From: Wigglesworthia glossinidia endosymbiont of Glossina morsitans morsitans (Yale colony)
GTDB lineage: Bacteria > Pseudomonadota > Gammaproteobacteria > Enterobacterales > Enterobacteriaceae
Length of the DNA: 32,000 nt
NCBI RefSeq assembly: GCF_000247565.1
Contig: NC_016893.1
Span: 660,001-692,000 of the forward strand
Direction of reading: 5' to 3'
Below are positions 1 through 32,000 of the stretch, one piece after another. The notes under the pieces were generated by a model. The model was not told the origin of the DNA. It did no database searches and saw only the letters and a list, made by a program, of their open reading frames with translations. The position numbers and the translations under genes were made by a program. Numbering within the stretch: position 1 is the stretch's first letter; every line of letters starts with the position of its first letter.

Positions 1-2270
1 ATCCACACATGGTAGTACCACTTTTTGTAGGAAGAGAGAAATCGATTCGTTGCCTCGAAATTTCTATGGAAAGAGATAAAAAAATTATGTTAATTGCGCA
101 GAAAGAAGCTTCAAAAGATGAACCGAACATTGACGATCTTTTCTTGGTTGGTACTATTTCTTCTGTACTTCAAATGCTTAAACTACCTGATGGAACCGTA
201 AAAGTACTAGTAGAAGGATTATCTCGAGCGAGTATTATTAATTTAAAAGATAATGGAGATTATTTTTCTGCAGAAATAAATTATTTTGTGATTACTGTTT
301 CAGATAGTCGAGAACAAGAAGTATTAGTACGAGCTGCAATTAATCAGTTTGAAAATTACATTAAGTTAAATAAAAAAATTCCGCCTGAAGTTTTAACTTC
401 GCTAAATAACATTAACGATCCAGCAAGATTAGCAGATACTATTGCCGCTCATATGCCATTAAAACTATCAGGAAAACAAACCGTATTAGAAATGACTAGT
501 ATTACAGAAAGACTAGAATATCTTATGGCTATGATGGAATCAGAAATAGATTTATTGCAGATAGAAAAAAGAATTCGTAATCGAGTAAAAAAACAAATGG
601 AGAAAAGTCAAAGAGAATATTATCTTAATGAACAAATGAAAGCTATACAAAAAGAACTAGGAGAAATAGAAGATACTCCAGATGAACATGAATCTTTAAG
701 ATTAAAAATTAAATCAGCTAAAATGCCTAAAGAAGCTTTACAAAAAACAGAATCTGAATTAAAAAAATTAAAAATGATGTCTCCAATGTCAGCGGAAGCC
801 ACAGTGGTACGCGGATATATTGATTGGATGTTATCTATACCTTGGAATACTCGTAGTAAAGTGAAAAAAAATTTAGTTATCGCTCAAAATACTCTTGACG
901 AAGATCATTATGGATTAAAAAGAGTAAAAGATCGTATATTAGAATACTTAGCAGTGCAAAGTAGAATTTCAAAAATAAAAGGACCTATTTTATGTTTAAT
1001 GGGACCTCCAGGAGTAGGAAAAACTTCCTTAGGAAAATCTATTGCAAGAGCTACAGGAAGAAAATATATCCGTATGGCATTAGGCGGCATTCGTGATGAA
1101 GCAGAAATTCGCGGGCATCGAAGAACTTATATCGGCTCTATGCCAGGAAAAATTATTCAAAAAATGTCTAAAGTTGGAGTAAAAAATCCTTTATTTTTAT
1201 TAGATGAAATTGATAAAATTTCTACAGATATGCGAGGAGATCCAGCTTCAGCATTATTAGAAGTTTTAGATCCAGAACAAAATGTTGCATTCAATGATCA
1301 TTACTTAGAAGTAGATTATGATTTGTCAGATGTGATGTTTGTTGCCACATCTAATTCTATGCGTATTCCAGCAGCATTATTAGATCGTATGGAAGTAATT
1401 CGATTGTCTAGTTATACTGAAGATGAAAAACTAAATATTGCAAGAAAACATTTATTACCAAAACAAGTGCACCGTAATGCTCTTAAAAAAAATGAGTTGT
1501 GCATCGAAGATAATGCGCTTATGGGAATTATTCAATACTATACTAGAGAAGCAGGTGTAAGAAATTTAGAAAGAGAAATTTCTAAATTATGTCGAAAATC
1601 TGTTAAAATGATTTTAATGGATAAAGATATTAGTAGAATTCATATAAATAAAAAAAATTTAAAAAAATTTCTTGGAGTAAAACGATTTGATTATGGAAAA
1701 GCTGAAGAAAAAAATAGAATTGGTCAAGTTGTAGGGTTAGCTTGGACAGAAGTTGGCGGTGATTTATTAACAATAGAAACTGCTTGTGTTTCTGGAAAAG
1801 GAAAACTGACTTATACTGGATCTTTAGGAGAGGTTATGCAAGAATCTATTCAAGCAGCACTGACAGTAGTACGTGCTAGAGCAAATAAACTAGGTATAAA
1901 ACCAGACTTTTATGAAAAGCACGATATTCATGTGCACGTTCCAGAAGGCGCTACTCCCAAAGATGGTCCAAGTGCAGGAATAGCAATGTGTACTGCATTA
2001 GTATCTTGTTTAACGAGCAATCCTGTTAGCTCCCATATAGCCATGACTGGAGAAATTACTTTAAGAGGTCACGTATTACCCATTGGGGGTTTAAAAGAAA
2101 AATTACTTGCAGCACGAAGAGGCGGAATTAAAACAGTTTTAATTCCATATGAAAATAAACGTAATTTAGAAAATATGCCGGAAAGTATTATTAAAGAACT
2201 AAATATTTATCCAGTACAAAATATAGATGAGGTATGGAAGTTATCTTTAGAAAAGATTCCAAATTACTAA
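1..2270 (+). CDS. lon: ATP-dependent Lon protease (5' end cut off by the window)
   Basis: The frame of ORF 9..2270 stays open to the window edge (codons at 3-8 read P-H before the M). PHMVVPLFVGREKSIRCLE aligns to about residue 30 of E. coli Lon. Walker A GPPGVGKTS is present, as are the catalytic Ser context PKDGPSAGIAM and the Lys in GGLKEKLLAA. Confidence 0.97.
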   Translation, partial: PHMVVPLFVGREKSIRCLEISMERDKKIMLIAQKEASKDEPNIDDLFLVGTISSVLQMLKLPDGTVKVLVEGLSRASIINLKDNGDYFSAEINYFVITVSDSREQEVLVRAAINQFENYIKLNKKIPPEVLTSLNNINDPARLADTIAAHMPLKLSGKQTVLEMTSITERLEYLMAMMESEIDLLQIEKRIRNRVKKQMEKSQREYYLNEQMKAIQKELGEIEDTPDEHESLRLKIKSAKMPKEALQKTESELKKLKMMSPMSAEATVVRGYIDWMLSIPWNTRSKVKKNLVIAQNTLDEDHYGLKRVKDRILEYLAVQSRISKIKGPILCLMGPPGVGKTSLGKSIARATGRKYIRMALGGIRDEAEIRGHRRTYIGSMPGKIIQKMSKVGVKNPLFLLDEIDKISTDMRGDPASALLEVLDPEQNVAFNDHYLEVDYDLSDVMFVATSNSMRIPAALLDRMEVIRLSSYTEDEKLNIARKHLLPKQVHRNALKKNELCIEDNALMGIIQYYTREAGVRNLEREISKLCRKSVKMILMDKDISRIHINKKNLKKFLGVKRFDYGKAEEKNRIGQVVGLAWTEVGGDLLTIETACVSGKGKLTYTGSLGEVMQESIQAALTVVRARANKLGIKPDFYEKHDIHVHVPEGATPKDGPSAGIAMCTALVSCLTSNPVSSHIAMTGEITLRGHVLPIGGLKEKLLAARRGGIKTVLIPYENKRNLENMPESIIKELNIYPVQNIDEVWKLSLEKIPNY

Positions 2271-2376
2271 TTTAGTCTAATTTTTTAAAAAAATTATTAA
2301 TAAAATTTTTTAGGCATTTTTAAATAAAATTTAAAACTTGTATACACTTAAAACTTGTTAATATTATAATGTAGTA

Positions 2377-4242
2377 ATGAAAAAAAAAATTTTTTTAAAA
2401 TCAAAAAAAATTATTTCTCATACTATTTTAATTTGTATTATTTTATCTCTTTTATTAACCGGAATAGGAGCATATTTAATAAATGAAAATTATGCAATAA
2501 AAATAGGAAACGAAAAAATTCCGTACAAAAAAATTCAGCAAATTATGATGGATCTATATGCTAATCAAAAAAACTTAGATACTACTAAATCCGACTCTTT
2601 CTATTTAAAAAATGAAGCGATATTAAAAATAATTAATCATACCTTATTAAAGCAATATGCAAAAAATATTCATTTGATTATATCAGATCAAAAAATAAAA
2701 AATACAATACAGTCTCTATCTTTTTTTAATTCTGAAGAAAAATTTAATTTAGAGAAATTAAAAATTACGTTAAATAATTCTGGATTAACATTGAAAGAGT
2801 TCATTAACGAAATACACGATCATCTATTAGTAGAAGAACTAATAAAAAATATTAATCTTACATCTTTTTTTCTTCCATATGAAATTGATCAAGTTTTATT
2901 TAATACTTTTCAAGAACGTTACGTAAGAATTATAACATATAACAAATATAAATTAATTGATCAACAGCATGTTTCTGAAGCTGATATTTATGCAGAATAT
3001 AAATTAAATCAAAAAAAATATGAATTACCAGAAAAATTTAATATGGATTATATTCTAATAAATTTAGAAAACATAAACAATAATATTGTTGTTGATACAA
3101 GTGAAGTGGAGAAATGGTACAAAAAAAATATTGAAATGTTTACTTTGCCAGAACAAAAAAGATATAGTGTGATTCAAACACATACAAAAGAAGAAGCGGA
3201 GTACTGTTTGCAACAAATTGAAGCCGGAGAAGATTTCTCTAAAATTGCACGACAAAGATCTAAAGATATTTTTTCCTCTTTAAATTCAGGAGATCTCGGA
3301 TGGATATCTGATGATATTTTTATAGAAGAAATTCACTTAGCTGATTTAAAAAATAAAAATGAAATATCTAAAATTATCAAATCTCCTTCTTCTGGATACC
3401 TAATTATTAAATTAGTGGATATAAAATTTAAAAATATACAAAATTTACAATCAGTATACAGTATTGTTGAAAAGCGAATCAAATCTGATAAATCTAAAAA
3501 CATGTTTAAGCGTCATAAAGAAAATATAGAAAATTTAATAAATAATAATTCATTGAATTTAATTGATCTTGCTTCTCATTTACATATTAATACAAATAAA
3601 ACTGGGTTGTTAAAGATTGAAAAGATATCAAATTTTTTACTAAAACAGTTAAATTTGAGCAAATCTGATTTTTTTAATCATATAAATTTGAATTCATGCG
3701 ATAATCTTTTACAGAAAAACCAGTTATATAGTGACGATAAAAATATTTTAATTTTTTGCGTAAAAAATTCTCAATCTAAATATACACAACCTTTAAATGA
3801 AATAAAAGATAAAATTATAAAAGAAATAAAAAATAAAAAATTTATGTTACAAACGCGAATAAATCTTGAAAAGATAATAACTGAACTAAATTCTAAAAAT
3901 TCATCAGAAGCGATTAATCAATTAAAAAATACGGGTTTAATCATTTCTGAAATTAAAAAAGTGAGTATATTTGATGAAAATTACGAAGATATTTTTAAAA
4001 AGTTTGTGTTTAATATGCCAGAACCTTCAAAAGAAAATATAACATTCAAAATTTTTAATAATAATGATAAAATTTTTTTAGTCGCTTTAGAAAAAATATC
4101 TTTTAAAAAAGCAAATAATCTAGAAAAAAATATATTAATTAATCAATGGAAAGAACAAATAATTTCATTAAATTTAGAAGCATTATTAGTTAATTTACGT
4201 AATTCTACAAAGATAAAATCTAAAATTTTAGAAAAATACTAA
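2377..4242 (+). CDS. ppiD: Periplasmic chaperone / peptidyl-prolyl isomerase PpiD (highly diverged)
   Basis: A 621-aa ORF immediately downstream of lon, in the same neighbourhood as E. coli. It has an N-terminal membrane anchor (ILICIILSLLLTGIGAYLI) and a parvulin-like segment (SGDLGWISDD). Its length is close to E. coli PpiD. Confidence 0.85.
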   Translation: MKKKIFLKSKKIISHTILICIILSLLLTGIGAYLINENYAIKIGNEKIPYKKIQQIMMDLYANQKNLDTTKSDSFYLKNEAILKIINHTLLKQYAKNIHLIISDQKIKNTIQSLSFFNSEEKFNLEKLKITLNNSGLTLKEFINEIHDHLLVEELIKNINLTSFFLPYEIDQVLFNTFQERYVRIITYNKYKLIDQQHVSEADIYAEYKLNQKKYELPEKFNMDYILINLENINNNIVVDTSEVEKWYKKNIEMFTLPEQKRYSVIQTHTKEEAEYCLQQIEAGEDFSKIARQRSKDIFSSLNSGDLGWISDDIFIEEIHLADLKNKNEISKIIKSPSSGYLIIKLVDIKFKNIQNLQSVYSIVEKRIKSDKSKNMFKRHKENIENLINNNSLNLIDLASHLHINTNKTGLLKIEKISNFLLKQLNLSKSDFFNHINLNSCDNLLQKNQLYSDDKNILIFCVKNSQSKYTQPLNEIKDKIIKEIKNKKFMLQTRINLEKIITELNSKNSSEAINQLKNTGLIISEIKKVSIFDENYEDIFKKFVFNMPEPSKENITFKIFNNNDKIFLVALEKISFKKANNLEKNILINQWKEQIISLNLEALLVNLRNSTKIKSKILEKY

Positions 4243-4245
4243 AAA

Positions 4246-5121
4246 TTAACTATATTCTTTTTTATAATCTACTGCAATAAATAAGCTAATTATCGTAATC
4301 ATAACAATAGAAAACAAAAAAATTTTTTTTCCCCAAACTATATTAAAATTCATTTCTTCAGATTTAAAACCTTGCAACGCAATAAACAACCAAATAATAT
4401 TTAAAATTATAGAAATTGTTAAATATTTATATCCTGCATACTGTTTAATGAACAATATAATTGTTGAAACAAAAAATAAAAAAATATAAAAAATAATATT
4501 TAATTTTGTTTTAAAAATTCCTTTTTTAATTGGAAAAATAGGAATAGATGCAGCTTGATAATCTTGATATCTAAAAATCGCAATTGCATAAGAATGTGGT
4601 ATTTGCCAAAATCCGAAAATACATAATAAAATTAATGCTCCTAAATCAATATAATTAGTTACTGCACAATATCCAATCATTGGAGGGGTTGCTCCAGATA
4701 GACTTCCAACTAAAATAGCATGTATAGAATATCGTTTCATTAATATACTATAAATTACTACGTAGATAAAAAAACCAAATACTGCAATCATTAAAGTTAA
4801 AAGATTAATTTTAAATAAAAAAAATATCCCAAAAAATAACAAAATATATCCATACAAACATGCAGGTTTAGGTTGAATTAATCCACGTGCTAATGCTCTA
4901 TGTTTAGTACGTTGCATTTTTTTATCTATGTCTCGATCTATATAATTATTAAGCACTGATGCTGATGCAATTATGAAAGATGTACCAAGTAAAGTATTAA
5001 ATAATAGAAAAAAATTAATTTCTCCTTGAGATGCAAGAAAAAAACAACCAGTCGTAGAAATAAGATTTCCTAAAATTATTCCTGGTTTTATAATTTGAAA
5101 ATAACTTGTTAATATATACAT
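4246..5121 (-). CDS. cyoE: Protoheme IX farnesyltransferase (heme O synthase)
   Basis: The 291-aa polytopic membrane protein aligns along its whole length with E. coli CyoE (KPGIILGNLIS, NNYIDRDIDKKMQRTKHR, GATPPMIGYCAV, WQIPHSYAIAIFRYQDYQAA). It is the last gene of the cyo cluster. Confidence 0.95.
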   Translation of the reverse strand: MYILTSYFQIIKPGIILGNLISTTGCFFLASQGEINFFLLFNTLLGTSFIIASASVLNNYIDRDIDKKMQRTKHRALARGLIQPKPACLYGYILLFFGIFFLFKINLLTLMIAVFGFFIYVVIYSILMKRYSIHAILVGSLSGATPPMIGYCAVTNYIDLGALILLCIFGFWQIPHSYAIAIFRYQDYQAASIPIFPIKKGIFKTKLNIIFYIFLFFVSTIILFIKQYAGYKYLTISIILNIIWLFIALQGFKSEEMNFNIVWGKKIFLFSIVMITIISLFIAVDYKKEYS

Positions 5122-5148
5122 TTAGTTTTTCAAAAATATTTTATAAAT

Positions 5149-5451
5149 TCACATAAAATTTTCATGCAAATGAGACATAATCCAATAAGATCCAAAAACT
5201 AAAATAAAAACAATTAAAATAGTAAATAATAAAGAAATTAATTTCCAGTTAATTTTTTCTGTATTATAAATATGTAAAAAACAAATTAATTGCACTATAG
5301 ATTGCAATATAGCACTAGATATTATGATTAAGAAAATAAAATTTTTATCAATATAATTTTTTTTTATTATTGCTAGGAAAGAAACTAATGTGAAAAAACA
5401 AGAAAGTAAAGATCCTATGATATATAACTTTTTTTTGCATAAAATTGTCAT
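5149..5451 (-). CDS. cyoD: Cytochrome bo3 ubiquinol oxidase subunit IV
   Basis: A 100-aa, three-helix hydrophobic protein sitting between cyoC and cyoE. Its ATG overlaps the cyoC TGA by 4 nt (ATGA), and an AGGAG lies 7 nt upstream. Confidence 0.85.
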   Translation of the reverse strand: MTILCKKKLYIIGSLLSCFFTLVSFLAIIKKNYIDKNFIFLIIISSAILQSIVQLICFLHIYNTEKINWKLISLLFTILIVFILVFGSYWIMSHLHENFM

Positions 5452-6068
5452 ATAATTACTCCTAATAAATATACTATATTAAATACAAAAATCCAAATTA
5501 CGTCTAAAAAATGCCAAAATAAACTTAATAATTTTAAACGTGTCTTATATATGATGGTATATCCATTACGATAAGTTTGCATAATAAGAATTATCATCCA
5601 TAGTATCCCTGATACTACATGTATTCCATGAGTTCCAACAAGTGTAAAAAATATAGATAAAAATGCGCTTTTTTCTGGACCATAATTATGATGAATTAAT
5701 TGATAAAATTCTTGTAGCTCAAGAGCAACAAAAAATATTCCTAATAAAACAGTGATAAATAACCAAAAATTAATCCAATTTTTATTAGGTATTGATAGTG
5801 ATGCTATCCCGCAAGTAATACTGCTAGACAATAAAATTATTGTTTCTAAAAAAACCATATTTATTTCGAATATGTCTTTTCCTGAAGGACCTCCTGCAAT
5901 ATTATTTTTCAAAACAAAATAAGTGGCGAATAGAGTTGCAAATAAAATGCAATCACTCATTAAATATACCCAAAATCCCAGAATTTTTATTCTCTGGCTA
6001 TGTTCTTCACAATGCAACGGATTATGTTCATTTTGGGTTTTAGAACAGCAAAATGAATTAATTAACAT
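5448..6068 (-). CDS. cyoC: Cytochrome bo3 ubiquinol oxidase subunit III
   Basis: A 206-aa membrane protein at the CyoC position with CyoC-like motifs (LGFWVYLMSDCILFATLFATY, FFTLVGTHGIHV, WHFLDVIWIF). Confidence 0.95.
   Translation of the reverse strand: MLINSFCCSKTQNEHNPLHCEEHSQRIKILGFWVYLMSDCILFATLFATYFVLKNNIAGGPSGKDIFEINMVFLETIILLSSSITCGIASLSIPNKNWINFWLFITVLLGIFFVALELQEFYQLIHHNYGPEKSAFLSIFFTLVGTHGIHVVSGILWMIILIMQTYRNGYTIIYKTRLKLLSLFWHFLDVIWIFVFNIVYLLGVII
5459..5463 (-). promoter_or_regulatory. Shine-Dalgarno AGGAG of cyoD (inside the end of cyoC)
   Basis: The reverse complement reads AGGAGTAATTAT-ATG with a 7-nt spacer. Together with the ATGA stop/start overlap this suggests translational coupling. 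Confidence 0.5.
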
Positions 6069-6075
6069 GATTTAT

Positions 6076-6080
6076 TCCTT
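6076..6080 (-). promoter_or_regulatory. Shine-Dalgarno-like AAGGA of cyoC
   Basis: The reverse complement reads AAGGAATAAATC-ATG with a 7-nt spacer, located in the 20-nt cyoB-cyoC gap. Confidence 0.45.
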
Positions 6081-6088
6081 GTAATTTG

Positions 6089-8053
6089 CTACTTTATTGC
6101 TTTATTATTTTCGATATCATATATAGTTTTCACAGGAATATAATAATCTTTATTTTTTTGAAAACTATCGAATATCCATATCATTATTACTCCAAATATT
6201 CCAAAAATCGACATCCACCATATGTGCCATACCATAGCAAATCCAAATATTAAAGAAAAAATGGAAATAAAAATTCCAGAACTAGTATTTTTGGGCATAT
6301 GAATTGGATCATATGATATCTGATAATTTTTTTTGCTTTTTTCTTTTTTTATAAACCAAAATGCATCTCTAACATTGCATTCACTTGGAATAATTGCAAA
6401 ATTGTAAAGTGGAGGTGGTGATTTAGTAGACCATTCTAACGTTCTTCCATTCCAGGGATCACCTGTAATATCACGATATTTATGCTTGTTTTTTATGCTA
6501 ATTAATAATTGTATTATTTGGCAAATAATACCTAATGCAATCAATATAGTTCCTAATGCAGCAATAGATAAGGGTATATGAAATTCTGAATCAATGTTTT
6601 GACTTAAACGTCTTGTCATTCCCATAAATCCTAAAACGTAAAGAGGCATAAAAGCAATGTAAAAACCGATTATCCAAAACCAAAAGGCTCTCTTTCCCCA
6701 AGTTTCATTTAAAGTAAATCCGAAAGCTTTTGGAAACCAATATGTCATACCTGCAAAGCATCCAAATACCACTCCTCCTATAATAACATTATGAAAGTGA
6801 CCTATTAAAAATAAGCTATTATGTAGCACATAATCGGCTCCTGGTACTGATAATAAGACTCCGGTCATGCCTCCAATGGAAAATGTAATTATAAATCCTA
6901 TTGTCCATAACATGGATGAGTGAAATTTTATTTTGCCTTTATAAATTGTAAAAATCCAATTAAATACTTTTACGCCTGTAGGAATAGCAATAATCATTGT
7001 CATAATTCCAAAGAATGAATTTACATCGGACCCAGATCCCATAGTAAAAAAATGATGTAACCATACACAAAAAGAAAGTAATGTAATTGCAATTGTAGCC
7101 CAAACTAAAGAATTATATCCAAACAAGCTTTTTTTAGAAAAAGTAGATACAATTTCAGAAAAAATTCCAAAAACAGGTAGTACTAAAATGTATACTTCTG
7201 GATGGCCCCATGCCCAAAACAAATTAATATACATCATCATATTTCCACCCATATCGTTAGTAAAAAAATGAGTATTTAAATAACGATCTAAAGTGAGTAA
7301 AAATATTGTCACAGTTAAAATTGGAAAAGCAGCAATTATGAGAATGTTAGTGCAAAATGAAGTCCAAGTAAATACTGGCATTTTCATCATTGACATGTTA
7401 GGCGCTCTCATACGTAAAATTGTAACAAAAAAATTAATTCCTGTTAAAGTCGTACCAATTCCAGAAATTTGAATACTCCAGATCCAATAATCTACCCCAA
7501 CACCTGGACTGTATTGAATTTCTGATAACGGCGGATATGCTGTCCAGCCTGTTTGCGCAAACTCTCCTATACCTAGTGATAAATTAATAAGAACTACTCC
7601 GACCATAAATAACCAAAAACTTAAAGAATTTAAAAAAGGAAATGCAACATCTCTAGCACCAATTTGAAGAGGTACAATTAAATTCATTAATCCTACTATA
7701 AAAGGAGTAGCCATAAAAATAATCATAATCACACCATGAGCAGTTATAATTTGATCATAGTGATGAGGAGGTAAAAAACCTGATTGACCAGAAGAAACAA
7801 TTGCTTGATGGGCGCGCATCATAACTGCATCTGCAAATCCTCTGAACATCATAACAAACGCCATTATTATGTACATAATACCGATTTTTTTATGATCTAC
7901 TGAGGTTAACCATTCACTCCAAAGATATGTCCATTTTTTATGATAAGTAATTATGGAAATTAATCCTAAAATGACTAAAAAAATAATAAAAACTGTTACC
8001 ATTACGATGGGTTCTTGATAAGGAATTGAATTAAAATTTAATTTTCCCAACAT
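6089..8053 (-). CDS. cyoB: Cytochrome bo3 ubiquinol oxidase subunit I
   Basis: A 654-aa heme-copper oxidase subunit I with WFFGHPEVY-type motif ([14 protein letters not shown]), HHFFTMG, and HFHNVIIGG. Collinear with E. coli CyoB. Confidence 0.98.
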
Positions 8054-8095
8054 AATTTTTATCCTATATTAACTAATGTGTATAATTTTTTTGTT

Positions 8096-8965
8096 TTAAT
8101 TATAAATATTATGAGAATGTTTAAATTGATTGACTACATCATCAAATAAATTCGGTTTTACTCGAGAAAAATGTTCTATTGGATGATTAATACTAGGATG
8201 AGCAAGAATTTGATATTCTTGCATATTTTCAAGTTTTTTAGAAGACTTTTGAATGTTTTTTATCCAAGTATCAAATTCGTTTTTATCAGATAATGAAATA
8301 GCGATAAACTTCATTTCGGAAAAACCTGGCCCACTAAAATTGGCAGATATTCCTTTATATTTTCCTGTTTCATTAGATACAAGATGTAAAATTGAATTCA
8401 TTCCTGCCATAGCATAAATTTGTCCGCCTAATTGAGGAATGAAGAAAGAATTCATTACAGAACTAGAGGTAATATTAAATTTTATCGGGACATTTTTTGG
8501 AAATGCAATTTCGTTAACTGTGGCAATATTATAATCTGGATAAATAAAAAGCCATTTCCAATCTAGAGAAATTACTTGTATATTGAGGGTAGAATTTAAA
8601 GATTGAATTTCTTTTTTAGGATCTAAAGAATGCGTTGAGTTCCAAGTAATTGTTGCTAAAAAAATAATAGCAAATATTGGAACACCCCAAATTATATATT
8701 CAATTTTTTTAGAATGTTGCCAATTTGGTAAGTATATTGACCGTGTATTAGATTCACGATATTTAAAGACAAATACAATCGTCATGATAATTACTGGCAA
8801 TACTATGCCGAGCATAAGAAATATGGCGATTAATATAAGTTTTTTCTCTTCTAATCCAATCAATCCTTGAGGATTCATCAAAGTTATATTTTTACAGCTA
8901 TTTAAAAAAAATAAAATGCATACTAAAATAGTATTTTTTAATTTTTTTATGTTATTTTTTATCAT
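8096..8965 (-). CDS. cyoA: Cytochrome bo3 ubiquinol oxidase subunit II (lipoprotein)
   Basis: 289 aa with a lipobox-like FLNSC, two TM helices, and a conserved quinol-oxidase domain (VNEIAFPKNVPIKFNITSSSVMNSFFIPQLGGQIYAMAGM). It lacks the C-terminal His/Met-rich tail of E. coli CyoA. Confidence 0.95.
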   Translation of the reverse strand: MIKNNIKKLKNTILVCILFFLNSCKNITLMNPQGLIGLEEKKLILIAIFLMLGIVLPVIIMTIVFVFKYRESNTRSIYLPNWQHSKKIEYIIWGVPIFAIIFLATITWNSTHSLDPKKEIQSLNSTLNIQVISLDWKWLFIYPDYNIATVNEIAFPKNVPIKFNITSSSVMNSFFIPQLGGQIYAMAGMNSILHLVSNETGKYKGISANFSGPGFSEMKFIAISLSDKNEFDTWIKNIQKSSKKLENMQEYQILAHPSINHPIEHFSRVKPNLFDDVVNQFKHSHNIYN

Positions 8966-9300
8966 ATTTAAATAGCCTTTATAAAATTGTATCGTATATT
9001 ATATACTATCTGTAGTCAGAATAAATTTACATAAATTTTTTTATTCCATAAAAAAATTAATCTTATTTTTAAAATAATAAAATTTTCAAGCAAACAAACT
9101 AATTTGAGTTGAATAAATTATACACTATATTTTTTTATGAATTAATCCAGATATATATTATTTTTTATAAATTTGAAACATATATCTTATATTACTAAAA
9201 TAAATAAAATTTAGTAAAAGTTTTAATAATTATATATTAATTATAATAATTTTAGATAAATTTTATAAAAATTAATTTATTTTTTTTGAAAAATAATCTT

Positions 9301-10185
9301 ATGAAAATAACTATTTTAGGATGTGGTGTAATAGGAAAAATTTGGATCGCACATTTTATGAAAAAAAAATATTTCGTGCAAGGATGGTTGAAAAAAAATA
9401 AAAAATTTTTAAAATTTACATTAGTTTCTATTTTCAATGAATACAAAAAATATGAAATATATTCAAATGATGTTTATCACTTACAAAAAAGTGATATTTT
9501 GCTTGTAACTTTAAAAGCATGGCAAACCATACAAGCAATAAAAAAAGTTTTACCAAAATTAAAAAAAAATTGTGCTATTGTAATTATCCAAAATGGTATA
9601 GGAATTCAGGAACAATTAAAAAAAATCCAACAACCACTATTTTTTGGAATCACTACACATTCTGGATATTTAAAAAATCATATCACTTACCATACTCACT
9701 ATGGCGCTACGTATATTGGACCGGGCAATAAATCAAAGTATTTTTATAAATCAACTTTATTTATTTTAAACGATATATTGCCAAAAGTAATTTGGAAAAA
9801 AAATATTTTATATTTTATTTGGTTAAAATTAGCTGTTAATTGCGTGATTAATCCATTAAGTGTAATTTATAATTGTAAGAATGGAGACTTATTAAAATAT
9901 AAGTCAGATATATATATTCTATCATATGAAATAGCATTAATTATGCAACTAAATGGATTTTATATAGATAAAGATGTTTTATTCAAATATATTTTAGGTG
10001 TTATATATATAACAAAAAATAATGTTTCTTCTATGTTACAAGATTTCATTTTTAATAAAAAATCTGAAATTGATTATATTAACGGATATATTGTATATTC
10101 TAGTATGAAATTTGGAGTTCGAGTACCATATAACAAATATATTTTTGAACTTATTAAAGAAAAAGAAAAAATTTATTTAAAATAA
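9301..10185 (+). CDS. panE: 2-dehydropantoate 2-reductase (ketopantoate reductase)
   Basis: MKITILGCGVIGKIW aligns with the E. coli PanE N-terminus MKITVLGCGALGQLW. Also conserved are LLVTLKAWQ, KLAVNCVINPL, SSMLQD and EIDYINGY. The ORF-track start at 9286 is a TTG 5 codons upstream; the ATG at 9301 matches the ortholog N-terminus. Confidence 0.93.
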   Translation: MKITILGCGVIGKIWIAHFMKKKYFVQGWLKKNKKFLKFTLVSIFNEYKKYEIYSNDVYHLQKSDILLVTLKAWQTIQAIKKVLPKLKKNCAIVIIQNGIGIQEQLKKIQQPLFFGITTHSGYLKNHITYHTHYGATYIGPGNKSKYFYKSTLFILNDILPKVIWKKNILYFIWLKLAVNCVINPLSVIYNCKNGDLLKYKSDIYILSYEIALIMQLNGFYIDKDVLFKYILGVIYITKNNVSSMLQDFIFNKKSEIDYINGYIVYSSMKFGVRVPYNKYIFELIKEKEKIYLK

Positions 10186-10199
10186 TAATACTTATTTTT

Positions 10200-10532
10200 T
10201 TAAATAGAAACTGAAAATATTTTAATTTTTCTAAATCCTTTTTGGTATAAATATATCGCTTGTAGTCGACTCATCATTCCATAATTACAATATAATACAT
10301 AAGATTTATTTTTATCTAAATTTAAAAAATTTTTATGTATTTCAAAATAAGGAAAGTTACTGACAGAAATATCCTTTAATTTTAAAGGACGCTTGTTACT
10401 TTCCATTGAATCACGAATATCTAAAACAATATCTGACTTATTTAATTTTGTAAAATCATTAATTTCTTGAAAATATGGTATTTCAGCGATTAATTTAGAA
10501 TTTTTAACTTTTTTTATTTTTTTATTTTGCAT
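10200..10532 (-). CDS. thiI: Stand-alone rhodanese-domain protein derived from the C-terminus of ThiI (no THUMP or PP-loop ATPase part)
   Basis: The 110-aa ORF aligns to the last ~95 residues of E. coli ThiI. DIVLDIRDSMESNKRPLKLKDISVSNFPYFEIHKNFLNLDKNKSYVLYCNYGMMSRLQAIYLYQKGF corresponds to [67 protein letters not shown]. The active-site Cys is kept (LYCNYG). It sits between panE and ispA-dxs, where thiI lies in E. coli. Confidence 0.8.
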   Translation of the reverse strand: MQNKKIKKVKNSKLIAEIPYFQEINDFTKLNKSDIVLDIRDSMESNKRPLKLKDISVSNFPYFEIHKNFLNLDKNKSYVLYCNYGMMSRLQAIYLYQKGFRKIKIFSVSI

Positions 10533-10776
10533 TTTATTAAGTAAACTTTCATATTTTTATTAACTTATTAATAAACGAATGAAATCTTTTATTTTAAATT
10601 GTTATAATTTTATAAAATAGATCGTGTATAATCTAGTAAATTATAGTATATATTTTTTTATAATCAAGTATTATATGTTTTATATACATAAGTTCATTTT
10701 AATATTATTTTAAATAATTCAATTTATTTACATGATATGATCAATTTTTTCGATATTCACTATAGTAAATATTAAA

Positions 10777-11679
10777 ATGACTAATTTTTTGATTTCTTTA
10801 AAAGAATGTCAAACACATATTAATAAAATATTAAAAAAATATTTATATTGTTTTTCTAAAAATAAAACTCAACTTACTTTAGCTATGGAATATGGATTAT
10901 GCAATGGAGGTAAAAGATTAAGAGCATTTTTAGTTTATCAAGTAGGAGCACTATTTAAAATTCCTAAAAAAAATTTAGATAATATTGCCGCTGCAATTGA
11001 ATGCATACATGCATATTCTTTAATTCATGATGATTTACCGGCGATGGATAATGGAGATTTACGTCGAGGATTACCTTCCTGTCATGTAAAATATGGAGAA
11101 TATTTAGCGATTTTAGCTGGAGATGCACTTCAAACTTTAGCATTTCATATATTATCTAGTATTGATATGCCGGACGTATCTCTTTTAAAGAGAATAAAAA
11201 TTATATCTATTTTAGCAAATGCAATTGGCGGAAATGGCATGTGCTTAGGGCAATCGTTAGATTTAGAAACACAAGGTTTGCCGATATCTATAAAAAAATT
11301 AAAAACAATACATAAAAATAAAACTGGTGCATTAATTTATGCAGCACTCAACATGACAATTTTAGCCGGGAATATATGTGATAAAAAAATTACTTATGAT
11401 CTCAAAAAATATGCTCAATTAATAGGTTTAGCGTTTCAAATACAAGATGATATTTTGAATATCATTGGTACCGCTCAAAAAACTGGAAAACGTCAAGGAT
11501 CGGATAAAAAATCACATAAAAACACTTATTCAAGTCTATTAGGTTTAAAAAAAGCCCAAAAAAAAGCACTAAATTTATATAAACAAGCCTTAATTACTTT
11601 AGAATATATGAATAAATTAGGTTATAATACTAAATCATTAATAGCATTAGCGCACTATTTTATAATACGCGATCAATGA
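10777..11679 (+). CDS. ispA: Farnesyl diphosphate synthase
   Basis: 300 aa with the first Asp-rich motif IHDDLPAMDNGDLRRG and the second FQIQDDILN. GGKRLR, KTGAL and the rest are collinear with E. coli IspA. It lies directly upstream of dxs, as in E. coli. Confidence 0.95.
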   Translation: MTNFLISLKECQTHINKILKKYLYCFSKNKTQLTLAMEYGLCNGGKRLRAFLVYQVGALFKIPKKNLDNIAAAIECIHAYSLIHDDLPAMDNGDLRRGLPSCHVKYGEYLAILAGDALQTLAFHILSSIDMPDVSLLKRIKIISILANAIGGNGMCLGQSLDLETQGLPISIKKLKTIHKNKTGALIYAALNMTILAGNICDKKITYDLKKYAQLIGLAFQIQDDILNIIGTAQKTGKRQGSDKKSHKNTYSSLLGLKKAQKKALNLYKQALITLEYMNKLGYNTKSLIALAHYFIIRDQ

Positions 11680-11697
11680 TCAAGAATATGTTATACT

Positions 11698-13581
11698 ATG
11701 AATAGTACAGTAAATATGAATAACATTAAATATTCAATTTTAAAAAAAATCAATAATCCTAAATCATTAAGAAAATTACCACAAAAAAAACTAAAATTTC
11801 TATGTCAGGAGCTCAGAGATTTTTTGCTTGACAGTGTAAGCTATTCTAGTGGTCATTTTGCTTCAGGTTTAGGAGTCATCGAACTTACAGTAGCGCTACA
11901 TTATGTTTATAATACTCCAATAGATTATTTGATTTGGGACGTCGGGCACCAAGCTTATCCTCATAAAATTATAACTGGTCGTAGAGATCAAATTACAAGT
12001 ATTCGAAAAAAAAATGGATTACATCCTTTTCCATTTCGAGAAGAAAGCAAATACGATGTATTATCTGTTGGACATTCTTCTACATCAATTAGTGCTGGAT
12101 TGGGAATTGCGGTTACCGCAGAAAAAGAAAATAAAAATCGACATGTAGTATGCGTAATTGGAGACGGGGCAATCACTGCGGGTATGGCATTTGAAGCTAT
12201 GAATCATGCAGGAGATATTAGATCTAATTTATTAATTATTTTGAATGATAATTCAATGTCGATTTCAGAAAATGTGGGAGCATTGCATAAACAAAACTCG
12301 AATTATTTTTTAACTAATAATATCTTATCTATATTAAAAAAAAATAGTCAAAAAATTTTTAACAAAATTCCTAAATTTAAGCAATTCATAAAAAAAATAG
12401 GGTTAAATTTAAACAAAATTTTTTCTAATGAAACGTTATTTGAAAAATTAGGATTTAAATATTTTGGTCCTTATGATGGACATAACATAACATCATTAAT
12501 AACTATATTAAAAAAATTACGTGTCACTCATGGACCTAAGTTGTTACATATTCTGACACAAAAAGGAAAAGGATATGCTCCTGCAGAAAAAGATCCAATT
12601 AGATGGCATGCCGTACCAAAGTTTAATTTGAAAATTGGCATACCTCCGAACAAAAATAATTCTATACAAACTTATTCTACAATTTTTGGAAATTGGCTTT
12701 GTGATACAGCAAAAAAAGACAAAAAATTAATTGCTATCACCCCGGCTATGAAAGAAGGGTCTGGGTTAGTAAAATTTTCTAAAAAATATCCCCATCAATA
12801 TTTTGATGTTGCTATTGCTGAACAACACGCAGTCACTTTTGCCGCAGGATTAGCAATTGGTGGATATAAACCTATTGTTGCTATTTATTCTACATTTTTA
12901 CAAAGAGCTTATGATCAAATTATTCATGATGTTGCTATTCAAAATTTATCAGTATTGTTTGCTATTGATCGCGCAGGAATAGTTGGTCCTGATGGACCCA
13001 CACATCAAGGTGCGTTAGACTTATCTTATTTACGCTGTATTCCAAATATGATTATTATGACTCCTAGTGATGAAAATGAATGTCGTTTAATGTTATATAC
13101 AGGTTACCATCAATCTGGGCCTACTGCAGTAAGGTATCCAAAAGGATGTGGAATAGGAGTGAAGTTTACAAAACTTTATCATATTCCTGTAGGCAAAGGA
13201 GTAATTTTAAGAAAAGGAAAAAATATAGCAATATTAAATTTTGGTACATTATTAGTTCAAGCAAATACTGTTGCTCATGAATTAGATGCTACTTTGATAG
13301 ATATGCGATTCGTTAAACCTATCGATAAAATACTTTTAAAGAAAGTAGCGATCAATCATCAAGCTTTAATTACTCTAGAAGAAAACGTTATCATGGGAGG
13401 AGCAGGTAGTGCGGTAAACGAATTTTTAATGTACCAAAAAATACTGATTCCTGTTTTAAACATTGGCTTGCCAGATTATTTCATATCGCAAGGTAGCCAG
13501 CAAGAAATAAGATCATCTCTAGGACTAGATAGCCAAGGTATTAGAAAAAAAATAGAAAATTGGTTAAACCAAAATTTTTAA
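11698..13581 (+). CDS. dxs: 1-deoxy-D-xylulose-5-phosphate synthase
   Basis: 627 aa, near-collinear with E. coli Dxs ([71 protein letters not shown]). An alternative ATG at 11716 is possible. Confidence 0.97.
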
Positions 13582-13602
13582 AAATCTTTGAATTTTTTTT
13601 AT

Positions 13603-14970
13603 CTAACGTAATAAAAGAAAAATTTTTGTATCTCCTCGGACAATATTCAAAGCAATAACTGCAGGCTTTTGATCTAAAGATTTTTTGAGTTGATCGATGT
13701 TTTGTATTCTTTCTCGATTTAAACCAATTATTACGTCATTTTTTTGTAATCCTATTGAAAATGCAGGAGAATCTTTTACAACATCTTCTACTTTAACTCC
13801 TAAAGTACCATCTTTTAAAGATCCGTTTGTCAATGATACCCCTTGTAATGCAGGAATTAAAATTTCTTCGCTAGTCAAATTTGATTTATCGTCTAAAATT
13901 ACAGAAATATTCTTTAAATTACCATTACGTAATATCCCCAGAACAATTGTTTTTCCAGGTGCAGTGATGCCTACTTTTACGCGTAATTCAGCAAAACTTT
14001 TGATAGATTTTCCATCAATAGATATAATAATATCTCCTGCTTTTATACCTGATTTATATGCTGCAGAATTTGGTATCACTTCACTCACAAATGCTCCACG
14101 CTGTGCATTTATGTTAAACGCTTTAGCAATATCTGCGGTTAGTTCGGTGCCTTTTATGCCTAATTGTCCACGTTTTACTTCTCCGTGTTGAATAATTTGA
14201 TTACATAAATTTTTTACAATATTACTAGGAATCGCAAATCCAATTCCAACGTTTCCACCTCCAGGAGCAAGAATAGCTGTATTAATTCCTATTAATTCGC
14301 CATTTAAATTTAATAAAGCACCTCCAGAATTTCCACGATTAATTGAAGCATCGGTTTGAATAAAATTTTCTAATCCTTCTAAATTTAATCCACTTCTACC
14401 TAAAGCAGATACAATACCTGAAGTTACAGTTTGTCCTAATCCGAAAGGGTTTCCTACAGCAATAGCAAAATCTCCTACTCTTAATAAGTCTGAATCAGAA
14501 ATGATTACTTCAATGAGATCTTTAGGTGCAGGAATTTGTAACAACGCGAGATCTGTTTGATCATCTTTACCTATTAATTTAGCAAAAAATTCTCTTCCAT
14601 CGTTTAATTGAATTTTAATTTTATTTGCACCATTAATTACATGATGATTAGTAATAATATACCCTTTTTGAGCATCAATAATCACTCCTGATCCTAATCC
14701 TTCAAATGGACGTATTCCATTATTACCAAAAGGTAAATCCGGTCCAAAAAAATATTTGAATTCTTTTGGTAAAACAAAACGTTTTACCGCTTGGGTGCCT
14801 TCTACATGTACACTAACAACTGAAGGTAAAACTTTTGTTAACATAGGTGCTAAACTAGGCATCAGCTGATTTTTTGAATTTTCTTCAGAAAAAAAAGCTA
14901 GTGTATTGGTATATGGTATAAAATTTATACTAATTATAGTTAAGAGCTTAAGTAAAAAACTGATTTTCAT
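13603..14970 (-). CDS. degQ: Periplasmic HtrA-family (Do) serine endoprotease, DegQ/DegP type
   Basis: 455 aa with an N-terminal signal peptide and the catalytic triad contexts TNHHVI, DLALLQI and GNSGGALLN, followed by two PDZ-like regions. It neighbours yhcB-zapE-rplM-rpsI, as degQ does in E. coli, and its length matches my recollection of DegQ. Choosing DegQ over DegP rests on synteny and length only. Confidence 0.9.
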   Translation of the reverse strand: MKISFLLKLLTIISINFIPYTNTLAFFSEENSKNQLMPSLAPMLTKVLPSVVSVHVEGTQAVKRFVLPKEFKYFFGPDLPFGNNGIRPFEGLGSGVIIDAQKGYIITNHHVINGANKIKIQLNDGREFFAKLIGKDDQTDLALLQIPAPKDLIEVIISDSDLLRVGDFAIAVGNPFGLGQTVTSGIVSALGRSGLNLEGLENFIQTDASINRGNSGGALLNLNGELIGINTAILAPGGGNVGIGFAIPSNIVKNLCNQIIQHGEVKRGQLGIKGTELTADIAKAFNINAQRGAFVSEVIPNSAAYKSGIKAGDIIISIDGKSIKSFAELRVKVGITAPGKTIVLGILRNGNLKNISVILDDKSNLTSEEILIPALQGVSLTNGSLKDGTLGVKVEDVVKDSPAFSIGLQKNDVIIGLNRERIQNIDQLKKSLDQKPAVIALNIVRGDTKIFLLLR

Positions 14971-15067
14971 TTTAGTTCGCTTTTGTTTATTTTAATATTA
15001 GTTTATATTCATTTTTTGTGATCTTTAATATTAAGATAAAATTAAATAAAATATTTAAAATCATCAT

Positions 15068-15460
15068 TTATTTTTTTTTTATTATTATATTATCATTTTG
15101 TTGCATCGGATAATCTCTAGGTTGTATTTTACCAGACGATAATTCGTAATTATATAAAGTTTTTAACACATCATCTGATGAATTAAACTTTTTTTGTTTT
15201 TTTAGAAGCAAATTTTTTGCACTTTTTAAAGTATACTGATGTAGATTATGATGATCTTTTATCAAATTTTCTAATAATTTTATGCTATTTAAAAAATACT
15301 GTTGCAATTCCATTTGATGATTTATTAACTCTTCTCGATGTTTATCTAGATTTTTTTTGAATTTATTTTTATTACATATATTTTTATTACCATATTTTAT
15401 GAGAAAAAAACTAACGATCATTCCTAAAATAAATCCGAATATAATATATAGTGATAGCAT
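15068..15460 (-). CDS. yhcB: Inner-membrane DUF1043 protein YhcB (ZapG)
   Basis: 130 aa with a single N-terminal TM helix and a coiled-coil region. The C-terminal PRDY motif is shared with E. coli YhcB. It sits next to zapE and degQ. A strong AGGAGG lies just upstream of the ATG. Confidence 0.85.
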   Translation of the reverse strand: MLSLYIIFGFILGMIVSFFLIKYGNKNICNKNKFKKNLDKHREELINHQMELQQYFLNSIKLLENLIKDHHNLHQYTLKSAKNLLLKKQKKFNSSDDVLKTLYNYELSSGKIQPRDYPMQQNDNIIIKKK

Positions 15461-15464
15461 ATTT

Positions 15465-15470
15465 CCTCCT
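15465..15470 (-). promoter_or_regulatory. Shine-Dalgarno sequence of yhcB (AGGAGG)
   Basis: The reverse complement reads AGGAGGAAAT-ATG. This is the strongest SD-like element seen in the window. Confidence 0.6.
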
Positions 15471-15582
15471 GTGATTTTTAAAAAAAATACTATTTCAATA
15501 GTAACATCATATGAACATGCAAAATTATATTTATTATGATAAATTATGTTATAAAAGAACTACTTTATCATTATTTAAATTC

Positions 15583-15587
15583 AGGAA
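15583..15587 (+). promoter_or_regulatory. Shine-Dalgarno-like AGGAA upstream of the proposed zapE start
   Basis: The sequence tcAGGAAtatcATG places an ATG at 15592, the start that best aligns with the E. coli ZapE N-terminus. Confidence 0.45.
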
Positions 15588-15591
15588 TATC

Positions 15592-16699
15592 ATGCTTACA
15601 AATTCTTTATTCATAATATATCGCAATATAGTTCGTAAAAAAAATTATCATTTAGATAAATCCCAATATGATGTAATTTTACATTTAGATCAAATTTATA
15701 AAACTTTTATGCCAAAAAATAATAATTTAAAAAACAGTAGTATTATGTTTTTCAAAAGAGTTTTATTTAAATTATTTAATAAAAAAAAAACTACACAATT
15801 TATATATCTGGGGTGGTGTAGGAAGAGGGAAAACCTGGTTGATGAATTTATTTTACCAATCAGTACCAACTAATAGAAAAATGAGAATTCATTTTCATGA
15901 ATTTATGATAAAAATACATAAAGATATGTATATACTGCAAGGAAAAAAAAATCCATTAAAAATTGTAGCAAAAAATTTCAAAAATAAAGTAGACATTATA
16001 TGTTTTGATGAATTTTTTATTTCAGACATTGCAGATGCAATGCTACTAGGAAATTTAATTAAATACTTTTTAAAAGTAAACATATTATTAATCATAACAT
16101 CAAATTTTCCACCATGTGATTTATACAAAGATGGTTTGCAAAGATCACAATTTTTACCAACTATTGAATTAATTTACAAATATTATACTATACTAAATCT
16201 GGATTCTGGAGTAGATTATCGTTTGTTAAATGTGCATATTTCTAAATTTTGGTTATATCCGATTAATGAAAAGAATATAAATAAAATGAAAAAACTTTTT
16301 TTTAAATTTATTGGAAATAAAAATAATTTTAAAAAAAATGTAAATATTGAAATTAATCATAGAAAAATTAAAACTTTATGGTTATCAAATAAAATATCAG
16401 CATTTAATTTTAAAGATCTATGCATATCATCTTGCAGTCAAAATGATTATATTGTAATTGCGCAAAAATTTGCTATTATTTTTCTATATAACGTAATTCA
16501 AATTGATAATAGTCAGGAAGATGTTGGCAAAAGATTTTTATTTTTAATAGATGCATTATATGCAAATCGAGTGAAATTAATTACTATATCATCTGTATGC
16601 ATATCACAAATATATAATGGTGATTTATTAAAATTTGAATATAATAGATGTATTTCAAGACTGTATGAAATGCAAAGCGAAAAATATTTTGTGCTTTAA
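15592..16699 (+). pseudogene. zapE: Cell-division AAA+ ATPase ZapE (YhcM), interrupted by a 1-nt frameshift in an A10 tract; may still be expressed through slippage
   Basis: Two ORFs (15511..15873 and 15839..16699) together cover E. coli ZapE. The N-part ends ...FNKKKTTQF. The second frame is open from 15731 and reads KKKLHNLYIWGGVGRGKTWLMNLFYQSVP, matching E. coli RGLYMWGGVGRGKTWLMDLFYQSLP. Walker A (GGVGRGKT) and Walker B (ICFDEFFISD) are intact downstream. Removing one A from the tract at 15781-15790 gives one continuous reading frame of about 368 aa. Confidence 0.88.
15781..15790 (+). repeat. Poly(A)10 homopolymer at the zapE frameshift site
   Basis: Ten consecutive A (t at 15780, c at 15791). 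The frame changes across this tract. Confidence 0.95.
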
Positions 16700-16832
16700 T
16701 ATGCACATAATAAAAAGTTCGACTTTAATAAAAAATTTATTTATAATTCAAATTTCAATTAAAAAAATTTGATTAACTTTTTAAACGTTTATAACAAAAA
16801 TATATTTAAAATTAAGTAAAGAAAATATTAAT

Positions 16833-17258
16833 ATGCAAACATTTATGATGAAAAAAAATCTTATATTAAGTTCTTGGCATTTATATAATGTAGAAAATAA
16901 GATTTTAGGAAGATGTTCAACTAAACTCGCTCAAATTTTAAAAGGAAAATATAATATAAAATATACACCTCACTTGGATATGGGCGATTATATTGTAGTT
17001 ATTAACGCTAAAAAAATTAAAGTTAGCGGTAAAAAACTAAAAAATAAATTTTATTATCATCATACTGGATACCATGGAGGAATAAAAAAAATAACTTTAG
17101 AACATATGTTAGAAAAAAATCCAGAAAAAGTTCTTTATTATGCAGTCAAGGGCATGCTTCCGAAAGGACCTCTTGGAAAACTTATGTTAAAAAAATTAAA
17201 AATATTTTCTGGAAAACACCATAATCATTTTGCACAAAAACCTAAAATTTTAAATTAA
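16833..17258 (+). CDS. rplM: 50S ribosomal protein L13
   Basis: 141 aa collinear with E. coli L13 (YTPHLDMGDYIVVINA, YYHHTGY.GGIK, AVKGMLPKGPLG). Confidence 0.97.
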   Translation: MQTFMMKKNLILSSWHLYNVENKILGRCSTKLAQILKGKYNIKYTPHLDMGDYIVVINAKKIKVSGKKLKNKFYYHHTGYHGGIKKITLEHMLEKNPEKVLYYAVKGMLPKGPLGKLMLKKLKIFSGKHHNHFAQKPKILN

Positions 17259-17275
17259 TCGGATAAATACTATTT

Positions 17276-17665
17276 ATGCACAATAAATACTACGGAACTG
17301 GTAGAAGAAAAACAGCATCCGCAAGAATATTTATGACACAGGGAAATGGAAAATTTACAATTAATCATATTGATATAAAAAAGTATTTTAAACAAGAAAC
17401 ATTACAAAAAATAATACATCAACCAATATCATTAATTGATATGGAAAAAAAATTAAATTTTTACATTACTGTGAAAGGTGGAGGAATATCTGGTCAAGCC
17501 GGAGCTATTCGACATGGAATTGCACGTGCTTTAGTGCAATATAATATACAATTAAGATCTATTTTGAGAAAAGCAGGTTTTATTACTCGAGACTCTCGTT
17601 GTGTTGAAAGAAAAAAAGTAGGTTTAAAAAAATCTAGACGTCGTCCTCAATTTTCTAAACGTTAA
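17276..17665 (+). CDS. rpsI: 30S ribosomal protein S9
   Basis: 129 aa collinear with E. coli S9 ([47 protein letters not shown]). It lies 17 nt after rplM, consistent with an operon. Confidence 0.97.
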
Positions 17666-17935
17666 AATAAAAATATTTTAAAATTAAATTAATATGATCT
17701 GTTTTATTTATGAACATAATACACGCATTTATTATTTAAGAATATTTTAATCAGAGCACATGACAAATTTTATTTTAATTGTTATATAAATTATTTTGCA
17801 AAAAAAATTTATACATATCTATACAATTTTAATATTGTAAAAAATAATTTTTTCAATCCAAATAAAATTTGGACACTTTTAATGTCATATATTGTATAAA
17901 AAAATTTTTTTATTTTTCATTAAATCAGCACTATA

Positions 17936-18409
17936 ATGCAACCAAATAAAAATAATATGCATGATATCAAGTGGATGTCACATGCAATCTTTTTAGCGCA
18001 TCAAGCAAGTAATATGCAAGAAGTACCGATTGGATCCGTAGTAGTGTTGAACAATAAAATAATTGGAGAAGGATGGAATCAATCAATTTCTAGACAAGAT
18101 CCTAGCGCACACGCCGAAATTATTGCACTACGTCAGGCAGCAAAATATATGTCAAATTATCGACTAATAAATGCAGAAATATATACAACTATTGAGCCAT
18201 GCATCATGTGTATTGGAGCTATCATAAATGCTCGTATAGATCGTTTAATATTTGGTGCTAGAAAAAAAAATAGAAAAAATTTATTTATTGAAAAATTATT
18301 AAACAGTAATGAATCAAATCATCATTTTGTATTAACAGAAGGAGTTTTAGCAAAAGAATGCTCCGAAGCCATGCATAATTTTTTTTATTGTCGTCGCATT
18401 AAATATTAA
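17936..18409 (+). CDS. tadA: tRNA-specific adenosine-34 deaminase
   Basis: 157 aa with the CDA-fold zinc motifs HAEIIALR and EPCIMCIGA. VIGEGWN aligns with E. coli TadA. Confidence 0.93.
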   Translation: MQPNKNNMHDIKWMSHAIFLAHQASNMQEVPIGSVVVLNNKIIGEGWNQSISRQDPSAHAEIIALRQAAKYMSNYRLINAEIYTTIEPCIMCIGAIINARIDRLIFGARKKNRKNLFIEKLLNSNESNHHFVLTEGVLAKECSEAMHNFFYCRRIKY

Positions 18410-18628
18410 AATATTTTAAAAAAATTAATTTATTTTTTTTAATCAAATATACTTTGATTTTTTAATTTTAAAATAATTAAAATTCATACTTGAATACATG
18501 CGAAAAATTAAATTGTACTTAAAATAATATTAAATTTTAATTTTTTTAAAATTAATAATTTTTAAAAAAGTTTATAAATCAAAATCGTTTTATCATGAAA
18601 CAATATATTCTATGAGGCATAGAAAATC

Positions 18629-21600
18629 ATGAAATTATTGCGTGGAGGTCAGGAAGCTCATAATGTTATTTTAGATAAAATAAAAATAAAATTGAATTAT
18701 TTTAACTTACCTATAAAAAATATTAACTGTGAATATATTTATTTTATAGAATCTAAAAATAAAATCAAAGTTAGTACTATTAAAAAATTAAAATATTTGT
18801 TAGGTCATAATCATTCTATTAAAAAAAATAGAATAGGCAAGTTTTTTTTAATAATTCCAATATCAGGAACAAATTCTACATGGTCTCAAAAAATAAAAAA
18901 TATTCTTGATAACTGCGGTTTAAATAACATTGATAAAATTGAAAGAGGTATAATATACTATATTAATTCTAATATTCTCACTATACAACAATGGAAAAAA
19001 ATCGAAAATTTATTATATGATCATACTTCAGAAGTTGTATGCAGAACTATTAAACAAGCATTAAAAATATTTAAACAAAAAGATCATCCTAGTTCAGTAA
19101 AGATTGTTAACATATTAAAATACGGTAAAAATGCTTTAAAAAAATTTAATGATCAATTTCAACTTGCCTTAAACGATATAGAAATAGAGCATTTATTTAC
19201 AGTATTTAAACAACTAAAAAGAAATCCTAATGATGCAGAATTATACATGTTTGCACAATTTAATTCTGAACATTGTCGACATAAAATATTTAATGCAAAA
19301 TGGATTTTTAACAAAAATAAATACAAACAATCTCTTTTTGAAATGATCAAAAATACTCTTGTTGAAACACCTAAAAATGTTTTATCTGCTTATTCTGATA
19401 ATGCAGCAGTAATTTTAGGATCTATGACAAAACAATTTTTTTCACATTCTAAAACGAAAGAATACGGATTTCATAAAGAAAAAATGCATATTGTTATTAA
19501 AGCAGAAACACATAATCATCCAACTGCAATATCGCCATTTTCTGGTGCATCTACAGGCGTTGGAGGCGAAATTAGAGATTCAGGATCTACTGGAAGAGGT
19601 TCTACCCCCAAAATAGGATGGTCGGGGTATTCTGTTTCTAATCTTTTTATTCCATTTTTTCGTCAACCATGGGAAGAATATTTTAGCTATCCAAAACATA
19701 TTCATAATTCTTTAAATATTATGTTACATGCACCTCTAGGTGCATCTGAATTTAATAACGAATTCGGTAGACCATGTCTATCGGGATATTTTCGTACATA
19801 TGAAAAATATTTAAAAATAAACAATAAAATTGAATTAAGAGGATATCATAAACCTATTATGTTATCTGGAGGATTAGGATTAATTCGAGAAATCCATGTA
19901 TTTAAGAAACATATTATTTCTAAAAATAAATTGATAATTTTAGGTAATCCAGGCATGAAAGTAGGCCTAGGAGGCGCATCTACATCATCTTTATCACATC
20001 ATATCAATCCTAATTTTTCTTCTATACAACGTGGAAATCCTGAAATGGAACGTAGATGTCAAGAAGTTATTAATCGTTGTTGTGAATTGAAAAAAAATAA
20101 TCCGATTTTGTTTATACATGATGTTGGCGCAGGTGGATTATCTACTACTATTTTAGAAATTTTAATTCAAAATAAATGCGGAGCTTTTATCAGATTAAGA
20201 GAAATCCCGAATATTGAAAAAAATATGACTCCATTAGAAATATGGTGTAATGAATCACAAGAAAGATATGTCTTAGTGCTTAATAAAAATAAGCTGAAAA
20301 TATTCCATGCCATTTGTAGGCGCGAAAATGCTCCATATGCTATAATAGGAGAAATTACAAATTCTTTGAAATGTATAGTGTATGACGAATATTTCGATAA
20401 TATGACAATTAATTTACCTGTAAAAAAATTATATCAACATGTAAAATTGACGAAAATAATTAATAAAAATCTAATTTCAATAAAAAATGAAAAACTAGAT
20501 TTAAGTAAAATTGATTTAAGTGATGCTATTCATCGTATTTTACATCTTCCATCTGTCGCAGATAAAAGTTTTTTAATTACAATTAACGATCGTAGTATTA
20601 CTGGAACTGTGACACGTGATCAAATGATTGGTCCTTGGCAAATTCCAGTATCAGATTCTGCAGTAACAGTATCAAGTTTTGAAAGTTATTACGGAGAAGC
20701 TGTTTCAATAGGTGAACGTAGCCCGATTTCTTTATTAGATTTTGCCGCTTCTGCGCGTTTATCAGTTGGAGAAGCTATTACTAATATTGCAGGAGTATAT
20801 ATTAAAAACATAGAAAACATTAAACTATCGGCAAATTGGATGATTGATTCTAGCAATAATTTAGATAGCTATAAATTATATCAAACCGTTAAAGAACTAG
20901 GAGAAAAATTTTGTCCCGATTTAAATTTAACGATTGTAGTTGGAAAAGATTCTATGTTTATGAAAACTAATTGGATTGATAAAAATAATAGCAAAACTGT
21001 TTCTGCTCCACCATCTTTAGTAATATCAGCATGTGCTCGTGTTGAAGATGTAAGAGCCACTGTTACTCCGCAATTAAGATATGAAGTTGATAATTTTATA
21101 TTATTTATTGATCTAGGAAATCAATATCAAGGATTAGCAGGAACAGCTTTATCACAAACATATCAAAAAATTTGGAACGATACTCCAGATGTAAGAAACA
21201 CAAAAAAATTAAAACAGTTTTTTTATGTTATGCAAAAATTATTAAAAAAAAGAAAATTAATTGCTTATCACGATCGATCCGACGGTGGATTATTTGTAAC
21301 TCTTGCTGAAATGGCTTTTTCAGGAAATTGTTCTGTTGATATTAACTTGCATGATCTAGGAGATAATATAATATCAATATTATTTAATGAAGAATTAGGA
21401 GGCTTGATTCAAATTCAAAAAAAAGATTATGAATACGTATTAAATGTTTTTAAAGAAAACAAATTAGAAAATTGTTTATATAACATAGGATATGCTTATT
21501 CAGGAGATCAATTCACATTAAGAAATAATGAAAAAATTTTATATGAGCATAGCAGAACTGTATTACGTGCATGGTGGTCAGAAACAACATGGAAAATTCA

Positions 21601-22516
21601 AAGATTAAGAGATAATGCAGATAGCGCTGATCAAGAACATCGACTAAGACAAGATACTTTTAATCCAGGATTAAGAATGAAACTTACTTTTAATCCAAAA
21701 AATGATATTTCAGCACCTTTTTTTTTAATTAGAAAATTTCCAAAAATTGCTATTTTAAGAGAACAAGGTACTAACGCATATACCGAGATGGCAGCTGCTT
21801 TTTATAGAGCAGGATTTCAACCTATCGACGTACACATGAATGACTTACGGTTTAGTTCAGAAAATATTTTAAAAAAATATAACATTTTAGTAGCTTGCGG
21901 TGGATTCACTTATGGAGACGTATTATATGGAGGATCGGGATGGGCAAAATCAATTTTATTAAATAATAAATTGAGAGATATGTTTGAATCATTTTTTAAT
22001 AATCCGAACACTTTATCATTGGGTATATGTAATGGATGTCAAATGATGTCTGAATTAAAAGAAATTATACCTGGAACTCAGCATTGGCCAAATTTTGTCG
22101 CAAATAAATCGTGTAGATTTGAAGCGCGTTTTATTTTAGTTGAAGTATTAAATAGTCCATCAATCTTACTAAAAGATATGCAAGGTTCTTGCATACCTAT
22201 TTCAGTTGCACACAGCACAGGAAGAGTAAAATTTAAAAATGTTAAAGATCTTCAAATGATAGAAAAATTAAATTTAGTAACACTAAAATATATAGACAAT
22301 TATGGTAGTACTACAGAACTATATCCTTCTAATCCAAACGGATCAAAACATGGTATTGCAGCACTTACTAATTTCGATGGCCGGATAAATATTATGATGC
22401 CGCATCCAGAAAGAAGTTTTAGAAGTATAAATTTTTCTTATTTATCTCATAATTATGCCGAAGAAGACAGTCCATGGATGAGAATCTTTAGAAATGCTAG
22501 GAAGCAGATAGGATAA
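18629..22516 (+). CDS. purL: Phosphoribosylformylglycinamidine synthase (large, single-chain PurL)
   Basis: 1295 aa, collinear with E. coli PurL, which I recall as about the same length. Conserved segments include NSEHCRHKIFNA, ETHNHPTAISPF.GA.TG.GGEIRD and HDVGAGGLS, the glutaminase nucleophile in GICNGCQMM, and the C-terminus PWMRIFRNARKQIG. Confidence 0.98.
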   Translation: MKLLRGGQEAHNVILDKIKIKLNYFNLPIKNINCEYIYFIESKNKIKVSTIKKLKYLLGHNHSIKKNRIGKFFLIIPISGTNSTWSQKIKNILDNCGLNNIDKIERGIIYYINSNILTIQQWKKIENLLYDHTSEVVCRTIKQALKIFKQKDHPSSVKIVNILKYGKNALKKFNDQFQLALNDIEIEHLFTVFKQLKRNPNDAELYMFAQFNSEHCRHKIFNAKWIFNKNKYKQSLFEMIKNTLVETPKNVLSAYSDNAAVILGSMTKQFFSHSKTKEYGFHKEKMHIVIKAETHNHPTAISPFSGASTGVGGEIRDSGSTGRGSTPKIGWSGYSVSNLFIPFFRQPWEEYFSYPKHIHNSLNIMLHAPLGASEFNNEFGRPCLSGYFRTYEKYLKINNKIELRGYHKPIMLSGGLGLIREIHVFKKHIISKNKLIILGNPGMKVGLGGASTSSLSHHINPNFSSIQRGNPEMERRCQEVINRCCELKKNNPILFIHDVGAGGLSTTILEILIQNKCGAFIRLREIPNIEKNMTPLEIWCNESQERYVLVLNKNKLKIFHAICRRENAPYAIIGEITNSLKCIVYDEYFDNMTINLPVKKLYQHVKLTKIINKNLISIKNEKLDLSKIDLSDAIHRILHLPSVADKSFLITINDRSITGTVTRDQMIGPWQIPVSDSAVTVSSFESYYGEAVSIGERSPISLLDFAASARLSVGEAITNIAGVYIKNIENIKLSANWMIDSSNNLDSYKLYQTVKELGEKFCPDLNLTIVVGKDSMFMKTNWIDKNNSKTVSAPPSLVISACARVEDVRATVTPQLRYEVDNFILFIDLGNQYQGLAGTALSQTYQKIWNDTPDVRNTKKLKQFFYVMQKLLKKRKLIAYHDRSDGGLFVTLAEMAFSGNCSVDINLHDLGDNIISILFNEELGGLIQIQKKDYEYVLNVFKENKLENCLYNIGYAYSGDQFTLRNNEKILYEHSRTVLRAWWSETTWKIQRLRDNADSADQEHRLRQDTFNPGLRMKLTFNPKNDISAPFFLIRKFPKIAILREQGTNAYTEMAAAFYRAGFQPIDVHMNDLRFSSENILKKYNILVACGGFTYGDVLYGGSGWAKSILLNNKLRDMFESFFNNPNTLSLGICNGCQMMSELKEIIPGTQHWPNFVANKSCRFEARFILVEVLNSPSILLKDMQGSCIPISVAHSTGRVKFKNVKDLQMIEKLNLVTLKYIDNYGSTTELYPSNPNGSKHGIAALTNFDGRINIMMPHPERSFRSINFSYLSHNYAEEDSPWMRIFRNARKQIG

Positions 22517-22540
22517 AAATTAAATTTTTTATAATCGAAA

Positions 22541-23980
22541 TTAAACACGTAACACACGACTTGTATTAGTTTTTCCAACAGTACCCATCACATCACCTTG
22601 GGTGATTACTACAAAATCTCCAGAAACTAAAAATCCTTTTTGTTTTAATAAATTAATAGCGGAGTTCGCGGCATTAATACCTTTTTCATTATTGTTGAAA
22701 TATACCGGTGTTACTCCTTTATATAAAGCCGTTAAATTTAAAGTGCATTCATGCTTAGAAAGCGCAAAAATAGGTAATTCTGAACTAATTCGAGACATAA
22801 TAAGAGGTGTTTTTCCAGATTCAGTAAGTGATATAATTGCACGTATACCTTGTAAATGGTTTGCTACATACATAGCAGACATTGCCATAGATTCTTCGAC
22901 AGATCGAAATTGCATATTTTCTCTATATTTTAAAGTATTATTATTAGAAATTTTTTCTGCTCCTATACAAACATTTGCCATAGATATTACTGTTTCTATT
23001 GGATATTTCCCAATTGCAGTTTCGGCTGATAACATTACTGCATCTGTTCCATCTAATACTGCATTAGCAACATCCATGACTTCTGCACGTGTTGGCATTG
23101 GGTTATTAATCATAGATTCCATCATTTGCGTTGCAGTGATTACTGCGCGATTTAAATTATGTGCTCTTTGTATTAATTTTTTTTGTATTCCAACTAATTC
23201 TGGATCACCAATTTCTATTCCTAAATCGCCTCTTGCAACCATTATCGCATCGGAAGCTATAATAATTTCATCTATTATATCATTATTTGCTACAGCCTCT
23301 GCACGTTCAATTTTTGAAATAATTTTTGCATGACTATTTAATTTTTTTAACAAATTTTTAGCGTATTTTAAATCTTCTCCTGTTCGAGGAAATGAAACAG
23401 CTAAATAGTCAATTCCCATTTTAGTAGCATATATGATGTCCTGCTTATCTTTTTGTGTGAGTGTCTTTGCAGATAAACCGCCACCTAATTTATTAATGCC
23501 TTTGTTGTTACATAAGTAACCTCCAATACGTACTGTAGTGTAAATTTTTTGATTTAAAATTTTTTTTACTTCTAATTGTATACGTCCATCATCTAATAAT
23601 AATATATCTCCTGGAATTACGTCTTGAGGTAATTTTTTATAATCAATTCCTACACTCGAATTTGTGCCAAGATCTTTTGTTAAAGATGCATCTAATATAA
23701 ATTGTTTACCTGGAGATAAAAATGTTTTTCCTTTTTGAAAGCTTGAAATACGAATTTTAGGTCCTTGTAAATCACCAAGAATAGCAATATTTTTACCTAA
23801 TTTATGTGAAATTTTTCTTACTGCCTTTGTTCTCCTAGAATGATCAGAAAAATTTCCATGAGAAAAATTCATACGCACTATATTAGCGCCTGATAATATC
23901 ATTTTTTCTAGATTATTATTTAGATCTGTAGCTGGACCCAAAGTAGTAACTATTTTTGTTCTTCTAATTTTTATAGACAT
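22541..23980 (-). CDS. pykA: Pyruvate kinase II
   Basis: 479 aa, collinear with E. coli PykA ([89 protein letters not shown]). Confidence 0.97.
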
Positions 23981-23988
23981 ATAATAAT

Positions 23989-23993
23989 TTCCT
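23989..23993 (-). promoter_or_regulatory. Shine-Dalgarno-like AGGAA of pykA
   Basis: The reverse complement reads AGGAAATTATTAT-ATG, an 8-nt spacer. Confidence 0.45.
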
Positions 23994-24368
23994 ATTTTTA
24001 ATTTTTTTAAATTTGGAATAATAAAATATATTTATTAATTTTAGTTTTTCTATTTTTTATATATGCATAATTTATACCAAAATTAATAAACAAAAATTTT
24101 ATATTAATTTTTTAATCTATTTTTGTATTAGTTATATCTTGCATAATTATTATAAAAATTACTTTTATAAATTTTTTTATTATTAAATAATATATTTTTT
24201 GAAATTTATTTAAATTAGTTATGCTAAAATATATTATTAAATATATTTATATTATTTAATTAATTCAGTTTAATACAATAGTAATAAAATAATTAAAATA
24301 TTTTCTTTCCCTTAGTTAAGTTATAAAAGATAATATAAAAATCTATTTTAGATTAAAGTATACATTTC

Positions 24369-25925
24369 ATGTTATATTTAAATTTATTTCAAGAATTAGG
24401 GCTATATACAGCCTGTATGCTCGGATTAGCAATATTATTTGTTTTAATTTATGAGTTTATTAATGGATTTCATGATACTGCTAATGCAGTAGTAACTGTA
24501 ATTTATACAAAAGCATTAAAACCTAGATTAGCAGTAATTTTCTCAGGAATATTTAATTTTTTTGGCGTTTTATTAGGAGGGTTGAGTGTAGCTTATAGTA
24601 TAGTACATTTACTACCGAACGATCTTTTATTAAACATTAGTTCAAAAAATGGTTTGAAAATGATGTTTGCTATATTATTAGCAGCTATCATGTGGAATTT
24701 TGGAACATGGTATTATCGGTTGCCTGTATCTAGTTCACATACTTTAATCGGCGCAATTATTGGAGTAGGACTGTTTAGTCAAAAATTTACAAATATATCA
24801 ATTTATCAAACTTTAAACTTATCTAAATTGTTTGATATTTTTTTATCTTTAATTATTTCTCCATTTATAGGATTTTTCCTTTCAGGCATTTTAATATTAA
24901 TTTTACGTTATTTTTGGAAAAATAATAAAAACATAAATAGAATACATTTTACTCCGCTCGAAAGAGAAAAGAAAGATGGGAAAAAAAAACCGCCTTTTTG
25001 GATACGTATATCGTTGATTTTTTCGGCAGCAGGAATCAGTTTTTCTCATGGAGCTAATGATGGACAAAAAGGAATAGGATTGATTATGCTAATTTTAATT
25101 GGTGTATTTCCTGTAGGTTTTGTAATTAATATGGATGCTAATAAATATGATATACATCATTCAAAAAATGCAGTGAATAATTTACATGAATATTTTTTAA
25201 GTCACCATAATAAACTAGCAAATTATTCAGATCCTAAAACAGAAGAAAAAATTTTTCAAGAAAAATATGCTCATTTTTCTCAAGATATTAATTTTAAACA
25301 AAATAAATATGAAGAATGCATATCTAACGTGTTAAATAAAAATGTTTATAAACAATCTTGTACTATTCTAGTGATAGAACATACATCTGAATTATTATCA
25401 AATAAAAAAAATTTTTATCAATTAAGTGCAGAAGAAAGATTTAATTTGAGAAAATCTTTGTTGTTTATATCTAATATAATTAACAAAATGATTAGCCTCC
25501 CAGAAGTATCAGAAAAAGATAAAAAATTTTTAAAAAAATTGTGTCGCGATATTACGTATATTATCGAATATTCTCCTATCTGGATTGTAGTTATAATAGC
25601 ATTATCGTTGTCATTTGGTACAATGGTATCTTGGAAACGTGTTGCACAAACTATTGGAGAAAAAATTGGTAAAAATGAAATGACTTATGCTCAAAGTTTA
25701 TCTGCTCAATTTACTTCTGCATTATCTATTGGAATTGCGAGTTATACTGGAATGCCGGTATCCACCACTCATGTATTATCTTCTGCTGTTGCTGGAGCAG
25801 TATTAATAGATCATGGAGAAATACAAAAAAGAACTGTAAGAAATATTTTATTAGCATGGATTTTAACATTACCAGTATCTATGCTTTTATCTGGAATATT
25901 ATATACTTTAATGTCTCAGATTTAA
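24369..25925 (+). CDS. pitA: Low-affinity inorganic phosphate transporter (PiT family)
   Basis: 518 aa, collinear with E. coli PitA (INGFHDTANAV.TVIYT, SSSHTLIGAIIG, EREKKDGKKKPPFW, FSHGANDGQKGIGL, GMPVSTTHVLSSAVAG). Confidence 0.95.
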   Translation: MLYLNLFQELGLYTACMLGLAILFVLIYEFINGFHDTANAVVTVIYTKALKPRLAVIFSGIFNFFGVLLGGLSVAYSIVHLLPNDLLLNISSKNGLKMMFAILLAAIMWNFGTWYYRLPVSSSHTLIGAIIGVGLFSQKFTNISIYQTLNLSKLFDIFLSLIISPFIGFFLSGILILILRYFWKNNKNINRIHFTPLEREKKDGKKKPPFWIRISLIFSAAGISFSHGANDGQKGIGLIMLILIGVFPVGFVINMDANKYDIHHSKNAVNNLHEYFLSHHNKLANYSDPKTEEKIFQEKYAHFSQDINFKQNKYEECISNVLNKNVYKQSCTILVIEHTSELLSNKKNFYQLSAEERFNLRKSLLFISNIINKMISLPEVSEKDKKFLKKLCRDITYIIEYSPIWIVVIIALSLSFGTMVSWKRVAQTIGEKIGKNEMTYAQSLSAQFTSALSIGIASYTGMPVSTTHVLSSAVAGAVLIDHGEIQKRTVRNILLAWILTLPVSMLLSGILYTLMSQI

Positions 25926-26181
25926 TAAAAATTATTTTTTAAGTTATTAAAATAATTATAAATAAAAGATTTATAGATGAAAATATTTTATTAAATATTT
26001 AATACTATGAAGAATTAAATTTAAAATAACTTTTCAATTATATTGAAAAAAATTATATTTTGTTAATGTAATAAAAATAATTTTATATATTATTCAAATA
26101 TGTTAAAAAACAAATGATCTTGAACAATTTATTTATATATTTTATATTGCATACAATTTATTCATCATTCTTTATAAAATT

Positions 26182-27548
26182 ATGATAATACCAATATATT
26201 TTAATCAAAAAAAATATCAAAAATATTTAATTGAACTACCTAAAATCAAACAATTTTCAAAAAATATAAGAACAATATATAATTCGCAAGATTTTTTTAA
26301 TTTACTTATAAAAAAAATTTCTGAAGCAAAAAAATTAATTTACCTAGCCGTATTATATTTAGAAAAAGATCAATCAGGTTTGCAAATATTAAAAACAATA
26401 TATCAAGCAAAAAAAAACAACCCTAATTTAGAAGTTGCAATCTTAGTAGATTGGTATAGAGCTCACAGAACAATTTTAGGTAAAAAACAAGGTATAACGA
26501 ATGCTGATTGGTATTCTGATATGGCGACTATATATAAAAATATTAATGTACCAATTTATGGAATCCCTGTAAATCTTAATGAAGCATTAGGAGTATTGCA
26601 TCTTAAAGGATTTATTGTTGATAATTATGTATTTTATAGTGGTGCAAGTATTAGTAATGCATATTTAAATCAATTTAATAAAAAATGCCGTCATGATAGA
26701 TATCAAATGATTTGCAATGACGCTTTAGCTAATTCCATGTTAAATTTTATTCAATCAAAATTATTAATTGAAAGTTCAATGCTTTTAAACAATTATAAAC
26801 CATATAAAAAAAAAAATTTTTTATTAGACGTTACTCGAGAGTATTACGTAAAAAATTGAAATCTAGCCAGTATCATTACGACACTGATCTATGCCATAAT
26901 CAACTTTCTATTGCACCAATCTTAGGATTAGGTAAAAATAATTTGTTAAATCGCGTGATACATAATCTCGTATGTGCTACAAAGTATAAATTAATTTTAT
27001 GTACGCCATACTTTAATTTATTTCCTTTGTTAATTAAAGATATATCAAAGATTTTAAGTTTACATAAAACCGTGGAAATTATTGTTGGTGATAAAATTGC
27101 AAATGATTTTTATACTTCAAACAAACATACATTCAAAATTATCAGTATAATACCGTATTTGTATGAAATTAACTTAAGAAATTTTATGAAAAATTATCAA
27201 AATTATATAGACGATGGAAATTTAATTATTAAATTATGGAAAAATAAAAATAATAGTTTTCACATTAAAGGTATCTGGGTTGATGAAATATGGATGTTAT
27301 TAACTGGAAATAATTTTAATGCACGAGCATGGGCGTTAGATTTAGAAAATGCAATTTTAATACACGATCCAAAACAAGAAATTTATATTCAACGTAAAAA
27401 AGAACTATCTTATATTTGCAAGCATACAAAAAGAATAAAAAATTTTCGAGAAATTGAAAAAATTTCTGATTATCCTGCAAAAGTGCAAAGAATTATTCGA
27501 AATATTAAAGTGATACATTTCGATCGATTAATTAAAAAAATATTATAA
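26182..27548 (+). pseudogene. pssA: CDP-diacylglycerol--serine O-phosphatidyltransferase (phosphatidylserine synthase), split by a frameshift in an A11 tract; probably still functional through slippage
   Basis: ORFs 26182..26859 and 26856..27548 cover the N- and C-halves of E. coli PssA. The first HKD motif (HLKGFIVD) is in part 1 and the second (HIKGIWVD) in part 2. The second frame is open from 26808 and reads KKKFFIRRYSRVLRKKLKSSQYHY..NQLSIAPILGLGKNN, matching E. coli ..IRLFRQELRDAAYHF..DQLSVTPLVGLGKSS. One extra A (or two fewer) in the tract at 26806-26816 fuses the frames into a protein of about 455 aa. Confidence 0.9.
26806..26816 (+). repeat. Poly(A)11 homopolymer (followed by T6) at the pssA frameshift site
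   Basis: Eleven consecutive A counted directly (cat at AAAAAAAAAAA tttttt). The frame changes across it. Confidence 0.95.
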
Positions 27549-27555
27549 AATAAAC

Positions 27556-28389
27556 TTATATGCAATTAATATGGTTATAATTAATGTTAATTTTTTTTAA
27601 TGTTTGAAAATTATAAGATTTTAAAATATTGCGTAATTTTTTTGAAAAAATTAATTTCGTGCAGTAAGCAATTCCTGATATATTATTGACGACTGGTTTG
27701 TTTTTTAAAATATTTGATAGTAATAAACAAGACTGATCTTTTATTTTTTTTCTAGAATCGATCAATTTAATTTTTTCAGGAAAACTTTTAATAATTTCTG
27801 GTATAAGATACGAAAGATGTGTGCATCCTAAAATTATAGTGTCTGGAATAGGAGAATTTTGAAGAAAAGAAATTAAGCAATTTTGCACTAATTTGTAAGA
27901 AATATGATTTCTAAGTATTTTTTCTTCTGATAATAAAATTAATTTATGAGCATCTAATTTAATAATTTTAACACCACTTAATTCTAATTCGAATAACGAA
28001 AAATGATTAATAGTAATAGATGTCCCTAAAAACCCTATAACTTTATTTTTTGTATAATTAAGCGCAGTACTTATTTCTGGAATGACTCCAATTATTGGAT
28101 TTAATAATTTATTTTTTAAATAAGATAACGCAATTATGCTTGCTGTATTGCATGCAAGAATCGTTAAATCTATTTTATGCATTTTGTGAATTTTAGTAAT
28201 AATTTTTACAATACGATTCAATATAAATGTTTTAGACTTTTTACCATATGGAAATTCTGCATTGTCAAATATATATATATATTTTGCACATGGTATATAT
28301 TTTTTAATCTTGTTATAAATAGATAACCCTCCTGTTCCTGAATCAAAAATTGCAATTACGGGTAAAATATATTTAGTTTGATTTATCAT
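27556..28389 (-). CDS. murI: Glutamate racemase
   Basis: 277 aa with FDSGTGGLS, the catalytic Cys contexts LACNTAS and LGCTHLS, and FPYGKKS. Collinear with E. coli MurI but without its N-terminal extension. Confidence 0.93.
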   Translation of the reverse strand: MINQTKYILPVIAIFDSGTGGLSIYNKIKKYIPCAKYIYIFDNAEFPYGKKSKTFILNRIVKIITKIHKMHKIDLTILACNTASIIALSYLKNKLLNPIIGVIPEISTALNYTKNKVIGFLGTSITINHFSLFELELSGVKIIKLDAHKLILLSEEKILRNHISYKLVQNCLISFLQNSPIPDTIILGCTHLSYLIPEIIKSFPEKIKLIDSRKKIKDQSCLLLSNILKNKPVVNNISGIAYCTKLIFSKKLRNILKSYNFQTLKKININYNHINCI

Positions 28390-28626
28390 TTTTAATTTAA
28401 ATAATTATTAATTCTTGCTATAATATTTTAGCATTGCATATAAATAATTGTTATAATTATTCTAGAATACTATTCTAATAAATTTTTTGACAATCACTAT
28501 ATATACAGTATATATTTAAATTTAATAATTCAAAATTGTTTTGAACGATAAAATATTTTGCAAAAAATATAAAATAATTAAAATTGATTAATTTAATATA
28601 TATTAAAAACATAAATTATCATTTAA

Positions 28627-28709
28627 GCCGAAGTGGCGAAATTAGGTAAACGCAATTGATTCAAAATCAATCGTCTCACGACTTGTCGGTTCAAATCCGA
28701 CCTTCGGCA
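28627..28709 (+). tRNA. leuX: tRNA-Leu (anticodon CAA), type II with long variable arm, no encoded CCA
   Basis: Manual cloverleaf: acceptor gccgaag/cttcggc (7 bp); anticodon stem attga/tcaat with loop ttCAAaa; T arm gtcgg-ttcaaat-ccgac; 13-nt variable arm; discriminator A. The 5' half is nearly identical to E. coli leuX (GCCGAAGTGGCGAAAT.GGTA.ACGCA.TTGATTCAAAATCAA). It is followed by AAAAAAAA, not CCA. Confidence 0.93.
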
Positions 28710-28735
28710 AAAAAAAACAAAATATTAATTATTTA

Positions 28736-29725
28736 TTATAATAAACTGTTTTTTGCAACTTCTAACGCAAAATACGTAATAATTGCATCAGCTCCAGCTC
28801 TTTTAATTGATCCAAGAGATTCTCTAATAATTTTTTTTTCTTCTATAGCGCCAGCTTTTGAAGCAAACTTAATCATCGAATATTCTCCACTCACTTGGTA
28901 TCCTATTAACGGTAAATAAACTCTTTCCCGTATATCTCGAATAATATCTAAAAAATTACTTGCTGGTTTAACAATTAATGCATCTGCTCCTTCTTCTACA
29001 TCAATTAAAGATTCTCTAATTGCTTCCCTACGATTCATCGGATTAATTTGATAAGTGGAACGATTTTCTGTTAAATTTGAATATGTAGCTTCTCTAAATG
29101 GTCCATACAATGCTGATTTAAATTTAGTAGAATATGAAATTATTCCAGTTTCATAAAATCCAGATCTATCTAATGCAAATCGAATAGCTTGTACTTGTCC
29201 ATCCATAGAAGCTGAAGGAGCAAGAAAATCTGCTCCTGAACTTGCTAAAATAATAGCTTGTCGTTCCAAATTTAAGATAGTTTGATCATTATTAACATTT
29301 TTTTTATCTAACACTCCACAGTGTCCATGGGTAGTATATGCACAAAAACACATATCAGATATTAAAACTATTTCTGGTGCAACATTTTTACAAATACGTA
29401 AAGCTCTTGAAATTATACTATTTGAATTCCATGTATTACTACCTTCATTGTCTAAGTGATGTGAAATTCCAAATACTATAATCGAACAAATTCCGGATTT
29501 TACATATTTTTCAATTTCATAAGATAATAATTTTTCTGGAATTCTAAAAATTCCAGGCATAGTAGAAATAGGTGCCATATGATTTAAATCTTCTTCTACA
29601 AAAATCGGTAAAATTAAATCACTTAATTTTATTTCGGTTTCTTGAAAAAGTACGCGAACTTTTTTTTTGCTTCTTAAACGTCTTAATCTAGAAAACTGAA
29701 CATGATTGTTTGTTATTAATTCCAT
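28736..29725 (-). CDS. hemB: Porphobilinogen synthase (delta-aminolevulinate dehydratase)
   Basis: 329 aa collinear with E. coli HemB. It has the Zn-binding Cys cluster DMCFCAYTTHGHCG, the Schiff-base lysine contexts (YSTKF, VKPA), and PSASMDGQVQAIR and YQVSGEY. Confidence 0.97.
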   Translation of the reverse strand: MELITNNHVQFSRLRRLRSKKKVRVLFQETEIKLSDLILPIFVEEDLNHMAPISTMPGIFRIPEKLLSYEIEKYVKSGICSIIVFGISHHLDNEGSNTWNSNSIISRALRICKNVAPEIVLISDMCFCAYTTHGHCGVLDKKNVNNDQTILNLERQAIILASSGADFLAPSASMDGQVQAIRFALDRSGFYETGIISYSTKFKSALYGPFREATYSNLTENRSTYQINPMNRREAIRESLIDVEEGADALIVKPASNFLDIIRDIRERVYLPLIGYQVSGEYSMIKFASKAGAIEEKKIIRESLGSIKRAGADAIITYFALEVAKNSLL

Positions 29726-29949
29726 AATATTCCATTCTAAATTAAAATTTAAAAAATTAAAATTTATAGATATATATATTTTTTTTAAAAAAAATTTTAT
29801 TTCATATATTTTACTAGATAATAAATATTTTTAATATATTTAAACATTTTAAAGAGCTGTTATAATACAAAAAAATTATTAAATATTAATATAATTATAA
29901 TTTTTAATAAAAATTTATTATTCATTTTACTCTAATTTTATAAAACAAT

Positions 29950-30960
29950 ATGTTATATAAATTAATTAAAAAAATTTTGTTTTACTTAGATCCAGAAAAA
30001 AAACAAAATTTAGTTTTAAAATACACAAAGTACATTCATCGTAGTCCTTTAAAATTTTTAATAAAAAATAAACTACCAACAAAAAATATTATTTGTATGG
30101 GTTTGAATTTCAAAAATATTCTCGGATTATCTGCAGGATTAGATAAAAATGGAGATTTTATAGAAATTTTTGATTCGATGGGTTTTGGATTTATTGAACT
30201 AGGTACAGTAACTCCAAATTCTCAAGTAGGAAGAAAGAAACCACGTTTATTTTATTTTCCAGAAATATGTGGAATAATTAATAGAATGGGATTTAATAAT
30301 TATGGCATAGATTATTTATTAGAAAATATTAAAAAAATAAAAAATATTAATACGAGAATAGGTATCAATATAGGAAAAAATCATAGTACACCTCTAGAAA
30401 GAGCGAAAGAAGATTATCTAATTTGTATAAAAAAAGCTTACTTGTATGCAGATTATATTACTATTAATATTTCTTCACCTAATACGAAAAATTTAAGGAA
30501 ATTACAATTTGGTGTATTATTGCATGAATTATTAAAAGAAGTTAAATTTTCACAAAAAAATTTATGTTCTTTATATAAAAAATATGTACCAATATTAATA
30601 AAAATTTCTCCCGATATTAATGATAATGAACTTATACAAATTGCAGATACCTTAATACATTATAAAATAGACGGTGTTATAGCGACAAATACAACTATTT
30701 GTCGTACTATGTTAAAAGAAACAAAATATCATGAACAAGGCGGATTAAGTGGAGCACCGTTGAAAAACATTAGTACAAATATAATAAAAAAATTAAATTT
30801 AGAATTAAGAGGTAAAATCCCAATTATTGGATCTGGCGGAATAGATTCTGCAGAGTCTGCAAAAGAAAAAGTTTATTCCGGAGCTTCTTTGATTCAAATA
30901 TATTCTAGTTTAGTATTTCACGGTGTATCTATAGTAAAAAAAATAATTAATGAAATGTAA
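29950..30960 (+). CDS. pyrD: Dihydroorotate dehydrogenase (quinone), class 2
   Basis: 336 aa, which I recall matches E. coli PyrD. Conserved segments include GLSAGLDKNG, IELGTVTP, PRLFYFPE, INRMGFNN, INISSPNT, ATNTT, GGLSG.PL and IGSGGI. Confidence 0.97.
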   Translation: MLYKLIKKILFYLDPEKKQNLVLKYTKYIHRSPLKFLIKNKLPTKNIICMGLNFKNILGLSAGLDKNGDFIEIFDSMGFGFIELGTVTPNSQVGRKKPRLFYFPEICGIINRMGFNNYGIDYLLENIKKIKNINTRIGINIGKNHSTPLERAKEDYLICIKKAYLYADYITINISSPNTKNLRKLQFGVLLHELLKEVKFSQKNLCSLYKKYVPILIKISPDINDNELIQIADTLIHYKIDGVIATNTTICRTMLKETKYHEQGGLSGAPLKNISTNIIKKLNLELRGKIPIIGSGGIDSAESAKEKVYSGASLIQIYSSLVFHGVSIVKKIINEM

Positions 30961-31040
30961 TACTTTTAAAAAATTTTTTTTAAATAAAAATTAAATTTTT
31001 ATTAGAAATTTTTGAAATAAATTTATTATATTTTAAAAAA

Positions 31041-32000
31041 ATGCGTATAAATAAATTATTTTTGTTATCCAGTTTTATTACATTATTATCTCGAATTTTT
31101 GGATTTATTCGAGATGTTGCTATTGCTTCTGTGTTTAGTCCAGGATTAAATACAGATGCTTTTTTTGTATCTTTTAGGATTCCTAATCTTTTAAGAAGAA
31201 TATTTGCAGAAGGTGCATTCTCACAAATTTTTGTACCTATATTAATCGAATATAAAAAAAAACATAATAAGAAAGAAACATATATTTTTATTTCTTGTGT
31301 TTTTAGGTGGTTAGCACTGTTAATTACTCTTATTGCTATTTTAGGAATAATAATTGCTCCTATTTTAGTTATCTTAATTGCTCCAGGATTTACTAAAAAT
31401 TTTGAACAATTTCAATTAACAGTTGCTTTAATTCGTATTTTATTTCCTTATGTAGTATTAATTTCGATTTCTTCTTTATTTGCATCTATTTTAAATTCTT
31501 TCAATCAATTTTTTGTTACTTTAATTTCTCCTATTTTTTTAAATATTAGTATGATTTTATTTGCATTATTTGTAGCACCAAAATTACATGTAAACAATAT
31601 TATTGCTTTAGCTTGGTCAGTATTAATAGGCGGAGCAATGCAGATTTGCTTTAATTTTGTTTTTTTGAAAAAAAATAAAATTAATATAAATTATTTTCGA
31701 TTAAAACAGCCTAAAATTTTAAAAATGTTTATTTTACTTGGTCCTGCTATTTTTGGAATTTCTATTAACCAAATTTTAATTTCAATAAACACTGCTATTT
31801 CTTCTTTTTTTTCTCCAGGCTCTATTTCTTGGATGTATTACGCAGATCGTATTGTTGAACTTCCAATAGGTATTTTAGGAGTATCAATTACTAATATTTT
31901 GTTGCCATATTTATCACGATTTTCATCTAGAAACGAAAATAAAAAATATTCAAACGTTTTATTTTGGGGTATTCGAATATGTTTTTTATGTGTTTTGCCA
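31041..32000 (+). CDS. murJ: Lipid II flippase MurJ (MviN), 3' end cut off by the window
   Basis: It is absent from the ORF track because no stop is reached. The ATG at 31041 opens a frame that runs to the window end (320 codons). [63 protein letters not shown] matches the E. coli MurJ N-terminus (..[48 protein letters not shown]), and [14 protein letters not shown] is also conserved. Confidence 0.93.
   Translation, partial: [320 protein letters not shown]

Follow-up and report, generated by a model that had tools for sequence, protein, structure and literature searches.

A stand-alone ThiI-type rhodanese gene at the thiI locus of Wigglesworthia, a likely sulfur donor for thiazole synthesis

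The thiI locus of the tsetse fly symbiont Wigglesworthia morsitans (WGM) carries a stand-alone gene for a ThiI-type rhodanese of 110 amino acids, and we consider it likely that this gene is a thiI remnant, left in situ, that acts as a rhodanese sulfur donor to thiazole, the tRNA s4U8 function of thiI having been lost. A gene once called a pseudogene would then, most likely, be a working minimal sulfur donor for vitamin B1 synthesis. This interpretation is supported yet not new, as the literature and the RefSeq annotation already carry it: in their account of thiI, Rihova et al. (2023; PMC10654098) refer to earlier reports of a rhodanese-only thiI in W. morsitans (Snyder, McLain & Rio, 2012) and in Pantoea carbekii (Kenyon et al., 2015), and describe the same for Arsenophonus of Ornithoica turdi, invoking Martinez-Gomez et al. 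(2011). As that last work is cited in PMC10654098, PMC4350177 and PMC10107482, Salmonella needs the rhodanese domain, and nothing more of ThiI, to make thiazole. The features of the W. morsitans locus are listed below with coordinates in the window, by which we mean the whole 32,000-nt stretch of DNA analysed.

9301..10185, + strand: panE, 2-dehydropantoate 2-reductase, convergent neighbour and synteny anchor (TIGR00745; Pfam ApbA/ApbA_C; NCBI protein of 294 aa)
10200..10532, - strand: stand-alone ThiI-type rhodanese gene (ATG start, 110 aa; ORF listing)
10215..10472, - strand: conserved rhodanese core, residues 21-106, about E. coli ThiI 397-480 (TIGR04271 match)
10287..10289, - strand: codon of Cys82, the predicted persulfide-carrying cysteine, in the motif C-x-x-G-x-M-S (BLASTP register and sequence read)
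10473..10532, - strand: Lys-rich N-terminal tail, residues 1-20 (four-orthologue alignment and AlphaFold pLDDT)
10533..10776, no strand: AT-rich divergent spacer of 244 nt between the rhodanese gene and ispA (stops in six frames, no tblastn or Pfam match)
10640..10667, - strand: candidate sigma-70 promoter of the rhodanese gene, TTGATT-16 nt-TATAAT (consensus scan; about 108 nt upstream of the ATG)
10777..11679, + strand: ispA, farnesyl diphosphate synthase, divergent neighbour and synteny anchor (NF007877, 359.8 bits, cutoff 321)
11698..13581, + strand: dxs, DXP synthase, synteny anchor (ORF of 627 aa; named dxs, WIGMOR_RS03220, in Table S5 of PMC5489720)

Identity of the rhodanese ORF and structure of its locus

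An earlier note on this DNA, made from the letters alone, had read the ORF as matching only the C-terminal rhodanese domain of ThiI with its catalytic cysteine kept, and the family searches bear it out. The ORF product is identical to RefSeq WP_041944133.1, which is named 'thiazole biosynthesis protein' because of a dedicated NCBIfam model, TIGR04271; from the position of the gene between panE and ispA, its locus tag would be WIGMOR_RS03210. Rhodanese (PF00581) is the sole Pfam domain above threshold in the 110-residue product (27.5 bits, cutoff 22.2), and this product passes the curated cutoff (70 bits) of the NCBIfam model TIGR04271 (ThiI_C_thiazole) with 95.9 bits, residues 21-106 of the ORF covering profile positions 14-99 of 101. 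A better match to GlpE, PspE or YgaP, looked for as the note had advised, did not appear among the NCBIfam models: GlpE (NF001195) reached 15.3 bits, far under its cutoff of 102, the TrhO, MoeB/MoeZ and SelU-type rhodanese models stayed far under their own cutoffs, and the PspE and YgaP models gave no match at E<=1. By BLASTP against E. coli K-12 ThiI (NC_000913), residues 33-106 of the ORF align without gaps to ThiI residues 407-480 (42% identity, 74% positives, E 2e-22), which places Cys82 (LYCNYG) on E. coli Cys456 (LWCERG). In tblastn with E. coli ThiI, residues 397-480 match positions 10215-10466; on the ThiI scale, the ORF begins near residue 375-397. Cys82 is invariant in the four Wigglesworthia orthologues described below and in the stand-alone homologues of other symbionts.

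Upstream of the core, tail residues 1-20 are poorly conserved, predicted to be disordered (AlphaFold pLDDT below 50 at residues 1-15) and without detectable similarity to ThiI, and they are missing from the W. brevipalpis orthologue; the Lys-rich tail may have been recruited so that the domain gained a start codon. In an AlphaFold model from an alignment of only 3 sequences, the topology is beta-alpha and rhodanese-like (mean pLDDT 71.4, pTM 0.63). Rhodanese domains lead the PDB matches of this model, at TM-scores of 0.55-0.64, the best being the single-domain 3gk5 and GlpE 1gmx; the model agrees, at moderate confidence, with a complete single rhodanese fold. The matches of our sequence and fold searches of the PDB were generic rhodaneses, with no structure of a ThiI rhodanese domain among them, and therefore structure cannot discriminate the subfamily here.

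Signals for expression were sought around the gene. No clear Shine-Dalgarno sequence was seen upstream of the ATG, and the promoter and terminator scan of the region returned no terminator. The candidate promoter at 10640..10667 is suggestive only: its element, TTGATT-16-TATAAT, is kept in WGM and in two further lineages (L003 and MAG-1) and is not clear in W. brevipalpis, and promoter-like sites number 9 in the scanned region against 9.7 expected from shuffled sequences.

The surrounding genes place the ORF at the ancestral thiI locus, with the E. coli-like gene order that the note had proposed. The window contains lon, ppiD, cyoEDCBA(-), panE(+), the ORF(-), ispA, dxs, degQ/P(-), zapG(-) and zapE, and further rplM, rpsI, tadA, purL, pykA(-), pitA, pssA, murI(-), hemB(-) and pyrD, at a GC content of 18-34%. 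Within it, the order panE(+)/thiI'(-)/ispA(+)/dxs(+) mirrors dxs(-) ispA(-) xseB(-) thiI(+) yajL(-) panE(-) of E. coli (NC_000913). Of the anchors, panE passes TIGR00745 (204 bits, cutoff 141.35) and scores 322.5 bits on NF005087, under the 351-bit cutoff of that model, and dxs of the orthologous loci has the DXP_synthase_N, Transket_pyr and Transketolase_C domains. The spacer of 244 nt takes the place occupied in E. coli by the 5' sequence of thiI for the THUMP and PP-loop domains (about 1.2 kb) together with xseB. As the note had claimed, it is non-coding: all six frames of 10533-10776 contain stops, tblastn with ThiI, XseB and YajL gave no match in it at E<=100, and hmmscan of its six frames gave no Pfam domain at E<=10. 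Neither the N-terminal ferredoxin-like and THUMP domains nor the PP-loop adenylation domain (SGGxDS, Cys344) was found in the ORF, in the spacer or in the rest of the 32-kb window, where the only genuine match to E. coli ThiI (tblastn, E<=100) is the one at 10215-10466. The yajL gene is likewise missing from the locus, and neither XseB nor YajL gave a tblastn match anywhere in the window. A match of ThiI residues 233-376 to 23261-23659 on the - strand (E 0.41) lies inside pyruvate kinase, itself identified at 635 bits, and was set aside as due to chance. It is the 3' end of thiI that is kept, on the side of panE, which is what a 5' deletion that also took xseB would produce. We propose that such a deletion would have taken out the THUMP and PP-loop parts of the tRNA s4U8 synthetase, about 1.2 kb of thiI, and would have left a self-standing rhodanese domain of about 90 residues with a new start codon.

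The missing part could in principle persist elsewhere in the genome as a Bacillus-type ThiI that retains s4U8 synthesis. Rhodanese-less ThiI is common in other bacteria, and free-living Haemophilus and Porticoccaceae, which carry stand-alone TIGR04271 proteins, might have split genes of this kind. Such a split is nevertheless very improbable in Wigglesworthia: besides the empty search of the window, the RefSeq-based gene table of W. morsitans (PMC5489720) contains none of the terms 'thiI', 'sulfurtransferase', 'thiouridine' and 'THUMP', and TBLASTN with E. coli ThiI was empty in W. brevipalpis (Belda et al., 2010). The second or full-length thiI that would have spoken against the note is thus named nowhere in that table. 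Loss of the THUMP and PP-loop domains suggests that the s4U8 function has gone with them. The modified base s4U8 is a near-UV sensor, which a symbiont living inside cells could plausibly lose.

Conservation and transcription of the gene in Wigglesworthia

Counting WGM, four Wigglesworthia lineages have an orthologous intact ORF at the same site. The three others are the following, with amino acid identities to the WGM protein.

L003 (Logan SRR14633898): 110 aa, 85% identity
L002/L004 (MAG-1, JAVBJL010000009): 106 aa, 72% identity
W. brevipalpis BA000021 (L005), 8883-9185, - strand: 100 aa, 54-55% identity, TIGR04271 102.3 bits, motif LYCNNGMMS

Their TIGR04271 scores are 93.3, 106 and 102.3 bits. 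The W. brevipalpis locus was reached via its PanE protein, and its copy is unannotated, with no gene called between panE and ispA, and was found by tblastn and ORF listing. The four orthologues share a core that begins at about residue 20, the first 19 or so Lys-rich residues of the WGM protein having no counterpart in W. brevipalpis, and the CxxGxMS motif is invariant in all of them. Over the six pairwise comparisons (Nei-Gojobori; dS from 0.2 to above 1, up to about 1.2), the dN/dS of the rhodanese gene is 0.18-0.60, compared with 0.17-0.30 for panE, 0.15-0.35 for ispA, 0.12-0.18 for cyoA and 0.06-0.15 for dxs in the same lineages; it is somewhat above the neighbours and reaches 0.5-0.6 against W. 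brevipalpis. The gene is short, and purifying constraint on it is moderate but clearly present.

Transcription was assessed from the bacteriome RNA-seq of Bing et al. (2017; PMC5489720, Table S5), which covers the RefSeq genes of NC_016893. Gene_650 (WIGMOR_RS03210), unnamed ('NA') in that table, is the sole gene between panE (gene_649) and ispA (gene_651), and it collected 2230 reads (RPKM 834), compared with RPKM values of 179 for panE, 1035 for ispA and 1216 for dxs. The ORF is therefore transcribed, a point that the note had left to be checked, and Rio et al. (2012) also report transcription of WGM thiI.

These data bear on the alternative that the ORF is a non-functional thiI pseudogene that has not yet decayed, which we regard as quite improbable. 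In its favour, Rio et al. (2012) placed WGM thiI among 11 pseudogenes by the criterion of truncation by 50% or more, the gene has no name in the transcriptome table, and its dN/dS against W. brevipalpis is as high as given above. Rio et al. (2012) also suggested that genes of this pseudogene class may still function. Against it, no stop interrupts the frame in four lineages whose dS distances run from about 0.2 to above 1, in DNA of about 18% GC where stops arise easily, and the adjacent spacer has stops in every frame; the catalytic cysteine and the CxxGxMS motif are invariant, the four orthologues score 93-106 bits on TIGR04271, the transcript level is similar to those of ispA and dxs, and the same remnant has been kept independently by other reduced symbionts. 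A frame of about 100 codons that stays open at such a GC content in four diverged lineages, with its catalytic motif intact, is neither a chance ORF nor a case of neutral survival. Rio et al. (2012) state a '1 or 2 indel' frameshift for WGM thiI; none was seen in the stretch that aligns with ThiI, and the other frames upstream hold nothing that resembles ThiI. We thus retain the reading of the ORF as a functional remnant.

The W. brevipalpis copy touches on a published metabolic model. Belda et al. (2010) found 'no signal of thiI' when they searched the complete W. brevipalpis genome by TBLASTN; they also reported that thiF of this species has an internal stop and that iscS is missing. From the lack of thiI and the thiF stop they argued that Wigglesworthia is unable to make thiazole and must be complemented by Sodalis. 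Their TBLASTN also missed the rhodanese ORF that is now seen. This ORF is intact, and therefore their premise that thiI is absent does not hold for the domain that matters here; if the W. brevipalpis copy is indeed functional, one of their two arguments falls. If the thiF stop and the lack of iscS are correct, the domain would be without partners there. In the later W. morsitans data, thiF and iscS are both expressed.

A proposed role in thiazole synthesis

W. morsitans retains the partners that a thiazole sulfur donor would need, which the note had listed as a check. In the published table, thiC, thiE, thiF/moeB, thiS, thiG and thiH are genes 251-256 and thiD and iscS are present in addition, all of them expressed (PMC5489720); iscS is also given as retained by Medina Munoz et al. 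(2017). IscS, ThiF, ThiS, ThiG and ThiH thus co-occur with the rhodanese gene in one genome, according to the published W. morsitans tables. Bacteriomes with their symbionts have 9.65-fold more thiamin monophosphate than symbiont-cured ones (PMC5489720, Table S5/S7).

By homology with E. coli and Salmonella, we propose that the Cys82 protein transfers sulfur for thiazole as follows. IscS would take sulfur from cysteine and form a persulfide on Cys82, and this persulfide would attack the C-terminal acyl-adenylate of ThiS made by ThiF, giving the ThiS-thiocarboxylate. ThiG and ThiH would then convert ThiS-thiocarboxylate, DXP and dehydroglycine to thiazole phosphate, and ThiE would join thiazole phosphate and HMP-PP to form thiamin monophosphate, to be supplied to the fly. 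DXP, the product of the adjacent dxs gene, is a substrate of thiazole synthase.

A functional rhodanese could instead serve another sulfur relay, such as thio-cofactor synthesis, tRNA thiolation or persulfide handling, the thiazole sulfur coming by another route. Rhodanese domains are promiscuous sulfur carriers, one Buchnera strain has the same ORF beside a DsrC/TusE-family gene, and in Rhodococcus and Micrococcus thiamine synthesis proceeds with no ThiI rhodanese domain. Salmonella, too, has other routes for thiazole sulfur that bypass ThiI (Palmer et al., 2014, as cited in later work), and therefore some backgrounds may be able to do without the domain. We consider this alternative unlikely, in view of several lines of evidence: the sequence belongs to the equivalog-domain family of the ThiI C-terminus and not to the GlpE, TrhO or MoeB-type rhodaneses; generic roles could be filled by the other rhodanese proteins of Wigglesworthia, yceA/TrhO and WIGMOR_RS01045 (PMC5489720); a complete and highly expressed thi operon co-occurs; and Arsenophonus keeps the domain only in the one obligate strain that still has the thiamine pathway (Rihova et al., PMC10654098). 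In lineages without the thiazole pathway, the domain may serve another sulfur relay. For W. morsitans, the donation of sulfur to thiazole remains the reading that we prefer, and the claim of the note that the gene has been trimmed to a cofactor-synthesis module is supported by family membership, partners, expression and conservation, with homology suggesting the thiazole role.

Recurrence in other symbionts and comparison with known systems

When 1.84 billion representative proteins were searched with a profile, 266 matched at E<=0.001. The best-hit sequences retrieved (n=149) include 28 full-length ThiI proteins of about 480-510 aa and 100 sequences of at most 170 aa, some of the short ones being fragments or chimeric metagenome calls. 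Such matches, for example P0011 and P0016, in which a junk N-terminus precedes the C-terminus of the E. coli protein, were not counted as stand-alone genes. Complete stand-alone proteins occur, for example, in an Arsenophonus MAG (CP132901, 95 aa), 'Ca. Erwinia haradaeae', Pantoea sp. SoEX, 'Ca. Pantoea edessiphila', a Sodalis-like symbiont of Drepanosiphum and one Buchnera aphidicola strain (CP135030), and, among free-living bacteria, in Haemophilus parainfluenzae and Porticoccaceae. All those tested pass TIGR04271, with 89-106 bits. The gene lies beside dxs in three of the four symbiont genomes examined for context, in which its surroundings ([rhd], rhodanese gene) are as follows.

Arsenophonus: thiL-pgpA-dxs-ispA-[rhd]-yajR-cyoE, ancestral position
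Buchnera: dxs-[rhd]-yajR-tusE-cyoE, ancestral position
Sodalis-like symbiont: dxs-[rhd]-obg, ancestral position
E. haradaeae: gene relocated or neighbours lost

The ancestral position in three further genomes points to repeated and independent 5' truncations in situ. This distribution, in which stinkbug Pantoea symbionts are included, extends the three-case list of Rihova et al. and is the same phenomenon. Whether the trimming of thiI is, more generally, a recurrent and selection-maintained reduction at the level of domains in gammaproteobacterial insect symbionts, brought about by independent in-situ 5' deletions at the dxs-proximal locus and genus-wide in Wigglesworthia, is in our judgement an evenly balanced proposition. 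Several reduced symbionts, unrelated to one another, have the remnant at this one locus, which makes it a useful marker for thiazole-synthesis capacity. This recurrence is a modest addition, as is the unannotated W. brevipalpis copy, overlooked in the published metabolic model; the current understanding of ThiI and of the tsetse symbiosis is unchanged. The case matters in that thiamine provisioning is a core service of the symbiont to the tsetse fly and to co-resident Sodalis, and as a reminder that multi-domain genes are poorly judged as pseudogenes by the rule 'truncated by more than 50%'.

Among related proteins, GlpE, PspE and YgaP have the same fold, a similar size and a catalytic cysteine in the active-site loop, and GlpE 1gmx is among the structural matches, but the Wigglesworthia ORF falls short of the family cutoff for GlpE and has no match to the other two. 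A close relative is the C-terminal rhodanese domain of E. coli and Salmonella ThiI (about residues 404-482, Cys456), with which the ORF shares the TIGR04271 family, the catalytic cysteine and the CxxGxMSRLQ motif, the locus and orientation, and the partners IscS, ThiF, ThiS, ThiG and ThiH. In contrast to this domain, the Wigglesworthia rhodanese is a free protein, unfused to THUMP and PP-loop domains, with a non-homologous Lys-rich tail, a sequence diverged to the identity given above and an extreme AT bias. Arsenophonus of Ornithoica turdi (288 bp) and 'Ca. Pantoea carbekii' (BMSBPS_0563) resemble it as thiamine-producing reduced symbionts with the rhodanese part of thiI alone, but they are independent lineages with independent deletion events, and the P. 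carbekii protein was assigned as a generic PF00581 protein and not by locus. The 95-aa (288-bp) ORF beside ispA-dxs in the 599-kb Arsenophonus MAG CP132901 equals the published Ornithoica turdi fragment in length and may come from the same strain. Finally, the rhodanese-only ThiI of Salmonella enterica (Martinez-Gomez, Palmer, Vivas, Roach & Downs, 2011, J Bacteriol 193:4582), as that construct is described in the papers citing it, has the same domain content; it is a laboratory truncation with demonstrated activity, whereas the Wigglesworthia gene is a natural truncation known here from sequence and transcription, and as such nature's clean equivalent of the domain dissection done in Salmonella.

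An unannotated thiI' in W. brevipalpis

Between panE and ispA in the W. brevipalpis genome (BA000021.3), at the position occupied by thiI', the stand-alone ThiI-type rhodanese ORF of the window, we identified an intact 100-aa ThiI-type rhodanese ORF (locus L005, 8883-9185, minus strand) that carries no annotation in BA000021.3, scores 102.3 bits against the ThiI C-terminal thiazole-biosynthesis domain model TIGR04271 (cutoff 70 bits) and retains the Cys. For this genome, 'no signal of thiI' had been reported (Belda et al. 2010), a statement on which the Sodalis-Wigglesworthia thiazole complementation model partly rests (Belda et al. 2010).

The divergent thiI'-ispA spacer of the window contains a promoter-like element (TTGATT-16 nt-TATAAT, 10640-10667, minus strand) that is kept in three of four Wigglesworthia lineages, and outside this element the spacer has diverged among the lineages.

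Split and apparently split genes in the window

Two genes of the window are each represented by two overlapping ORFs:

15511-15873 and 15839-16699, plus strand: zapE (AFG1-family ATPase), apparent split, ORFs of 120 aa and 286 aa
26182-26859 and 26856-27548, plus strand: pssA (CDP-diacylglycerol-serine O-phosphatidyltransferase)

The pssA ORFs match profile positions 5-197 and 223-451, and the frame change falls at an A11 homopolymer (26806-26816) followed by T6. Rescue of frameshifted genes by transcriptional slippage has been discussed for endosymbionts, and the split pssA is a candidate for such rescue if it is not a frameshift pseudogene.

For zapE, the 120-aa first ORF has no family match, the 286-aa second ORF covers ZapE profile positions 68-344, and the Walker A motif GGVGRGKTW lies in the second frame, just upstream. 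Gene calls in MAG-1 (JAVBJL010000009, L002) and in the Logan assembly SRR14633898 (L003) likewise show a small ORF ahead of a shortened AFG1 gene. W. brevipalpis zapE is a single 368-aa gene (L005 14267-15373), so the split may be common to the morsitans-side Wigglesworthia lineages.

Rhodanese domains and gene order beyond Wigglesworthia

One Buchnera aphidicola strain (CP135030.1, a 541-kb genome) encodes an 87-aa stand-alone ThiI rhodanese (L007 5001-5264, plus strand) adjoining dxs, with a DsrC/TusE-family gene nearby; if this strain lacks the thiazole pathway, the domain may serve a different sulfur-relay role. Free-living Haemophilus parainfluenzae and marine Porticoccaceae also commonly encode stand-alone TIGR04271-type proteins of 87-100 aa (P0275, P0288 and P0294 from the profile search of representative proteins), on contigs of up to 2.76 Mb, and the rhodanese-only architecture is therefore not confined to reduced symbionts.

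In the window, cyoABCDE (4246-8965, minus strand) is inverted with respect to panE (9301-10185, plus strand) when compared with E. coli, where both lie on one strand with yajQ and yajR in between; none of yajL, yajQ and yajR is present in the cyoABCDE/panE region of the window. The E. coli-like order thiI'-yajR-cyoE is retained at the Arsenophonus (CP132901, L006) and Buchnera (L007) loci.

What the first reader, a model, noticed from the sequence alone, without database searches (positions are those of the whole stretch)
26182..27548. The normally essential pssA gene is split by a frameshift exactly inside an A11 tract, yet both halves look fully conserved
Seen in the sequence: the PssA reading frame changes within the homopolymer at 26806-26816 (A11 followed by T6). 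Upstream of the tract the N-half, including the first HKD motif HLKGFIVD, is intact. The alternative frame opens at 26808 inside the tract. It then aligns residue-for-residue with the E. coli PssA C-half for about 245 codons without a stop, including the second HKD motif HIKGIWVD. That is unlikely without selection in DNA this AT-rich, where stop codons arise easily. Established knowledge: PssA makes phosphatidylserine, the precursor of phosphatidylethanolamine, and is needed for normal growth in E. coli. In Buchnera and Blochmannia, frameshifts in long poly(A) tracts have been reported to be partially corrected by transcriptional slippage (Tamas et al. 2008, PNAS). Inference: pssA here is probably expressed as a full-length protein from a subpopulation of slipped transcripts (A12 or A9). 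Alternatively it may work as two polypeptides. The trivial alternative is a homopolymer-length sequencing error.
Basis: partly seen in the sequence, partly recalled or inferred. Interest (0 to 1): 0.7.

Follow-up and report, generated by a model that had tools for sequence, protein, structure and literature searches.

The report
Conserved poly(A) frameshift in Wigglesworthia pssA
The tsetse-fly symbiont Wigglesworthia carries a one-base frameshift in a run of As in its membrane-lipid gene pssA; at least three diverged lineages share it and both halves stay under strong selection, so the gene is evidently still used and its frame must be corrected by slippage at the run, a rescue already known from aphid and ant symbionts.

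Summary
The window comes from Wigglesworthia glossinidia of Glossina morsitans (CP003315). pssA changes frame inside A11T6 (26806-26822), and A12 or A9 would give a 455-aa protein, the length of the intact orthologs.

It is neither a sequencing error nor a decaying pseudogene:
- Two independent assemblies of other Wigglesworthia lineages (94.7% and 86.8% nt identity) carry the same frame defect at the same site (A10T7, A9T11).
- G. palpalis and G. brevipalpis Wigglesworthia are intact (AAT+A9T6, AAAT+A8T6).
- Among the frameshifted lineages, dN/dS is 0.08-0.15 for the N-half and 0.07-0.08 for the C-half. Uninterrupted neighbours give 0.07-0.19.
- The C-half has no conserved start codon, yet the codons between the tract and the first possible start are conserved in the downstream frame.

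Full-length PssA must therefore be made by frame correction at the tract. RNA-polymerase slippage is the most likely mechanism (inferred, not shown). A -1 ribosomal frameshift on the conserved A_AAA_AAA / U_UUU_UUA heptamers would give the same or nearly the same product and cannot be excluded.

This is a new, well-supported member of a known kind (Tamas 2008; Wernegreen 2010). A second case, zapE with A10 at 15781-15790, lies in the same window.

The parts
26182..26816 (+). pssA N-terminal coding part (frame 1), from the ATG to the end of the A tract. Encodes most of the first PLD domain, up to about E. coli residue 206-208.
   Evidence: ORF list and translation; Pfam PLDc_2/PLDc; alignment with intact orthologs and with 8YR5; dN/dS 0.076-0.146 among the frameshifted lineages.
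26599..26622 (+). First HKD motif, HLKGFIVD (catalytic His/Lys, equivalent to E. coli H138/K140).
   Evidence: Sequence; invariant H140/K142 in alignment A1; roles taken from PMC11654701.
26805..26807 (+). TAA that closes the downstream (C) frame. Frame correction cannot happen upstream of this point.
   Evidence: Three-frame translation; the same arrangement is seen in L011 and L012.
26806..26816 (+). A11 tract: the frameshift site and most likely slippage site. It contains the -1 slippery heptamers A_AAA_AAA (26808-26814) and A_AAA_AAT (26811-26817) in the upstream frame.
   Evidence: Orthologous tracts are A10 (L011), A9 (L012), AAT+A9 (intact G. palpalis) and AAAT+A8 (intact G. brevipalpis).
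26817..26823 (+). T6 tract plus A, giving T_TTT_TTA. This is a second canonical -1 slippery heptamer in the upstream frame. The T run is extended to T7 in L011 and T11 in L012.
26823..26855 (+). Bridge codons (IRRYSRVLRKK in the downstream frame). They lie upstream of any canonical start codon and correspond to the E. coli membrane-binding patch K212/R219.
   Evidence: The RRYSRVLRK stretch is identical in L011 and in intact G. palpalis, with only synonymous differences in this frame. Patch residues come from PMC11654701.
26857..26859 (+). TGA that ends the upstream frame. Uncorrected translation gives a 225-aa product with a 14-residue out-of-frame tail.
26808..27548 (+). pssA C-terminal coding part (frame 0), 246 codons plus stop. 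It covers the end of the first PLD domain and the whole second PLD domain.
   Evidence: dN/dS is 0.072-0.084 among the frameshifted lineages, and the same DNA read in the other two frames gives ratios >= 1.
27261..27284 (+). Second HKD motif, HIKGIWVD (equivalent to E. coli H357/K359).
26120..26148 (+). Possible pssA promoter (TTGAAC, 17 nt, TATATT). This is a weak, consensus-only call.
   Evidence: the number of promoter-like hits is not above the shuffled expectation. The sequence is identical in L011.

Best explanation
pssA of Wigglesworthia glossinidia (G. morsitans symbiont) is a functional gene that carries an old, fixed one-base deletion. Relative to the intact sister sequence TAT AAT AAA AAA AAA TTT TTT, the T that interrupted the A run is gone, which leaves A11T6 and puts the last 246 codons in the -1 frame. 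Full-length 455-aa PssA, with both HKD motifs forming one active site, is made only from messages or translation events that regain the frame inside the tract. The most likely route is RNA polymerase slipping on the A11 run and adding one A (or dropping two) in a fraction of transcripts, which are then translated normally to ...YKKKKFFIRR.... The remaining transcripts yield a truncated 225-aa product. Shown here: the frameshift, its sharing by three diverged lineages, strong purifying selection on both halves and on the bridge codons, and the lack of an independent start for the C-half. Inferred: that correction happens at the RNA level rather than on the ribosome, and how efficient it is.
For: - Source genome: the window is W. 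glossinidia from G. morsitans. The C-half equals WP_236607847.1 and the N-half equals WP_236607846.1, both on a 719,535-bp contig. That genome was Sanger-sequenced.
- Shared defect: the same frame defect at the same site occurs in two independent Logan assemblies. L011 (SRR14633898, 94.7% nt identity) has A10T7 and L012 (SRR5590064, 86.8%) has A9T11. Total tract length is unchanged and both halves are open.
- Intact relatives: the G. palpalis gambiensis (Illumina MAG) and G. brevipalpis orthologs are intact, and the window differs from the former by one missing T.
- Selection: among the frameshifted lineages dN/dS is 0.076-0.146 for the N-half and 0.072-0.084 for the C-half (Fisher p 5e-12 to 3e-33). 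This matches the uninterrupted neighbours pitA, hemB, murI and pyrD (0.07-0.19). Wrong frames of the C-half give >= 1.
- No independent start: TTG at 26856 is CTA in L012, whose only called start is a lineage-specific GTG 19 codons further on. The bridge codons upstream of these starts are nevertheless conserved in the downstream frame.
- Tract length: every frameshifted lineage keeps a run of at least 9 A (and T11 in L012), which is the length class at which bacterial RNA polymerase slips. Slippage at poly(A) frameshifts in Buchnera and Blochmannia gave 12-50% corrected transcripts (citing Tamas 2008).
- Second case: zapE in the same window is out of frame in either direction in different lineages (A10 vs A11) and still has a constrained C-part. 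This fits a mechanism that both adds and removes bases.
Against: - No transcript or protein data were available, so slippage itself is untested in Wigglesworthia.
- Baranov et al. 2005 found A/T runs equally frequent in coding and non-coding DNA of W. glossinidia and suggested its polymerase may not slip. In this window at least 60 of 72 runs >= 8 nt lie in ORFs, consistent with no avoidance.
- Canonical -1 ribosomal slippery heptamers sit in the right frame at the same place and would give the same product.
- The host species of L011 and L012 are unknown, so a single origin of the frameshift is inferred from sequence similarity only.
Confidence: 0.55

Rival explanations
1. The frame is corrected on the ribosome. 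A -1 ribosomal frameshift, or sliding on the lysine-encoding A run, takes place at A_AAA_AAA or at U_UUU_UUA. Uniformly A11 mRNA then produces both a truncated 225-aa protein and full-length PssA.
For: The required shift is -1. A_AAA_AAA (26808-26814) and T_TTT_TTA (26817-23) lie in the upstream frame and are kept in all three frameshifted lineages despite A-to-T changes in the tract. The upstream-frame stop follows only 14 codons later. Baranov 2005's inference that Wigglesworthia polymerase may not slip points the same way. Atkins 2016 discusses corrective translational frameshifting in endosymbionts.
Against: No convincing stimulator was found. The only downstream hairpin is about -2.7 kcal/mol, starts 5 nt after the second heptamer, is lost in L012 (-0.3 kcal/mol) and shows no covariation. 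No Shine-Dalgarno-like element is visible upstream. zapE in this window needs a +1 correction in the window and a -1 correction in L016, which a pure -1 mechanism cannot serve.
Confidence: 0.22
2. In-frame gene copies exist at the DNA level. Replication slippage keeps a minority of A12 (or A9) genome copies in the polyploid symbiont population, and these supply PssA.
For: Long homopolymers are indel hot spots. The zapE tract differs in length between the window (A10) and L016 (A11), which shows DNA-level turnover of such tracts.
Against: The consensus is out of frame in three independent assemblies. The pssA tract has kept exactly the same total length over dS of about 0.45-0.85, changing only by A-to-T substitutions. 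No in-frame allele closer than 80% is in the protein collection.
Confidence: 0.08
3. PssA works as two separate polypeptides, an N-domain fragment and a C-domain fragment that assemble. This would resemble PLD-family enzymes built from two single-HKD subunits.
For: E. coli PssA is pseudo-twofold, with one HKD per domain and the active site at the domain interface. The break lies near the end of the N domain. RefSeq annotates two CDSs.
Against: There is no conserved start. TTG at 26856 is present in the window and L011 but is CTA in L012, and the L012 gene call starts at a GTG that is GCA in the window. The 11 bridge codons upstream of TTG are conserved in the downstream frame and correspond to the membrane-binding patch K212/R219. 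The break falls inside the N domain (residues 27-224), not in the 225-238 interdomain segment.
Confidence: 0.07
4. The gene is a pseudogene in early decay, with phosphatidylserine synthesis dispensable or supplied otherwise.
For: The Wigglesworthia morsitans paper lists 11 pseudogenes, 6 of them with 1-2 indel frameshifts. Neither half carries an original GenBank protein accession in the collection, which is consistent with a pseudogene annotation.
Against: dN/dS is 0.07-0.15 in both halves after the frameshift, equal to intact neighbours. There are no stops or further indels in three lineages.
Confidence: 0.03
5. The frameshift is a homopolymer-length error in the assembly.
For: The genome was built from MDA-amplified DNA and PCR-amplified clone inserts at 9.4x Sanger coverage, and both steps can slip on A11.
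Against: Two other assemblies, from different runs and different lineages, have the same frame defect.
Confidence: 0.02

Closest known systems
Conserved poly(A)-tract frameshifts rescued by transcriptional slippage in Buchnera aphidicola and Blochmannia (Tamas et al. 2008 PNAS; Wernegreen et al. 2010 MBE; Williams & Wernegreen 2010, PMC3017870)
   Same: An AT-rich obligate insect symbiont has a single-base indel inside a run of at least 9-11 A, and the gene is otherwise intact. The frameshift is shared between species and the sequence remains under purifying selection. Housekeeping genes are affected.
   Different: The organism (Wigglesworthia) and the gene (pssA) differ, and neither paper search linked Wigglesworthia pssA to a frameshift or slippage. 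The A run abuts a T run that has grown at its expense (A11T6, A10T7, A9T11). Slippage in Wigglesworthia has not been measured and has been doubted.
Programmed -1 ribosomal frameshifting at A_AAA_AAG in E. coli dnaX and at U_UUU_UUA in HIV-1 gag-pol
   Same: The same classes of slippery heptamer lie in the correct frame, with a nearby stop in the zero frame, so two products are possible.
   Different: There is no conserved downstream structure or upstream SD-like stimulator. The site arose by a deletion in a previously uninterrupted gene, and the intact state is retained in sister lineages.
E. coli type I phosphatidylserine synthase PssA (PDB 8YR5/8YR6; H. influenzae 3HSI)
   Same: The corrected 455-aa protein aligns end to end. 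Both HKD motifs are invariant, as are the residues aligned with the E. coli partners D169 and E385.
   Different: The coding sequence is interrupted by a frameshift at the position of E. coli residues about 206-211, a variable region next to membrane patch 1.
Pseudogenes with 1-2 indel frameshifts noted in the W. morsitans genome paper (Rio et al. 2012, PMC3280448)
   Same: It is the same genome. The authors already suggested that such frameshifts in homopolymeric tracts might be bypassed.
   Different: Their list (Table S1) could not be read. They had only one comparator genome, so neither the cross-lineage conservation nor the selection on pssA halves shown here could have been seen.

Membership tests
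Type I (PLD-superfamily) phosphatidylserine synthase PssA | Full-length homology to characterised PssA | tested here: met
   The corrected protein matches E. coli PssA 8YR5 over residues 7-455 with E = 4e-138, and 3HSI with E = 1.5e-117. It is 47-52% identical to enterobacterial PssA.
Type I (PLD-superfamily) phosphatidylserine synthase PssA | Two HKD motifs with catalytic His/Lys and their acidic partners | tested here: met
   H140/K142, H361/K363, D172 and E389 (window numbering) are invariant in A1. They correspond to E. coli H138/K140, H357/K359, D169 and E385.
Type I (PLD-superfamily) phosphatidylserine synthase PssA | Enzymatic activity (CDP-diacylglycerol + serine gives phosphatidylserine) | not testable with these tools
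   Requires a biochemical assay or complementation of an E. coli pssA mutant.
Selectively maintained homopolymer frameshift rescued by slippage (Tamas 2008 / Wernegreen 2010 class) | Single indel inside a poly(A)/poly(T) run of about 9 nt or more in an otherwise intact gene | tested here: met
   The tract is A11T6. It is one base short of the intact G. palpalis sequence, and there are no other stops or indels.
Selectively maintained homopolymer frameshift rescued by slippage (Tamas 2008 / Wernegreen 2010 class) | Frameshift shared by diverged lineages | tested here: met
   The window, L011 (94.7% identity) and L012 (86.8%) share the same frame defect. dS between them is 0.24-0.85.
Selectively maintained homopolymer frameshift rescued by slippage (Tamas 2008 / Wernegreen 2010 class) | Purifying selection on the sequence downstream of the frameshift | tested here: met
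   C-half dN/dS is 0.072-0.084 (p down to 3e-33) and neighbours give 0.07-0.19.
Selectively maintained homopolymer frameshift rescued by slippage (Tamas 2008 / Wernegreen 2010 class) | Mixed transcript pool with frame-restoring tract lengths | not testable with these tools
   No RNA reads are accessible. An attempt to read L012 as a transcript-derived contig gave no support.
Selectively maintained homopolymer frameshift rescued by slippage (Tamas 2008 / Wernegreen 2010 class) | Full-length protein produced | not testable with these tools
   Needs proteomics or a Western blot.
Programmed -1 ribosomal frameshift site | Slippery heptamer X_XXY_YYZ in the zero frame | tested here: met
   A_AAA_AAA and T_TTT_TTA are present in the upstream frame in all three lineages.
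Programmed -1 ribosomal frameshift site | Conserved stimulatory element (downstream hairpin or pseudoknot 5-9 nt away, or an upstream SD-like sequence) | tested here: not met
   Only a hairpin of -2.7 kcal/mol was found. It falls to -0.3 in L012, shows no compensatory changes, and no SD-like motif lies upstream.
Split two-polypeptide PLD enzyme | Conserved independent translation start for the second half | tested here: not met
   TTG at 26856 is CTA in L012, and the L012 GTG start is GCA in the window. Conserved codons lie upstream of both.
Decaying pseudogene | Relaxed constraint (dN/dS near 1, secondary stops or indels) | tested here: not met

The most novel reading that the evidence does not exclude
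The out-of-frame state may be selected rather than merely tolerated. The A/T tract would then act as a built-in attenuator or genuine recoding signal that fixes PssA output at a low level, and so sets the phosphatidylethanolamine to acidic-lipid balance. It might work through a -1 ribosomal frameshift on the tandem A_AAA_AAA / U_UUU_UUA heptamers, which would also yield a stable 225-aa N-domain product. This would explain why a hypermutable 17-20-nt homopolymer pair has kept exactly the same out-of-frame length in three lineages over dS of about 0.5-0.85 without reverting.
Probability: 0.15. Interest if true: 0.65.

Novelty: new member of a known kind. Interest (0 to 1): 0.42.

Why it matters
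- Metabolic models: pssA feeds the only route to phosphatidylethanolamine. Annotating it as a pseudogene or as two unrelated CDSs, as RefSeq now does, would wrongly remove membrane-lipid synthesis from metabolic models of an obligate tsetse symbiont that is a vector-control target.
- Generality: together with zapE, the case extends slippage-rescued homopolymer frameshifts to a third symbiont genus. It does so with unusually clean comparative evidence: intact outgroups, three frameshifted lineages, and selection as strong as on intact neighbours.
- Test system: it offers a natural locus for separating transcriptional from ribosomal correction, in an organism whose polymerase was once suggested not to slip.

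Tried and rejected
- A protein-based scan of genome contigs found nothing.
- A DNA-pattern scan returned only the G. brevipalpis and G. palpalis genomes. The source genome is not in that collection.
- Exact look-ups of window proteins (murI, the N-half, P0121) were not on record.
- Table S1 of Rio et al. 2012 is not held, so I could not confirm that pssA is among their 11 pseudogenes.
- Tamas 2008 and Wernegreen 2010 are not held. I cite them through PMC3017870 and PMC5009743.
- The host species of SRR14633898 and SRR5590064 could not be found.
- I tested whether the 1.49-kb contig L012 is a transcript, which would give an RNA-level tract length. I rejected this because its 5' end falls inside the putative -35 box rather than after a -10 box.
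- I considered a stimulatory RNA structure for -1 frameshifting. It is weak and not conserved.
- The Glossina austeni UniProt entry P0154 is Wigglesworthia pssA with a predicted 'intron' across the tract. That hints at a fourth frameshifted lineage, but the model has other artefacts and no DNA was available, so I did not use it as evidence.
Full report
**1. What is in the sequence**

Positions 26806-26816 are eleven As, followed by six Ts at 26817-22. This is the longest homopolymer in the window. An ORF starting at ATG 26182 reads through the tract (...NNYKPYKKKNFLLDVTREYYVKN) and stops at TGA 26857-59, giving 225 aa. The frame one base back is closed by TAA at 26805-07. It then stays open from 26808 to the stop at 27546-48, which is 246 codons beginning KKKFFIRRYSRVLRKK....

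Both parts hit PLD-like Pfam families. HLKGFIVD lies at 26599-26622 and HIKGIWVD at 27261-27284. One extra A (A12), or two fewer (A9), joins the frames into a 455-aa protein. That protein aligns in one piece with E. coli PssA (8YR5, E = 4e-138).

**2. Source of the window**

The two halves are identical to RefSeq proteins WP_236607846.1 ('phospholipase D-like domain-containing protein') and WP_236607847.1 ('CDP-diacylglycerol--serine O-phosphatidyltransferase') of Wigglesworthia glossinidia. Both sit on a 719,535-bp contig. That is the chromosome size of the G. morsitans symbiont, CP003315. The genome was obtained by Sanger shotgun sequencing of MDA-amplified DNA. Its authors listed 11 pseudogenes, six of them with only 1-2 indels, and remarked that frameshifts in homopolymers might be bypassed. 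Their table is not held.

**3. Related sequences**

| Lineage | Source | Tract | Frame | nt identity to window |
|---|---|---|---|---|
| Window | G. morsitans symbiont, Sanger | TAT A11 T6 ATT | shifted | – |
| L011 | SRR14633898, 59-kb syntenic contig | A10 T7 | shifted | 94.7% |
| L012 | SRR5590064 | A9 T11 | shifted | 86.8% |
| L001/L013 | G. palpalis gambiensis, Illumina MAG | TAT AAT A9 T6 ATT | intact | 83.4% |
| L002 | G. brevipalpis | AAAT A8 T6 | intact | 73% |

- Intact 455-aa orthologs exist in Wigglesworthia of G. palpalis gambiensis (80% aa identity) and G. brevipalpis (65%).
- The window lacks the single T of the G. palpalis AAT codon.
- In L011 and L012 the gene is split at the same place, the frame relationship is the same, and the total tract length is unchanged. 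Both halves are free of stops.
- The identities give the order ((window, L011), L012), G. palpalis, G. brevipalpis. The simplest history is one deletion in the ancestor of the first three, followed by A-to-T substitutions at the A/T boundary.
- No in-frame allele closer than 80% turned up among 5.8 billion protein clusters.
- The hosts of the two runs could not be identified. The 2024 G. palpalis gambiensis announcement compares only three Wigglesworthia genomes, and I found no paper citing these two runs.

**4. Selection**

| Comparison | dN/dS |
|---|---|
| pssA N-half, among frameshifted lineages | 0.076-0.146 |
| pssA C-half, among frameshifted lineages | 0.072-0.084 |
| C-half DNA read in the other two frames | >= 1 |
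| pitA, window vs L011 | 0.07 |
| hemB, window vs L011 | 0.08 |
| murI, window vs L011 | 0.17 |
| pyrD, window vs L011 | 0.19 |

- These are Nei-Gojobori estimates. Comparisons among the three frameshifted lineages sample only evolution after the frameshift. Fisher p ranges from 5e-12 to 3e-33.
- Uninterrupted neighbours give similar values.
- When the observed substitutions are placed at random, the C-half stays stop-free in 0.13-0.3% of trials for the deeper comparisons.
- The gene is therefore neither an artefact nor a decaying pseudogene, and its downstream part is translated in the downstream frame.

**5. How the downstream part gets translated**

A separately initiated C-fragment is unlikely.
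- The only canonical start near the junction, TTG at 26856, is CTA in L012.
- The L012 gene call starts at a GTG that is GCA in the window.
- The bridge codons between the tract and TTG read FFIRRYSRVLRKK, and the stretch FFIRRYSRVLRK is identical in L011 and in intact G. palpalis. In RRYSRVLRK the window and G. palpalis differ only by synonymous changes in that frame.
- The bridge codons align with E. coli residues 209-221, which include the membrane-binding residues K212 and R219. The break falls inside the N domain (27-224), not in the interdomain segment.

Ribosomes must therefore enter the downstream frame from upstream, within 26808-26856, and the homopolymer pair is the only slippery sequence there.

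**6. Which slippage**

Established knowledge, cited through:
- Bacterial RNA polymerase slips on runs of about 9 or more A/T.
- In Buchnera and Blochmannia, frameshifts in such runs are conserved between species.
- There, 12-50% of transcripts are corrected.

All three frameshifted lineages keep at least A9, and L012 adds T11. I therefore favour transcriptional slippage (A11 to A12).

The tract also contains A_AAA_AAA and U_UUU_UUA in the upstream frame in all three lineages. These are classic -1 ribosomal slippery heptamers. A shift in the A run would give the identical protein.

Evidence against a programmed ribosomal site:
- The only downstream hairpin is -2.7 kcal/mol and is lost in L012.
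- It shows no covariation.
- No SD-like element lies upstream.

Evidence against transcriptional slippage:
- Baranov et al. 2005 found no avoidance of A/T runs in W. glossinidia coding DNA and suggested that its polymerase may not slip.
- In this window at least 60 of 72 runs >= 8 nt are inside ORFs.

The tools cannot separate the two mechanisms.

**7. A second case in the same window**

- The ZapE (AFG1-like ATPase) gene is split at A10 (15781-15790). ORFs 15511-15873 and 15839-16699 are its two halves.
- The Walker A motif WGGVGRGKTW is in the downstream frame but upstream of any canonical start.
- The tract is A10 in the window, A11 on the L011-lineage contig (L016) and A10 in G. palpalis (L014). 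All are out of frame, since A9 or A12 is needed. G. brevipalpis has no tract and an intact 368-aa gene.
- The downstream part has dN/dS 0.13. The short N part is less constrained, at about 0.4-1.1 over 66 codons.
- The two lineages need corrections of opposite sign. That fits a process that both adds and removes bases, which favours polymerase slippage or non-directional ribosome sliding.

**8. Comparison with what is known, and verdict**

The protein is a bona fide type I PssA, with sequence, both HKD motifs and the acidic partner residues all conserved. The genetic arrangement meets every computable criterion of the 'ancient frameshift in a homopolymer maintained by selection' class described for Blochmannia and Buchnera. 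The two experimental criteria, a mixed transcript pool and full-length protein, could not be tested.

Literature searches found no report of the pssA case, or of slippage rescue, in Wigglesworthia. This is a new member of a known kind. It is solid and useful for annotation and for mechanism tests, but not surprising to a specialist.

Noticed in passing
window 15511-16699 (+), tract at 15781-15790; L016, L014, L015: The zapE/yhcM (AFG1-like ATPase) gene is split by a frameshift at an A10 run. The Walker A motif lies in the downstream frame, upstream of any start codon. The tract is A10 in the window, A11 in the L011-lineage contig and A10 in G. palpalis Wigglesworthia, all out of frame (A9 or A12 is needed). 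G. brevipalpis is intact and has no tract. The C part has dN/dS 0.13. RefSeq annotates only a 285-aa ZapE that lacks Walker A.
   Followed up: partly
P0154 (UniProt A0A1A9UK62, labelled Glossina austeni): A tsetse 'protein' in UniProt is really Wigglesworthia pssA from symbiont DNA in the fly assembly. Its eukaryotic gene model places an 'intron' exactly over the poly(A)/poly(T) junction (…CLNNHK|RYSRILRKK…). This hints that a fourth lineage carries the frameshift.
   Followed up: partly
whole window (72 runs of A or T >= 8 nt): At least 60 of the 72 long A/T runs lie inside ORFs, about the same as the coding fraction (about 88%). Long runs are thus not avoided in coding DNA, as Baranov et al. 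2005 reported for W. glossinidia.
   Followed up: partly
window 2380-2389 and 15071-15080: An A10 run starts at the second codon of ORF 2377-4242 (+). A T10 run lies at the 3' end of ORF 15068-15460 (-), where it encodes the C-terminal KKK. Both are in frame here but would be slippage-prone.
   Followed up: no
L011/L016 (SRR14633898, 59-kb contig) and L012 (SRR5590064): Public read sets contain Wigglesworthia lineages about 5% and about 13% diverged from the G. morsitans symbiont. They do not match any of the three published genomes in the pssA region. Their hosts are unknown.
   Followed up: partly
window 27556-28389 (-) versus L011 4719-5546: murI is convergent with pssA and its stop lies only 7 nt from the pssA stop. 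Its length differs between lineages: 277 aa in the window, 275 in L011, 272 in G. palpalis and 268 in G. brevipalpis.
   Followed up: no
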